DNA from: Candidatus Heimdallarchaeum aukensis
GTDB lineage: Archaea > Asgardarchaeota > Heimdallarchaeia > Heimdallarchaeales > Heimdallarchaeaceae
Direction: 5' to 3'
DNA: 64,000 nt
Assembly (NCBI GenBank): GCA_021513695.1
Contig: CP084166.1
Location: 736,001-800,000, forward strand
The notes under the pieces are model-generated. The model did not search any database, had not been told where the DNA came from, and saw only the letters and a list, made by a program, of their open reading frames with translations. Each line of letters starts with the position of its first letter. The stretch's first letter is position 1. This document shows positions 1-64,000 of the stretch, one piece after another. Both the position numbers and the translations under genes were made by a program.

Positions 1-972
1 GAATATGAAGGATACGAAGAAAAAATAATTAAACTACGCAATGAATTCGGTAATTTATCTTTTAGCGACTGGACACAGAATTTTTACTGGCAATGGCTTT
101 TTTCCTTACTTCCTTTACTTGAAGAGAAAGGAGAGGGATATCCGGGCTACATGCAAAGTGATGCTTGGACAGATAAATCATTAATGACAGCTTTAGCTTC
201 ATGGGCAGAATTAAAACACGATACCATACTTTATGCGAAACAGGCCTATGCAGCAAAAGTTTCATTACCTGAAGGAGTATACAATTACGTTGAACCTTAT
301 CCTGAGATATATTCAAGGATTGCAGCAACTATATCTATGCTGAAAGAAGGATTAGAAAAAAGAGGTTTGTTATACTCTGACGAATACAACGACTTTGAAA
401 CAAAATTCGATGAATTAATCACTATTATGAATAACTTAACAGCTATCAGTATAAAAGAACTTGAAAATCAGCAAATTACAGAATATGAACAATACTTTAT
501 ACAAAGAACAGGAAAAAGTTTACTGTACATCTCAGTTATTAATGGAAAAACAGGCGATGAACTTACTACAGAAACTGATAAACGCACTGCAATTATTGCA
601 GATGTTTTTACAGAACCAAATAGCGGACAAGTTCTAGAAGTTGGAATAGGTAACCCATACTTAATTTATGTTGTTGTTCAAGATCACAGAGGAAAACTAT
701 ACCTTACCAGAGGAGTAACCTTTTCTTACTATGAGTTCAAACAACCTATGTCTAACAGATTAACAGACGAGGAATGGCAAGAAATGTTAGAAACTTCTCC
801 TCCAGATTTGCCTGAATGGATAAAAGAAAATTTGCCTATTGTTCAAATCGAAGACAATGAAGTGCAAGTTAAACAATTGGTCCTACAAGCATCAGATAAT
901 CAAATAAAGATAAAAAAAGTTAGAAATCAAGGAGATAATTATTGGAATTATGCTATAAAAAGGCACGACTGA
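1..972 (+). CDS. hypothetical protein, 5'-partial (frame open to window start; ORF track shows 151..972)
   Basis: Frame 1 has no stop codon from nt 1 up to the ATG at 151, so the gene continues upstream of the window. The translation is globular-looking with no recognisable catalytic motif. Confidence 0.5.
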   Translation, partial: EYEGYEEKIIKLRNEFGNLSFSDWTQNFYWQWLFSLLPLLEEKGEGYPGYMQSDAWTDKSLMTALASWAELKHDTILYAKQAYAAKVSLPEGVYNYVEPYPEIYSRIAATISMLKEGLEKRGLLYSDEYNDFETKFDELITIMNNLTAISIKELENQQITEYEQYFIQRTGKSLLYISVINGKTGDELTTETDKRTAIIADVFTEPNSGQVLEVGIGNPYLIYVVVQDHRGKLYLTRGVTFSYYEFKQPMSNRLTDEEWQEMLETSPPDLPEWIKENLPIVQIEDNEVQVKQLVLQASDNQIKIKKVRNQGDNYWNYAIKRHD

Positions 973-1558
973 AATCACCCAAGGGGTCAGTGATTCCTTC
1001 AGATTTTCTAACTACAATAACCATTTTTTTTATCCCCATTTCCTCGACTTTTTGAATTTTATCTTTTATATCATCTAAAAAGCCTATAAATTGATTGTTC
1101 AGAATTTCCTCTTTAGTTTTTCTTTTTTCTTCAGGAACTCTCTTATTGATTTTTTCTATTAATTTATCCAATGATTCTTGACTATTTACCAAAGTGATTG
1201 TGTTGAATAATGATACCTCAAATTCTTTTGGGTCTCTGTCGTAATGCTCTAATCTCTCATTTATGTACTGGACTTTTTCTTCTAGCTCTGTAAGAAGAAT
1301 ATAAGGGAGATTTAGTCCATCTGCTTCTCTACAAGCAATATTAATCATTCTTTTTCCAGAAGAACCGAGAACGATTTGAGGATAAGGTTTCTGAATAGGT
1401 TTAGGAAAATTTCTATTACGCTCAAGTTTCCAGAATTTACCGCTAAAATCAGTAACATCTTCAGTAAACAATTTTTTATAAATTGTGAGTGATTCTTCTA
1501 ACTGATCGACTCTCTCTTTTGGTGAAGGAAAAACATTTAAATAATTTCGTTTACTTAG
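953..1558 (-). pseudogene. truncated luciferase-like monooxygenase (LLM, flavin/F420-dependent oxidoreductase) C-terminal fragment
   Basis: The ORF 953..1471 starts at TTG and the frame stays open upstream to a stop codon at 1559-1561. The translation ...VDQLEESLTIYKKLFTEDVTDFSGKFWKLERNRNFPKPIQKPYPQIVLGSSG... matches the conserved middle/C-terminal LLM region (E-ALEI-KLWTEE-VSF-G-Y-L----PKP-Q-P-PPI--GG). About 130 N-terminal residues of a normal ~330-aa LLM are absent, and only ~60 nt separate the stop from the next gene. Confidence 0.5.
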
Positions 1559-1618
1559 TTACTATATGAAAATAAAAAAAAACATATAAAAGAACTAACA
1601 ATATTATTTAGTTTATTT

Positions 1619-3271
1619 TTGAGTTCAAGTTTAATATCTGCGGATACAGCACCCATTTTTTTCGACATAACAATCATTTCTCCCAACACTTGTCCAGCGC
1701 GAAACCAATGGGAACCTCTATTAGATCAGATCTTACCCCAAATAGGAATAAATGTTACTCATGTATATATTAACTGGGGCTTTATCTCTGAAAGAACATG
1801 GAATTATCCAGTAGGTGAAGAAGGATATGAAGATCATATACCATCCTATGAAAAAGGAGGATACGACATACTTACAATTGGATGGGGGTGGGATTTTGAT
1901 TGGGATCCAACAGGATTATTCGATTCAGCTTCAATTGTCCCAAATGGAGATAACTTTTACCAGTATAACAGTTCAGAATTTGACAATACTCTAGAAGAAT
2001 ATTTATCAGAATTTGAACTCTCAAAAAGAATAGAAAAAGCAAAGGAGCTTCAATCAATATTATATAATGATTTACCTTCAATTGCTGTTTTCTATCCTCG
2101 AGAAAAGAGTTTCTACTTACATGGTGTCTCCAATGTTGATTTTGAATTACTAGAACAGGGTATTCCCAGAACAGAATATTGGAAAAACAGTGAAAAGAAT
2201 AATATAACATATATGACATATTATGATTTTTATTCTCCTAACTTGTTTCTAAAAGATAATTATATTGAAGAAATAATGGGTAATATTATTTTTTATGGAC
2301 TTTTTGAGAGAGCACAAAATACACATTTGTATGAACCAGTTATTGCTCAGAATTATTCTATATCAGAAGATAAGAGAATTATCACTGTTGATATTAACCA
2401 TGGCGCTTATTTTAGTAATGGAGATCCTGTAACTGCTTATGATGTAGATTTTAGTTATGAGCTGTTTATGACACCTGGAGTACGTGATTACCTTTATTCA
2501 TATTACAATACTTATGATTTACTAACAACATACTTTGAGAACAATGATAGTATTCGAGTTATAGATGAGGATACTGTTCAATTCGAATTCAAAGAACCTT
2601 ACATTTTCTGGCCATACTTATTAAGTATGGATATTGTAAACAAGAAGTTATTTGAAGAATATATTGAAGATAATGGTTACAACTTTGATACCAATAATCA
2701 AACATTGTTTATTGGAGCAGGTCCATTCACTTTAAATGAAACTACAGATTATAATTTAGAAAATCAAACAGTAACTTTACATAAAAATGAATACTGGAAA
2801 TTAACTGAGAAAATCAATCTTGATTCTATTATCTTTCAATGTAAAATCTATAGTAACGATGCAACAGATAAAATTGAAAATAAAGAAATAGATATTATTG
2901 ATGATCTTTACAGATATTTAGATATTCTAGTAAACAACACAGAGTGGGAAAGCACAGAAATTAGAACAACAGGATACACAGAATTAACGATCAACATGCG
3001 CCATCCAATTTTAGGAACAGGAGAACTTACACCTCTCGGAACTGCAGAAGCAGCTAATAATATCAGAAGAGCAATAAGCCATTCTATAAATAGAGAACAA
3101 ATTATAGAAGAAGTGTTAGAAGGGCTGGGTAAACCAGGAGTTGTACCTTTATCAGAATTGTGTATAGGTTTTGATAGTACTCTTACACCTTACTCCTACA
3201 ATATCACATTAGCTAAATCTTTAATGGAAGAAGCAGGATACAGTTTGAGCATATCATTAAAAAAGCTGTAA
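1619..3271 (+). CDS. extracellular solute-binding protein, family 5 (peptide/nickel ABC SBP-like); true start probably ATG 1566 with a frameshift in an A9 run
   Basis: Residues resemble SBP_bac_5 segments (YNSSEFDNTLEEYLSE..RIEKAKELQSILYNDLPSIAVFYP and ...GDPVTAYDVDFSYELF...). The called start is TTG and the product has no signal peptide. ATG at 1566 plus one extra base in the A9 run (1574-1582) would give MKIKKKHIKELTILFSLFLSSSLISADTAP..., a typical signal peptide. Confidence 0.5.
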   Translation: MSSSLISADTAPIFFDITIISPNTCPARNQWEPLLDQILPQIGINVTHVYINWGFISERTWNYPVGEEGYEDHIPSYEKGGYDILTIGWGWDFDWDPTGLFDSASIVPNGDNFYQYNSSEFDNTLEEYLSEFELSKRIEKAKELQSILYNDLPSIAVFYPREKSFYLHGVSNVDFELLEQGIPRTEYWKNSEKNNITYMTYYDFYSPNLFLKDNYIEEIMGNIIFYGLFERAQNTHLYEPVIAQNYSISEDKRIITVDINHGAYFSNGDPVTAYDVDFSYELFMTPGVRDYLYSYYNTYDLLTTYFENNDSIRVIDEDTVQFEFKEPYIFWPYLLSMDIVNKKLFEEYIEDNGYNFDTNNQTLFIGAGPFTLNETTDYNLENQTVTLHKNEYWKLTEKINLDSIIFQCKIYSNDATDKIENKEIDIIDDLYRYLDILVNNTEWESTEIRTTGYTELTINMRHPILGTGELTPLGTAEAANNIRRAISHSINREQIIEEVLEGLGKPGVVPLSELCIGFDSTLTPYSYNITLAKSLMEEAGYSLSISLKKL

Positions 3272-3701
3272 CTGCTCCTGAATTATAGCCTTTGACCTTT
3301 TTCTGAAATACTAAAAGGTGCCCAACTATATTTACAACGTTAAAAATAATCATTGCAAATCCAAGCCAAGGAGCAATAGAACTAATCAATGCAGCAAAAA
3401 CAAAAATAGCCCAAACACCCAAATTTATCACAACCACCACAACATCATTTATAGGTTCAAAACCAGAAGAATCTTCAACAGCAAAAACAGTTTTATAATT
3501 AATAAATTGTTTAAAACCACCAGGAAAAACATATTCTTCAAATTCGTGAAGCATTAAAACTGCTAAATTCAGCCAATAAAGTAAAGAGAGCTTGTTGGTA
3601 AGACTGCAATTTTTCCAAAGAAAAATAACTATAAAAATAATAACGATTGCAAAAAATCCTCCCACCTTTGGCCAAATTGTGTTAAATTTTTTAAGTTTCA
3701 T
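3213..3701 (-). CDS. small integral membrane protein (4 predicted TM segments)
   Basis: Hydrophobic helices alternate with short loops. The antisense ORF 3318..3557 is low-complexity K/N-rich and was rejected. Confidence 0.4.
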   Translation of the reverse strand: MKLKKFNTIWPKVGGFFAIVIIFIVIFLWKNCSLTNKLSLLYWLNLAVLMLHEFEEYVFPGGFKQFINYKTVFAVEDSSGFEPINDVVVVVINLGVWAIFVFAALISSIAPWLGFAMIIFNVVNIVGHLLVFQKKVKGYNSGAVTAFLMICSNCILLLPLKI

Positions 3702-3932
3702 GAGGATTTTAATAAAAAAGGTTATTTAAAGATTCTTTATTAAAAAATAATTTTGTAATTTGCAAAGCCGTAGTGCTTGAATCAACACTAATTAGGAGTT
3801 CAAAAAAACCATAAATATTTTTCTAAAAATCGCTACTATAAGAGTGCAAGTTGAGAAATAGGAGAAAAACAGTTAATAAAATATTTTTTTTATTTAACAG
3901 TTTAAAAAAAGAAAAATAAGAAATTAAAAAAA

Positions 3933-5750
3933 TTATAATCTTCTCTTAAAGAAGTCTAAAAATAATTTTAGAGTTCTAATCCTCATACTTATATCAGAAT
4001 ATGCACCATGCCCCTCTTCTTTAAATTCAACATATTCAAAGGTTTTTTCTCCTTCTTTACCTTCTTTCCAGCCTAATTCAATAAGTTTGTCTCTGAATTG
4101 TCTACTCTCATCTACAGGACATCTAGGATCGTTTACACCATGAATCATTTGAATTGGAGCTTTGATTTTCTCGATATGTGTCAAAGCTGATCTATCTTCC
4201 CATAATTCTTTATTCTCTTCGTATGTTCCCATGTGTTGATTAAGGAAAAACTTGAAATGTGGTTGAGATTTATCATACATTGTTTTTAGATGTGATATAC
4301 CTATCCAAGCTGAACCTGCTTTCCATCCTGCGTCCGCATATTTTGTTAATTGCAAGAAAGTCATATATCCTCCATAAGAACCACCGAAAACACCTATTCT
4401 TTCATGGTCAACGTATTCTAGTTTTTCTAGGTATTTTTTGGCGTATACAACATCTTTTGCATCTCCTCCACCCCAATCCATTAGGTTCATTTCTTGAAAC
4501 TTCTTTCCATAACCTGTACTTCCTCTGATATTCGGGCATAGAATAACAAATCCTTCGTGGGCAAATACTTGAGACATTATATCAAACATTCTGTAGTATT
4601 GACCAGTAGGTCCTCCATGAACATGTACTAAAGCAGGATATTTCTTTCCCTTTTCTATCTTTGGAGTAGTAAGAGTAGCAGCTATTTCCATTCCATCAAA
4701 GGAAGGATACTTGATATATTGCATGTCATAAAAGTCTTCTTCAGTAAGATCAGTTTGAGGAGGAATAATTATTTTTTCTTCGTCAGTCTCTAAATTATAC
4801 ATTGCTAGGCTTGTAGGCATTTTGGGTGCACTTCTAAGATAAATCAGATATTTATCGTTTAGAGCAAACTGAGTATAGTAAGCTATTCCTTCAAAGTCTA
4901 GTTCTTTTTTGTCTCCAGTCTCTAAATCGTAAATTATAGGTCTCATTTCTGCTTCTTTATTTTGAAGAACTGCTAGTTTCTTTCCATCCTTAGAAAATTC
5001 AACGGCGAACTCTTCATATTTTCCATCACTTAACCATTTTACTTCTTTTGTTTCTGTGTCAAATACTCCTGCTTGGCTTACACCTGTACTGTCGCTTGTA
5101 ACCGCTAGATACCGGCCATCTTCAGAAATATCAGAGAACTGATCATTTGAAACATCTGAAACTCTAAATACTAAATCAGTTTCACTTCCATCAGCTTTAA
5201 TAGCCCAAACATCAGAATTTTTTATATTATAGGTATCATTAAAATTGTAATAAATCCAACCATTTTTACTCCAGCTAGCTTTTCCCCAAGTAGGTTTATC
5301 ATGAGCTGTAAGTTGCTTGACCTCTTTACTATCTAAATCCATAATGAACAAGTTAAGTTGTCCATTTCTCGTAGAAGCAAAAAGAAGACTTTTTCCATCA
5401 GGACTTATTGCATGAGGATATTCTTGCGCTTCTGGAGTTTCAGTTAATTTAATACTCTCTTTTGTTTCTATGTTAAATAGGAAAATATCATGCATTTCAT
5501 TTCCATCTTTGTCTCTGGTATAGGTAATATGTTTACTATCTTTTAACCATACATACCCTGCGCGTATGGCTCGAGGAAGTTCTCCATCTGTAACTTGTTT
5601 ATAATCTAATGATTTTAAATCTAAAATATAAAATTCATTTCTTTTTGTTTTATTCCAATAAAATCCAAGCAAATTTTTTTCTTTATTTGTTTTTAACATC
5701 ATCATGCTTGGTATTGAAGCTAACTTTTCTACCGTAATTTTCTTGGTCAT
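3933..5750 (-). CDS. S9 family serine peptidase (prolyl oligopeptidase / acylaminoacyl-peptidase type)
   Basis: The N-terminal half is beta-propeller-like. The C-terminal alpha/beta hydrolase carries GGSYGGY (nucleophile elbow GxSxGG), a downstream Asp/His and HGxxD. ATG start. Confidence 0.85.
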   Translation of the reverse strand: MTKKITVEKLASIPSMMMLKTNKEKNLLGFYWNKTKRNEFYILDLKSLDYKQVTDGELPRAIRAGYVWLKDSKHITYTRDKDGNEMHDIFLFNIETKESIKLTETPEAQEYPHAISPDGKSLLFASTRNGQLNLFIMDLDSKEVKQLTAHDKPTWGKASWSKNGWIYYNFNDTYNIKNSDVWAIKADGSETDLVFRVSDVSNDQFSDISEDGRYLAVTSDSTGVSQAGVFDTETKEVKWLSDGKYEEFAVEFSKDGKKLAVLQNKEAEMRPIIYDLETGDKKELDFEGIAYYTQFALNDKYLIYLRSAPKMPTSLAMYNLETDEEKIIIPPQTDLTEEDFYDMQYIKYPSFDGMEIAATLTTPKIEKGKKYPALVHVHGGPTGQYYRMFDIMSQVFAHEGFVILCPNIRGSTGYGKKFQEMNLMDWGGGDAKDVVYAKKYLEKLEYVDHERIGVFGGSYGGYMTFLQLTKYADAGWKAGSAWIGISHLKTMYDKSQPHFKFFLNQHMGTYEENKELWEDRSALTHIEKIKAPIQMIHGVNDPRCPVDESRQFRDKLIELGWKEGKEGEKTFEYVEFKEEGHGAYSDISMRIRTLKLFLDFFKRRL

Positions 5751-5875
5751 TTCTACACCTTGTTAAAATATTTTTTTTAACCTTAATTCTCCTTTAATAC
5801 TTATATATTTTAGCTTTTAACTATAAAATTTTGAAAAATAGGAATATTATTAAAAAAGAAATCCTTCTTTAAATT

Positions 5876-6397
5876 ATGAATTATGAGGATATGGTTCTTA
5901 AAGCTAGAGAAGAAAAAGATAAGTTCTTTAGAAGTCATCCTTATTCGCCCTTAACAACTGAACAAAAAAGGAATTTCAAAGGGTTGAATTATTTTGAACC
6001 AGACATTTCCTACAGATACGAAGTTGAAATTAAAAAATATGAAGATCAAAGGAAAGTTTCTATTCGAACTTCAAAAGGTACTGTTCAAGATTACATCAGA
6101 TGGGGATTTATCGAATTCGAAAGAGATGGCAAAATAAATATTTTAAGCGTTTTTAAACAAGAAGGAGAAAATTATTTTTTCATTCCTTTTAAAGATAAAA
6201 CCACCGGAAAGGAGACCTATTCTGCAGGTCGATATATAGAAGTAGAGGATCTAGGTGATAACATATACTTGCTAGATTTCAATTTTGCTTACAATCCTTA
6301 TTGTGCTTACAATGATAATTGGGTTTGTCCATTAACACCTTTTGAAAATACTTTAGAAATAGCAATTGAAGCAGGAGAAAAAAAGTTTCACGAATAA
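5876..6397 (+). CDS. DUF1684 family protein
   Basis: Matches the DUF1684 pattern (HPYSPLT..., FNFAYNPYCAYNDNWVCPLTP). ATG start. Confidence 0.6.
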   Translation: MNYEDMVLKAREEKDKFFRSHPYSPLTTEQKRNFKGLNYFEPDISYRYEVEIKKYEDQRKVSIRTSKGTVQDYIRWGFIEFERDGKINILSVFKQEGENYFFIPFKDKTTGKETYSAGRYIEVEDLGDNIYLLDFNFAYNPYCAYNDNWVCPLTPFENTLEIAIEAGEKKFHE

Positions 6398-6429
6398 AAT
6401 AAAAAAAAGTTAAAAAACTTAAAGATTAA

Positions 6430-7356
6430 TTATTTTAATTCTTTTAGAGCTTCTATTACTTTTTCAGCAACTTGAACGCTAGCTCTGTAATTTCCTTCAA
6501 GTGTTTGAGCACCTATATGAGGAGTCATAATTACATTGGGGTGTTTTAGGAGTTTGTTTTCTTCTTTAGGAGGTTCTTTTTCAAAGACATCAGTAGCATA
6601 TACAGCTAGTTTTCCTTTTTCTAAAGCTCGGTAAGCTGCTTCTTCGTCAACAACTCCTCCTCTTGCACAGTTAATGAGAACTACATTTGTTTTCATTTTC
6701 TCAAAAGCTTCATCTGAAATCATATGCCTTGTTTCATCAGTTAGTGGAAGATGAAGGCTGATGTAATCTGCTTTTTCAAAGACCTTGTCAATTGAACTTT
6801 GTAGGTCTATAACTCCGCTTTGTTTGATATACGCATCATATCCTATGGTTTTCATTCCGAGTGCTTTAGCTTTTACAGCTAAACTTGATCCTATTCTTCC
6901 TGTACCTATAATTCCTAATGTTTTTCCTTCTATTTCAACTGAAAATAATTCTTTTTTTAGTTTTTTAAATTCTGAAGGATTTTTTCTCAATCTTTCTGTT
7001 CCTGTTACTACTCGTCTGGTAGCTGCTAAAATCATAGTTAAAGCTAGTTCTGCAACTGAATTAGTTGTAGCATTTGGAGTGTTAATTACTTTTATTCCTC
7101 TTTCTCTTGCTGATTGTAAATCTATATTATCTAATCCTACACCAGCTCTACCTATAACTTTAAGATTTTTTGCTACTTCTAGTAGATGCCCTTTAACTTT
7201 AGTAGCAGACCTTACAATAATTGCGTCATATTCAGGTATAATGTGCTCTAATTCTTCTTTAGGTACATCCCAGGCTTTTTTTACTTCAAAACCTTCTTTT
7301 TCTAGCATTTCTACAGCTACTTCATTCAACTTATCAGCTATTAGTACTTTAAACAT
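6430..7356 (-). CDS. serA: D-isomer-specific 2-hydroxyacid dehydrogenase (D-3-phosphoglycerate dehydrogenase-like, no ACT domain)
   Basis: Rossmann motif GIIGTGRIGS, a catalytic R/E/H arrangement, and about 308 aa. It lies next to a class-V aminotransferase. Confidence 0.8.
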   Translation of the reverse strand: MFKVLIADKLNEVAVEMLEKEGFEVKKAWDVPKEELEHIIPEYDAIIVRSATKVKGHLLEVAKNLKVIGRAGVGLDNIDLQSARERGIKVINTPNATTNSVAELALTMILAATRRVVTGTERLRKNPSEFKKLKKELFSVEIEGKTLGIIGTGRIGSSLAVKAKALGMKTIGYDAYIKQSGVIDLQSSIDKVFEKADYISLHLPLTDETRHMISDEAFEKMKTNVVLINCARGGVVDEEAAYRALEKGKLAVYATDVFEKEPPKEENKLLKHPNVIMTPHIGAQTLEGNYRASVQVAEKVIEALKELK

Positions 7357-7366
7357 TTAATTCACC

Positions 7367-8446
7367 TCAATTAAGTTCCCAGATTTCATTAATATTGTTT
7401 AGCAATTCCTGAATTGTTTCTACTGTATGATCTCCCATATGTCCAATTCTGAAGGTTTTATCTTTAAGATTACCATAACCATTAGCTAGTTCCATTCCTC
7501 TTTCAGCTAATGCAGCATTTAGTGCTCCTACATCCTTATTTAATGTATTTTCTATTGTTGTGACAGTAACTGATTCATATCCTTCTTCTGCAAAGAGTTT
7601 AAACCCTTTTTCTAAAGCCCATTTTCTTGTTAACTCTGCCATTGCTTTATGTCTCTCATAACGACCTTTTGCTGTCTCTTTAAGCATTTTTCCAAGTTGA
7701 TAATCAAGAGCATAAAGTAATGAGATTGCTGGTGTAGAAGGAGTTTGTTTCTTCTTCAAATAGTACTTATGAACTTTTAGTAAATCAGTATAAGTTCCCC
7801 TATTCTTTACTTCTTCTGCTCGTTTAATAGCTTTTTCAGAATAAATCATAATGGTTAATCCTGGAGGTAGAGCAAAAGCTTTTTGGGTTGAAGCAAAAAC
7901 GAAATCAGTATGCATTTCGTCAGGTAGGATTAAATCTCCTCCTAAACTTGAAACAGTATCAACAACGAGTAATGTTTCAGGATACTTACTAATTACTTCA
8001 CCTATTGCTTTAAGATCACTTCTCACTCCTGTACTTGTCTCATTTTGACAAACAGTAACAACATCATACTCTTGTTCTTTAAGTTTTTCTTCAATCACTT
8101 CAGGTTTGATAGCTTTACCCCATTCTACTTCTAAAACATCAACATTATGCCCACAATCTTTTAGAGTATCAGCCATTCTTTTAGAAAAAGCTCCATTAAC
8201 ACAACTTAAAGCTGCTTTTCCTTCTCTAATCAGATTTCTACCCGTGATGTCCATACCAATTGTTCCTGAAGCAGCAAAGACAGCAATGTGTTGCTCAGTC
8301 TTAAAATATTCTCGAAGTTGGGTCAAAATGCTTGCATATAGAGCAGTAAAATCTTTATGACGATGACCAATCATTGGTTTTACTTGTGCTTGAAGCACAT
8401 CCTCACTTACTTCAGTAGGTCCTGGAATATACAATCTTCTGTGCAT
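7367..8446 (-). CDS. class V aminotransferase (archaeal-type phosphoserine / serine-pyruvate aminotransferase)
   Basis: Class-V fold with a PLP-lysine region (SSTQKAFALPPG). It is adjacent to, and on the same strand as, the serA-like gene. Confidence 0.8.
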   Translation of the reverse strand: MHRRLYIPGPTEVSEDVLQAQVKPMIGHRHKDFTALYASILTQLREYFKTEQHIAVFAASGTIGMDITGRNLIREGKAALSCVNGAFSKRMADTLKDCGHNVDVLEVEWGKAIKPEVIEEKLKEQEYDVVTVCQNETSTGVRSDLKAIGEVISKYPETLLVVDTVSSLGGDLILPDEMHTDFVFASTQKAFALPPGLTIMIYSEKAIKRAEEVKNRGTYTDLLKVHKYYLKKKQTPSTPAISLLYALDYQLGKMLKETAKGRYERHKAMAELTRKWALEKGFKLFAEEGYESVTVTTIENTLNKDVGALNAALAERGMELANGYGNLKDKTFRIGHMGDHTVETIQELLNNINEIWELN

Positions 8447-8577
8447 TTAAATTCTCTCCTAATTTTTATTTAAGATATACAAGATATAATTATACTGAAT
8501 TCAAGAAATAGTTTTAACTAAAAAAATTTGTGTTATGAAGATAAAAAAGCTAATTAAAGTGTATGCAAAAATTATTA

Positions 8578-10533
8578 CTAAAACTCAATAAATGGTAAGA
8601 AAATAGATACTTTCGTTCCAACATGATGAATGCTATCTATAAATATTTGTCCATCATGTAATTCTACAAGATTTTTTGTTATATACAAACCTAACCCTGT
8701 TCCTTCACTTTTTTCAGCTTCATCTGTTCTGAAAAAGGGCTTGAAAACATATGGGAGATCATGACTAGGGATACCAATTCCATGGTCTTGAATCTGAATG
8801 AGTAATCCTTTTCTGTTATCAGGATTATATTCACCTACATAATCTTTGATAACTGTAACTTCGATTTTAGAATTACTTAAAGAATATTTTATTGCATTAT
8901 CTAAAACATTGGATATTATCTGCTTAATTCTTTTTGGATCACCAAAATACTGAATATCTTTTGTTTCGAATTTCTTTTCTAACCTAATTTTTTTGCTTTT
9001 TAATTGTTCTTCAAAACTTCTTATTGTCGAATTAATGTTTCTAATAATATTAAACTTCTTTTTCTCTACTTTGAATCTATTATTTTCTATTTTAGAGACT
9101 ACAAGTAAATCTTCAATTAATGTTGTTAAAAGATCTGCACTTTCTTCCATTACTTCCAAGGTAGAGAAAATCTTTCTTTTAGGTAATCTTTCCCAGTATT
9201 TTTTAAGAAATTGAATACTCAAACTTATAGATGTAATGGGAGTTCTTAATTCATGACTGACAGAAGAGATAAAGTTTTTTCTTAGTTTATCCAAAGTAAG
9301 AAAGGGAGTAATATCTTGAAATTCTATTAGAGCACCTATAAAACTCCCAGAAGAGGTGATATTTACTCCTGAGACCTGAATAAAGAAATTTTCAGACAAC
9401 TCAAATGTATCACAGACTTTTTCTTTTTCTATTATTAATTCTTTAATAAAGGAGAATAAAGGGTCGTCTTTAAACTTTTCAGAAAAGATATTTAATGATA
9501 ATAAAGGTTCTTTATCTTCGGGATAGAGAACACGATAGAATTCTTCAAATTTCTTATTAAATAGACTAAAATTCCCTTCATCATCAATCAACAACAAACC
9601 AGGTGAAACTGTTTCAAAAATTGCTTCAAGTTTTAGTTTCTCTTCTAAAAGTTCTTCATTTTTTCGCTCTACTATCATTGATAATTCAGAGCTTGTTTCT
9701 TTTAGCTCTTTTTCTCTTTCTACATGTTTAGTAATATCTGTTGCAACCCCTAAAGCTGCTATCTCACCACTTGGTAATTTAATAGGAATCTTTCTTACTT
9801 CAATTGTTCTTTTTTCTCCAAAGGCATCAGTAAAAGAGCTTGTAGTTTTTATCCTACTTTTAGTATCTATTACTTTCCTATCATACTTTAAGAAATAATC
9901 AGTTTCACTCTTTACAGGTTGTATATCATGCTGAATAGAACCCTCAATCTCGCTTATTGGTAAATTAAAACGGTCTGCTAAAGCTTTGTTAGCTAATAGA
10001 AATCTCCCTTCTTCATTTTTTACAAAAATCATTTGTGGAACTTGATCTATTACTTCTCTTAAGATATTTTTATTGAATTCGAGTTCCATAATTTCATCCA
10101 ATTTTGATGAAAAAGAAGAAGCTACAGCAACATGACAATCATTGGACGAGTTAAAAATCACTTTTAGTTTTACAGGTAGTCTTTTTCCTTCTTTTGCAAG
10201 TAAAAAAGTTACAAAAGTAAAAAAACTTTTTTTTGAATCTGATAACTTTAAATAATATTCCAAATTTTTTTCTTTGTCTTTCTCTTCGAAATACTCATTT
10301 ATTTTTTTTTCAAGTATGATAGACTTCTTAACTCCTATAAGATCTTCAGCTCTTTTGTTTATATAAAGAATGGATAGATTGTTATTAAAAACAAAAATTG
10401 CTTCTTCTAAACTATCAAAACAAGATAGAATATCTTCATATTTCAGCTTTAATCCATCTACTCTAGCAGATTCGTTTTCTGTATTTTTATTTTTTTTATT
10501 TGAAGATACATCATTGGAAAAAAGATTACTCAA
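8578..10533 (-). CDS. sensor histidine kinase with multiple PAS domains
   Basis: Three PAS-like segments are followed by HisKA (SHELRTPITSI) and an HATPase_c N/G-box region (NAIKYS, DHGIGIP, GTGLGLYI). TTG start sits 3 nt after the response-regulator stop. Confidence 0.85.
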   Translation of the reverse strand: MSNLFSNDVSSNKKNKNTENESARVDGLKLKYEDILSCFDSLEEAIFVFNNNLSILYINKRAEDLIGVKKSIILEKKINEYFEEKDKEKNLEYYLKLSDSKKSFFTFVTFLLAKEGKRLPVKLKVIFNSSNDCHVAVASSFSSKLDEIMELEFNKNILREVIDQVPQMIFVKNEEGRFLLANKALADRFNLPISEIEGSIQHDIQPVKSETDYFLKYDRKVIDTKSRIKTTSSFTDAFGEKRTIEVRKIPIKLPSGEIAALGVATDITKHVEREKELKETSSELSMIVERKNEELLEEKLKLEAIFETVSPGLLLIDDEGNFSLFNKKFEEFYRVLYPEDKEPLLSLNIFSEKFKDDPLFSFIKELIIEKEKVCDTFELSENFFIQVSGVNITSSGSFIGALIEFQDITPFLTLDKLRKNFISSVSHELRTPITSISLSIQFLKKYWERLPKRKIFSTLEVMEESADLLTTLIEDLLVVSKIENNRFKVEKKKFNIIRNINSTIRSFEEQLKSKKIRLEKKFETKDIQYFGDPKRIKQIISNVLDNAIKYSLSNSKIEVTVIKDYVGEYNPDNRKGLLIQIQDHGIGIPSHDLPYVFKPFFRTDEAEKSEGTGLGLYITKNLVELHDGQIFIDSIHHVGTKVSIFLPFIEF

Positions 10534-10535
10534 TA

Positions 10536-11441
10536 TTAATCACCTTGAATAGGTAGGACTGTAAGTATTTCTTCCCAAGCTTTCTTTATATCCCATTTTT
10601 CTTCATTTTTAACCTTATTTGAATAAGGAGCTAGTATTTCTTCCAATCTTTTAGTAATTATATAATCAATCCTTGGAGCAATAACTACAAGCATAAATGG
10701 TATTTGCTGAGATAAGCTTTCAAAATCCTCATACGCATCAATGTATATATAACAAGCCATACCTATATTTTCTAAAAACAAAGGCACTCCCTGGGGATTT
10801 GTTACTTTTAATTCTCCATATACAGAGATAATAGTTTGAAAGATTTGAACGCCTAAACTATCTAATTCAATTTGTTGTTCTATTTTCTTGGGAAAATAAT
10901 CTACTGGCTGAGGGCCCAGCACATCATGCCATTTAATTAAAAGCAAAAAAACAGAATCTTTTGAATAACTATATATACTATCATGAGCCATTAAATTCTG
11001 ACTTAACTCTAAAGTTATTTTCTTCTTTAGTTCTTCTCTAATTTGATAATTTAATTTTCTTTTAGCTAACTTTCCTTCAACTATTGCTATCAAATCTTCT
11101 TCTTTGAAGGGTTTAATTATATAATCATCTATTCCCAAAGATTTACCATATCTTACTGACTCTGGGTCACTTTTAGCAGTAAGAAAAACAAAAGGAATGT
11201 CAAAAAATCTTTCATCTCTTGAGATTTTTTCATATAGAGAATAACCATCCATTCCTGGCATCATTATATCACAAAGAATAAGATCAGGGGGTCGAGTTAG
11301 ATTTTCTAACAAAGTTAATGCTTCATCTGCACTCTGGGCTAAAACAGGAAAGTAGTCATACATAGATAAAATACTGTCTAGTAAATACAAGATTTGCTTA
11401 TTATCATCAATAATTAAAATCGTTCCTTTCAAATTATCCAA
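10536..11441 (-). CDS. response regulator: REC domain plus ~170-aa C-terminal domain of unknown function
   Basis: REC motifs ILIIDDN, the phospho-acceptor D in LILCDIMMPGMDG, and K in DDYIIKPF. The C-terminal half is not an HTH; it may be roadblock-like. TTG start. Confidence 0.8.
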   Translation of the reverse strand: MDNLKGTILIIDDNKQILYLLDSILSMYDYFPVLAQSADEALTLLENLTRPPDLILCDIMMPGMDGYSLYEKISRDERFFDIPFVFLTAKSDPESVRYGKSLGIDDYIIKPFKEEDLIAIVEGKLAKRKLNYQIREELKKKITLELSQNLMAHDSIYSYSKDSVFLLLIKWHDVLGPQPVDYFPKKIEQQIELDSLGVQIFQTIISVYGELKVTNPQGVPLFLENIGMACYIYIDAYEDFESLSQQIPFMLVVIAPRIDYIITKRLEEILAPYSNKVKNEEKWDIKKAWEEILTVLPIQGD

Positions 11442-11530
11442 TTTATAAATTAGGGCTAGATAAAATAAAATTTTTGCTAGTGCTAGTTTTGTTTAAATTT
11501 TGTTTAAATTTAATGAAATAGATGAGCACT

Positions 11531-12934
11531 CTAAATGTTCAGTACTACCAGTAGAATTGAATAGGCTGTACTTATTATCCCCATTATTATTATAAGAGGA
11601 AAGATTTTTTTAAAATAGTCTTTAAAAGTAAATTCTATTCCTTCTCTTTTCAAAATATCAAGAGACATCAGAATTGTTACACTTCCTAAGGGAGTGAGAG
11701 CTCCTCCTACATTATCAGCCAAGATTAAACTAACCCAAGTCCCTTTGAAAATAGGAACAGAAACGGTGTTAGAAATAGTGATGAAAATGTAAGAGAAAAT
11801 TAGAGCTGCACTTGTGTTATTTAGAAAACCAGCTAGTGGTATACCAATGATTATAAAGAATACAACAACTAAAATTTGTGCTACTGTAGGTGAAAAATTC
11901 AAATCAAAGAATAACAAAATTAAATTAGATAAAGGAATAAGAGCCCCTGAAGCAGCGAATATCCCCATAAGAGTGAAAAGCATTACAAAAAATGTAATCA
12001 TTTCCCATTCTACACCATGTTCTACATATTTTTTTAAAGTTGAATTAAAAATAAAAACTCCAATGACAGCTACAATGAAAGCTATTGTTCCTACATCTAA
12101 ACCTAATACTGAAGATAATAGAAATCCTCCAAATAGAAGCAATAGTAAAGCAAAAGATTTCCAAACTTTAATCTTACTTTCTACACTAGACCATGGATTA
12201 ATTCTAGCGATTTGACTTTTTTTATCTCTATCTACTTTTTTGTTTATTTCCTTTTTGAAGATATAGTAAAAGTATCCATAGGCTACAAAGAATAAAATAA
12301 ACGATATTGGAAACATTAAAGCAGTGAAACCAATAAAAGTAATGGTACCTGGATAGAGACTAAAGAATATAATGTTGGGTATAGATGAAACAGGAGTAGG
12401 CATTCCTCCGATAATTGTATTAATTCCAACGAAAAGAACAAAAGGTAATGGATTTACATCCAGTTGTTTGCAAATTACAATAGTTAAAGATCCTAGCAGT
12501 ATAATAGCTGAAAGATTATCAAAAAACATACTGATGAAGAATGTTAGTCCTCCAATTGACATGAAGAGCATTTTGGGATTTCCTTTTGTCAGTTTAATGA
12601 TGTAAAGAGATATGAAATCGAAAAACCCTGAATCCTTTATTAGTTGAACAATAATACTTACTGAGAATATAATCAAGATTGCTTCTACATTTACTAAATC
12701 CGAAATCGCTTCAATAAAATGAGGATGTTCATTTTCAAAATTATAACCAAGATTCACTTCAAGAAGATGTTCCCAATCCATTAAAAAGAAGAAAACTACT
12801 ATTGACAAAATTGTACCTAATGCAGTTACTTTCAAGGAATCAAACTTTTCGTTCATTAATCCAGCAATTGTTCCTAGAACAATTATTGTAATCAATATTG
12901 AGCCTACTATTGTTAGTGTTACCACGTTTATCAC
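11531..12934 (-). CDS. ArsB/NhaD-superfamily permease (Na+/H+ antiporter NhaD / citrate-transporter-like), copy 1
   Basis: About 12 TM segments in an internally duplicated topology. It is 50-60% identical by eye to the next gene. GTG start. Confidence 0.7.
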   Translation of the reverse strand: MINVVTLTIVGSILITIIVLGTIAGLMNEKFDSLKVTALGTILSIVVFFFLMDWEHLLEVNLGYNFENEHPHFIEAISDLVNVEAILIIFSVSIIVQLIKDSGFFDFISLYIIKLTKGNPKMLFMSIGGLTFFISMFFDNLSAIILLGSLTIVICKQLDVNPLPFVLFVGINTIIGGMPTPVSSIPNIIFFSLYPGTITFIGFTALMFPISFILFFVAYGYFYYIFKKEINKKVDRDKKSQIARINPWSSVESKIKVWKSFALLLLLFGGFLLSSVLGLDVGTIAFIVAVIGVFIFNSTLKKYVEHGVEWEMITFFVMLFTLMGIFAASGALIPLSNLILLFFDLNFSPTVAQILVVVFFIIIGIPLAGFLNNTSAALIFSYIFITISNTVSVPIFKGTWVSLILADNVGGALTPLGSVTILMSLDILKREGIEFTFKDYFKKIFPLIIIMGIISTAYSILLVVLNI

Positions 12935-13164
12935 CTAAAGGGCTATTATAGCATTGGATATTTTCATACATTTTTATCGCTTGAAAGTAAACTGATTTTC
13001 CATATAATATTAAGTTTCCAATCCCTAAATAGTATTCTTTTATATATTTTTTTTATTTTTTGATTAGCACAAAAAAGATATAATATTTTACTTATTTATA
13101 GAATAAATGTCAAGAAATTGTGGAAAATAAGTCCTTAAAACCAAGTTTTATGATTTTTGTTAAA

Positions 13165-14553
13165 CTAAGCTCCAAGAAGGATTAGAACTATTGAATAACC
13201 AATACTAAGTAACGCAAATGTTAGAGTTAGTGGAATTGTTTTTTTGACATAATCCATGAAAGTAATTTTATATCCTTCTCTATTCAATATCTCCAGAGCC
13301 ATCAAAATTGTTATACTTCCTAAAGGCGTTAGAGCTCCTCCAATATTACCTCCAAGTACAAAAGCTATCCATGTTCCTTTTCCAATAGTTGTTGAAACAG
13401 AAGCAACCATGGTTGTAAAAATATATGAGAATATTAAAGCTGCAGAAGAACCGTTAAGAAATCCTGTAATAGGTAAACCAATTAATCCTATTATTAGTGC
13501 AACGAGTATTTGAGCCGTTGTGGGTGAAATATCCAGATCGAAAATAGAGATAAATAGATTCGCAATAGGTTGCAAAGCTCCAGAGCCAGCGAGGACACCC
13601 ATTAAAACAAACAAGGCTACAAAAAATACAATCATCTCCCACTCTATTCCAGAGTGAATAAACTTTTTTAACTTTTTATTAAATAAGAATAATCCAAAAA
13701 CTGCAACTATTAGAGCTATTGTTGCTACATCTAAACCTATAACTGAAGAAAGGAGAAATCCTGAAAATAGAACAATTAACAGCCCTATTGATTTATATAC
13801 TTGACTTCTTTCTTCAATTCCAGACCAAGGATTAATTCTAGAGATTTGTTTTTGTTTTTCTTCGGGTATTTTAATGAATATATCTTTTTTGAATATAATA
13901 AAGAAATAGAGAGAAGACAAGATGAAGAACAGTAAAGCTATTGGAAACATTAATGCTGTGAACTTAATAAAACTCATATCACCCTCATACAAGCTGTAAA
14001 AGATGATATTTGGAAGTGAAGAAACAGGTGTAGGTAGTCCCCCTATTATAGTATTAATTCCAACAAATAAAACAAATGGAATAGGATTTAAATCCAATTG
14101 TTCACAGATAACTACAGTTAGAGATCCTAACAAAATTATTGCTGAAAGATTGTCGAAAAACATGCTAATGAAAAAAGTCAATCCTCCTAAAGCGATAATA
14201 AGCTTTTTAGGATCTCCTTTTGTTAATTTTACAATAGAAAGCGAGACAAAATCGAAGAATCCTGCTTCTTTGGTCAAAGAAACGATCACACTTACTGAAA
14301 AAATGATCAAAATTGCTTCTACATTTATCATCTCAGCAATAGCTTCTAAATAACCCTCAGGAATAAATTCATGGCTAGTGTTTTCTAGTAACAATTTATG
14401 CCAATCTGTAAAAAAGAAAAAAATCACCATAACTACAGAAGCTCCAGTTACTGTTATTTTTGTAGTGTCAACACCTTCAACCATTAAAGCTATTATTGTT
14501 GCAATTACAGTTACAGATATTAATATTATTCCTATTGTTTCCACTACAGCCAT
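13165..14553 (-). CDS. ArsB/NhaD-superfamily permease, copy 2 (tandem paralog)
   Basis: Collinear similarity to 11531..12934 (e.g. FFDNLSAIILLGSLT, GINTIIGG.PTPVSS.PNIIF). ATG start. Confidence 0.7.
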   Translation of the reverse strand: MAVVETIGIILISVTVIATIIALMVEGVDTTKITVTGASVVMVIFFFFTDWHKLLLENTSHEFIPEGYLEAIAEMINVEAILIIFSVSVIVSLTKEAGFFDFVSLSIVKLTKGDPKKLIIALGGLTFFISMFFDNLSAIILLGSLTVVICEQLDLNPIPFVLFVGINTIIGGLPTPVSSLPNIIFYSLYEGDMSFIKFTALMFPIALLFFILSSLYFFIIFKKDIFIKIPEEKQKQISRINPWSGIEERSQVYKSIGLLIVLFSGFLLSSVIGLDVATIALIVAVFGLFLFNKKLKKFIHSGIEWEMIVFFVALFVLMGVLAGSGALQPIANLFISIFDLDISPTTAQILVALIIGLIGLPITGFLNGSSAALIFSYIFTTMVASVSTTIGKGTWIAFVLGGNIGGALTPLGSITILMALEILNREGYKITFMDYVKKTIPLTLTFALLSIGYSIVLILLGA

Positions 14554-14574
14554 AAAATATTCCTTCTTTACAAC

Positions 14575-16485
14575 TTATTCAAAGTCATCAGTTTTTACTT
14601 CTTCTTCAAGTTCTTCTTCAATTTCTTCTGATTCTTCAAGCTTTTCTTTTTCAGTTGATTTTTTTGTTTCTGGCTTTTCTTTTTCTTCTTCCTTTAATGG
14701 AGTTTCTTCAGTTAATTCAGAAATTATTTCTTCTTTGATTAATGTCTTTGGGTCTTTTAGTTCTCTCTTCAGTTCATATTTTATTTCTTCTTTTATCTCT
14801 TCCCTTATCTCTTCTTTAATCTCTTCTTTTAATAAAGATAATGCATCTTTAGAAAAATCTTTCATTATCTCTTTCTTCAGTTCTTTTTTTGGTGCTTCTT
14901 TAATCTCTTTCTTTATTTCTTCTTTAATCTCTGCTTTAATCTCTGCTTTAATCTCTTCTTTAATTTCCTCTTTTTCATCTAAGGGTTTTTCTTCAATTTT
15001 ATCCATAATTAACTCCTCTTCAATTTCTTTTTTCTCTTCTTTCTCTTCCTTCTCTTCTTTCTTTTCTCTTTCTTCCTTCTCTTTTTTCTCTTCTTTCTCT
15101 TCTTTCTTTTCTTTCTCTTCCTTCTCTTCTTTCTTTTCTCTTTCTTCCTTCTCTTTTTTCTCTTCTTTCTCTTCTTTCTTTTCTTTCTCTTCCTTCTCTT
15201 CCTTCTTTTCTTTCTTTATTTCACTTTTTGTTGGCTTTTCTTTTACTTTTTTCTCTTCTTTAGTCTTTTCTTTAGTTTCTTTTTCTTCTATTACAGATGC
15301 TTCTTCAGGCTCTTCTATACCAAAAAGTTCTCTCTTTACTTCTTCTTTGATTTCCTCTCTAACAGTTTCTCCAATATCTATTTTCTTCGAAATAGTTTCT
15401 TCTTTAGGAACTGTATCACTAGAAACTGCTTTCTCTTCTTTTTTCTCTTTCTTTTTTATATCTTCAGTAATGATTAATAGAGGAACAGTAACATCAGGGT
15501 CGCTTAACAGATCTATAAACAGTCCATATAAATTGGCTAATTTAGATGGAAGATAAATAATTAATAATCCAAGATCCTTACCAAAACTAATCATTTGGTT
15601 TTTTAACTCTTCATGGTCAGATAAAGAAAGAATTTCGAAATCTACAAATCGTTGTGAATCTTCAAAAACAACTTGATTCGCGCGCTCGAATTTATTCATT
15701 TCTTCTTTTTGTTTTGAAAGTAATTCTAAAAACTCTTCATCATTTAGATCTTGATACAAATATCTATTTAACAAGAACATGCAGTGTATGTTTGCATTTT
15801 TTATACTAAATTGAATAGATTTTTCAATTAAATACGATAGTCTACTTATACTTCCTGTTACTATACCGATGTGTTTCCACAAATACTCAGTATTTAATTC
15901 TTGACTCTCAATTATTAATACGGGAACATCGTTTTCTTCTAAAAGATAATTGAAAACATCACCCATAACTTCTATTTTTGCTTCTTCTTTATCTTCTTCT
16001 TGCTTTACTTTAATACTTTTTTTCATACCAATAAAGGAAGAAGGAACAACAATAAGATCATAGGTTGAAGCGTTAATTATTGCAGAAATAATATTTTTTA
16101 ATCCATCAAGATCTTCAACAACATGACCTTTAATATTAAAAAGTTTGCTAGATAGATGCTCATATGCAAAAGACAATGCTTCATCATACTGTTCTTTATT
16201 TGTATCTTCTTTAGAATAAAAACAGATAACATCTACCGTTGCTTGGAAGAACAATCTGAGTTCTTCAGCAAGTAAAACAACAGTACGAGATTTTTTAGAA
16301 CCATCTATAAGAACTAATACACTTTTTATTGGTTTAGCTGAAGGATCAACTGAAGGTAGAAGGTTTGCAAACTTCTTTTTCTGCTCCTCAATTGTTTCCT
16401 TTTGCACTTCTATTTTATCCTGATGATTGGACATACTAATTCCTCTCTCTATGCTTTTTAATTTTTCTTTTTGATTTTTAAACAT
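14575..16485 (-). CDS. tandem universal-stress-protein (UspA) domain protein with ~300-aa C-terminal poly-Lys/Glu low-complexity tail
   Basis: Two USP-like units (VLVLIDGSKKSR...LIVVPSS and IGIVTGSISRLS...LLIITED). These are followed by EEIKEEVKRE..., (EIKx)n and an (EEKEEKEKKEEKEEKKEKEEREKK)n tail. ATG start. Confidence 0.65.
   Translation of the reverse strand: MFKNQKEKLKSIERGISMSNHQDKIEVQKETIEEQKKKFANLLPSVDPSAKPIKSVLVLIDGSKKSRTVVLLAEELRLFFQATVDVICFYSKEDTNKEQYDEALSFAYEHLSSKLFNIKGHVVEDLDGLKNIISAIINASTYDLIVVPSSFIGMKKSIKVKQEEDKEEAKIEVMGDVFNYLLEENDVPVLIIESQELNTEYLWKHIGIVTGSISRLSYLIEKSIQFSIKNANIHCMFLLNRYLYQDLNDEEFLELLSKQKEEMNKFERANQVVFEDSQRFVDFEILSLSDHEELKNQMISFGKDLGLLIIYLPSKLANLYGLFIDLLSDPDVTVPLLIITEDIKKKEKKEEKAVSSDTVPKEETISKKIDIGETVREEIKEEVKRELFGIEEPEEASVIEEKETKEKTKEEKKVKEKPTKSEIKKEKKEEKEEKEKKEEKEEKKEKEEREKKEEKEEKEKKEEKEEKKEKEEREKKEEKEEKEEKKEIEEELIMDKIEEKPLDEKEEIKEEIKAEIKAEIKEEIKKEIKEAPKKELKKEIMKDFSKDALSLLKEEIKEEIREEIKEEIKYELKRELKDPKTLIKEEIISELTEETPLKEEEKEKPETKKSTEKEKLEESEEIEEELEEEVKTDDFE
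15041..15200. repeat. perfect 72-bp tandem repeat (2.2 copies) inside the K/E-rich coding tail
   Basis: 15041-15112 is identical to 15113-15184 and the next ~16 nt continue the unit. Each unit encodes a 24-aa K/E repeat on the minus strand. Confidence 0.9.
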
Positions 16486-16618
16486 CTCGAAATCGGTTAG
16501 TATATCGCTGTTATTACATTTTTTAAAATATTAAGTAAATGAGCGGTTTAGCTCAAAAAAAATGAGAGCATATAAAAAATGAATTTTCAAATTTTGTTAA
16601 CATAATTGATGAAATAAG

Positions 16619-17722
16619 TTAACTAAAGGCAGATTCCAGTTCTTCTTGCGTTGCAGGAGGGACAGTTGCAACTTTTAGATTCTCTTTAATATGTTCTTCA
16701 CCTTTCATGCCTATTAAAGTTGAAACAATACGTGGATGAGCAGAACGAGCATACTGAATTGCTTGTTGGGCTTTTGTAATTAAAAGAGAGAATTTTGGTT
16801 GAACTGACGATTTAAGTACTTGCCCTTGGAGTAAAGGAACAGAAGTAAATAAGTATAAGTTAAAATGTTTTGCAGCTTCAGCAAGAGAATATTTTGTATT
16901 CTCAATGTACTGATTCTTTAAACTTACAGCTTGGTGATAAATAAAATTCAGTGGGACTTGGATAAAACGAAATCCGTGATTTTCTCCACCCACTTTTTTT
17001 GCAATATTGAATACTTTTTCCAATTGCAAATAATGAGGATGTTTATCTTGAACCCTCAAACTATCCCAAGTTGCTAAACCGTACCACCTAATTTTATTAA
17101 TATCTCTCATTCTTTCAAAAAAAGAGAAAGCATCTTCAAGTTTATCATAGAATTCACTCGGTGTTATATAATCAAGTTGTGATTCTGCTGCATTGTGAAG
17201 ATATAATAGATCTATAGATGAAACTTTTAAGTTTTTCAAAGATTGTTCTAACTGAAATTCAAGAAAAGAAGGTGCCATAGAATGTATTCCACCGACTATA
17301 TCTTCTTTTCTGCAAACATAGCGGTGAATAAGTTCTTCAAAAATATATTCATTTAATTTACCATAATATTTTTCTTTAGAAGGAGCAATATATCCATTCT
17401 TTGTAGAAATAAAAATCTGTTCTCTGGTTATTTTATCTTCAGAAATTAATTCTTGAAGAGCATTACCTATAGCTCTTTCTGCTCTCTGGTGCCTATAATT
17501 TATGGCAGTATCAATAACATTTATTGCTCCTGATTCAATGCATGTTTTAACAGCATTTTTTACTTTAATATCATCTTCCTCTGTAGGTTGCCCAAGATAA
17601 GTACCTAAACCTAAAGAACTTAGGTGAAGTCCAAGTACTTCCCTAAAATGTTGTGGATGAATGTTTTTTACGGATATAGCTCTTTCTTTAAATGACTTTG
17701 TACCTTCTTCTGTAGCAAACAT
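16619..17722 (-). CDS. aldo/keto reductase family oxidoreductase
   Basis: AKR signatures (IDTAINYR, GLATWDS, Tyr/Lys/His catalytic-tetrad context). Confidence 0.8.
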   Translation of the reverse strand: MFATEEGTKSFKERAISVKNIHPQHFREVLGLHLSSLGLGTYLGQPTEEDDIKVKNAVKTCIESGAINVIDTAINYRHQRAERAIGNALQELISEDKITREQIFISTKNGYIAPSKEKYYGKLNEYIFEELIHRYVCRKEDIVGGIHSMAPSFLEFQLEQSLKNLKVSSIDLLYLHNAAESQLDYITPSEFYDKLEDAFSFFERMRDINKIRWYGLATWDSLRVQDKHPHYLQLEKVFNIAKKVGGENHGFRFIQVPLNFIYHQAVSLKNQYIENTKYSLAEAAKHFNLYLFTSVPLLQGQVLKSSVQPKFSLLITKAQQAIQYARSAHPRIVSTLIGMKGEEHIKENLKVATVPPATQEELESAFS

Positions 17723-17881
17723 AAAACTACTTTTGTTTTTTTTCTATAAAAGTCTTGTTCAAAACAAAAATAGCAGATTGCTTAAAAATTAAGTGAAAAC
17801 AAAAGACTTATCTAATTTTTTTATCAAATTAATTAAAGAAAGCAATTAAAAGATTGAAATTTCCATCAAAAGGTAAATTTA

Positions 17882-18655
17882 ATGAAGAAAAGATACTTAG
17901 AAGTCAAAGCAAGGTTTATTGCTGAAAAAATTTCACAAGCAAAGCACTTTATTGCTTTAACAGGTGCAGGGATTAGTACAGAGTCAGGTATTCCAGATTA
18001 TAGAGGAGATAACGGAATATACAAAAGTAAAGCACAAGGTAAAGAAGTGAAAGTAAAGCCTTTAGAAGAATTTGAGCCGAACCCTGCACACTACGCTTTA
18101 GTTAGATTACAAGATTTAGGCTTGTTAAAATTCATCATATCTCAAAATATAGATGGATTACATATTAAATCAGGAATAAAAGAATCACTAATTGCTGAAA
18201 TACACGGAAATTATTCTATTCTCAAATGTATTGAATGTGACTCAAGATTCACAAAAAAAGAAATGAATTGGGACAACGAGAAATATGGTTGGGGAGCAAG
18301 AAGTGCAGAGCCTAGCCCTGAACAACCAAACTGTCAAAATTGTGGTGGAAGATTAATTTCTTCAATTGTTAACTTTGGAGAACCAATGCCAGAAAAAGAG
18401 ATGAAATTAGCTAAAGAACATTCAAAAAAATGTGACTTAATGCTTGTTATTGGAACTAGCTTGAGAGTTGCACCAGCTAACACTCTTCCGAGTATCGCGG
18501 AGAAAAATGGTGCAGAGGTTTTTATCATTAACCTTAAACCTACAGGATTGGATAACATCTTAAAAAATGAAAGAATAAAAGCAAAAGCAGGAGAAATCTT
18601 GCCTTTAATAGTTAATTATATAGAGGAGAATATTGAAAAAGACAGTAAAACTTAG
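17882..18655 (+). CDS. Sir2-family NAD-dependent protein deacylase
   Basis: GAGISTESGIPDYRG, QNIDGLH, the Zn ribbon CIECDSRF...CQNCGG, and GTSLRVAP. Confidence 0.85.
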   Translation: MKKRYLEVKARFIAEKISQAKHFIALTGAGISTESGIPDYRGDNGIYKSKAQGKEVKVKPLEEFEPNPAHYALVRLQDLGLLKFIISQNIDGLHIKSGIKESLIAEIHGNYSILKCIECDSRFTKKEMNWDNEKYGWGARSAEPSPEQPNCQNCGGRLISSIVNFGEPMPEKEMKLAKEHSKKCDLMLVIGTSLRVAPANTLPSIAEKNGAEVFIINLKPTGLDNILKNERIKAKAGEILPLIVNYIEENIEKDSKT

Positions 18656-20325
18656 TTATCCTGATAAACTATTTCAACATCGATTAATGAAGAATAGTTA
18701 ATCTTACAACCCACAAAAGAACAAATTAAAATTAACCCATTTTTGAGTTCAGGAAAATTGTTTCCAAGTTCATTTAAAGTGATTTTTCTTCTTTGTTTAA
18801 TGAATTCTCTTAGATTTTCATATTTTATTTGTGTAATTATTCCAAATTCTGGAACAAAAACAAGGTTATTTTTTTCTATTTGTTCTTTGATTTGTTCGTA
18901 ATCCATGATTTTTTTGATATTATCAACGGAATAAAGACCTAGTTCATCAGCTAATTGATTAATCTCCACTACTTCATTATTGGAGGAGATTAATTCACAT
19001 ATTCCGATAAATTTTGTTATTATTGTTTCAATCCTTTCGCTTATATCAGAATATTTAGATTCAAGTAGATTATGTAACGTTAAACTAGGAATTTTGTTCT
19101 TCTTATAATAAACAATATCTACTGTTTCCAGAATATCATTAAAATGAGACTCTAGTTTTTTATCAACGAGATAGATTATAGGAAGATCAGTTTTCGCTAT
19201 TTCCAGCATTTTTGTTCTTTTTTTATGGATGTATTTTTCTGTATAGAAGCCTACAATTTCAAGGTAAACTTTCTTTTCTCCTCTTTTAAGCGTAAAATCT
19301 GGAACAAATATCTTATCAGCTAAAAAAATAGTTTCTGGTTCTGCTGTAGCTGTCCATCCTTTATTATTTTGCCATTGAGATAAGAAAATTCTTTCAATTT
19401 CTGAGTCTACTTCAAGTTGTTTTTCTTGTTCTCCTTCAGCTACAAATGTGTCTGATTTTCCAAAAGGAAGAGGAGGAGGATTAAAAGAATCTAATTGAAA
19501 AATTAAATTTCTTTTTCTTGGTTTTACTACGCTTTCTAGCTTAAATTGAATATTTTCCAAAAAGCAATATTTTATTATGAACAGAGCTACTGAAGTAATA
19601 TTTTTCCCCCATGTTGAAGCTCCTTCAAAAAATTCTGTAGGCGGTTCAATTTTCACTGAATAAGGAAAGTCAGGGTCATCTGTTTTCAATATTTCAGACC
19701 AAACATAATTAGCTTTAGAAAGAAAGATTATTCTTTTGGAAAATCCTCCAGGTAAGGAGGAAAGATTTATTGAAACATTTAAAGAGAAATTGAGTAGAGT
19801 TTCAATTAGGTCATAATTATATTCTTCTACAAGTTTTTTCGAATCAACATCATTCTCTATAACTTTAGTCAATATTTTCTCATGCTCTTTGTCTGCATAA
19901 AGTAAATTTTCTATATCTTGTTCAGAGATATTTTTTTCTTCCTTTATTTTTTGTAAGAAACTTGTTCTTTCTTCTTTACTTACAAAACCTTCTTGGTAGT
20001 GTTCACTTACAAAATCAAATATAAATTCTCTAAATTCTTCTATAGTTTCTATATTTAGACTTTCAAACTTCACATTAGGTTGCTGAAAGGTAAAATATCT
20101 TCTTGATGAAATTAAAATTGCTTCAGAAATCTTTTCTGATGGAAAAATCTCATTTAGAACCTTAAAATTTATTTCTCTTCTTTTCTTACCAATATTTGTT
20201 TCTAAAAAATTGATTATAACTGCTATTTTATTTTCATCTTTATATGTGAGAAAATAAGGAAAGATTTGCATTTTCTTGTTTATTTTTCTGGTTTCATATT
20301 CAAGTTTTGATAAAGCTAACCTCAC
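18652..20325 (-). CDS. Bax1-like nuclease (DUF790) partner of XPB
   Basis: It sits immediately downstream of, and co-directional with, the XPB helicase, with a 14-nt gap. This is the canonical archaeal xpb-bax1 arrangement. The size (557 aa) is consistent. The call rests on synteny, not on a verified motif. Confidence 0.55.
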   Translation of the reverse strand: MRLALSKLEYETRKINKKMQIFPYFLTYKDENKIAVIINFLETNIGKKRREINFKVLNEIFPSEKISEAILISSRRYFTFQQPNVKFESLNIETIEEFREFIFDFVSEHYQEGFVSKEERTSFLQKIKEEKNISEQDIENLLYADKEHEKILTKVIENDVDSKKLVEEYNYDLIETLLNFSLNVSINLSSLPGGFSKRIIFLSKANYVWSEILKTDDPDFPYSVKIEPPTEFFEGASTWGKNITSVALFIIKYCFLENIQFKLESVVKPRKRNLIFQLDSFNPPPLPFGKSDTFVAEGEQEKQLEVDSEIERIFLSQWQNNKGWTATAEPETIFLADKIFVPDFTLKRGEKKVYLEIVGFYTEKYIHKKRTKMLEIAKTDLPIIYLVDKKLESHFNDILETVDIVYYKKNKIPSLTLHNLLESKYSDISERIETIITKFIGICELISSNNEVVEINQLADELGLYSVDNIKKIMDYEQIKEQIEKNNLVFVPEFGIITQIKYENLREFIKQRRKITLNELGNNFPELKNGLILICSFVGCKINYSSLIDVEIVYQDN

Positions 20326-20339
20326 TTTAATCCCTTATC

Positions 20340-21746
20340 CTAAATAATTTCACTTTTCTTTCTCCTTTTTGCCGTCGAAACTTCTAAACTGCTTGATGTT
20401 ACAAGTTCATACAGTTTCACTTTTTCTGTTTTGGGTCTTAATAACCTGCCTAAACGTTGAATAAATTGTCTTGATTGCCCAGAACCACTAACTATAATTC
20501 CTACATTAGCTTCTTTTACATCTAATCCTTCATCCAAAACTTTACCCGTAACTAATTTTGAATACTTTCCTTCTTTGAATTTCTTGAGAATAACGTTTCT
20601 TTCCGAACTTTTTGTTTCGTGAGTGATTGAAGGAATAAGAAATCTTTTGCTTATCATATAGACCATATCATTGAATTCGCTAAAAATGAGTACTCGATCA
20701 CTCTTATGCCTTTTTAGTAATTCTGCTATTTTAACCAATTTAGATTGAGAAGAATAAACAATTGTTCGTGCTTTCCTATGTGCTTCTAAAGCTTCTTTAG
20801 CTTCTGGGTCAACATTTACTCTAAAGACTAAATAACGTTCATAATCTTTGGGAGATCTTATTTGAATTTTTCTTTTTCTTAAATAAGAGCGGTAAATGTT
20901 CATATATTTTTCATATTGCATTTGCTCTTTTTGGAACAAATCAATTTCAATTGTCTCTAAATCAAATTTGGCAACAAAACCTTCATTTACTAAATCAGAA
21001 ATAGTAGAAACAACGATTTGAGGACCAATTAATGTATAAAGTTCTTTTTCACCACTATCTGCTCTATCAGGTGTTGCAGTCAATCCTAATCGATAAGGAG
21101 CAGGAAATCCTTCTGCTATCTTAATTGTTTTTTCTGCAGGAAGATGGTGGACTTCATCAAAAATAATAAACGAAAAATGTTTTCTTAATGTGTTAATATT
21201 TTGCCTTGCACTTGCATAGGTTGTTACTGTAATATCTTTAATTTCTTTGACATTATCACCAAATTGACCTACCATTTCTCTTGTTATTGAAGTAAACTCT
21301 ACAATCGCTTTTATCCACTGCTCTAATAGGTTAATTACAGGAACAACAATCAATGTTTTTTGTTTTATTTTTTCTAAAGCTGAAAGACCAATAATTGTTT
21401 TTCCTGCAGCTGTAGGTAAGATAACTACTCCTCTATATTTGTTTAAAGTAAATCTTGTTAAGGTTTCTTTTTGATAATCTCTAAGTTGAACATTCAATTT
21501 AAGAGCTTGTTTGTATTCGTCTGATAAATGAATCTCTTCCAAGATTGTTGAATTAACAAAAAACCCTTCTCTTTTTAGTCTTTCAACTATTGTTTGATAA
21601 CGAAAAGGAAGAGCTCTATACTCATTTTCAACTTTTTTACTTATTTTAACTATTCTTGACCATTTCTTCATTTCTAAAGGGTGTGATGTCTGAATTATTA
21701 AATCAAAAGCAAGACCTAGTTTCACTTTAGCTTCTTTTCTATTCAT
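20340..21746 (-). CDS. xpb: XPB/Rad25-type SF2 DNA helicase
   Basis: Q-motif RDYQKE, Walker A LPTAAGKT, motif II DEVHH, and motif VI QRLGRLLR. There is an N-terminal damage-recognition-like domain. Confidence 0.75.
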   Translation of the reverse strand: MNRKEAKVKLGLAFDLIIQTSHPLEMKKWSRIVKISKKVENEYRALPFRYQTIVERLKREGFFVNSTILEEIHLSDEYKQALKLNVQLRDYQKETLTRFTLNKYRGVVILPTAAGKTIIGLSALEKIKQKTLIVVPVINLLEQWIKAIVEFTSITREMVGQFGDNVKEIKDITVTTYASARQNINTLRKHFSFIIFDEVHHLPAEKTIKIAEGFPAPYRLGLTATPDRADSGEKELYTLIGPQIVVSTISDLVNEGFVAKFDLETIEIDLFQKEQMQYEKYMNIYRSYLRKRKIQIRSPKDYERYLVFRVNVDPEAKEALEAHRKARTIVYSSQSKLVKIAELLKRHKSDRVLIFSEFNDMVYMISKRFLIPSITHETKSSERNVILKKFKEGKYSKLVTGKVLDEGLDVKEANVGIIVSGSGQSRQFIQRLGRLLRPKTEKVKLYELVTSSSLEVSTAKRRKKSEII

Positions 21747-21918
21747 TCTTTATCTCTCTACACCTTATTCGAGTAAAATTAACTATAAAAATATGACTAG
21801 AATATTACTAGAATTGTATTTTTCTATTTCTTAAGAAAACAAGTTCGTTATTCTTTTTTTTAAAAGAATAGCTTTATTAAAGCCTTATTTCAATGAATTC
21901 CAAGAAGGGAAAGTCGAA

Positions 21919-22764
21919 ATGGTAGCAGAGGATAATATACATCATTCATATGACTCTACTGAAGGTGAGTTTACTGTAAAAGCAACTAATCTTGTTAAAA
22001 GGTTTGGTGATGTAATTGCTGTAAATAACCTTACTTTTAACGTGAGAAAAGGAGAGATTTTTGGACTTTTGGGACCAAATGGAGCAGGAAAAACAACTAC
22101 TGTAAAAATGATATTAGGATTATTGGAACCTGATGAGGGAGAAATAAGAGTATTTGATCTTCATCCTGAAAAAGATGAAATCGAGGTTAAAAAAAGAGTA
22201 GGGTATGTCTCAGAAGAACCTCTAATTTACCGTTCTATGACTGCTAGACAATTATTTAATTTTGTAGCTTCCTTAAGGAATTTGGAACCAGAAGAATTTA
22301 ACCAGAAGCTTCAATCCCTTTTAGAAAGTTTTGAAGCTCTACCTTATTATGATAAAATAATAGCTACTCTTTCAAGAGGAAATAAGCAAAAAATGCAAGT
22401 TATTGCTTCCTTATTACATGAACCAGATTTGCTAATTATGGATGAACCTCTAACCGGATTAGATGCAAAATCAGCTAAAGTCCTAAAAGAAATCTTAGAG
22501 ATGCATAAAGAAAAAGGAGGTTCGGTTATTCTTTCTACCCACATTTTAGAGATCGCTGAAGAGCTATGCGACAGAATAGCAATAATTGATCATGGAAAAT
22601 TGGTAGCTTTAGGTACAATAGAAGAGCTGTCTCATTTAGCTAACAAAGTAGGAGCCGACCTTGAAGATATTTTCCTAAAACTAATCAATCAAGATGAATC
22701 CGTGGATATAATTGTTGATAAATTGAGAAAGTCTTTGAAAAATGGAAAAAACAACAAGAAATAG
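21919..22764 (+). CDS. ABC transporter ATP-binding protein
   Basis: Walker A GPNGAGKTT, the signature LSRGNKQKM, Walker B LLIMDEPLTGLD, and an H-loop. Confidence 0.9.
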   Translation: MVAEDNIHHSYDSTEGEFTVKATNLVKRFGDVIAVNNLTFNVRKGEIFGLLGPNGAGKTTTVKMILGLLEPDEGEIRVFDLHPEKDEIEVKKRVGYVSEEPLIYRSMTARQLFNFVASLRNLEPEEFNQKLQSLLESFEALPYYDKIIATLSRGNKQKMQVIASLLHEPDLLIMDEPLTGLDAKSAKVLKEILEMHKEKGGSVILSTHILEIAEELCDRIAIIDHGKLVALGTIEELSHLANKVGADLEDIFLKLINQDESVDIIVDKLRKSLKNGKNNKK

Positions 22765-24508
22765 AGGGATAGGAGTGGCTAGTTTAATTTCTTTGTATAA
22801 ATTATCGAAAAGAGTTTATCATGAATCAATTTTACATTCTCAATTAGAATCATCTGGTAGCAATATTGCCAAATTATTAGAGAGAATAGGTAGAAATCCA
22901 AAAATCATCTCTTCTCAACCAAAAATAATGAAATTTTTGTCTTCTTTTTACATTCTCTTTTTAACAATAATCCCTGTAAGATCCATAACCGTAGTTAATT
23001 TTATAATATCAAGTAACAAACCCTCCCACACTCAAATACCACAACAGTGGATTACACTTGTAGGAAGTATGATGTCCAGTGCTTTTTTACTTTTAGAACC
23101 TTTTATTCTGATAATTTTTTCTATAATGATGACTTGGGGATTGTTCTCACCAGAAATTTATGCTTGGCCACAAACTCTACCTCTTAGAAAAAAAGATGTT
23201 GAAAAATTAAGCCTTTTAACCTTCATAAGAGGAATAAACATTCAATTACTCTTTATGATATTAGTATTTCCTTTAGGAATAGCTATAGGCATTTTAATTG
23301 ATTTTTCACTTTATTCACCTATAATGGCCTTTTTATTAATTCTTACTGCACTTATTATATCAATAGTCTCAGCTTTCTTCAATTTAGGTGTTGTTGTTTT
23401 TATTTCCAAAAAAATGTATATTTTGATGGATGAAAAAGAAGACAATTCAGGGAAATCTTCAATAATTAAAACAACTATTTCGCTCCTTTATTTAATTTTT
23501 TCAATGACTTTAATGTATATTATCCAAATCTCAATTGAAAAAATTCCTGATTACTTTACAACAGTTCTACTGTCAAATGAACAATCTTTATTGGTTAACA
23601 ATATTTTAAGCTTTATTCCATTTCCTTTCTCTGGGGGATACTTGATTACTATCCTTATAACAAATCATTCTCTTTACTTTTCACCTATTACAGTCATTGG
23701 TTCCATAACTGGCTTGATTGTATTTGCAATTCTCACCTATTTTCTAATAAAACATTCTGTAAGTACGCTTCTAAACACACCTAAAATAAAATCGGATTCA
23801 ATGAAAGAAAAAAGGAATAAAAAAGAAATAATTGTTCAATTGCAAACAACTTCTCCTCTAAAAGCATTTATTCGGAGAGATCTGACAATAATTTCAAGAG
23901 ATATGCAATTGATAATGGTTTTTGTCATGCCAATTGTTATTCCAATCTTTGCAGTGATTACAGATATTGAAGACAATGTTTTATTAAATGAGGTTGGACT
24001 TACAGGAGCTTTTCTCTCTGTCTTATTTTACATAGCTTTGACTACTTACATGATAATAACAGGTGTTACAAACATTGAATCTGGAGGAGAAACAATTACC
24101 TCATCAATTCCAATAAGAACAAGAGATCAAGTTAAGAGTAAAATTCCCTACTTTTTCACATCAATAGTTCTAGCTTTTCTTATATGGCACTTGTTTTTCA
24201 TTAATGATGAATTTTTCTCGAAAATGATAGTATTTGGTCTTGTTTATCTTCCAGTTATCCCTTTAGCAGGTATAGGAGGATTGTTTTTCAAAATACTCAT
24301 GTTTGGAAAGTTAAGATACAAGTATGTAGTAGAAGAAATAAAAACAGAACATCGTTTTATTAAACATATTAGTTCATTTCTGTTTGTTCTACTATCTTTG
24401 TTACTTTTTGTAGGACTCTCTTTCCTTGGATATGGGGCTTTGGGAATAGGAGAAATAGTTTACTTGACTCTATTAATTGTTGTATTTAATCATATGTTCC
24501 CGAAGTAA
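22742..24508 (+). CDS. polytopic membrane protein, probable permease partner of the ABC ATPase
   Basis: Its start overlaps the ATPase stop by 23 nt. It has at least 12 hydrophobic segments and no other motifs. Confidence 0.5.
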   Translation: MEKTTRNRGIGVASLISLYKLSKRVYHESILHSQLESSGSNIAKLLERIGRNPKIISSQPKIMKFLSSFYILFLTIIPVRSITVVNFIISSNKPSHTQIPQQWITLVGSMMSSAFLLLEPFILIIFSIMMTWGLFSPEIYAWPQTLPLRKKDVEKLSLLTFIRGINIQLLFMILVFPLGIAIGILIDFSLYSPIMAFLLILTALIISIVSAFFNLGVVVFISKKMYILMDEKEDNSGKSSIIKTTISLLYLIFSMTLMYIIQISIEKIPDYFTTVLLSNEQSLLVNNILSFIPFPFSGGYLITILITNHSLYFSPITVIGSITGLIVFAILTYFLIKHSVSTLLNTPKIKSDSMKEKRNKKEIIVQLQTTSPLKAFIRRDLTIISRDMQLIMVFVMPIVIPIFAVITDIEDNVLLNEVGLTGAFLSVLFYIALTTYMIITGVTNIESGGETITSSIPIRTRDQVKSKIPYFFTSIVLAFLIWHLFFINDEFFSKMIVFGLVYLPVIPLAGIGGLFFKILMFGKLRYKYVVEEIKTEHRFIKHISSFLFVLLSLLLFVGLSFLGYGALGIGEIVYLTLLIVVFNHMFPK

Positions 24509-24559
24509 CTTTTTTTCATTTTTTATTAATTGTTAATTAGAAACTAATAAAAACGTTAA

Positions 24560-25759
24560 TTGAATTATATTCTTATGGCAAAGATAACGAAATTTTATGG
24601 TACTGCATGGTGTAGAGATTGTAAACAAGCAAAGGCATTTTTAGCTAAACATAGAATAGAATATAATTACATAGATATAGATTATGATGAAGAAGCTTCT
24701 GAAATTGTTAAAAAACTTAATAATGGTAAACGCAAAGTCCCAACTATTACATTTGATGATGGCACATTTTTAGTTGAACCTTCAGATGCAGAACTAGCAG
24801 AGAAGCTTGGTTTAATTCCAAAAATAGAAAAAGAAGAATATGATTTGGTAATTATTGGAGGAGGACCTGCTGCACTTACTTGTGCAATATATACTTCAAG
24901 AGAAGGAATATCAACCCTTGTCCTAGAAAAAGGTTCTTTTGGAGGACAAATGGGATATACAAACAAGATTGATAATTATCCTGGTTTTCCTGAAGGAATA
25001 ACAGGTAAAGAACTTGCAGAAAAATTTGTTCTTCATGCAAAGAAATTCGGAGCAGAACTTGTAAATGCTGTTGAAGTACAAAATGTTACTAAACTTGATG
25101 ATGATATTTTTGAAATAACTACTTCTACAGGTGTTAAAATTAAGGCTAAAGCAGTTGTAGTCGCAACTGGAACAACTTATCGCTCCTTGGGTGTCCCTGG
25201 AGAAGAAATACTTTTAGGATATAAAATCCATTTTTGTGCCACTTGTGATGGCCCATTCTATAAAGGTAAACATATTCTTGTAATAGGTGGAGGAAATAGT
25301 GCTTTTGAGGAATCTATGTTTTTAGCCAAGTTTGCCGAAAAAGTTGCAATTATTGAGATAATGGATCATTTCAATGCTTCAAAAATAATTCAAGAAAAAG
25401 CTTTATCCAATCCTAAAATCGAAGCTTTTACCAGTTATGAAACAAAAGAATTTATTGTTGGTCAAAGAAAAACATTAGAAGCTGTTGTCTGTTATGACAG
25501 AGCTAATAACAAAGAAGTGATTCTCAAACCAGATGCAGTTTTTGAATATGTAGGATTAAAACCTAACATCGAACCTGTAAAAGACCTTGTCGAATTAGAC
25601 AAAAATGGCTTTATTAAAACAGATGAGCACTTTATGACTTCAGTTAAAGGTCTATTTGCAGCAGGAGATTGTAGAGGAGGATCAATCCAACAAGTAACAT
25701 CATCAACAGGAGAAGGAACAGCTGTAGCTCTTCATATAAGAGAATTTTTGAATTCATAA
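24560..25759 (+). CDS. glutaredoxin-like domain fused to thioredoxin-disulfide reductase
   Basis: N-terminal Grx fold with WCRDCKQ (CxxC). This is followed by a TrxR FAD motif (YDLVIIGGGPAALTCAIY), the redox CATCDG and an NADPH motif (VIGGGNSA). ATG at 24575 (MAKIT...) is an alternative start. Confidence 0.8.
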   Translation: MNYILMAKITKFYGTAWCRDCKQAKAFLAKHRIEYNYIDIDYDEEASEIVKKLNNGKRKVPTITFDDGTFLVEPSDAELAEKLGLIPKIEKEEYDLVIIGGGPAALTCAIYTSREGISTLVLEKGSFGGQMGYTNKIDNYPGFPEGITGKELAEKFVLHAKKFGAELVNAVEVQNVTKLDDDIFEITTSTGVKIKAKAVVVATGTTYRSLGVPGEEILLGYKIHFCATCDGPFYKGKHILVIGGGNSAFEESMFLAKFAEKVAIIEIMDHFNASKIIQEKALSNPKIEAFTSYETKEFIVGQRKTLEAVVCYDRANNKEVILKPDAVFEYVGLKPNIEPVKDLVELDKNGFIKTDEHFMTSVKGLFAAGDCRGGSIQQVTSSTGEGTAVALHIREFLNS

Positions 25760-25938
25760 TTCCCACTATTTGTGTATGACTTTTTTCTCAACCCTCCTTT
25801 CTTTCCTTGTAGTTTATTTTTCGTGGTTAAGTTATCAAATGATTAAACTCTTGTTATCTTTCTTGAAAGACAGAGTGCGAAAAACTTACGTAAAAAGTAA
25901 TCATTAAACTTATAATTCCGTCTGTTTCTTTTTTTACA

Positions 25939-27009
25939 ATGGGTGATAAATACAAATTTATTGTTAATCCTAACGCAGGTTTAGGAAAGTGCATTGATAG
26001 GTGGGAAATAGCAGAAAAAATAATCAAGGAATATTCTGTTGACTATGATGTTGAATTTACTTCAGGACCTTTTCAAGCTGAAGATCTCGTAATCAAAGCT
26101 GTTAATGAGGGGTACAATAAAATTGTCTCTGTTAGTGGAGATGGAGTTCTAAATGAAATAACAAATGGTTTAATGAAGGTTCCTGAAGAAAAAAGGAAAA
26201 AGGTTTCATTAGGTGTATTACCTTTTGGAACTGGAAATGATTATAACACTGTTCTTGGTTTTCCTTGGAGCCCAAAAAATGCAATTGTGCATTTGATGGA
26301 GAAATCGGCAACCAGTCCAGTATCTATAGGAAAGATGAAAGTAGTAGATACAGGGTTAGAAAAGTATTTTATCAATGTTTTAGACGTAGGTATCTCTAGT
26401 ATTGTCGGACACGCTGCAAATTTAGGAGAAGGATCATTTATTAAGGGGCCAAGTAAATATACCTATTTAGCTCTAAAGAAATTATTAACAGTAAAACAGA
26501 TTAAAGCTAATATAAAACTAGATGAAAAAGAATTTTTGCCTATTAAGCTAATGATGGTAACTATTGGAACAGGAAAGTGTAATGGTGGTGGGATGTTATG
26601 TTGTGTAGACGCACATCCTCAGCATGATAGCTTTAATGTTTTTATAACTAAATCAGTTACCAAGCTTCAAACATTGATTGGAATAGGTAGGATAAAAGAC
26701 GGAAAGCATAAAACAATGAAAGGAACATTATTCACTTATGCTAAAAAAGTGGAAATAAAAACAGAGAAACCCATTGCTTTTCAATTTGATGGAGAAGTCT
26801 ATATTCCACCAAAATATCCTCAATCTTCTGTGGGTACGCATATGATAGCAGAAATTATTCCTCAAGCATTGAACGTGATTTATAATACTGAACATAAGTC
26901 AATGGATTGGTTAAATCAAGAGGAATTATTAGAAGGAAAGATGCCTTCTTTAGAAGAGAAAAAGGATTGGTCTCACAAAAAATACAGAAAATGGTTAGAG
27001 CAGAATTAG
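25939..27009 (+). CDS. DAGK_cat-family lipid kinase (diacylglycerol/sphingosine-kinase-like, YegS-type)
   Basis: FIVNPNAGLGK, VSGDGVLNEI (GGDG-like) and GTGNDY motifs. Confidence 0.7.
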   Translation: MGDKYKFIVNPNAGLGKCIDRWEIAEKIIKEYSVDYDVEFTSGPFQAEDLVIKAVNEGYNKIVSVSGDGVLNEITNGLMKVPEEKRKKVSLGVLPFGTGNDYNTVLGFPWSPKNAIVHLMEKSATSPVSIGKMKVVDTGLEKYFINVLDVGISSIVGHAANLGEGSFIKGPSKYTYLALKKLLTVKQIKANIKLDEKEFLPIKLMMVTIGTGKCNGGGMLCCVDAHPQHDSFNVFITKSVTKLQTLIGIGRIKDGKHKTMKGTLFTYAKKVEIKTEKPIAFQFDGEVYIPPKYPQSSVGTHMIAEIIPQALNVIYNTEHKSMDWLNQEELLEGKMPSLEEKKDWSHKKYRKWLEQN

Positions 27010-27056
27010 CTATTTTTCTACTCAAACTTTTTTGTTCTAATTTTCTATTTTTCATC

Positions 27057-27908
27057 TTAAGAAGCTAGCATCACTCTTCTTGATTCAGGTCTGTATATAA
27101 CAACTCCAATCTCATGCATGAAACTTACTGCTCTTTTTACTTCAACAGCTGAAAGGTTCAATATTGCTGTTAATTCGTCTAGAGTAAGACTATTTGATTT
27201 TGAGTCCTGTAAAGCTAAAAAAACTCTTCCATGGTCGGTAGAATTTAATAGTATCCTTAAAAGTGAAGATTGCTCCTCTCTTTTTGTTTCTTGGAGCTCT
27301 TTCTCTTGTGCAATGCTTTTTTCTGTCTCTTCTTTTAATTGCTCTTTTTCTTGTTTAATTTTTTCTACTTCCTCTGTCTTTTCTTTTAATTGTCTTTCTA
27401 AATCTATTAATTTAGAAGATAAGTCGGTATTCTCAACGTTAAGTTGCTCCGTTTCTAATTTTAAGTTGTTAAATTCTCTCATCTTGACTTCAAGATCTTT
27501 TTCAATCATCACTTGTTTCTCTTTTAGTTGAGAAATTAAAGCTTCTTTTTCATCTAAAAGAGTGGTTAACCTTTTAATTTCTTTTACTTTTTTTTCTATT
27601 ACTTTGTTAAGATCTTCTAGATATGAGTTAGATTTAGACATTTCATCTTTAAGTTCTTCAATTTTTTTATCTTGTAAATTAGATCTGGAAATAATTAATT
27701 CTGAAATATCAATTATTTTGTTATTGAATGACTTTTCAGTTTCATTGATGTATTGTTTTAAATCTTCTTTGAGATCTGTTATATTTTTTGAGCTATCTTT
27801 TTTTTGAGCATCCAGTTGAATTTCAATACTCGATTTTAGTTCTGATAGTGTGTCGGAGATTTTAATTACCGATTCTAATATTTGCTCTATATCTTTACCT
27901 TTAACCAT
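27057..27908 (-). CDS. coiled-coil protein with C-terminal winged-helix-like domain
   Basis: About 200 aa of heptad-rich coiled coil (LKEEL/EKE repeats) followed by LTLDELTAILNLSAVEVKRAVSFMHEIGVVIY, which is wHTH-like. Confidence 0.45.
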   Translation of the reverse strand: MVKGKDIEQILESVIKISDTLSELKSSIEIQLDAQKKDSSKNITDLKEDLKQYINETEKSFNNKIIDISELIISRSNLQDKKIEELKDEMSKSNSYLEDLNKVIEKKVKEIKRLTTLLDEKEALISQLKEKQVMIEKDLEVKMREFNNLKLETEQLNVENTDLSSKLIDLERQLKEKTEEVEKIKQEKEQLKEETEKSIAQEKELQETKREEQSSLLRILLNSTDHGRVFLALQDSKSNSLTLDELTAILNLSAVEVKRAVSFMHEIGVVIYRPESRRVMLAS

Positions 27909-28468
27909 ACTAATATAGAAAGTAAAAAAATATTAAAAGTTTTTTAAGGAATAATTGCAATTTTTTGTTCTATTACCTTAAAATTTTAGGAACTATAGAA
28001 CTTGAAAAAGGTAATTTAGATAAAGCAGAAAAACAACCAGAAAAAACGCTTGAATTAAATGAATATTTCACTCTTGAATGGGAAAATTTAGCTTTTGTCA
28101 GGACACAATTAGGAAATAAAAAGGAGCTAAGGAAGCAGAAAAGAAACTAAAAGAAATTTTGTCATCTTTCTTGGCTTGGAGAAGTAAAACAGGCAACAAT
28201 TATTTAAATTTGTTAGTTACTGTCCAATTCTCACTATATTACAACCCTTTTTGTAATGAGTAGAAAAATCTTCAATAAGTACATAGCTAGTTTTAATAGA
28301 AATTAAAAACGAGAAAACTCTATCTTTATGCAATAAACTATTAGGAATTTTTCTATTCTTTTTTTTATGATATTAAAAAAATAGATTATATGATTACTTG
28401 AGAAACAAAATAGTAGAAGTATGATGTTTTCGAAAAACACTAATACATAAAGAAATTGTAGGTTTATA

Positions 28469-29800
28469 ATGAAGATAATATTGTTTAAAAATAAACAGCT
28501 TTTGTTTCATTTTTTACAGATATTATTGTCTGCATTTGGTATAGGATTAGCTCGGTTACTCTTACCTTTTCGAATAATAGAGCTAGGTGGAAGCGAATCA
28601 CTAGTTTCATTTTCCTCAGTTCTTTATGCAATTGGACAAATAGGAGGATTAATTATACTTTCTAAAATGAGTGGAAAAAGAAGAGAAGCTTTCTTTATAG
28701 TTATGTTAATGTGGTTTTCAAGTTTGACAATTATGTTTTTCCCTTTTCTTTTTACAGCCGTTGTTTCTAGATTTTTTGAGGGTTTAGGTTACGGTTTACT
28801 AGTTATTGCTATACTTAATTATGCTGAAAGTTTCTTCCAAGAAAATAAAGGAGAAGTTGTAGGAACTCTATTTGGGAGTATATTTTTAGGAGGAGCAATT
28901 GGACAAGGTTTGGCAGGTTTTTTTGAGGAAAAACTATTTGGTAGTGTTGTTAATTGGATATTGACACCATTTCAAATTGTTCTATTAGTTGGAATGTGCT
29001 TTACTTTCCTTTCACTTATACTTTCTATATTTCAACTAAAAGAAATCAAAAATAAGAAAATCTTTGAGATTACTAGTATCTCTCTCCCCCATTTCCATTT
29101 TAAGAATATTAAAAACATGTTCAAATATACACCATTTTTACTTCTGTTGCTTATTTATTCTCTCTACGATTTTGCACATGGTGTATATACACCAAATCTA
29201 CCTCTAGTTCTTTCAGATCATAATATTTCCAAAATCCATATCTCACTAATTTTTTTCACGGGAGACGCTGTCTGGGGAATTGCTCAAATATTTACTGGAA
29301 AACTTGTTGACAAATTAGGTTCTTGGATTCCTATGGGATTAAGTATGCTAATAAAAGGATTAGGAGTAGCTGGATACAATTTAATATATGTATGGATTGG
29401 TGTTCTTTTCCTTTTCATTATCGTTGGAATAGGCGAATCTTTAATGGAACCAGCGAGGAATATTGCTATACTCGATATAGAAAATTATTTTGATTCAAAG
29501 TTATCTAAAAATAAAGTTATTCACGAACATAAACACTTAAACATCTCAATAAGTAGAGGACAAGGTTTTACGTTTGGAGTTCATTCACATTTACATGAGC
29601 ATAAACCAAGTAAAGAATCAATTATTATGGGGCTCCAGTTGGTGGGGATACTTTCTTTTGCACTTGGGGGAATTGTTGGAAGTATCATAATAAACTTTGG
29701 AGGAACTGCAGAGTTTCTAATATATATTGGAGCAGTCGTGTTAATTATCTCATCACTTGTCGGAGGATTGGGCCAAATAATCAAAAAAAAGAAATTTTGA
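28469..29800 (+). CDS. MFS-type transporter
   Basis: 12-TM topology in two 6-TM halves separated by a central loop. Confidence 0.65.
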   Translation: MKIILFKNKQLLFHFLQILLSAFGIGLARLLLPFRIIELGGSESLVSFSSVLYAIGQIGGLIILSKMSGKRREAFFIVMLMWFSSLTIMFFPFLFTAVVSRFFEGLGYGLLVIAILNYAESFFQENKGEVVGTLFGSIFLGGAIGQGLAGFFEEKLFGSVVNWILTPFQIVLLVGMCFTFLSLILSIFQLKEIKNKKIFEITSISLPHFHFKNIKNMFKYTPFLLLLLIYSLYDFAHGVYTPNLPLVLSDHNISKIHISLIFFTGDAVWGIAQIFTGKLVDKLGSWIPMGLSMLIKGLGVAGYNLIYVWIGVLFLFIIVGIGESLMEPARNIAILDIENYFDSKLSKNKVIHEHKHLNISISRGQGFTFGVHSHLHEHKPSKESIIMGLQLVGILSFALGGIVGSIIINFGGTAEFLIYIGAVVLIISSLVGGLGQIIKKKKF

Positions 29801-29894
29801 AGATTCGTAAATTAAATATTAATAGTAAAAAGTTCAAACCATTACAAGGAGAAAACTTAACTTTTTTATTTAATAAAGAATAAATTCAAGATTT

Positions 29895-30416
29895 TTATTT
29901 AACAATACCTTTTTCTAGAAGGGTTTCAAAATCCTCTTTATTCTTCTTTTTCTCTTCTAACTCTTCTACAAATCTTTTTCCGACTTTCGAGGGTTTCTTA
30001 TCTTCTCTTACATTTTTTATGAAAACAAAAACCGAAGCTAGTTGAAATAGAATAGTTACTCCTACAACTATCCATTTTAATAAATCTCTATATTGATCAC
30101 TCATTTTGGTAAAGAATAGGATGTAAATCGCAATTGGAAGATAAAAAACTGAAACTACTAAAATAGGAACTCCAAAAATTGAATAAACAAGTTCATTCCA
30201 AATGTAAGCAAATGTTGATCCTTTTCCTGTTGAAGTTACGAAATTAATTAGTTTATAAGTAAGAACCATAAAGGAAATTATTCCTATAACTGCTACTAAA
30301 ACAATTCTTATTGTGTTTCCACCTACTATAAACAGTGTGAATGAAACAACAAGAGCAAGTATCAAAAGAATTAACTTATCTCTTTTTCTTTTTTTAGCAG
30401 AATTATAACTTATCAT
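29895..30416 (-). CDS. membrane protein (4 TM) with charged C-terminal tail
   Basis: Based on hydrophobicity pattern only. Confidence 0.4.
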   Translation of the reverse strand: MISYNSAKKRKRDKLILLILALVVSFTLFIVGGNTIRIVLVAVIGIISFMVLTYKLINFVTSTGKGSTFAYIWNELVYSIFGVPILVVSVFYLPIAIYILFFTKMSDQYRDLLKWIVVGVTILFQLASVFVFIKNVREDKKPSKVGKRFVEELEEKKKNKEDFETLLEKGIVK

Positions 30417-30619
30417 TACAACAAATCGAATGCTTTTTACTTCAATTTAAACTTATCTTTTCAAAGTTGATTCTTTTTAGCAGTTTTAAAATAATACTAA
30501 ACATACATTTTTTTCCCGACAATAATATTGACGTATTACAATTACTTTAAAAACTAATTTCTAGAATATAATTTTAGCCGACAAAAATGCTGTCAATAAA
30601 ATACAGGTGACATTTAAAA

Positions 30620-30841
30620 ATGAAGTTAGAAAATGGTTTATTCTTTGTATTGGATGCTGGTGAAGATAAATATATCTTTACTAAGCGAAAGGAAGCTATC
30701 GCCAAAATAAAAGAAGTAGTAAAAAATGGTGGCGGGCAAGAAACTAAGTTATTAGCAATAGATTGCCAAAATGATAAGTGGGCAATCACACAGGTTCCTT
30801 GGCAGGAAATAGCCTTTGAACTAATTAAAGAAGAGAAATAA
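30620..30841 (+). CDS. small soluble protein (73 aa), first gene of an operon with the ParB-like gene
   Basis: A GGTGA RBS-like sequence lies 8-10 nt upstream. The product looks globular. The antisense ORF 30574..30873 is low-complexity and was rejected. Confidence 0.35.
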   Translation: MKLENGLFFVLDAGEDKYIFTKRKEAIAKIKEVVKNGGGQETKLLAIDCQNDKWAITQVPWQEIAFELIKEEK

Positions 30842-30889
30842 AGAGAGATAGCATATTTTGTCATGTGTTCCAACAGGAGATGACAAAAA

Positions 30890-31972
30890 TTGGAAATTGC
30901 AGAAATAGAAATAAAGAAAATTACTCCTAGTCCATTCCAGCCTCGAGAAACTTTTGATAAAGAGGCTTTAGAAGAACTTGCTGAATCAATAAATGAATTC
31001 GACTTATTGAATCCTATTTTAGTAAGGAGAACGGGAGAAGATTCTTATCAAATTATAGCAGGAGAACGTCGATGGAGAGCAGCTCAATTTGCAGGTTTAA
31101 AAAAGATCTCTGCAATTATTAAAGATATAGATGAAGATAGGCAAAAAATCGAATCACTTATTGAAAATGTTCACCGTCGAGACTTATTGATGATCGAAAA
31201 AGGGAGAGGAGTTTTAGAGATTTTTAGAGCTTATGGTTTTCACTTATCACCAAAAAATCTTGCTAATTTAATTAACAGTATAGAACGAAAGAAATCTAAA
31301 AACATTGCCTTAATTCCTACAGAAGAGCAAATAGATAACATAATCAAAAAGATACATGTTAAACCTAACACCATCAGATTATGGTTAGAAGCTGCTTCAG
31401 TCAACCCTGAAATCATAGAGCAAGAATTGAAGAAGCCAGATGATGAAAGAATTCCTGAAAGAATTTTATCAAGATTAAGCACTATCCAAGATGATGAACT
31501 TCAAAAGAAAGCTTATACCAAAATAATTGACCTTAATTTAAATAAAGATGAAGCTTCTAAATTTGTCTCCACAATCAAAAAACTTCCAAAAGAAGAGCAA
31601 GAAGCTGTTTTAACTAAAGGAGTACCTGTTGAAATCGTTGGAAATAAGGAAACAGGTTACTCAATTGAAGTGCCTAAAGAGAAAATAGAAGAAGTCAAAA
31701 AAACAATTGAGGTAAAGAAGAGCGCTGAAGTTTTACTTTCGCCTATAAAAGAGGAAAGACAAAGACATAGAAAGAATGTTGTCGCACATCAGAAGCTTCT
31801 TGAGCTTTTAGACGACTTATTCTGTCCCTTTACTGGTCAAAAAGCTTCTACTCACTTAAGGTGGATTTCAGACCCAAAAAAAACCTTAGAAGAAGCTTTA
31901 GAACAAGCTAAAAAGAATCTTGAAGATGCAGAAAAGAGAGAAAAAGCTGACCCTAGATTTATCGAAGAATAA
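30890..31972 (+). CDS. ParB/Srx N-terminal nuclease-like domain protein with long K/E-rich C-terminal region
   Basis: ParBc motifs (ILVRRTGEDSYQIIAGERRWRAA, an IENVHR box). There is no recognisable ParB HTH or dimerisation domain. Confidence 0.7.
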   Translation: MEIAEIEIKKITPSPFQPRETFDKEALEELAESINEFDLLNPILVRRTGEDSYQIIAGERRWRAAQFAGLKKISAIIKDIDEDRQKIESLIENVHRRDLLMIEKGRGVLEIFRAYGFHLSPKNLANLINSIERKKSKNIALIPTEEQIDNIIKKIHVKPNTIRLWLEAASVNPEIIEQELKKPDDERIPERILSRLSTIQDDELQKKAYTKIIDLNLNKDEASKFVSTIKKLPKEEQEAVLTKGVPVEIVGNKETGYSIEVPKEKIEEVKKTIEVKKSAEVLLSPIKEERQRHRKNVVAHQKLLELLDDLFCPFTGQKASTHLRWISDPKKTLEEALEQAKKNLEDAEKREKADPRFIEE

Positions 31973-31985
31973 TCTTCTCTTTTTT

Positions 31986-33083
31986 TTAAGGTATAATTTC
32001 AGTCGTATTATTGTATTTAGGATAGTTCAAATCCTCTTTTCTTATAATTCCATTTTCTATTAATTTTTCAACATCTGGTTTTATTTTTTTCAATTCAGAG
32101 ATAAGATGCTTTACTGTTCTACAGACTTTAGCAAAACCTTCTTCTCCCCATAACTTTGTTTTGTTTGCAAAAAGACACCTTCCTCCACACAAATCATATA
32201 CTTCACAACTTAAACAAGGTTCTTCTATCAATACAGAGTTTAGAACATCAGAAGGCTTATTCTCTTTAATGTTTCCTACCACTGAAAATTCATATTCTGG
32301 AGGAAGAGGACAAACTGTTATAACTCCATCAGTTCTTACAGCAAAACTTGTTAATCCTGCTTGACATGGAAGAGAAGTTTTCTTATCGTTTAAAATATTC
32401 CAAAAAATACCCAAAAAAGGAACTATTCCGAGAATTTTTCCTTTTTTCATCTCTTTTAACCAATAATTAACTAATTTCGATATACCATTATTGTAATTTA
32501 TGATCCAACTATCCAGATCTTTCCACCTGGTGTGTTCTATATCATCCCATAAAACATCAAGTTGCCAATGAACATGGTTAAATCCTAACTCTTCATCATT
32601 CAGTAAGAAATATACATCCCGAAAAATGTCTGCTGTTTCAGAAACTGCCATTCTTGCTATTAAATCTCCTTTAAATCCTTTTTCCCTTATAATCCTGATA
32701 TTATCCTTTATTTTATCAAAAACTCCTTCTCCTCTGTTAGCATCTGTAATTTCCTTATCACCATCAATAGATATTAGAATTGTTGAAAATCGCAGTAAAT
32801 ACTCTTTAGATAACTTGTTTAAAAGCCATCCGTTAGTCTGAATTGTGTAATGTTCCGCATGGATCTCATCCATTACTTCTTTAATCAGTTTTAGATTAAG
32901 TAGTGGTTCTCCGCCATAAAAAGCTATAGTAGGATTAGGATCTTGAGAAATAAAATTCTTCAATTGTTTGATATCCCAGCTTGCATTAACTGGTAAATCG
33001 GGATGGGGTTCATTTTGGCAATATTGACAGTAGAAATTGCACCTATTTGTCGTTACTAAAAACCAGTTCATTCTTACTTTCAC
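31986..33083 (-). CDS. radical SAM enzyme with C-terminal SPASM/twitch domain (anSME-like maturase)
   Basis: An N-terminal CNFYCQYC (Cx3Cx2C) cluster. The C-terminal Cys cluster is CQAG...C, CLSCEVYDLCGGRC, then C. Confidence 0.8.
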   Translation of the reverse strand: MKVRMNWFLVTTNRCNFYCQYCQNEPHPDLPVNASWDIKQLKNFISQDPNPTIAFYGGEPLLNLKLIKEVMDEIHAEHYTIQTNGWLLNKLSKEYLLRFSTILISIDGDKEITDANRGEGVFDKIKDNIRIIREKGFKGDLIARMAVSETADIFRDVYFLLNDEELGFNHVHWQLDVLWDDIEHTRWKDLDSWIINYNNGISKLVNYWLKEMKKGKILGIVPFLGIFWNILNDKKTSLPCQAGLTSFAVRTDGVITVCPLPPEYEFSVVGNIKENKPSDVLNSVLIEEPCLSCEVYDLCGGRCLFANKTKLWGEEGFAKVCRTVKHLISELKKIKPDVEKLIENGIIRKEDLNYPKYNNTTEIIP

Positions 33084-33238
33084 TTGAAAAAATTTCTAGA
33101 TATTTAAAAGTGCTTTTAATTGGTCACTCCTACATATTACCTACATATTATCACAGATTAAGTTATCAAATAAAATAAATTGAATTAGGATTTAAACCTT
33201 CAAAATTAGAGGTTAATCTAAACTTAAAAGAATAATAT

Positions 33239-34219
33239 GTGATGCGTTTGAAAATAATCATTACAACAGAAACTGGAGAATTGCTATTTTCATATGATTC
33301 CTTTACTGAAAATAGAAAATACGATAACGTACTGATTACTGGGTTGATTTCTGCAATTGTGGTTCTATCCAATGAAGTAGTTAGTTCTTTTCCAAGAGAA
33401 ATCGAATTTGAAGGAAAAATTCTTTATTTTTATAGAGAAAATGAATTTATAGCAGCTTTACTTGCAGATATAGAGTCACCTTTTAATGGTAGTATTCTTC
33501 CAGTTATTTTAGGAGAATTTAAGAAAGTACAAGAAAAACATGGCTTTCCTACACATAAAGCAATGAGATATGACAAAGAAATTGCTTATGCAGTAAAAGA
33601 TTGTTTAGCCATGTATTTAGCAAACATGCAGAAAAAGATGGTCAAATTATTAGATGACACAGATGTAGCGGATTACAATTCAATTATAAAAGTTAAAGCT
33701 GTAGCTAAAGATTTTTTGAAAGATGCAGCTCAATTTTTGCCTATTGATTTAATTTGCAGAATGATTCCTGATGGAATGGATAAAATTCTTTATAGTTTGA
33801 TTGTAGGTATTCCTATTGTAATTTCAGGAAACAAAGATATTGTTGAGCAGTTAATTAATAGTCTAAGAATGCTTTGTCCTACAAGAATTTTAAAAATAAA
33901 ATTTTGGTCAGACAAATATATTACAGGATATGACATTATAGGAACAAATGACATAAAAATAGTTAAACCTTCACTTTATCAATTGTACATTGATATTAAT
34001 AACGGAATAGTTTTAGGGGGTAAATCATCACAATATTTCAAAGATATTGAATGTCAAATATGTAATCTAAATACTGTAGAAGCTTTTAACTTCATAAGAA
34101 GCGAGTTGAATTGGATTTTCCAAGCATTCGAAGAATTAAAAATAGATGTTTTTTCTAAAAAATCACTACCACTTGAAAAACAGCTAATTTTGTTTGAACT
34201 TTTAAAAAGGTTACATTAA
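33239..34219 (+). CDS. hypothetical protein with N-terminal longin/roadblock-like fold
   Basis: Residues 1-100 show a beta-alpha-beta-beta pattern (KIIITTETGELLFSY / ITGLISAIVVLSNEV / GKILYFYRENEFIAALLAD). The remaining ~220 aa are unassigned. Confidence 0.4.
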   Translation: MMRLKIIITTETGELLFSYDSFTENRKYDNVLITGLISAIVVLSNEVVSSFPREIEFEGKILYFYRENEFIAALLADIESPFNGSILPVILGEFKKVQEKHGFPTHKAMRYDKEIAYAVKDCLAMYLANMQKKMVKLLDDTDVADYNSIIKVKAVAKDFLKDAAQFLPIDLICRMIPDGMDKILYSLIVGIPIVISGNKDIVEQLINSLRMLCPTRILKIKFWSDKYITGYDIIGTNDIKIVKPSLYQLYIDINNGIVLGGKSSQYFKDIECQICNLNTVEAFNFIRSELNWIFQAFEELKIDVFSKKSLPLEKQLILFELLKRLH

Positions 34220-34278
34220 AATTTCAATTACGAAAAAACTATTAATAACCATTTTTAATTTAGATTAAACTTTAAATA

Positions 34279-34599
34279 GTGATGATTGTGGAGAAAAAAT
34301 CTAAAACTACTATAAAAAAATGGATTTCAAATTTAGATATCAGAAAATTAAGTTTTAGAGGAAAACTCATAATAATTATTTCATTTCTCCTTATCAGTTC
34401 TGCAATCATAATTAATTACATCAATAACTTTCAAGGAAAGATAGTAAAATATTCTGTTTGGATTCTTTTCGGTTGGTTTTTTCTCATAATAATTTTCTAT
34501 ATATCAATTAAACTACTCTCATTCACAGTTCTACGAAATAAGCAACAAAAGTTAAAAGAAGAAATAGAAAGTGATAAATTTGATCAGAGTAAAGATTAA
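34279..34599 (+). CDS. small 2-TM membrane protein (106 aa)
   Basis: GTG followed by ATG start. Two hydrophobic helices. The stop overlaps the next gene. Confidence 0.4.
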   Translation: MMIVEKKSKTTIKKWISNLDIRKLSFRGKLIIIISFLLISSAIIINYINNFQGKIVKYSVWILFGWFFLIIIFYISIKLLSFTVLRNKQQKLKEEIESDKFDQSKD

Positions 34600-34900
34600 A
34601 CCAAAAATTGCACACGTTGTTTTTGAAATTATAGCACTACTTGCAGCCATTGCAGGTTCTCTTTACATTGCTTCTATTGCTAATAAAATTGTATTATGGA
34701 TTTTTGAGACAATAATTGTCATTGTTCTGCTTTTCTTTGGTGGAAAGAGTATATACAATAAAATGAAACCATTTTATGTTTCAGCTCCCTTAAGAGAAGA
34801 CATGATAAAGGATCAAGAAGGTAGAAAGAGAATAATAACAGAACCTACAAAAAGAGGATTAACCAATGAAGACAAAGAAATTCAAAAAAATGACGAATAG
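34571..34900 (+). CDS. small 2-TM membrane protein (109 aa)
   Basis: GTG start overlaps the previous gene's end. Two hydrophobic helices and a charged tail. Confidence 0.4.
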   Translation: MINLIRVKIKPKIAHVVFEIIALLAAIAGSLYIASIANKIVLWIFETIIVIVLLFFGGKSIYNKMKPFYVSAPLREDMIKDQEGRKRIITEPTKRGLTNEDKEIQKNDE

Positions 34901-35096
34901 AGAATATTCAAGAGTCTATGCTACTGTTTTTCTTTTAATAATTAGTTTTCCTGTTGTTTTTATATCACAAAAATATATAGTTCCTTTTTTAGGAAATTAT
35001 GAAACAATTTATTGGTTTAGCGTTTTTTTATTACTTTCTTTTACTTTTCCCTTATTTAATTCAATTTTTTCAAAGATCATAGATAAAGAAAAATGA
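34866..35096 (+). CDS. small 2-TM membrane protein (76 aa)
   Basis: ATG start overlaps the previous gene's end. Basic N-terminus and two helices. Confidence 0.4.
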   Translation: MKTKKFKKMTNREYSRVYATVFLLIISFPVVFISQKYIVPFLGNYETIYWFSVFLLLSFTFPLFNSIFSKIIDKEK

Positions 35097-35181
35097 ATTA
35101 AACAATTCCCGACATTAATCGCAAAATAATGATTGGTGTAAGACACACATTTATATACCCTAATAAGGATATATTCAAAAA

Positions 35182-35400
35182 ATGACTGAAAGAATTATCC
35201 CTTTAATCTCACATTGTAAACAAGAAAAGATATCTATTTCACTACTTCTTTCTTCTTTAAGACTAATAGAAAAAGGCTTGATAAGAAAACAGTCTGAACT
35301 TAATGAATATCTCAAAAGAAGAGCAAAATATGAACCTCGAATCTTGAAAGATATTGAAAAAGTAGAAAGGTTGATTGTTGAAAGTAATATCATCAAATAA
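35182..35400 (+). CDS. small protein (72 aa), possible regulator
   Basis: Preferred over the overlapping antisense ORF 35175..35396, which is low-complexity. Confidence 0.3.
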   Translation: MTERIIPLISHCKQEKISISLLLSSLRLIEKGLIRKQSELNEYLKRRAKYEPRILKDIEKVERLIVESNIIK

Positions 35401-35405
35401 TTAAA

Positions 35406-36782
35406 TCATTCTATAACTTTCTTTCTTTTAGCATATTGTATCAGCATTTTAATGGCATAAGCAGCTTCTCGTGGATTTAGAAATATGGGACTACTTTCTT
35501 TTTTGGCTATTCTCTTAGATTCATTTAACAAATTTCCACTCATGAATATGGGAATTATAGGTTTCTTTCTACCTGTTTCATTCCACGCTCTAATAACTCC
35601 TTCATAATGTTCTGATGTGGTCATTCCTAAAAATGTGGGTATTACTGCAATTGGAACAACAATATCAATGTTAGGATCTTCTAGCATTGCTTTAGTTACT
35701 TCATAGTACTCTTTTCCAGTTGCTCCTGCTATCATATCCAGAGGATTAACCTTTTTTACTAAAGGAATCAAAAAAGGATCAATTTTCTCTTTGAACTCTT
35801 CAGTAAATGTGGCTAGTTTTAGTCCGAAATCATCCGCAAAATCACTGAACATCACTGCACTTCCTCCACTATTTGTTAGTACTCCTATTTTTTCGCCTTT
35901 AGGAAGTGGAAGAAATGAAAAAGCTTTAATTGCAGCAATGTAATCTGTGATACTTTCACACATTATGGCTCCTGCTTGTTTAACTGCTGTTTTTAGAGAA
36001 CTATAGTCTGTAGCCATAGAACCTGTATGGCTTGAAGCTGCTCCCATTCCAGTAGCAGTTCTTCCTCCTTTAAGTACAACAACGGGTTTATCTTTTGCTA
36101 CTTCATGTAGTTCTTCATAAAATACTCTTCCATCAACAACATTTTCTAAATAAATAGTTACCACTTTTGTGTTTTCATCTTCCTTATAGAACCTTAAAAC
36201 ATCTGTTAAATTTATGTCTGCCATATTTCCTAAATTTGCAAATTTAGAGAATCCTAATCCTTGCCAAACCATTTCATACAAAACTATTGCCCCAACTGAA
36301 CCTGATTGTGTAATCATGCTTACATTTCCTTTAGGTGGGGTTTGAATGAATGATGCATTCATTCCTATATCTACATTTTGTATTCCTACACAGTTAGGTC
36401 CTATTAACCTTATTCCTGCATCTTTCAATTTTTGAGATAACTGTTCTTGCACTTTTCTTCCTTCTTCATTAATTTCTGCAAAACCAGCAGTTACGATAAT
36501 AATCCTCTTAACTTTTTTCTCTATACATTCATCGACAACATGAGGAACAATCTTTGCAGGAACAAGTAAAATCGCTAAATCGATCTCATCTGGTATTTCT
36601 AGTACAGACTTATATGCTTTTAATCCTCCAATAGTTTCAGCTTTAGGATGAACAGGACACAATTTTGCTTTCAGATCTTTATTCTCCATTAAGTTAGCTG
36701 TTACAGCATGTCCAAACTTTTTTTCATTATCTGTCGCACCAATAATTGCAATAGAATCTGGATAGAAAAACTTCCTAGTCAT
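35406..36782 (-). CDS. acetyl-CoA synthetase (ADP-forming) alpha subunit / CoA-binding + succinyl-CoA-synthetase-like domains
   Basis: N-terminal CoA-binding Rossmann (SIAIIGATDNEKKFGH) and SCS-alpha-like flavodoxin domains. A phosphohistidine-loop context is present. Confidence 0.75.
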   Translation of the reverse strand: MTRKFFYPDSIAIIGATDNEKKFGHAVTANLMENKDLKAKLCPVHPKAETIGGLKAYKSVLEIPDEIDLAILLVPAKIVPHVVDECIEKKVKRIIIVTAGFAEINEEGRKVQEQLSQKLKDAGIRLIGPNCVGIQNVDIGMNASFIQTPPKGNVSMITQSGSVGAIVLYEMVWQGLGFSKFANLGNMADINLTDVLRFYKEDENTKVVTIYLENVVDGRVFYEELHEVAKDKPVVVLKGGRTATGMGAASSHTGSMATDYSSLKTAVKQAGAIMCESITDYIAAIKAFSFLPLPKGEKIGVLTNSGGSAVMFSDFADDFGLKLATFTEEFKEKIDPFLIPLVKKVNPLDMIAGATGKEYYEVTKAMLEDPNIDIVVPIAVIPTFLGMTTSEHYEGVIRAWNETGRKKPIIPIFMSGNLLNESKRIAKKESSPIFLNPREAAYAIKMLIQYAKRKKVIE

Positions 36783-36872
36783 TGTTCTTTTTAGAAATTG
36801 TGTCCTTTTAATTTTTTCTTATTGAACTAAAAAAAGAGTGAAAAAGAGTTTTCAAAATATTAAGACGATTTT

Positions 36873-37835
36873 TTATTGGTTTATATATCCGTGCTCAATT
36901 ACACACTTATCAGCGTCTAGATTTAAAACACTTATAGTATACTTTTTGATGTCATCATAACTTGTACTCGTCTTATCTATAAGATCAGCGAGAATATCAA
37001 GCAACCTCCTAGCTTCCTCGTGACTTTCATCAGTTTTTATTACCAATCCAAAGATATGAGATTGTGAAGAACGGAGAATGAATTTATAGTCTTTAGACAT
37101 GATAAACTGAATAATATTTTGTTCATTGAAAGTTTTTTTTGCAAAAGTTTGTATAGCTGAGAGAAAACCAGAATAGAGAGATATTTTATCTGAAAGTTTT
37201 TTCTTTGAGATACTTAAAATTGGCAATCCATCTCTATCTGCAAGTAAAAAAGACTCAGGAGTAACTTTTCTTTTTTGAATAAGTTTAGATAACTGATTTT
37301 GTAACCAATATAGGACAGAATCAAAATTTTCTCCAGTTTGCATGCTTATCTTAAAAAATTGAAAAGAGGCATTTGGAATCATAGCGAGATTATATATTTC
37401 CACGGTATTGATAATTTCTTCCAGGTTCATACTATTTTCTAAATCTGCTTTGTTACACAGAAATAGAATTAGAAACTCATCTCCGTTATCTTTTAACTTT
37501 ATTGACTTCCAAAATTCTTCTTTTGCTTCAAGTAATGATTCTCTATCTGAAGAATCAATGATAAAAATTATCCCATAAGCTAACTTAATGTAATTTTCCC
37601 AGATAGTCTTTCTAAAAACTTCTTGTCCCCCTAAATCAAAAATATTTACTTTTAGATCAAATAGTTCATATTGTTCTAACTGAACCCCCATAGTTGGTTT
37701 AGGACTAGTGAATTTTCCTGTGAGAATTCTGTTAACAAAAGTAGTTTTTCCAGCATTAGGTAAACCTAAAATTACTAAAGGAATTCCTTTTTTCTCAAAA
37801 GAAAGTAGTTTTTCAGATATTTTCTTCTTACTCAA
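36873..37835 (-). CDS. Arf/Rag(Gtr)-like small GTPase fused to a C-terminal roadblock/longin-like domain
   Basis: G1 GLPNAGKTT; switch I KPTMGVQLE; G3 FDLGGQEVF....W.NY (Arf/Rag-type DxGGQ); G4 NKAD; G5 ISMQTGENF. The ~140-aa C-terminal domain shows a beta-beta-alpha-beta-beta-beta-alpha pattern (FLLADRDGLPILSI...IFGLVIKTDE...LLDILADLI). Confidence 0.75.
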   Translation of the reverse strand: MSKKKISEKLLSFEKKGIPLVILGLPNAGKTTFVNRILTGKFTSPKPTMGVQLEQYELFDLKVNIFDLGGQEVFRKTIWENYIKLAYGIIFIIDSSDRESLLEAKEEFWKSIKLKDNGDEFLILFLCNKADLENSMNLEEIINTVEIYNLAMIPNASFQFFKISMQTGENFDSVLYWLQNQLSKLIQKRKVTPESFLLADRDGLPILSISKKKLSDKISLYSGFLSAIQTFAKKTFNEQNIIQFIMSKDYKFILRSSQSHIFGLVIKTDESHEEARRLLDILADLIDKTSTSYDDIKKYTISVLNLDADKCVIEHGYINQ

Positions 37836-38016
37836 TTTCGTTTAAACATGTTTAAAACAATTAATAAATATATTGATAATAATAAAGAAACAAGATAATT
37901 CTAATTAAAAGCGTACATTTATTCTATTAAATTTAGGAGTGCGCTCAAGGAACTTATGATTACAGCATATCTTTTTTATATTAAAAGAGTAATTTGAAGC
38001 TAGAAAGGTGAAATAA

Positions 38017-38961
38017 TTGACAAAAAGGATTTTAGTAACTGGTAGTTACGGACAAATTGGTCAAGTTCTTGTTCCTGCTCTAATGAATAGATATGGAAAA
38101 GAAAATATTATTGCAACAGGAAGAAAAAAGATTCCTTCAGTTTTTAAAGAAAAAGATGTTCATTATCATCGATTGGATGTTCGAGACTTAGCACAAATGC
38201 AGACTCTTCTCGTTGAACACGATATCGATATCTTAATTCATAATGCATCTGTTCTTTCTGCTACAGGAGAAAAAAATCCTCAACTTGCACATTCAATTAA
38301 TTTTGAAGGTTTTTATAATGCTTTAGAAGCCACAAGAATGCTAAATCTTGAACAACTTTTTGCTCCAAGTTCTATTGCAGCTTTTGGCCCATCTACTCCA
38401 AGAGAGAATACTCCTAATGATGTAATCACTCGACCTACTACAATATATGGAATAAGTAAAGTCTATATAGAGCTAATGGGAGAGTACTATCATCAGAAAT
38501 ATGGTTTGGACTTTAGATCTCTTCGTTATCCTGGAGTAATTTCTCCTGAAGAACCTGGCGGTGGAACAACAGATTGGGCAATATGGATTTTCTGGGAAGC
38601 TTTACGTAATAAAAAATACACTTGCTTCTTAAAAGAAGATACTTCTCTTCCAATGATGTATATGCCAGACTGTATTAAATCCACTATTGATTTAATTGAA
38701 GCAGATAATTCAAAGCTTGAACATCGTTCATTTAATGTAACCGCATTTAGTTTAGCTCCCAAAGATTTAGTAGAACCTATAAGAGAGGTTATTCCTGAAT
38801 TTAAAATAGCATATGAACCTGATTTTAGACAACAAATTGCTGAATCTTGGCCAGCTTCAATTGATGACAGTGTAGCTAGAAAAGAATGGGGTTGGAAACC
38901 TGATTACGATATTCCTGCTATGACAAAAGATATGCTAGAAAAAATATCCAAAATGATTTAA
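38017..38961 (+). CDS. NAD-dependent epimerase/dehydratase family; L-threonine 3-dehydrogenase-like
   Basis: Rossmann motif VTGSYGQIG and a YxxxK (YGISK) in SDR-extended context. Length 314 aa. Confidence 0.75.
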   Translation: MTKRILVTGSYGQIGQVLVPALMNRYGKENIIATGRKKIPSVFKEKDVHYHRLDVRDLAQMQTLLVEHDIDILIHNASVLSATGEKNPQLAHSINFEGFYNALEATRMLNLEQLFAPSSIAAFGPSTPRENTPNDVITRPTTIYGISKVYIELMGEYYHQKYGLDFRSLRYPGVISPEEPGGGTTDWAIWIFWEALRNKKYTCFLKEDTSLPMMYMPDCIKSTIDLIEADNSKLEHRSFNVTAFSLAPKDLVEPIREVIPEFKIAYEPDFRQQIAESWPASIDDSVARKEWGWKPDYDIPAMTKDMLEKISKMI

Positions 38962-39104
38962 TTTATTTTGCATTAGTATGTAAAATTCTTTAGCAAATTT
39001 TTTTTCCATTTTTTATAGTTTAGGACTTTTTAAGCACAATGATTATTTGAAAAATATCATCTTTAAGAAAAATTAAAAAGGAAAAAACAAATGAACGGAA
39101 TGGA

Positions 39105-40541
39105 ATGAAAATAATGAAAGAAGGATTAACTTTTGATGATGTTCTTCTTATTCCTAAACGTTCCTCTGTCCGCTCTAGACGAGAAATAGATACTTCTACA
39201 CAGTTATCTAAGAATATTAGATTGAACATCCCTATAGTAAGTGCAAATATGGACACAGTTACAGAAAGTGCGATGGCTATTGTTATGGCACAACAAGGAG
39301 GAATAGGAATCATACATCGATTTATGCCTATAGTTGAACAAGTAAACGAAGTTAACAAAGTTAAACGTGCTGAAATGATAAGAATTGACAATCCTTATTG
39401 CTTAAAGCCTGAAACCTCGTTACAAGAAGCTAAAGAGTTTATGAAAGAAAAAGGAATATCAGGATTGCTCATTACAGATAACAATAACATTTTACAAGGA
39501 ATTCTTACTTCACGAGACATTAAATTTACAGAAGATGAAAATGTTTTAGTAAAAGAACTAATGTCAACAGATCTTATTACAGCAAGACCAGATATTTCGA
39601 TTGAGGAAGCAAAAAATATTCTAAAGAAGAATAGAATTGAAAAACTTCCCCTTGTTGATGAAAAAGGAGTAGTAAGAGGACTAATAACAGCAACAGATAT
39701 TATCAAGGCTAAAATATTACCTAAAGCAAGTAAGGATTCTAAAGGAAGGTTAAGAGTAGGTGCAGCAATAGGAGTAGTAGGAGATTATTTAGAAAGAGCA
39801 GAAGCCCTTTATAATGCTGGAGCTGATGTTCTAGTTTTAGATATCGCACATGGTCATTCAGATTTGGCAATAAATGCAATAAAAGAAATTAGAAAGAATC
39901 TTGGAGATGTAGAATTAATTTCGGGAAATGTTGCTACAGCAGAAGGAGCAAAAGATCTAATTGAAGCGGGTAGTGATGGAATTAAAACTGGAGTGGGGCC
40001 AGGTTCAATATGTATAACAAGAGTAGTGGCAGGAGCTGGTGTTCCACAACTTACAGCTATAATTGAAACATCAAAAGTAGCTAAAGACTATGGGGTGCCT
40101 GTAATCGCAGACGGAGGCATTCGTACTTCAGGAGATATTACTAAGGCTATAGCTGCAGGAGCACAAACAGTTATGATTGGAAGCTTACTAGCAGGAACTG
40201 AAGAAAGTCCTGGAGCAGCTATTCTAAGACATGGGAGAAGATATAAAGTTGTCAGAGGAATGGCTTCTCTTGGAGCTACATTAGGTCGAGAAGCAAAAGA
40301 AAAGAAAGGAAGTTTTGACGAATTTGATTTAGGTTCTGTGGTTCCAGAAGGAGTAGAAGCAATGGTGCCATATCGTGGTTCAGCAGTAGACGTATTGAAT
40401 CAGCTAGTAGGTGGATTTAGAAGTGGTGTAAGTTACTGCGGAGCTTCTTCGATTCCAGAAATGCAAGAAAAAGCAGAATTTATAAAAATAACCTCTGCAG
40501 GAAGAAAAGAATCAACATCACATGATGTAGAATTAATTTAA
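39105..40541 (+). CDS. guaB: IMP dehydrogenase with CBS pair
   Basis: [13 protein letters not shown] start, a CBS pair at residues 100-210, the catalytic loop [20 protein letters not shown] and GGIRTSGDI. Confidence 0.9.
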
Positions 40542-40620
40542 ATTGAAACTTTTTAAACACAATTTTAATTTTTTTTTAAAAAAATATTTATAAACTTATA
40601 AACTTGGTTTATCCTAACAA

Positions 40621-42060
40621 ATGAATAGTGTTGATGGGGTTAGCCTGGTAATCGGGGACATATGTAAAAGAGACATTCGTTTTTTATTAGAAAAAAGAAA
40701 AAATTCTCTCCTACCTTATAGTCCATATTGCTTTTCAACAGTTTTTGGAGACATTACCGAAGAAGATAAACAATTATTTGAAAAAATAAAGAAAAAATAT
40801 GGGTTAATTACAACAGATATGTTTTATCGATTAGTGGGTTTAAGGATTTTAATTCAAAAGGAACTTATAATTATTCAACAAAGAAAGGAGGAAGAAACAA
40901 ATAATCCTCAAGAACAGATTCATAACATAGATCAATTTCAGTTGTGCCTATTCCTTCATTCAATGCATGAGTGCGGAGAATATTCTTTTTTTTCGGAAAA
41001 GATAAATAAACAGATAGTTATAAAGCAATATTTCTTTACTCCTCCCTATTCTGTAAAGATTAAAAAAAGAAATACAAAGTGGTTTAATTTTAATAAACTA
41101 TCCAAAAAAATAAACAACTTAAATATTCATTTAGACCCTCTTTCAAACCTTTTTTTTGAAATTTTTTATGATAGAAAATTTAATTTATTTGAAACAATTA
41201 AACGCTTAGAGTATAAAGAAGAAAAATCCAAAATCAATCCAAGTTTATGGCTTTTCAAACATAAATCACCTATTGTTCCTCCAGATAATTATATCAACAC
41301 ATTTGTTGTGGGAAATAAATACAAATATATTATTGATCCTGGAGCTGACAGTAAAAAAGAAATGATAAAATCAGGTTTTCTAGACTTTATAGAAAATCAT
41401 GTAACAGAAATTGATGGAATACTACTGTCACATGGTCATTTAGATCATTGTAATCAGATCGATTTCCTTAGGAAAAATTATGGTATCCCTGTTTTTAGTT
41501 CCAAAAATACAGCAAAAAAATTATTAGAAAAAACCAATTTTAAGATTAACGGTTTCTTAAATGATAACCAGCTCATAGACCTCGGGAACTCACCTTTTTC
41601 TAAAAAAAGATGGTATCTAAAAGTAATAAACCTTAATGGTCATACAAAGGGCTCTATTGGTTTCCTTGATATGAATCGTGGTTTCTTATTTAGCGGGGAT
41701 TTTATTTTGGAAGGAAGACAAACCATTGTAGATCCAAATTATGGTTCTTTGGTAGATTTAAGGAGAAATATTAAAAAATTGCTTAAACTAAATATCACTT
41801 TTATTCATCCAGGACATGGAGATATCTTTAAGTTTGACAGAAAATGGGTAAAAACAAATCTTACATTACTAGACAATCAAGAAGAAAAAATAAAAGAGAG
41901 TATAGAATCAGGATATTCTTCAATTGAAGAGATAACTAAACATGTTTTCTCTGATAGTACAGCCCACATAGGAAGATTTCTCACTTTAGCCCACATTCAA
42001 CATCTCGAAGAAAAAAATGTTGTTATAAAAAGAGGAGAGGACTATTTCTTGAATAAGTAA
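40621..42060 (+). CDS. metallo-beta-lactamase-fold hydrolase with ~230-aa N-terminal extension of unknown function
   Basis: MBL motifs DPGAD, LLSHGHLDH and HPGHGD. The N-terminal half has no recognisable motif. Confidence 0.7.
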   Translation: MNSVDGVSLVIGDICKRDIRFLLEKRKNSLLPYSPYCFSTVFGDITEEDKQLFEKIKKKYGLITTDMFYRLVGLRILIQKELIIIQQRKEEETNNPQEQIHNIDQFQLCLFLHSMHECGEYSFFSEKINKQIVIKQYFFTPPYSVKIKKRNTKWFNFNKLSKKINNLNIHLDPLSNLFFEIFYDRKFNLFETIKRLEYKEEKSKINPSLWLFKHKSPIVPPDNYINTFVVGNKYKYIIDPGADSKKEMIKSGFLDFIENHVTEIDGILLSHGHLDHCNQIDFLRKNYGIPVFSSKNTAKKLLEKTNFKINGFLNDNQLIDLGNSPFSKKRWYLKVINLNGHTKGSIGFLDMNRGFLFSGDFILEGRQTIVDPNYGSLVDLRRNIKKLLKLNITFIHPGHGDIFKFDRKWVKTNLTLLDNQEEKIKESIESGYSSIEEITKHVFSDSTAHIGRFLTLAHIQHLEEKNVVIKRGEDYFLNK

Positions 42061-42118
42061 AAGTCTTATTGTTCACATAAGGATTAAGTTTTTAAAATAT
42101 TTTTTTTAACGTAAAAAC

Positions 42119-43561
42119 ATGACAGTTAATGTTCTTGCAGATAAATGTGAAATATCTAAATGTAATAGTGAGTGTGTTGAAGTTTGCCCTCAAAATAAAA
42201 AAGGCATTTCAACCATTATAATAGAACAAAATAAAGCTCAGATATTTCACAAAAACTGTATTGAGTGTCTCTTATGTATCCAATATTGCCCTCTTAAAGC
42301 TATAGAAATTCAGCAATCTAAAGAAAAAAAAGCAAGAAGAAAAGATAAAAAAAAGAGAAAAGCAAAGTTAAATCAGTCTCCTTTTGAAATTGATGAAAAA
42401 ATATATCAGCCAATGAGTGAAAAAAAGACTATTTTTGCTAGAGTTATGTGGGATGAATCATTTAAAGGTTACCAGAGAGGAATTTTTGAAGGAGCAAAAA
42501 ACAAAATTCCTCTAAACTTGGATGGATATTCTGAAATTGAACATGCTGCTATTTCTGGTGCATGGTCTATTGATAGTGTTATTGGTATGTTCGAAAGAGA
42601 ACAGTTAACAAAAATGAACCAAGAATCAAGAGCAGCAGAGAACAGTAGAGAAAAAAAGGAAAAGAAAGATCTACTTAATCCTGAGCAAAGTGTAAAAAGC
42701 AAAAGATTAATGGAAAATAATCCTTCTGAACTAACTACATGGGTAAAAAAAATAGCTATGGTTTATGGAGCAGATCTTGTAGGAATTACACCTATAAACC
42801 TTAAGTGGATATACACTGAAGATAGAAAAGGTGACCCTCTGAACCTTCCTGAAGGATTAACACATGCAATAGTTTTTGCAGTAGAAATGGATATTGATGC
42901 AATTAATACTGCTCCAAAATATCCGAGTGGAATAGCAACAGGTTTAGGCTATTCTAAAATGGCTTTTATTCGTACTCTACTAACATTTTTTATCAGAAGG
43001 ATGGGATATAAAGCTATTCCAGCAGGAAATAATATCGCCCTTTCAGTTCCTCTAGCTGTAGAAGCTGGACTTGGTGGATATGGAAGACATGGATTACTTA
43101 TTACAAAAAAATATGGGCCTAGAGTGAGAATTGCAAAAGTTTTAACTGATATGCCCTTGGTTCCAGATAAACCTGATTATAAATTTATAAAAGCAGTCGA
43201 GCGTTTTTGTAAAACTTGTAAAACCTGTGCTAAAAAATGTCCAAGCAATTCTATTCCTTTTGATAAAGAACCTAGCTTCAAAATACAAAGTGAAGTGAGC
43301 AACAATCCAGGAATAAAGAAATGGTATGTAAATGTTGAAACTTGTTATATGTTTTGGACTGAAAACGGATGTGACTGTAGTAGATGCATTTCTGATTGTG
43401 AATATAATCATGTCTATACACTTCCTCACAAAATTGTTAATTGGATTGTTATGAATCTCCCCTTCCTTAACCCTATTTGGCCTTTTATTGGAAAAATCCT
43501 AGGATATGGAGGAAATAAATCAGCAAAAAAGTATTGGAAGAAAATAAAAGTTTATCCCTAG
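42119..43561 (+). CDS. iron-sulfur protein: N-terminal 2x[4Fe-4S] ferredoxin domain, Lys/Arg-rich linker, C-terminal reductive-dehalogenase/QueG-like domain with 2 further Fe-S motifs
   Basis: N-terminal CEISKCNSECVEVCP and CIECLLCIQYCP. C-terminal FCKTCKTCAKKCP and CDCSRCISDC. Confidence 0.45.
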   Translation: MTVNVLADKCEISKCNSECVEVCPQNKKGISTIIIEQNKAQIFHKNCIECLLCIQYCPLKAIEIQQSKEKKARRKDKKKRKAKLNQSPFEIDEKIYQPMSEKKTIFARVMWDESFKGYQRGIFEGAKNKIPLNLDGYSEIEHAAISGAWSIDSVIGMFEREQLTKMNQESRAAENSREKKEKKDLLNPEQSVKSKRLMENNPSELTTWVKKIAMVYGADLVGITPINLKWIYTEDRKGDPLNLPEGLTHAIVFAVEMDIDAINTAPKYPSGIATGLGYSKMAFIRTLLTFFIRRMGYKAIPAGNNIALSVPLAVEAGLGGYGRHGLLITKKYGPRVRIAKVLTDMPLVPDKPDYKFIKAVERFCKTCKTCAKKCPSNSIPFDKEPSFKIQSEVSNNPGIKKWYVNVETCYMFWTENGCDCSRCISDCEYNHVYTLPHKIVNWIVMNLPFLNPIWPFIGKILGYGGNKSAKKYWKKIKVYP

Positions 43562-43584
43562 TTTCTTGTTTTTCTTTCTTATTT

Positions 43585-44472
43585 TTATTTTTCAAGGAAA
43601 GATTCAAGACTTACTTGTCCTTCATATTTATCGGTCAAAGGGTTAATAGGAGAAAAACCCTTTTTTTCAAACTCTTTAACTAATTGTTTAGCTGTTGGAG
43701 GAGCAAAACCTGTTAAATGATTGTTTACATAAATAAAACATGTATCTTTGGTTTTATTCTTTGAAAAATAATAAGATACAAGTTCAACAATATCTTTGAG
43801 TAAGTTAGTTCTATCAAGAACTATTTTTCCTTCTTCTATGTTAACATCCCAAGACCCTATTAATCTTAAGTAAAAGTAGTTAACTTCGACTTGATCTATT
43901 ATTTTAAATTTAATATACGGAAGAAACGAACTTACAAGCCCAACTTTAAAACTGTTTAAAATTTCAAAGATATCGTTTGAAAACCAATTTTCATCTCTAA
44001 ATTCAATTGCTAATTGAAAATTTTTTAATGGAAATTCTTCAAGAAAAGCTTCAAGTTCTTTTTCAGTTCTTTTCTCTTTCTTAAAACTAGGTGAGAATTG
44101 GAGAACCAAAGGCCCTAAATTTTTCTTTAAAGGTTCCATAGCATCTAGAAATTTATCCAGATAATCTTGTGTTTGAGAAACATTTTCAGCTTGAGAAATT
44201 ACCTTTGGTATTTTTGCTGTAATTATAAAACCTTCTGGCAAACTTTTAGCCCATTTTTGTGTAGTTTCTTTACTTGGAATCGTATAATAAGTTGAATTAA
44301 CCTCTACTGTAGGAAATTTAGTAACATAGTACGAAAGTAGTTTATCTTGAGATATTGAAGGTGGGTAAAATCCTCCTTTTTTAGCCATCCAACTATTATA
44401 GTTAAAACCAGTACATCCTACATAAATTTTCTTTGTTTCCATTATTTTCACTAATAATTTACACTTTTCCAT
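43585..44472 (-). CDS. DUF72 family protein
   Basis: IYVGCTGFNY.SW....FYP...S.....YYV..FPTVEVNSTYY matches the DUF72 N-terminal signature. Confidence 0.8.
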   Translation of the reverse strand: MEKCKLLVKIMETKKIYVGCTGFNYNSWMAKKGGFYPPSISQDKLLSYYVTKFPTVEVNSTYYTIPSKETTQKWAKSLPEGFIITAKIPKVISQAENVSQTQDYLDKFLDAMEPLKKNLGPLVLQFSPSFKKEKRTEKELEAFLEEFPLKNFQLAIEFRDENWFSNDIFEILNSFKVGLVSSFLPYIKFKIIDQVEVNYFYLRLIGSWDVNIEEGKIVLDRTNLLKDIVELVSYYFSKNKTKDTCFIYVNNHLTGFAPPTAKQLVKEFEKKGFSPINPLTDKYEGQVSLESFLEK

Positions 44473-44645
44473 TAAAATACCTTTGTGAAGAATTTCAAAA
44501 TAAAAGGTTTTTAAAAATAATGAAGAACTTTTACTAGAGTTTTTCTAATTAATTTTTGTAACATATTGCGGACAAAACTACCAATATTGATTTAAAAAGA
44601 GAAACATATTATAAATTGCCCTAGTACCCCAAGTAAAAACTAGGA

Positions 44646-44676
44646 AATAGGGGGTTTATGGTTTTCTCCCCCTATT
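44646..44676. promoter_or_regulatory. GC-rich stem-loop (AATAGGGGG-N13-CCCCCTATT) in divergent intergenic region
   Basis: Perfect 9-bp inverted repeat with G5/C5 runs, in an otherwise ~25% GC spacer. A second hairpin (CCTAGT-N13-ACTAGG) lies immediately upstream at about 44620-44645. Confidence 0.3.
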
Positions 44677-44808
44677 CATCTTCTTCTTTAGTGGATTAAA
44701 TATTAATGACAATTTGTTTTTCATTAAATATAAGAATTCTCAGAGTATATACAAAAAAATTGATATAGAAAAGACCTTATCTTTGGTAGAATATTAGGAG
44801 GAATTGTT

Positions 44809-46122
44809 TTGACAGCACTAGATATTTTAAAAAAGCACATGCTAGTAGATGGTTATCCAATTGTTTTAGATTTACAAAAGAGTGAAGGGTGTTATATTTA
44901 TGACAAAATTACAGGAAAGAGATATCTCGACTTCTTCTCCTTCTTTGCTTCTGCACCTTTAGGAATGAATCATCCTAAACTTACTACTAAAGAATTTAAA
45001 GATAAATTGGCTTATGTAGCAGTTAATAAACCAAGTAATAGTGATTTTTATACTGATGAGCTTGCAGAATTTGTAGATACTTTAGAAAAAATAGGTATGC
45101 CAAGCTTTTTACCTAATCTCTTTTTAATTAGTGGAGGAGCTCTTGCTGTTGAGAATGCACTTAAAACAGCTTTTGATTGGAAAGTAAGAAAGAACTTTTC
45201 TAAGGGAATCAAAGAAGAGAAAGGACATCAAATTGTTCATTTTAAAGAAGCATTTCATGGAAGATCAGGATATACTCTCTCTTTAACTAACACTTTTGAT
45301 CCAAGAAAATATATTTATTTCCCAAAATTCGATTGGCCAAGAGTTTCAAATCCCAAAATAAAATTTCCATTAGAAAAACACATTGATGAAGTCAAGAAAG
45401 CAGAAGAGCAAAGCCTTAATGAAATAAGAGAGGCCATAGCTTCAAACAAAGATGATATCGCAGGAATAATAATCGAACCAATTCAAGCTGAAGGTGGAGA
45501 CAATCATTTTAGACCAGAATTTTTCCATGAATTACGAAAAATAGCTGATGAAGAAGATATAATCTTGATTTATGATGAAGTACAAACAGGAGTAGGTTTA
45601 ACTGGAAAGTTCTGGGCTTTTGAGCATTTCGGAGAAAAAGGAAAACCAGATATCATTAGTTTTGGTAAGAAAATGCAAGTTTGTGGAATAATGGCTTCTG
45701 ACAGAATAAAAGAAGTAGAAAAGAACGTTTTTGAGGAATCAAGCAGAATTAACAGCACTTGGGGTGGAAACTTAGTTGATATCGTCAGAGCAACTAAATA
45801 CTTAGAGGTTATAAAAGAAGATAAACTTGTTGAAAATGCTTCTAAACAAGGAGAATACATATTGAAATTACTACACGAGATTCAAGACAAGTATCCTGAC
45901 AAAATAAACAATGTTAGAGGAAAAGGTCTAATGATAGCTTTTGACCTACCAAATAGCGAAATTAGAGACAAACTTAAGAACATAGCATTTGATAAAGATT
46001 TGATAATTCTTCCATGTGGAGCTAAATCTATTCGCTTCAGACCACCTTTAATCATTGAACAGGAAATTATTGATAAAGCATTTTCTATTCTAGAAGAATC
46101 AATAAAAGAAGTACAAATATAA
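44809..46122 (+). CDS. class III (omega) aminotransferase, L-lysine 6-aminotransferase-like
   Basis: Class-III PLP fold with the PLP lysine in ISFGKKMQVCG. AGGAGG RBS 8 nt upstream of a TTG start. Confidence 0.65.
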   Translation: MTALDILKKHMLVDGYPIVLDLQKSEGCYIYDKITGKRYLDFFSFFASAPLGMNHPKLTTKEFKDKLAYVAVNKPSNSDFYTDELAEFVDTLEKIGMPSFLPNLFLISGGALAVENALKTAFDWKVRKNFSKGIKEEKGHQIVHFKEAFHGRSGYTLSLTNTFDPRKYIYFPKFDWPRVSNPKIKFPLEKHIDEVKKAEEQSLNEIREAIASNKDDIAGIIIEPIQAEGGDNHFRPEFFHELRKIADEEDIILIYDEVQTGVGLTGKFWAFEHFGEKGKPDIISFGKKMQVCGIMASDRIKEVEKNVFEESSRINSTWGGNLVDIVRATKYLEVIKEDKLVENASKQGEYILKLLHEIQDKYPDKINNVRGKGLMIAFDLPNSEIRDKLKNIAFDKDLIILPCGAKSIRFRPPLIIEQEIIDKAFSILEESIKEVQI

Positions 46123-46332
46123 TTAGTTCTTTAATTTCTTCCATTTTTTCTCTATTTTAGCTAAAAATAGCTCTAAATCCTTTTTAACCTATTTTTTTAG
46201 TAAGTTTTTATAATACATGTATTTGATTTTTCGTATATTTGTTAAATCAGTTAACTATGTAGCTAAGTATTTTGCGGTAGTGTTAAAAAGGGTGAGAGGA
46301 AAACAGCTTATCAAAAAAAAAGGTAGAAATAA

Positions 46333-47229
46333 ATGCCATTAGTAGAATGTGTTCCTAATTTTTCGGAAGGAAGAAGAAAGGAAGTTGTAGACAAAATTGT
46401 AGAAGAGATTCAAAAAGGTGGAAAAGTTACTTTGCTTGATTCAAGAATGGATCCTGACCATAATCGTGCAGTAGTAACTTTCATTGGAGAACCACAGGAA
46501 TGTTTTAAAGCAGCATTTGCAGGATGTAAAAAAGCTGCAGAGCTCATAGACATGGACCAACATACTGGAGAGCATAACCGATTTGGTGCCACAGACGTAA
46601 TTCCATTTATTCCTATAAGTGACATCACTATCGAGGAATGCGCAGAACTTGCAGATAAGCTTGCTAAGAAAATTGGTGAGGAATTAAATATTCCTACTTA
46701 TCTCTATGGTGCAGCAGCCAAAAGACCAGAGCGTGAAGTTCTTCAGAAGTATAGAACAAAATCATTCCAATATGAACAACTAAAAGAAGAGATAGCTACT
46801 AATCCTCTTTACGAACCAGATTATGGTCCTAAAGAAGTTCCAAAGGCAGGAGCTACAAATGTTGGTGCAAGAGAGTTTTTGATAGCTTACAACGTCTATC
46901 TTGATACTAATGACTACGAAATTGCAGCAAAGATTTCAAGAGCAATACGTTTCAGTGGAGGAGGATTAAGGTACATTCAAGCTGGTCCTATGGAAATAAA
47001 AGAGAGAAATTGTGTTCAGGTTAGTATGAATATTACAAACTACAAAGGAACGCCTATTCATAGAGTTTTAGAAATGATTAAGCGAGAAGCTGCACAATAT
47101 GGAGTAAATGTTACTGAGACTGAAGTTTATGGAATGATTCCATTAGATGCTTTGCTTGATGCAGCAATTCATTATCTTCAATTACACAACTTTGATAAGC
47201 AACAAATAATTGAAAAAAGAATAGAATAA
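46333..47229 (+). CDS. glutamate formimidoyltransferase (FtcD N-terminal formiminotransferase domain), stand-alone
   Basis: MPLVECVPNFSEGR... is the hallmark N-terminus of the formiminotransferase domain. Confidence 0.8.
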   Translation: MPLVECVPNFSEGRRKEVVDKIVEEIQKGGKVTLLDSRMDPDHNRAVVTFIGEPQECFKAAFAGCKKAAELIDMDQHTGEHNRFGATDVIPFIPISDITIEECAELADKLAKKIGEELNIPTYLYGAAAKRPEREVLQKYRTKSFQYEQLKEEIATNPLYEPDYGPKEVPKAGATNVGAREFLIAYNVYLDTNDYEIAAKISRAIRFSGGGLRYIQAGPMEIKERNCVQVSMNITNYKGTPIHRVLEMIKREAAQYGVNVTETEVYGMIPLDALLDAAIHYLQLHNFDKQQIIEKRIE

Positions 47230-47230
47230 G

Positions 47231-47881
47231 GTGAAAAAAATGGGAGAAGAATTACTAATTAATAAAAAAATAGTAGATTTCTTAGATGAACTTGCTTCAG
47301 ATAGCCCTGCTCCTGGAGGAGGTTCTGCGGCTTGTATAGCTGGAGCAATGGGTGCGTCTCTTGGTTCAATGGTTGCCAGACTAACCATTGGTAAGAAGGG
47401 ATATGAAGAAGTAGAAGAGTTTTTCAAAGAGAAACTAGAAAAAACAGAAGAACTAAGAAAAGATTTAACCAATCTAGTTGATAAAGACGCCAACGCTTTT
47501 TCAGGAGTTATAGAAGCTTTTAAGATGCCTAAAGAAACTGAAGAACAAAAAGCTGCTCGTTCTGCAAAAATTCTAGAAGAGTATAAAAAAGCAGCTGAAG
47601 TTCCAATGCTAACTTGTAAAAAATGCCGAGAAGTCATAGATTTATTGGCGGAAATGGGTACTAAAGGAAATAAAAACGCTCTTTCTGACATTGCAGTAGG
47701 AGCTCTATGTGCATTAACTGGTCTACGTTCTGCAGCTCATAATGTAGAAATAAATCTCGGATACATAAAAACTAAAGATGCAGAATATGCAGACAAGATG
47801 TACAAAGAGCTAGAAGAACTTCTAGAAGGAATAGAAGAAAAAGTTAACAAACTTGATGAAGACGTAAGAGCAACATTCTAG
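47231..47881 (+). CDS. formimidoyltetrahydrofolate cyclodeaminase (FtcD C-terminal domain), stand-alone
   Basis: The ASDSPAPGGGSAACIAGAMGASLGSMVARLTIGKK cyclodeaminase/cyclohydrolase signature. The start is 1 nt after the previous stop. Confidence 0.8.
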   Translation: MKKMGEELLINKKIVDFLDELASDSPAPGGGSAACIAGAMGASLGSMVARLTIGKKGYEEVEEFFKEKLEKTEELRKDLTNLVDKDANAFSGVIEAFKMPKETEEQKAARSAKILEEYKKAAEVPMLTCKKCREVIDLLAEMGTKGNKNALSDIAVGALCALTGLRSAAHNVEINLGYIKTKDAEYADKMYKELEELLEGIEEKVNKLDEDVRATF

Positions 47882-47923
47882 TTTTCTTTTTTTTTAAAAA
47901 TTTATTTTTAATTAAGAAAAAAT

Positions 47924-48514
47924 ATGTTTTTAAGTACATCTTTTTCTCTTTTTTTAATGAATAAATCTCTTAATTACGAGGCAATAAAATTAGAGCTGAT
48001 TCCTTTAGATGCACCTATCAAAAAAATTCCAGAACTTAAACTTGGTACTGTACTTATTCCTATCTTTCCCTCTAGCAACCAAATAATGTTTACAAAAAGA
48101 TCCAATAAAATGAAAAATCATCCAGGGCAGATATCTTTTCCTGGGGGAGCAGTAGAAGAAGGAGAGACAATCGTAGAAGCTTGTCTACGAGAAACAAATG
48201 AGGAAGTAGGAATTAATAATGAAAAGATCCAACTTTTAGGTCGTCTACCTCCTCTAGCAACAAGTAGTAATTTTTTTGTTTATCCAATTGTTGGTTTAGT
48301 TGAAAGCGATGTAAAGATTTCTGTTAATCCAGATGAAGTAGAAAAAGTTTTTTTTGTTCAAATTGAGGAACTACTAAACGATAATAACAAAGTAGTAGAA
48401 AAAGAATCGGATTCCTCTAAAACTTATTATTTAGCTGGAAACTACACTATTTGGGGAGTGACCGCTCAGATACTTGAGGAGTTATTCTCAACAATAAATA
48501 AAATAGAAAATTAG
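47924..48514 (+). CDS. NUDIX hydrolase (CoA pyrophosphatase-like)
   Basis: Nudix box GGAVEEGETIVEACLRETNEEVGI. Confidence 0.75.
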   Translation: MFLSTSFSLFLMNKSLNYEAIKLELIPLDAPIKKIPELKLGTVLIPIFPSSNQIMFTKRSNKMKNHPGQISFPGGAVEEGETIVEACLRETNEEVGINNEKIQLLGRLPPLATSSNFFVYPIVGLVESDVKISVNPDEVEKVFFVQIEELLNDNNKVVEKESDSSKTYYLAGNYTIWGVTAQILEELFSTINKIEN

Positions 48515-49672
48515 TTAATTATTTCTAATTTTTAATTCTCTAACTGTTGTCTTAAAGCAAACATTTCTCTTTTCTAGTTCATTTATTAAAATCTCAAATA
48601 CTTCGTGATTCTCGCCTATTAGTTCTGGGGGTACAAGTGTTTTAGGAGCATACTTTCCTTTGACTACTAAGTTTGCAATAATAGAGCATGTAAAACCTGT
48701 AGTTCTGGCCATAGAAATCATTTGCTCTTGTTTGTCATATTTATCTAGTAAGTAGTACCTGTGTTGGACTATTTTATTTTCATGTTTACCTTCTACTTCA
48801 ATCTCCATAATAGTATAATCTTCTTCTCCAGGGCTTAGTTTCCATTCTTTAAAAAGCAGTTTAGTTGTTAGATCAATAGGTTTTATTTTTACCCCCTTGA
48901 TTTCAATATCTTCTTTTCCAAAAAAGCCAGTTTCTCGAAGTATCTTCATCTTTTCAATATGTCCTGGATATCTCAAAGTCTTTTCTTTTAGATTTGGAAT
49001 GTGAGGCATTGTCTTTAGGAGTGTTCTCAAGCCATCAGTATTGAAAGCTTCTAGTGTGCCTATTCCTTCAAATTCCAACAATTCTGGATCAGATAAGGCT
49101 GGTTTTACAACTACTTTTCCATTTTCTACAAAACGTGCGGGACGAGTATATTCTTCTATAACATCGATTGGCGAAAAAGGTGCTTTATATTCATATGGCC
49201 AAGTTCGTATAACGGGAAGACCACCTACATAACAAAGAAAAGATTCTACTTTCTCCATTATATTATTAACATACCCTAAAATTATATTACTTAATCCTGG
49301 AGCAACTCCGCAATCTATAACTGCTGTTACTCCTTTTTCTTTTGCTAATTCAGATAAAGAAAATGGGTCTTCATCAAAGAATGATATATCTACAATATCT
49401 TTTCCTTCTTCAATTACAGTTTTAAGTGTTTGATAACCCATGAAACCAGGAACTGCTCCAACCACCAAATCAAAATCAGCTATAATTTTCTTTAAATTTT
49501 CAGTGTTTGATAAATCAGCCTTAATACCTTGTATATTGAAATTGCTTTTTAGAAAATCCAAAGCTTTTTGATTAATATCTGCTACAGTAACTTCAATTTC
49601 AGGATCTTTTGCTAAATCTCTTGCAATTACGTTTCCTACTAAACCTGCGCCTAATACAACTATTTTTTTCAT
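48515..49672 (-). CDS. saccharopine dehydrogenase family oxidoreductase
   Basis: N-terminal Rossmann motif KIVVLGAGLVGNVIARDL and saccharopine-DH-like C-terminal domain. Confidence 0.75.
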   Translation of the reverse strand: MKKIVVLGAGLVGNVIARDLAKDPEIEVTVADINQKALDFLKSNFNIQGIKADLSNTENLKKIIADFDLVVGAVPGFMGYQTLKTVIEEGKDIVDISFFDEDPFSLSELAKEKGVTAVIDCGVAPGLSNIILGYVNNIMEKVESFLCYVGGLPVIRTWPYEYKAPFSPIDVIEEYTRPARFVENGKVVVKPALSDPELLEFEGIGTLEAFNTDGLRTLLKTMPHIPNLKEKTLRYPGHIEKMKILRETGFFGKEDIEIKGVKIKPIDLTTKLLFKEWKLSPGEEDYTIMEIEVEGKHENKIVQHRYYLLDKYDKQEQMISMARTTGFTCSIIANLVVKGKYAPKTLVPPELIGENHEVFEILINELEKRNVCFKTTVRELKIRNN

Positions 49673-49829
49673 TTTAGCACCTATTTGCTATTATGCAATT
49701 ATCTTTTTAACTTTAACCTTAAAATTCGAAATAGTTCTAAAAAGTGTTCTAGAAGAAAAAAGAGAATAAAGAAGAACTTCATTACAAGAAGAATATTCAA
49801 TCTTTGGATTCTTCAGATTTTGCTTCTTC

Positions 49830-51140
49830 TTAATGGTTACTTGAAATTTTGTCTTCTTTTTTTACACTTTCACCTTTTGTTTCTTCACTACTTTGTTCTT
49901 CTTCCTTTTCTTCCTTATCTCCCTTTTCTTTAAATACTAGCTGTAACATCAGTGGCGTTAGGAGAACTGTTACAAATACAAGTAGAATAACTACTGTAAA
50001 TATATTTTCATCAAATATCCCATTTTCTAGGCCTATACCAGCAATAACTAGTAAAATTTCAGCTCTAGGAGTTATTCCAGTTGCTATACGTAGTGCTGAT
50101 TTTGAGGAAAAACCTGTCATTTTTGAACCTACAAAAGCTCCTATTCCTTTTGATAGAATAGCAAAGGGTATCACTAACCATATCCCCCATGGAAAAACGT
50201 AATTAGCGCTTCCTAGTTGAGTAAGATCAATCTGGAAATTAGACCCGACAGAGAAGAAGAATAATGGGATAAACACTCCTTCACCAAATTTTGTGATTGT
50301 TCCTTTTATTTCACCTACTATTATTCTATCTTGCTGAATTGATATTCCGAGTAGAAAAGCCATAACAGCACCAGAAAAATGTAGTTCTTCCGCAAAATAA
50401 GCTAACAAAGATATTAAACCAAAAACTATACCTAGCGTGAAGTTATTAGTGCGAGAACGAGTGAAAACATTAAAACGGTATTCTATCCAATTCAAGAATT
50501 TAGGTAAAAGAACAACTACTATCAGAATGAAAGCTGCTAAAAGACCTAAATCTTTCAGAATTATTGTAGCGATATTTCCTTCTTCAGTATTGAATAAAGC
50601 ACTAGCAAGTATTAAAACAAGAATTAGTGCGATAAAATCGTCCAAAACGGCTATAGAAAGTAAAGTTTGTCCTTCTTCAGAACCAAGTTTCTTTAAGTCA
50701 GAAAGAGATCTTACGGTAACACCTATAGAAGTAGCTGTAAACAAAGTTCCAAAAAAGATTGCAAATCTTACATCTCGTTCAAGAAAAATAAAGGCTGTTA
50801 GAAATCCTCCTAATAAAGCCAAGCTAACCTCAGTAATCGATATAGTCATACTTCTTTTTCCAGTTTTTAACAATGAGTTTACGTTTATCTCCATTCCAAC
50901 AATGAATAATAGCAAAATTATACCAATTTGACTAAAGGAACGCAATGAGTTTTTATCCATAAATAAATCATTAATTTCTGATAAACCTAAAATAGAAAAT
51001 AAAGGCCCACCTAACAGAATACCTGCGAATAATTCTCCTAATATAGCAGAAAGTTTCAATCGTTCAAATATTTCTCCGAAAATCCTCGCAGCAAGAATTG
51101 CTACACCAATATATAGAAGCAAGGAAGTGGCTTCGTTCAT
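49830..51140 (-). CDS. CPA2-family cation:proton antiporter (Kef/NapA-type Na+/H+ exchanger)
   Basis: About 12 TM segments and Na_H_Exchanger motifs (LGGPLFSILG, a DD pair in TM5/6 region). Acidic C-terminal tail. Confidence 0.8.
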   Translation of the reverse strand: MNEATSLLLYIGVAILAARIFGEIFERLKLSAILGELFAGILLGGPLFSILGLSEINDLFMDKNSLRSFSQIGIILLLFIVGMEINVNSLLKTGKRSMTISITEVSLALLGGFLTAFIFLERDVRFAIFFGTLFTATSIGVTVRSLSDLKKLGSEEGQTLLSIAVLDDFIALILVLILASALFNTEEGNIATIILKDLGLLAAFILIVVVLLPKFLNWIEYRFNVFTRSRTNNFTLGIVFGLISLLAYFAEELHFSGAVMAFLLGISIQQDRIIVGEIKGTITKFGEGVFIPLFFFSVGSNFQIDLTQLGSANYVFPWGIWLVIPFAILSKGIGAFVGSKMTGFSSKSALRIATGITPRAEILLVIAGIGLENGIFDENIFTVVILLVFVTVLLTPLMLQLVFKEKGDKEEKEEEQSSEETKGESVKKEDKISSNH

Positions 51141-51668
51141 TTAAATATCACCTTTACAAGAGAGATCGTTGTTAGATTTTTCTTTGTATTCTAACCATTT
51201 GTCTTTGACAAAATTTAGTATATCAATAAAGAGAATTACTCCTTTTACTTCGCTTTTTCTATCCTTAGCTCTTGGAAGGACATTCGTAGAGTATTTTAAC
51301 ATTAATTCTGCCACATCCTCTAGCTTTAGATCATCATAAACAACGGGTAACTTTTTGTCTACTATTTCATCAGCAGTAGCCTTCTCGAGATAAATCTTCT
51401 GAAGGAAAGGATCACGTAAGTCTGAATGAACAGGATTGAATAGTTTGAGAAAATTTTTTGGTGTTAATAGTCCAAGAAAGTTTTCTTTTTCGTCATTAAT
51501 AATCATAACAGGACTATCATAATCAAAGAAGCAACTAAATAGCTTGTCACAGGAAATAGTTGAGGGTAACTCAGGTACCTTTTTCATAGGTATCTCTAAA
51601 ACACTTACATTTCTCATATTTGTTAAAAAATCTTCTAATGAACCAGTCATGCAGTTTTGTGTTAACAA
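51141..51668 (-). CDS. CBS-domain pair protein
   Basis: Two CBS-like repeats. It abuts the antiporter gene (stop/start adjacent). Confidence 0.55.
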   Translation of the reverse strand: MLTQNCMTGSLEDFLTNMRNVSVLEIPMKKVPELPSTISCDKLFSCFFDYDSPVMIINDEKENFLGLLTPKNFLKLFNPVHSDLRDPFLQKIYLEKATADEIVDKKLPVVYDDLKLEDVAELMLKYSTNVLPRAKDRKSEVKGVILFIDILNFVKDKWLEYKEKSNNDLSCKGDI

Positions 51669-51715
51669 ACTACTAATTAAACTTTATTCTTTGTAAAAAA
51701 AAAGAAAGAAGGCTA

Positions 51716-52537
51716 TTAAAATAGAAAAGGTATTAGTGCTTTCCTATTATTTGGGTAATCAGTGAATTTTTCTTGATACCAATTGTGATGAGCTCGGGCT
51801 CTGGGTGCTAAGTTGAAAAATGTCCATAAAGCAAAAACCAATCCAGGAACTGACCAAGTTAATATTGCCCAACCTATCCATTCCATTATCTCTCCAAGAT
51901 AATTAGGAGATGAGACAAACTTGAACATTCCACCATAAGGAATCTTATACCCATCTTTTGCTCCTTTTTCTCTGAGATTGCGGAGAATATGATCTGATTG
52001 CTTGTTAATAAAAAATCCAGTAATAAACATAATAATGCCAATGATAAATTGTGGAGAATAAAACCATGTATTGGTGTACATATTTTCTGGAACAAGGTAA
52101 AAAAGCCATATTCCCTGAATATAAGTATTGAAGAGATTAAAAGTTACTCCAAAGAGCATTATCAATATAGGCATTTTTTTCCTTCCTCTTAACATCCAAG
52201 GATAAATTAGGGCCCGATGAATATAGTGAATTTCAAATATTGCAATAAAGACAATGAAAACTGGATCCTTTATTCTTTCACTTCCAAAAAAGTAAATTGC
52301 CATTAACAATGCGGACGGAAATTCCATTATAAACCAAGCTACTCTATCATCTAAAGTTGGCCCCCATCCTTTTCTTCTATGACGTCCATAGGGTGCTGTT
52401 ATGAAAAACAGTAAGATGAATATTGAAACTCCTAACCCTAAAAAAACGTACATTACAGCTTTAAAATATAAAGGGTTACCAAATACAGAAAGAATAGATT
52501 CCATAAGTGAAGATAGTAAAGACATTATTCTTTTCAA
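51716..52537 (-). CDS. steroid 5-alpha-reductase family / DUF1295 membrane reductase (polyprenol-reductase-like)
   Basis: C-terminal GGMFKFVSSPNYLGEIMEWIGWAIL matches the 3-oxo-5-alpha-steroid 4-dehydrogenase C-terminal signature. 6-7 TM segments. Confidence 0.65.
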   Translation of the reverse strand: MKRIMSLLSSLMESILSVFGNPLYFKAVMYVFLGLGVSIFILLFFITAPYGRHRRKGWGPTLDDRVAWFIMEFPSALLMAIYFFGSERIKDPVFIVFIAIFEIHYIHRALIYPWMLRGRKKMPILIMLFGVTFNLFNTYIQGIWLFYLVPENMYTNTWFYSPQFIIGIIMFITGFFINKQSDHILRNLREKGAKDGYKIPYGGMFKFVSSPNYLGEIMEWIGWAILTWSVPGLVFALWTFFNLAPRARAHHNWYQEKFTDYPNNRKALIPFLF

Positions 52538-52586
52538 AAAGCAGCTTTTATTTAAATTTTATTTAAAACCTAAAAAAAAGAAGAAA

Positions 52587-54074
52587 TTAGGGGAGTTTAT
52601 TCATATTTTCAGCTATACTCCGTATAACCTCCCATATTACACCTACACTTTCTATCTCCACTTTTTCATCGGGAGAGTGGGGAGAGAGAATTGTTGGTCC
52701 AATCGAAGTCACTTGTAAATTAGGATCTAAAGCTAAAAACAGACTGCATTCCAATCCTGCATGAATGGCTTCTAGCTTTACTTCTTTTTTATACACTTGT
52801 TCATACTGTTCTTTAACAAGTTTCAAGAATGGTGAATTAAGATTTGGCTCCCAACCAGGATAAGCTTTTCCTTGAGAGACATTGGCACTCACTTTTTCTC
52901 CGATTTTCTTCAGTTTTAGTCTTACTTCTTCAAGCTCATTCATTACTGAACTTCTGGTTGAAACATGAATTTCAACTTGCTTCTCACTAGTTTTTACAAC
53001 TGCAAGGTTGTTAGAAGTTTGAACTAAATCACTTATTTCTTTGCTATATGAAATAACTCCATGTTGAATCTCATCTAAAACATAGATTACATTCTTTGTT
53101 GTTTCTTCAGTAAATATTTTTTCTACATTGTCCTTTTCAAACATTTCAAACTTGAAGTTAGGTTCATATTCTTTAATTTCATGTGAATTCTTTCTAAACC
53201 ACTCTTTCAAAGCTTTCTTTGCTTCTTTCTCATTTTCCTTAGGTAATGCTATTCGAACTGAACAATCTCGGGGTATTGCATTATGTGCCGTTCCTCCTTC
53301 GATACTTACAAGATGAAAAGGCTTTACTTCGAGTTCAGTCAATTTATCTCTTAAGAAGTTTAAGGCTGAAATAGCAACTTTTATTGCATTAGCTCTTGGT
53401 AAATTAATGTCTACTCCTGAATGTCCCCCTTGAAGTCCTGATAGAACAAAACGAATCTCTACCCAATTCTCAGGGTTATCTATGCTCTCAAACTCTATTG
53501 GAATATCTATCTGTGTTCCTCCTCCCCCTGCGCTACTTATTGTTATTTTACCTAAATCCTCAGAATCAACATTCAGCAAATATTTTCCTGTGAAAAAACC
53601 TTTCTTTACATTAAAAGCTCCAGTCAATCCCGTTTCCTCGTCAACAGTAATAAGCAACTCCAGTTTTCCATGCTTTACCTCATCATCTAGAAAAAGAGCT
53701 AAACCCATAGCCAATCCTAAACCATTGTCAGCTCCTAAAGAGGTTCCTTGTGAAAAAACATACTTATCGTTAAAAGTTACAGGAATAGGGTCTTCTTCAC
53801 AATTAAAATTTGGATCATCTGCTTGACAAACCATGTCCATATGAGCCTGAATTATAAGAGTTGGGTATTTTTCACATCCTTTACTTGCTTCTTTCGTTAA
53901 AAGAAGATTTCCTGTCTCATCCTCCTTAAACTTAATATTATTCTCTTTCGCCCAACTTTTTATCCATTCTCTAATTTTTTCTTCTTTTTTTGAAGGACGG
54001 GGGACTTGTGTTATTTCATAAAAAATTCTCCACACTTGTTCAGGTTGTAATTCAGATAATTTATTTGAAGTCAT
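52587..54074 (-). CDS. pepD: aminoacyl-histidine dipeptidase (M20 family, PepD-type)
   Basis: M20 metal ligands HMDMV and DNGLG, DEETG, and the PepD-type lid. 495 aa. Confidence 0.85.
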   Translation of the reverse strand: MTSNKLSELQPEQVWRIFYEITQVPRPSKKEEKIREWIKSWAKENNIKFKEDETGNLLLTKEASKGCEKYPTLIIQAHMDMVCQADDPNFNCEEDPIPVTFNDKYVFSQGTSLGADNGLGLAMGLALFLDDEVKHGKLELLITVDEETGLTGAFNVKKGFFTGKYLLNVDSEDLGKITISSAGGGGTQIDIPIEFESIDNPENWVEIRFVLSGLQGGHSGVDINLPRANAIKVAISALNFLRDKLTELEVKPFHLVSIEGGTAHNAIPRDCSVRIALPKENEKEAKKALKEWFRKNSHEIKEYEPNFKFEMFEKDNVEKIFTEETTKNVIYVLDEIQHGVISYSKEISDLVQTSNNLAVVKTSEKQVEIHVSTRSSVMNELEEVRLKLKKIGEKVSANVSQGKAYPGWEPNLNSPFLKLVKEQYEQVYKKEVKLEAIHAGLECSLFLALDPNLQVTSIGPTILSPHSPDEKVEIESVGVIWEVIRSIAENMNKLP

Positions 54075-54166
54075 TTATGGTCTTTTAAACATTCTTTAGA
54101 TGATGATAAAAATGTTTTTGAAAAACGATATTTGTTTTTTTCAATTCTAAATAAACTAATGAATAG

Positions 54167-54841
54167 TCACTCATAGTTTTTTAGAAATTTATCAAGTACC
54201 AGCTTACTTACTATTCGATAAGAAGGATTATAGTTCGTTCTAAATATAGCTGAATGAGAAATAAGAGGAAGATCCAAACACGACTTATATCCTTTAAGCT
54301 GAATAGAAATGTCTGATAAAGTATTTTTCAGCAATCTTATTTGATTGTCTTCTGTTGTTAATATTCCCTCCTTAAAAAAGTAACAAATTTGATTCCAACT
54401 ATCAATAAATATCAATAATGTTTGAGGGGTAGCTCTTAAACTTTCTTCCATTAATTTCCATATATAAGAAGAGGATAAACCAAGTTCTTCTTTCCAAACC
54501 CTCAAATTCAGTCTTCCAAACATGGTTTTTTCATTTAATAACTCAAACAGTACTTCATCTTCTCTTTTCTTATTACAAGCATCCAGTTCTCGTTCTAAAT
54601 AGACTTTTACTCGTTCTAAATTTGAGATCTTCTTTAAGTGAATCCACCCACAACTTCCTTGGTAAATAAATTTATACAAATCTCCCCACGTTTGTTTTGG
54701 ATACTTCTTCAGATAAAATAAAAGGGAAGAAGGAATTTTTTCTTCTATTATCTCATTAAACTTAGTAATAAGATTAAACTCGTGTAATAGTTGAATATTG
54801 TTCTGTTCGTTCATTTTCCTTAGAAAGTTAATTGATGCCAA
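54167..54841 (-). CDS. hypothetical protein (224 aa)
   Basis: Overlaps the DsrE-like gene by 22 nt on the same strand (operon). No motif recognised. Confidence 0.4.
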   Translation of the reverse strand: MASINFLRKMNEQNNIQLLHEFNLITKFNEIIEEKIPSSLLFYLKKYPKQTWGDLYKFIYQGSCGWIHLKKISNLERVKVYLERELDACNKKREDEVLFELLNEKTMFGRLNLRVWKEELGLSSSYIWKLMEESLRATPQTLLIFIDSWNQICYFFKEGILTTEDNQIRLLKNTLSDISIQLKGYKSCLDLPLISHSAIFRTNYNPSYRIVSKLVLDKFLKNYE

Positions 54842-55155
54842 CCTTCTTTAAGCATTTCAGTGACTAATGTGCCCACGTACTTTACATCAATTCCTAATTC
54901 TTCTAGCTTATCGCTAACACCGAAGTTGTCACTACATGCTTTGCAAGCGATTACTTCTACTCCTGCATTAAGTAAGGCTAAAACATATTCTTGAAAATTT
55001 TTATCTTCTGCAGCTATTTTTTCTGTTGGCCCCCAGAGAATTACACGAACTTCATCCATCCATTTAAGCTTTTTTGCATTAATTGCATAAGGAAAACTAG
55101 CTTCTTGATGCACTACTACATCTCCACTTGTTAGAATCAAAAATACTTTGTTCAT
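54820..55155 (-). CDS. DsrE/DsrF-like (YchN-fold) protein
   Basis: Small alpha/beta protein of 111 aa. It begins VFLILTSGDVV and has the conserved Cys region IACKACS typical of DsrE-like sulfur-relay proteins. Confidence 0.55.
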   Translation of the reverse strand: MNKVFLILTSGDVVVHQEASFPYAINAKKLKWMDEVRVILWGPTEKIAAEDKNFQEYVLALLNAGVEVIACKACSDNFGVSDKLEELGIDVKYVGTLVTEMLKEGWHQLTF

Positions 55156-55231
55156 ACAATTTTTTTTGAACCCAGTTTTTATGTTTTTTTAAAAGTAAAA
55201 AAGTAGTTAAAGCTTCTATTTTCATCTTCTC

Positions 55232-56314
55232 TTATTTATTAACAGTTTTTATTATAATCTCTGCTAGTTCTTCAGATTCTAGACCTTCAATTTTATTTTC
55301 GCTAAATTGGTAAAAACTATCTATTTTTTGTTTTAGTAATTCTTGAGAAAGTTCTGTTCCCATAAGGTTTTCTTCTAATTTCGAGAGATTAAAGGGGTTC
55401 TTGATGAAGAAATCTCCTGTTATTGCTATGTCTGCTATCGTATTTTCTTCTACTTGAATATAGAGTGATATAAGTCCTCCTTTAGTTTTTACTTCGTTAA
55501 AGAAGCATCTTACTCCAGATTTAATTTTTAGTGAGATTAAATCTTTGTGTCTTCTTTCAACATAATTTATCCATTCTTCTGTCTGGTAATATTGATTTAA
55601 CCTTTGAATCTCGTTTTTCTCTAGCTCTGTTAACGAACCAACTTCAAGAGATATTCCTAAAATGTCCTCGAATTCTTTCTTAAAATTGTAAATTAAATCT
55701 AGTTTATCTGGAGAATAACCCAAAAAGTACTTTATACTACCTATTCTTTCCTCAAGTGTTTTTGCTATCTTGTCTCTAAATTTCTCGTCTGGCACTTTAA
55801 GAATTCTAGACATCTCTTTGACAGGAAAATCTAGAATAAAGTTCCCCACTAAGATTGTTGATCTATCTATCGCACTTGCTCCATTCCCACTGATTTTTTT
55901 ATCTAAAGCTACTATATCATTTAACGGTTGGTATTTTGCGGGTATACCTAAATATCTATAAGTAGAAACAACTGGCTGCAAAAAATGTTCAAACAACTCT
56001 TTTACAGAGAAAGGGTAATCATTTTTGTTAAAAATCAATTGATAAAACAACTGGTTTTGATCTAAATAAACTGCCCCTCCTCCAGTTATTCTTCTTATCA
56101 AAGGAATATCCATTTCTGATATTGCGTTGGTATCTACAACTAAATCTATAACCTGATGTATTCCAATAGAAACATAAGGGGTATTTGGCCAAGTAAGAAT
56201 AAGAGTATTAGGAGAGTTATGTTTAGACTGGATATTAGCTAATGCGTGGTAAACTGTTTGTGTTTCAAGAGGGGGGAGATCAGGTAAAACAATTAATCTC
56301 CAATTATTTTTCAT
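55232..56314 (-). CDS. lplA: lipoate-protein ligase A (catalytic + C-terminal accessory domain fused)
   Basis: BPL/LPL catalytic domain with RRITGGGAVY and the lipoyl-AMP lysine in KKISGNGA. There is a C-terminal LplA accessory domain. Confidence 0.8.
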   Translation of the reverse strand: MKNNWRLIVLPDLPPLETQTVYHALANIQSKHNSPNTLILTWPNTPYVSIGIHQVIDLVVDTNAISEMDIPLIRRITGGGAVYLDQNQLFYQLIFNKNDYPFSVKELFEHFLQPVVSTYRYLGIPAKYQPLNDIVALDKKISGNGASAIDRSTILVGNFILDFPVKEMSRILKVPDEKFRDKIAKTLEERIGSIKYFLGYSPDKLDLIYNFKKEFEDILGISLEVGSLTELEKNEIQRLNQYYQTEEWINYVERRHKDLISLKIKSGVRCFFNEVKTKGGLISLYIQVEENTIADIAITGDFFIKNPFNLSKLEENLMGTELSQELLKQKIDSFYQFSENKIEGLESEELAEIIIKTVNK

Positions 56315-56326
56315 TTTAATCAGCGT

Positions 56327-57022
56327 TTAGCTTCCCTTTACAGGAGACCATGCGTCTTCGTTGGATAAGAATAAGATAGGATACTCATTGTTATCAATTA
56401 AAATTACTCTTCCAAAACTGATTTTGTAATTTCCATCTTCTCTTTCTAGATTTGCATTAAAGGTCACTGTTATTATGTACTTTAGTTGTATTCCCCTACT
56501 ATCAATTTCATCAATAATATTTCCAATAGAAGGATATTGTCCAGTAGCAAATGTTGAATAGGCGTCTGTTTCTATATCCAATTTTACAAACATGAAGGTA
56601 CTTGAACCATTTAATGTTTCATTATATTCTGTGTAAAATGTATCAGTATTATTATCCCACAAACTTATTCTCATTGTTAAGTTGAAGATGTGGACATTAT
56701 CTTTAAAACCACCATAGTTTTGAGTATTTACAGTTGCGAGGAAGTCTTCTTCTCCTATAATAAGTTCTGTAATGTTATTAATATAGCTTAATTCAGGAAG
56801 AGCACCTAATGAATCCCAATAACTCGAACTTCCATTTATTTTTGCTGTTTCGTTTAATATCATTGCACTTCTTCCATCTTGCACAGTGTCTATAATGTTT
56901 ATTTCAGAATAGAATTGCTCGGGGGTTGGAGGAACAGTACTGTAATGTATAAGTATTATCGGTAAACCTAGTAAGAGAAATCCCAAAATAATTACAAAAA
57001 AGTTGAAACTTGAGTTACTCAT
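56327..57022 (-). CDS. N-terminally membrane-anchored extracellular protein
   Basis: An N-terminal TM/signal (FFVIILGFLLLGLPIIL) followed by an N-glycosylation-sequon-rich ectodomain. Confidence 0.4.
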   Translation of the reverse strand: MSNSSFNFFVIILGFLLLGLPIILIHYSTVPPTPEQFYSEINIIDTVQDGRSAMILNETAKINGSSSYWDSLGALPELSYINNITELIIGEEDFLATVNTQNYGGFKDNVHIFNLTMRISLWDNNTDTFYTEYNETLNGSSTFMFVKLDIETDAYSTFATGQYPSIGNIIDEIDSRGIQLKYIITVTFNANLEREDGNYKISFGRVILIDNNEYPILFLSNEDAWSPVKGS

Positions 57023-57103
57023 AGATAGTATTAGAATCTTATAGTTAAAAAATCTTATCTTTTTAAAAAGTAATAAAAAATTAAGAAGAGATTTATACCT
57101 TCT

Positions 57104-58375
57104 CTATTTAGTGTTCTTCTTTACCTTTGAAAAAATAAAATTAACAGTAAAAACGACCACAAATAAAGCAAGCGTACCTATAAAGTAATAGATTGCGGGA
57201 TTGTTTAAGAATGTGTAAACACCAAAATAGGAAGTTGTCCATCTATATCCATCTTTAGAGAAGAAGAAAGCTATTTCAGGTGTTTGAAGACTTGATTTTA
57301 CACTTGGCCCTTGTTCTGTTGCTACAACGACATTGTCCTTAAATGTTGTTACTTCAGGAACACGTTCATAATAATCATCATGAAGTGGAGAAGAAATGTT
57401 ATGGAATTCTAGCGTTTCTTCTTTTGTAATGTCTTCTACCCAGAAGCCCCAGAGAAACATTTCATAACGATTGACTTTATGGATAGTTGTATTGCTGATA
57501 TCCTGGGCAACAACGTAAAATCCATCATTCCATCTTGTTAATGATGGATACAACAAACCTACATCTTGAGCAACAACTTCAGTTAAGTTTGCATCTGCTA
57601 AATCTAATTGGAAAGGTGCTCCTACAGATATTCCAGAACTAAATGAACTACCATCTACGGTGGATGTAAGTTTAACTAGATTGTCTTCTGTATAAGTAAT
57701 ATACAATAAATTATTATATGAATATAAGTTAAAATCTCTTCCCAAACTTATTGAAGCAGAAGTTACTTCTGTACTATTTTTAAATGTCTGTAAATCAAAA
57801 TGAACAATGCTTGTTAATACTCGTGTATGTACGATAACTTTGACTTCATAGCTGAAAAATATAACTAATTCATTATTGAGAATAGCAGAGTCAAACCACA
57901 CAAAATCCTTATTGAAGACAGTAGAATTACCCAGTTCTACATAGTCGCTCCATGTTTTTCCATCATCATCTGAATATTTCATAAAGAAATATGTGAAATC
58001 AGTGTCATTTCTTTGTATTGCAAAAAGTACCATAGTTCGTCCATTATAATATATAGCATCACTCTTCTGAACTTTAAAGGAAGTTTTATTGATCACAAAA
58101 GTTGTCGGAGTTATCTCTATTTCTTCAGTATCATGCGTTTTAAACTCTGTAACAGTTTCATAACATGGTCTAGCATAGATTTCCGAACTAACTACTCTAT
58201 CAGCGTCATAACCAATTTTAGTATAAATTAGCAAATACTGTTCAGGAGAAGTTTCTATGAAATATGGACTCTTTTCGTGATAAAGTATTTTTGCCTTTGC
58301 TACATAAGGATTAAATGCATTAAGAAGCAAAATGAATATTGATAACAAAACGATTTTTTTCACTGCTCTTCTCAT
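57104..58375 (-). CDS. secreted BNR/Asp-box repeat (sialidase-like beta-propeller) protein with C-terminal TM anchor
   Basis: Signal peptide MRRAVKKIVLLSIFILLLNAF. Asp-boxes YSDDDGKTWSDY and FSKDGYRWT. C-terminal helix LALFVVVFTVNFIF followed by a KKNTK stop-transfer. Confidence 0.5.
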   Translation of the reverse strand: MRRAVKKIVLLSIFILLLNAFNPYVAKAKILYHEKSPYFIETSPEQYLLIYTKIGYDADRVVSSEIYARPCYETVTEFKTHDTEEIEITPTTFVINKTSFKVQKSDAIYYNGRTMVLFAIQRNDTDFTYFFMKYSDDDGKTWSDYVELGNSTVFNKDFVWFDSAILNNELVIFFSYEVKVIVHTRVLTSIVHFDLQTFKNSTEVTSASISLGRDFNLYSYNNLLYITYTEDNLVKLTSTVDGSSFSSGISVGAPFQLDLADANLTEVVAQDVGLLYPSLTRWNDGFYVVAQDISNTTIHKVNRYEMFLWGFWVEDITKEETLEFHNISSPLHDDYYERVPEVTTFKDNVVVATEQGPSVKSSLQTPEIAFFFSKDGYRWTTSYFGVYTFLNNPAIYYFIGTLALFVVVFTVNFIFSKVKKNTK

Positions 58376-58645
58376 TTACTAAACACCATTAAACTTACAA
58401 CCTAATTCAAATTGAAATATATATAAGTTTTGTCAAAGAATTTCATATGGTTTTATTCAAGATATAGTGTCGAGAAAGAAAAAATTCTCCATTTTTCTCA
58501 ATTATGCATTTCTTAGCTATTTTTTGTCCTTAGAATTCACTAATAGATAAACAAAATTCTTGTTTCTTCATCGAGAAAATTTAAAACGAAAATTGGGCTG
58601 ATGTGATAAGGTAAAAATTTACTCTTAACTACTATACTGAGAACT

Positions 58646-58879
58646 CTAGGATATTATGCTTATGTAAGCTTTAAACCCTAGATAGTTCAAAGAACGAACT
58701 ACTTTTTTTCTGTTAATTATTGAGGGGTTTAGTCTAACTTTCACATTTTTTGCCTGAAAATCTACGTTACTGTCCATGATTCCTTCTAAATACTTTAAAG
58801 TTATAGCAATTGTCTTCGCACAATTCTTACAGTGAATATCTGGAATGGCAATTGTCAATTCTTCTTCAAATTCTTTCAT
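58646..58879 (-). CDS. heavy-metal-associated (HMA) domain metallochaperone
   Basis: The metal-binding motif in IPDIHCKNCAKTI (a CxxC type) in a ferredoxin-like fold of about 65 aa. Confidence 0.6.
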   Translation of the reverse strand: MKEFEEELTIAIPDIHCKNCAKTIAITLKYLEGIMDSNVDFQAKNVKVRLNPSIINRKKVVRSLNYLGFKAYISIIS

Positions 58880-59074
58880 TTAATCATCTCAAGATAACGT
58901 ATTTTTAAACCCTTTTTAAAGTTGGGATAATACTAGATGTTGAATCAAGAATATGTAGAAAAAACTTATTTTTTGAAATATTAATAAGTTATTTGACTTA
59001 ACTCGAAAATGAAATGGACTAAATATTTAACAATTAAGAGTTATTTTTTATTTAGATAGTGGAGAGCTGTAAAA

Positions 59075-60376
59075 TTGCAATACTATATTCCAGAATGGGA
59101 CGATATGGTTAGTTCAAGGTATGACTATTGGAATGACACTGAACTACCTGATTCTAGAAAGGTTTATGCACATGAAATTTATCCCAAACCCAACTATGAT
59201 GGAATTTTAGTATCTAGAATGAAGATTGAAGAGAGTAAAACTAAGATTGAAAAAATAAAGAAAGTAGGAGTGCATAGATTTTTCAAGTTCAATGGACCCA
59301 TTTTTGGAGATTGTGGAGCTTGGGGATATATAAATGAAAAAGATCCTCCATTTGAAACAAAAGACATGTTAAATTACTATGAATCTTTTGGCTTTAATAT
59401 AGGTGTTTCCATTGACCACTTATGTATTCCCCAAGTTAAATCAGAATGGTATTATAGACAAGAATTGACACTAAAAAATGCAGAAAAATTTTTCAAATAT
59501 TATGAAAGTGGAGACTATTCTTTTGAAGCAGTAGGGGCAGCTCAAGGATGGGATTTAGAATCGTATAGATATGCAGTGCAAGAATTGCTAGATATAGGAT
59601 ATGATTTTATTGCCTTAGGAGGATTAGCACGAGCACAAACAGGAATAATTATTAAGATTCTTAAAAATATTCAAGATTTAATTAAAGAAAAGAAAATAAA
59701 GATCCATTTATTTGGTGCTGCAAGATTAGATGGCCTACGTGCATTCAATAATTTAGGAGTAACAAGTTTTGATTCAGCTTCTCCTCTTAGAAATGCGTGG
59801 TTAGGTTCTAAAAAGAATTATAGAGGTTTAGATTGGAAGGGTTATACTGCTATTCGTTTACCTTTCCTTTCAAGAACAAAGAAATATCAAAAGTTAGTAG
59901 AGGAAGGACTATTCACTATCAAAGAGCTAGAAGAATTCGAAAAGTCTATCTACGCTCTCCTAAGAAGATATGAAATAGAAAAATCTAGAAGTCCAGAAGA
60001 AATAATAGAAGCTTTTGAAATGCTCAACCAGACATTTACTTTAAGAGATGATCTTAAAGAAGACTACCTTGAAATCTTGAATGAACGACCATGGGAAAAA
60101 TGCTCTTGTCCTGTTTGCAAAGAAGCAGGAATGGATGTAGTTATTTTTAGGGGGAACAACAGGAACAGAAGAAGAGGTTTCCACAACACCTATGTTTTTT
60201 ATCAATTAATGCAGAAAATTCTTAATGAACCTAATTTCAAAGGAACTCCGCATTTAAATTTAATAAATGAAAAAGATTTTTCAATTCCAATTCAAGTTCA
60301 AGCGAAAAAATTAAAATCCAAATTTAACAAACAAACAAAAATTGATAATTTTATAGAACAAATAAGTGAGGAATAG
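59075..60376 (+). CDS. tRNA-guanine-transglycosylase (TGT) superfamily protein, divergent (possible DpdA-like transglycosylase)
   Basis: The TGT zinc site CSCPVCKE...(22 aa)...H (CxCxxC-H). An SFDSASPLRNA segment aligns to the TGT catalytic FDCVLPTRN region. ALGGLA resembles the GLAVGE barrel motif. It lacks the FMPVGT N-terminal motif and has no PUA domain. Confidence 0.55.
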   Translation: MQYYIPEWDDMVSSRYDYWNDTELPDSRKVYAHEIYPKPNYDGILVSRMKIEESKTKIEKIKKVGVHRFFKFNGPIFGDCGAWGYINEKDPPFETKDMLNYYESFGFNIGVSIDHLCIPQVKSEWYYRQELTLKNAEKFFKYYESGDYSFEAVGAAQGWDLESYRYAVQELLDIGYDFIALGGLARAQTGIIIKILKNIQDLIKEKKIKIHLFGAARLDGLRAFNNLGVTSFDSASPLRNAWLGSKKNYRGLDWKGYTAIRLPFLSRTKKYQKLVEEGLFTIKELEEFEKSIYALLRRYEIEKSRSPEEIIEAFEMLNQTFTLRDDLKEDYLEILNERPWEKCSCPVCKEAGMDVVIFRGNNRNRRRGFHNTYVFYQLMQKILNEPNFKGTPHLNLINEKDFSIPIQVQAKKLKSKFNKQTKIDNFIEQISEE

Positions 60377-60378
60377 CA

Positions 60379-61200
60379 ATGAATTCAGAGTTTGAGAATA
60401 TAGCCACCGAAATTATGATACAAGTGGGGACTGAAAAAGAAGAAGCATTAAGATGTCTTTATTACGAACCAAAAAATGAAATAAAACAAACTATTGTTCT
60501 TATTCCAGGTTTTTTTTCTCTGCCTAGTGCTTGGGACGAACTTTTAATAAATGCAAAAGAAGATTATAGAATATTCTTGATTGAAACCAGAGAGAAGCAT
60601 ACAGCAAAAATAAATAAAAAAAGTGACTTTTCTCTGGAACGTTTTGCTAATGACATCGCTGAAGTAATTGATTACTTAATGTTAAAAGATTATATTTTAG
60701 TTACAAGTAGTATGGGAGGAGCTTTCACATTAACTGCAATGAAAGAAAGCTTAATTCACCCTAAACATAGTTTTCTGGTAGGTCCTGTTTTAAGAGTTGA
60801 AATTCCTGATTGGTCATGGCCTTTAGTTAGAATAACTACTCCTTTCTTTTATCGTTTTATCTTAAAACCTTCAATAAAACTTTATGTCAGAAGAAAGTTC
60901 GAAAGAGATCAAGCTGAAAAATACTGTGTTTCATTAGATAACTTAGAAATTAGAAGAGTAAAGAAAACAATGCTAACGCTTAAAAAATTCCGCATTACTG
61001 CTGAAGACCTTAATGTCATAAATTCTCATTGTGTCCTCATAGGAGCTGAAAAGGATAAGCTCCATCAGTCTCAAATTACAAAATGGATTCATGAACAAAT
61101 ACCTAATTCAGACTATGTAGATTTAGGGTCAAATGTAGTTGCACATGGAATTCCACTCTTAGAATTAATAGAAAAAACAATAGAAAAAGATAATAATTGA
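60379..61200 (+). CDS. alpha/beta-hydrolase fold protein
   Basis: Starts 3 nt after the TGT-like stop. Nucleophile elbow VTSSMGG (GxSxG-type) and a downstream Asp/His. Confidence 0.55.
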   Translation: MNSEFENIATEIMIQVGTEKEEALRCLYYEPKNEIKQTIVLIPGFFSLPSAWDELLINAKEDYRIFLIETREKHTAKINKKSDFSLERFANDIAEVIDYLMLKDYILVTSSMGGAFTLTAMKESLIHPKHSFLVGPVLRVEIPDWSWPLVRITTPFFYRFILKPSIKLYVRRKFERDQAEKYCVSLDNLEIRRVKKTMLTLKKFRITAEDLNVINSHCVLIGAEKDKLHQSQITKWIHEQIPNSDYVDLGSNVVAHGIPLLELIEKTIEKDNN

Positions 61201-61278
61201 TTCCTATTATAAAGCAAATTTCTTTTATAAATACCTAATATACCAAAATTTAAAAATTCTTATTTTTTTAATTTAAGT

Positions 61279-62871
61279 ATGCAATTTCTCGCACCTTTTT
61301 CTATAAGACATTCAAAGATATTGGATCAAGATACTTTAGAACAACTAAAAAACGCTCTAAGCAATATAAAAGGGAAAAATATTCTTGTGGAGTTTACCCG
61401 AAACTTTTCTACATTGCTAAAAAACAAAGAAAAAGATAAAGATTTCACAAACTTGGCTTTAGATATCTTTTTCTCAATTGAAGATTATGAAAAAATCCTA
61501 GAATACTCATCGCCCCTTTACGCCGCAGAGTATTATTTTTATCGGGCATTAGCTTTCTATAAACTTAATCAGTTCAATAAGATTGCAAGCCTTAAGCTAC
61601 AATTTGAGATGAAATTTGAGAGAGCATTAGATTTACCTCGTAATCGCTTAATACTTGCTTTTTTAGATCTTTTTATTACTCTTAAAGAAAATCCTGAAGA
61701 AGTCGATCTTAAACTAGAAGAAATAGGTGCGTTTTTAGATAGCCAAGATGAAGAATTCAAAAGTAAATTTTGGGTCATAATAGTATTTTCCTATTATTCT
61801 GAACTCTTATTTATAAGAGATCACTTGAATAAAACAGAAGAAATTGCTAGATTGATTCTTTCCTATTCTCTTCAAAATCAAGACCCATACTTACAAAGTA
61901 ATGCACTCATATTGCTTTCCTCAATTTATATAAGAAAAGGAGAATTTAGAAAAGCAAAACAAATGATTAAATCCTCTCTTGTTCCTGTTAATCAAACAGG
62001 AGAACTAACAAATAAAGCTAAAATACTAAACAATCTTCTGCTTTTAGATTTAGCAAAAATGGACTATCTAAAAGCAGTTGATAGAATTTCAAAGATGAAA
62101 GAACTAAAAATAAGTGATACAAAAAGAAAAGAGTTAGAGATACTTGAACTCAAGTTAAAAATTCATTTAAAACTTGAAAATAATATAGAAGAAAAAATTA
62201 ATGAAATAACTTCAGATTTAGAAAAAGAAGATGAATTCTATCAAGATATTCTCCTCCTACAGTGTTGGTATAGCTTAAAAAAGAAGAACTATGACGAAGC
62301 AAAGAAAACAATAGAAGAACACCTAAAACTCACAGAAAATAACCTAAGTTCATTGTTGAAAAATCGATATTATTATGGATTATATCATAAAGAAGTAGAA
62401 GACTATGAAAAAGCTTTTTCAGATTTTGAGGAAGTAATTGAACTAAGTAAAAAAGACTACAAAATAGAATTATTAGTAAAAAGTTTGATGCATTTCCTTG
62501 ATCTTGCTTTCTCTAATAATAACGAAAAGTATTCGCTTTCTGAAATTATTCAAAAGATAAACATTTTGGAAGAAACTTCAACAAAGCAATTTATTCCTAA
62601 ATTGCAAGTAGATGCTTTAATGATAAAAATGATTTTCACACTTCTAAATTCAACAGAAATAGACATTATGGAAGATTGGGAAAATGCAATGAAAAAAGTT
62701 CATAAATTTAGATACATTGATCGTGTTAAACAACTAAACATAATAAGAAGTTGCTCTGAAAACAATTCTGAAAATAACAATATATATCAACTTGAAGAAT
62801 TATTCAAAGAAATAATACAACCTTACGAATGCTTCTTTTTTATTAAGAAGCCAAAGAAAGAAGAGGGGTAG
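61279..62871 (+). CDS. TPR-like helical repeat protein
   Basis: Repeated 34-residue helical-hairpin periodicity with W/LG/Y/A/F positions. No other motif. Confidence 0.4.
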   Translation: MQFLAPFSIRHSKILDQDTLEQLKNALSNIKGKNILVEFTRNFSTLLKNKEKDKDFTNLALDIFFSIEDYEKILEYSSPLYAAEYYFYRALAFYKLNQFNKIASLKLQFEMKFERALDLPRNRLILAFLDLFITLKENPEEVDLKLEEIGAFLDSQDEEFKSKFWVIIVFSYYSELLFIRDHLNKTEEIARLILSYSLQNQDPYLQSNALILLSSIYIRKGEFRKAKQMIKSSLVPVNQTGELTNKAKILNNLLLLDLAKMDYLKAVDRISKMKELKISDTKRKELEILELKLKIHLKLENNIEEKINEITSDLEKEDEFYQDILLLQCWYSLKKKNYDEAKKTIEEHLKLTENNLSSLLKNRYYYGLYHKEVEDYEKAFSDFEEVIELSKKDYKIELLVKSLMHFLDLAFSNNNEKYSLSEIIQKINILEETSTKQFIPKLQVDALMIKMIFTLLNSTEIDIMEDWENAMKKVHKFRYIDRVKQLNIIRSCSENNSENNNIYQLEELFKEIIQPYECFFFIKKPKKEEG

Positions 62872-62952
62872 TTTTTCTTTAGAAATTTTGTAATTAAAAA
62901 AAAGTTAAATAGGAAAAAAAGGATATTTTTTTACCAAAAAAGAGGAATAAAA

Positions 62953-63120
62953 ATGACACAAAAATGGATTTGTACTTTATGTGGCTACATTTATGACCCT
63001 GCCGAAGGAGACCCTGACGGAGGAATCGCTCCAGGAACAGCTTTTGAAGATATCCCTGAAGATTGGGTTTGTCCTGAATGCGGAGCTGCAAAAGAAGATT
63101 TCGAACCCTATGAAGAATAA
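62953..63120 (+). CDS. rub: rubredoxin (55 aa; missed by the ORF track size cutoff)
   Basis: [55 protein letters not shown] carries both CxxCG knuckles and the conserved GDPD..GI.PGT.FED.P.DW core. ATG start, TAA stop. Confidence 0.9.
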
Positions 63121-63142
63121 TAACAAAGTTTTAAATTGTTTT

Positions 63143-64000
63143 TTACAACTTTCTATTTTTTCTTGATAATTGAACTATTTTTTTTATTACTACAAATTCT
63201 GTTTCATTTAGGACGTTTTTTGTGATTTTTATTTTTTCTTGCTGAATTCTTACTTGGTTTGCATATTCATTCTCAACTAATAGCTCCATCTCCTCTGTTA
63301 TCGCTCCATCTACATTTGTTTTAATAACTTCCATGAGGTTATTATATTTTTCTAGTATTTTTTCATAAACAGCTAATTTTGAAGAGAATTTTGATGTATA
63401 CTTATTTATTTCTTCAGCTCGTTTAATGTCTATAGAAGTTAAACTATCAGTAGCTTCAGATAAATCTCTTAATTCTTCTTCACTAAATTCTCTTTTAACA
63501 AAACTTGAAATTATAGAAATAAGTGATTTATCCAGCAAATAATCTGTTTTTCTCTCATAGCTTATACTAGGGATTGATTTTGATAGAGAAGATTTTTTAC
63601 TTTTGAAGGTAGTATCTTTTTTTTCTGTTGTTAAATACTTTTCAACAAGAACTAATTTTTCATTCCACCATTCCTTAAAAGAAAGACCAGGAGTATATTC
63701 AATAGCAAAATTTAGAAAAATTGTTCCTTTAGCTAAAACTGTTGCGCCTATAGGTTTTTTGAATATGGGTTTACTTGTTCTTTTACCTACAAAGTCATAT
63801 GTACTAAAAGAATGAAAGTTTGAGGGAAGATCTTTTGCTTTACCAAAAAAAATTATTTCTTTTCCAAGATTTGCTAAATCTTTGAGATCTCCTAAAGTTA
63901 CTAAATAATCTTCTCCTAACGAAAGATAAACAAGATCATAAGTTTTTTTGGATAATTTTCTAACAGATTCTGGAATAGCTAATTTTTCTGCTCTTTCTTT
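63143..64000 (-). CDS. hypothetical protein, 5'-partial (frame open to window end; ORF track shows 63143..63538 from an internal TTG)
   Basis: The minus-strand frame is uninterrupted from nt 64000 down to the stop at 63143, so the gene starts beyond the window. The overlapping plus-strand ORF 63603..63815 was rejected. Confidence 0.45.
   Translation of the reverse strand, partial: KERAEKLAIPESVRKLSKKTYDLVYLSLGEDYLVTLGDLKDLANLGKEIIFFGKAKDLPSNFHSFSTYDFVGKRTSKPIFKKPIGATVLAKGTIFLNFAIEYTPGLSFKEWWNEKLVLVEKYLTTEKKDTTFKSKKSSLSKSIPSISYERKTDYLLDKSLISIISSFVKREFSEEELRDLSEATDSLTSIDIKRAEEINKYTSKFSSKLAVYEKILEKYNNLMEVIKTNVDGAITEEMELLVENEYANQVRIQQEKIKITKNVLNETEFVVIKKIVQLSRKNRKL

Follow-up and report, generated by a model that had tools for sequence, protein, structure and literature searches.

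The gene at 36873..37835 (minus strand) in a 64,000-nucleotide stretch of the Candidatus Heimdallarchaeum aukensis genome, referred to here as the window, raises the question of which family of eukaryote-like GTPases its product belongs to and what is contributed by the domain fused behind the GTPase. The initial annotation read it as an Arf/Rag(Gtr)-family small GTPase joined to a roadblock/longin domain. How the eukaryotic membrane-trafficking and nutrient-signaling machinery originated is a question in which the small GTPases and the longin/roadblock proteins of Asgard archaea have a central place. Additional domains "such as longin" have been mentioned for Asgard Arfs (Zhu 2025, PMC11914678), Arf-type fusions in Asgard were also noted by Vargova 2024, and the PDB already contains Loki Rag-like GTPase structures and that of an Asgard longin dimer (8yl2, 9m28, 8yqg). 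The protein described here, the Arf-longin GTPase, is an uncharacterized addition to this published architecture class, and its details will not surprise a specialist. In this closed Heimdallarchaeial genome an Arf-type switch and a longin platform are permanently linked in one chain, which makes the protein a clear-cut case and an argument that Arf-type GTPases and longin domains cooperated before eukaryotes. The value lies in the details, namely about 60 orthologs, a Sar1-like His in most of them, an invariant EEARR motif amenable to mutagenesis and a neighborhood that nominates a DENN-like regulator; these open the way to direct biochemistry and leave the overall picture unchanged.

The gene and its product

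The gene is complete in the ORF list, with a TTG start and a TAA stop at 36873..36875, and encodes 320 aa. The deposited protein UJG41462.1, a "GTP-binding protein" of Candidatus Heimdallarchaeum aukensis, is the same product (100% identity over 100% length). The gene identifies its source as Heimdallarchaeum, and the initial annotation was right to look to it for the origin of the DNA. G+C content is about 30% across the whole window. The ortholog alignment contains 51 full-length sequences of 46–92% identity, all about 315 aa long. An open reading frame with complete G motifs and a folded C-terminal domain, as first proposed, is confirmed by the translation, the deposited match, conservation and structural models; 36873..37835 is a genuine conserved gene and a chance ORF is excluded.

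The full-length AlphaFold2 (AF2) model, based on the 51-sequence ortholog alignment, has a mean pLDDT of 84.9 and a pTM of 0.86, from which the G domain and the longin are predicted to be packed against each other in a defined arrangement. Between the last helix of the G domain and the longin lies the six-residue linker QKRKVT (aa 187–192; 37260..37277, minus strand), placed by AF2 secondary structure and conservation, and P193 directly after it is invariant in the 51 orthologs. A Kyte-Doolittle hydrophobicity scan of the GTPase found no membrane helix.

An Arf-family G domain

The G domain (aa 15–186; 37278..37793, minus strand) was delimited from Pfam Arf, PDB phmmer and Foldseek matches. 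Its G1–G5 nucleotide-binding motifs are all intact, and every motif listed in the initial annotation (P-loop, switch-I T, DLGGQ, NKxD, SxxTG) is present by translation on the minus strand: the P-loop GLPNAGKT (aa 24–31; 37743..37766), switch-I T48 (37692..37694), DLGGQ (aa 67–71; 37623..37637), NKAD (aa 128–131; 37443..37454) and SMQTG (aa 164–168; 37332..37346). Residues G24, G29, K30, T48, D67–G70, N128, K129, D131, S164 and G168 are invariant among the 51 orthologs, as are W79 and Y82, while residue 71 varies: it is His in 48 of the 51 (94%) and Gln in three, the H. aukensis protein and its two nearest relatives. DLGGH is the Sar1-type form of the motif, and SRbeta likewise has His at the catalytic position. 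Position 66 is Phe; the corresponding residue of Arf1 is W66.

The Pfam Arf profile (PF00025) matches the protein with an E-value of 1e-35 and 123.2 bits against a cut-off of 22.3, spanning aa 8–181 and profile positions 6–173 of 174. Ras (54 bits), Roc (49) and SRPRB (41) score lower, and Gtr1_RagA (PF04670) gives no match at E<=1. The best relatives in a PDB phmmer search are GerdArfR1 and HodArfR1 (8oun, 8oum, 8oul, 8ouk; E 1e-27 to 1e-24), followed by Arf1, with no Rag among the best 60 sequence matches. When the full model was compared with the PDB by Foldseek, the best 50 matches consisted entirely of Arf, Arl or ArfR chains, again with no Rag among them; the single AF2 model resembles GDP-form as well as GTP-form Arf structures. 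As the best Pfam, PDB phmmer and Foldseek matches are all Arf-type, the G domain is assigned by profile and model comparison to the Arf family and not to Rag/Gtr, and the "Rag(Gtr)" part of the original label has to be given up. That ArfRs are the best PDB matches hints at a placement in the ArfR clade as opposed to ArfL, an Asgard group separate from ArfR (10.1101/2024.02.28.582541).

The closest G-domain relatives are thus the Asgard ArfR/AArf proteins (HodArfR1, GerdArfR1), at 27–34% identity and a Foldseek E-value of 6e-14, which have the same G motifs and likewise belong to the class Heimdallarchaeia. ArfRs of solved structure consist of a single domain, about 180 aa in length, and bind membranes through an N-terminal amphipathic helix, whereas the Arf-longin GTPase has a polar N-terminus and an added longin; it further differs in F66 and, across its family, in the His/Gln at the catalytic position.

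The N-terminal 14 residues (MSKKKISEKLLSFE; 37794..37835, minus strand) form a short, polar and poorly conserved helix without Gly2, located at residues 3–10 in the AF2 model, and F13 pairs with F13 of Arf1 in the phmmer alignment. Over the N-terminal 12 residues the hydrophobic moment is 0.34 and the mean hydrophobicity -0.22, compared to 0.52 and +0.47 for the Arf1 helix. Neither an Arf-type amphipathic helix nor a myristoylation Gly2 was found at the N-terminus, which is polar, of low moment and variable in sequence. Among 100 Asgard ArfRs screened, 45 have an amphipathic N-terminal helix (10.1101/2024.02.28.582541). Because the N-terminus is polar and lacks Gly2, membrane contact mediated by a partner appears likelier than contact through an Arf-style helix.

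The C-terminal domain is probably a longin

The C-terminal domain (aa 193–320; 36876..37259, minus strand) was delimited from the AF2 models and conservation. Its predicted elements are β1 (195–200), β2 (205–211), α1 (218–234), the three strands β3–β5 within 242–267 (242–246, 250–256 and 260–267), α2 (272–288), α3 (293–303) and an extra strand (311–315). The same β-β-α-β-β-β-α-α order with a short terminal strand is obtained in the full-length model and when the domain is modeled alone (pLDDT 83.8). In these models the order is that of a longin; a roadblock would start with a helix, and neither model of the domain shows the roadblock order (α-β-β-α-β-β-β).

Structure comparison points in the same direction, as the nearest solved folds are longins. 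With the two values of each comparison in brackets, Sec22b (12.3; 105) comes first, followed by AP-3 sigma (11.6; 109), VAMP7 (11.6; 108), TRAPPC4 (11.5; 106) and Ykt6 (11.2; 111), and then by MK-D1 Roadblock2 (10.7; 84), the RagA C-terminal domain (10.0; 81) and the S. pombe ortholog of LAMTOR2 (9.9; 98). A Foldseek PDB search with the isolated domain did not separate longin from roadblock, all matches having E-values of about 1e-3, and PDB sequence searches with the domain gave no match. The best Pfam longin match is Fuz_longin_1, which falls just below threshold (E 1.9e-5; 25.3 bits vs a cut-off of 26.1), and MAPKK1_Int and Robl_LC7 are further sub-threshold matches. On the models, the domain is very likely a longin. 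The longin half of the fold first proposed is thereby supported by element order and fold ranking, the roadblock half is contradicted by the element order, and the broader claim holds that a small GTPase of eukaryotic type carries at its C-terminus a domain from the longin/roadblock superfamily.

Two conserved features stand out in this domain: an invariant G203-x-P205 just before β2 (37221..37229, minus strand), and EEARR at the start of α2 (aa 273–277; 37005..37019, minus strand), in which E274, R276 and R277 are invariant. The fold is shared with the longin GTPase regulators (Mon1-Ccz1, Fuz and HPS1; FLCN-FNIP, C9orf72-SMCR8 and NPRL2-NPRL3; TRAPP C1/C4), which in eukaryotes form dimers that bind GTPases of the Arf, Rab or Rag type. 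The points of comparison between these and the Arf-longin GTPase are the nearest Pfam model, Fuz_longin_1, the G-x-P before β2 and the conserved arginines.

Distribution of the Arf-longin fusion

The close family comprises about 60 clusters at 90% identity, the named ones being Heimdallarchaeaceae, Heimdallarchaeota or "Asgard group", and a scan of GTDB species genomes returned 37 loci, 36 of them labeled Asgard or archaeon. Relatives of 315 aa with 31–36% identity are found in Promethearchaeota, Hermodarchaeota and another Heimdallarchaeota chromosome; two of these distant proteins were scanned with Pfam and both score as Arf. When a profile of the longin domain only was searched against 1.84 billion representatives, 133 clusters were obtained, with named matches from Hel-, Heimdall-, Odin-, Jord- and Freyarchaeota. 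A Pfam scan of 97 of the 133 gave 39 TPR-longin proteins, 13 further Arf-longin fusions (50%-identity clusters) and nine matches to Fuz_longin_1, the further fusions coming from Hel-, Heimdall- and Odinarchaeota. By these sequence searches the Arf-longin fusion is an Asgard-wide architecture and not peculiar to the H. aukensis genome, and the expectation that relatives are limited to Asgard archaea is borne out for all named relatives.

The remaining locus, the weakest of the 37, is labeled "uncultured bacterium" (L043, CAUQMY010000017.1) and matches with 30% identity over residues 16–136 only (E 4e-5). This match is confined to the G domain and so does not demonstrate, at the level of sequence, an Arf-longin fusion outside archaea. 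The nearest longin relatives without a GTPase combine an N-terminal TPR with a C-terminal longin in 600–760 aa (P0099, P0110, P0113 and others), an architecture of which no discussion was found in the literature examined.

A second GTPase clade, clade B, is represented by paralogs (L002, L008, L009, L025) that have a separate genomic location, and both clades are present in some MAGs. A pattern scan of the complete H. endolithica genome found one GTPase copy; with a single copy there, an obligate heterodimer of two paralogs would not be general. In L025 (929..10510) the clade-B paralog is one of five Arf-like GTPase genes, the four other tblastn matches (36–40% identity) lying within 10 kb on both strands.

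Gene neighborhood

Of 33 close loci, about 27 share the gene order epimerase, Arf-longin GTPase, ADP-forming acetyl-CoA synthetase (ACS)-like gene, small genes, a gene for a 326-aa protein on the opposite strand, and radical SAM, an order retained despite divergence of the GTPase to 47–56% identity. The ACS alpha-like gene (35406..36782, minus strand; Pfam CoA_binding, Succ_CoA_lig and Ligase_CoA_2) lies immediately downstream of the GTPase gene in the window, and the same placement, directly downstream on the same strand, recurs in about 27 related loci. The adjacency is conserved, and a functional link is possible. The stop codon of the GTPase gene is closely followed by oligo-T runs and the ACS-like start is preceded by a TATA-like AT box, which suggests that the two genes are probably transcribed separately, both being weak evidence in DNA of 70% A+T; co-transcription is disfavored to the same limited extent.

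The Loki/Hermod Arf-longin relatives have another conserved neighborhood, which includes a 330-aa protein. This protein and the 326-aa protein are unrelated (hhalign probability 0.2%), and the idea of an Asgard-wide conserved partner was rejected.

Candidate partners in the window

The 326-aa protein (33239..34219, plus strand) was proposed in the initial annotation as a longin/roadblock-like candidate partner. It has no Pfam annotation above threshold, and its family is confined to Heimdallarchaeaceae. Among the 244 window ORFs it is the best non-self match to the GTPase longin profile, to which its N-terminus is weakly similar (hhalign E 7.4e-4, probability 26%). At aa 177–232 it gives a weak signal for the folliculin-C/DENN core. 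Folliculin_C, a DENN-type profile, is detected below threshold in 22 of 30 family members, with a best E-value of 9.8e-5 at these residues. A longin-DENN-like protein is therefore plausible from sequence, as a lead; the proposal keeps the weak hhalign match and the conserved gene order on its side, and has against it that the signals stay below curated thresholds.

The 326-aa gene is followed by three overlapping small genes (34279..35096, plus strand) for proteins of 106, 109 and 76 aa in the ORF list. Each has about two hydrophobic, putatively membrane-spanning segments by Kyte-Doolittle analysis and none has a Pfam match. Small genes of the same size class occur at the same place in loci L001, L004 and L006, and the three genes probably form one operon with the 326-aa gene.

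The profiles used detected no roadblock gene in the window. The C-terminus of a REC protein (10536..11441, minus strand) had also been put forward as a possibly roadblock-like candidate partner; Pfam detects only the receiver domain, hhalign finds no similarity to the GTPase longin profile, and a homolog search with the C-terminal half gave no match. The candidate was dropped after the negative hhalign result. A PAS-HisKA-HATPase kinase gene (8581..10539, minus strand) lies directly downstream of the REC gene. As a separate observation, the region after the receiver domain (aa ~160–301) contains "FLLLIKWHDVLGPQPV", with a W-x-D...G-P string before the predicted second strand that recalls the WD and GP motifs of GAP longins. 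Both motifs are known from GAP longins of the C9orf72/SMCR8/FLCN type and from longins of Heimdallarchaeia (PMC12290439), and the REC protein C-terminus could be a longin-type output domain of a two-component system.

Proposed mechanism and alternative explanations

The best explanation as a whole, and on balance a probable one, is a soluble two-domain switch in which an Arf G domain is combined with a longin platform for pairing or docking. The GTPase would cycle between GTP and GDP forms, with hydrolysis expected to depend on residue 71, Gln here and, as in Sar1 and SRbeta, His in most orthologs, and probably to require a GAP in trans. The longin would be a built-in platform that pairs with a second longin, either its own copy or a separate longin protein, and such pairing may assemble or dock the switch onto partners, making it a counterpart in layout of the Rag roadblock domain. 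Longin and roadblock dimers serve Rab, Rag, Arf and MglA GTPases as platforms (PMC10933270; PMC8213707), and it is by analogy to these that longin dimerization is proposed; any particular partner is a candidate.

A different possibility is self-regulation: either in cis or between the two chains of a homodimer, the longin would act on the G domain as a built-in GAP resembling the longins of FLCN, SMCR8 and NPRL2 or as a GEF/GDI-like clamp resembling those of Mon1-Ccz1 and TRAPP, through the invariant R276/R277 or the G203-x-P205 turn. The high pTM of the model implies a defined interdomain contact and could alternatively reflect cis action of the longin on the G domain to which it is fused. 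The invariant EEARR is consistent with such a role, as is the G-x-P before β2, which occupies the GP-motif position of GAP longins (PMC12290439). In C9orf72-SMCR8, longin pairs cup Arf1 and an arginine finger is supplied (PMC8213707), and the top Pfam longin match of the domain is a Fuz/Mon1/HPS1 GEF-type longin. However, the conserved arginines lie outside the loop expected for an FLCN-type arginine finger, and self-regulation, taken as a whole, is considered unlikely.

The candidate partners suggest another possibility, a module made up of the GTPase, the 326-aa longin/DENN-like protein and the three small membrane proteins. The 326-aa protein would then serve as GEF or GAP and as membrane anchor, and the module would parallel in simple form the Arf-C9orf72/SMCR8 or Rag-folliculin pairs. 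This is in keeping with a gene block that outlasts such divergence of the GTPase, with the confinement of both families to Heimdallarchaeaceae, with the recurrent Folliculin_C signal and the weak resemblance of the 326-aa N-terminus to the GTPase longin, and with the operon-like overlap and paired hydrophobic segments of the small genes and their products. However, every signal in the 326-aa protein is under the curated thresholds, the GTPase and 326-aa genes converge, with about 2.6 kb between them, instead of sharing an operon, and the conserved block includes housekeeping genes, so that shared ancestry alone could explain the order; the 326-aa neighbor is also missing beside the clade-B paralogs and the Loki/Hermod relatives. 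Such a module has a small chance of being correct, and there is only a slim one that a membrane-anchored longin-DENN GAP/GEF acting on the Arf-longin switch is a Heimdallarchaeaceae-specific module and a prokaryotic forerunner of the Arf-C9orf72/SMCR8 or Rag-folliculin systems. If the module were real, a tie to acetyl-CoA or energy status through the ever-adjacent ACS-like gene would be possible.

A true Rag/Gtr homolog, in which paralogs heterodimerize via the C-terminal domain, dock on a Ragulator-like roadblock scaffold and report the nutrient state, is very improbable. The layout is shared with eukaryotic Rag/Gtr, a G domain followed by a C-terminal α/β platform of the longin/roadblock superfamily, and this much of the Rag-like architecture first proposed stands, while membership of the family does not. 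Eukaryotic Rag/Gtr proteins differ in having a Gtr1/RagA G domain and a roadblock, whereas no obligate paralog pair is evident for the Arf-longin family in the genus. Two tests that define a Rag homolog failed: there is no Gtr1_RagA match beside an Arf score of 123 bits, and element order and fold ranking make the C-terminal domain a longin and not a roadblock. In addition, the full model has no Rag in its best 50 structural matches, the complete H. endolithica genome has one copy, and the profiles used brought up no roadblock gene in the window.

A closer comparison is offered by GTPases of Loki MK-D1 that carry a sequence-based Arf annotation and a fused longin or roadblock, through which they are predicted to dimerize (PMC10933270, Tran 2024). 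The architecture class is shared with the Arf-longin GTPase, yet the lineage and subfamily are different, relatives outside Heimdallarchaeaceae having at most 36% identity. The MK-D1 GTPases are also classed as Rag-like by structure (PMC10933270), whereas the Arf-longin G domain is structurally nearest to Arf. An SRbeta-SRX-like pair in one chain, acting in protein targeting in the way that SRbeta-GTP sits on the longin-fold SRX of SRalpha, is hardly credible.

Further observations at related loci

In L004, from a Heimdall-group MAG, a gene at 2980..4074 (minus strand) encodes a 364-aa product with PF01233 (N-myristoyltransferase) and weak GNAT matches. It lies about 2 kb away from the Arf-longin ortholog, a curious vicinity as this GTPase family lacks Gly2. 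A gene of about 910 aa lies between the epimerase and Arf-longin genes in L001 (2924..5671, minus strand) and L006 (2830..5559, minus strand); it has no Pfam match and is missing from the window. The IMP dehydrogenase of the window (39105..40541, plus strand) is 478 aa long and free of an intein, and that of L005, from a related Heimdallarchaeaceae MAG (1922..4702, minus strand), is 926 aa long with Hint, intein-splicing and LAGLIDADG matches and thus contains an intein.
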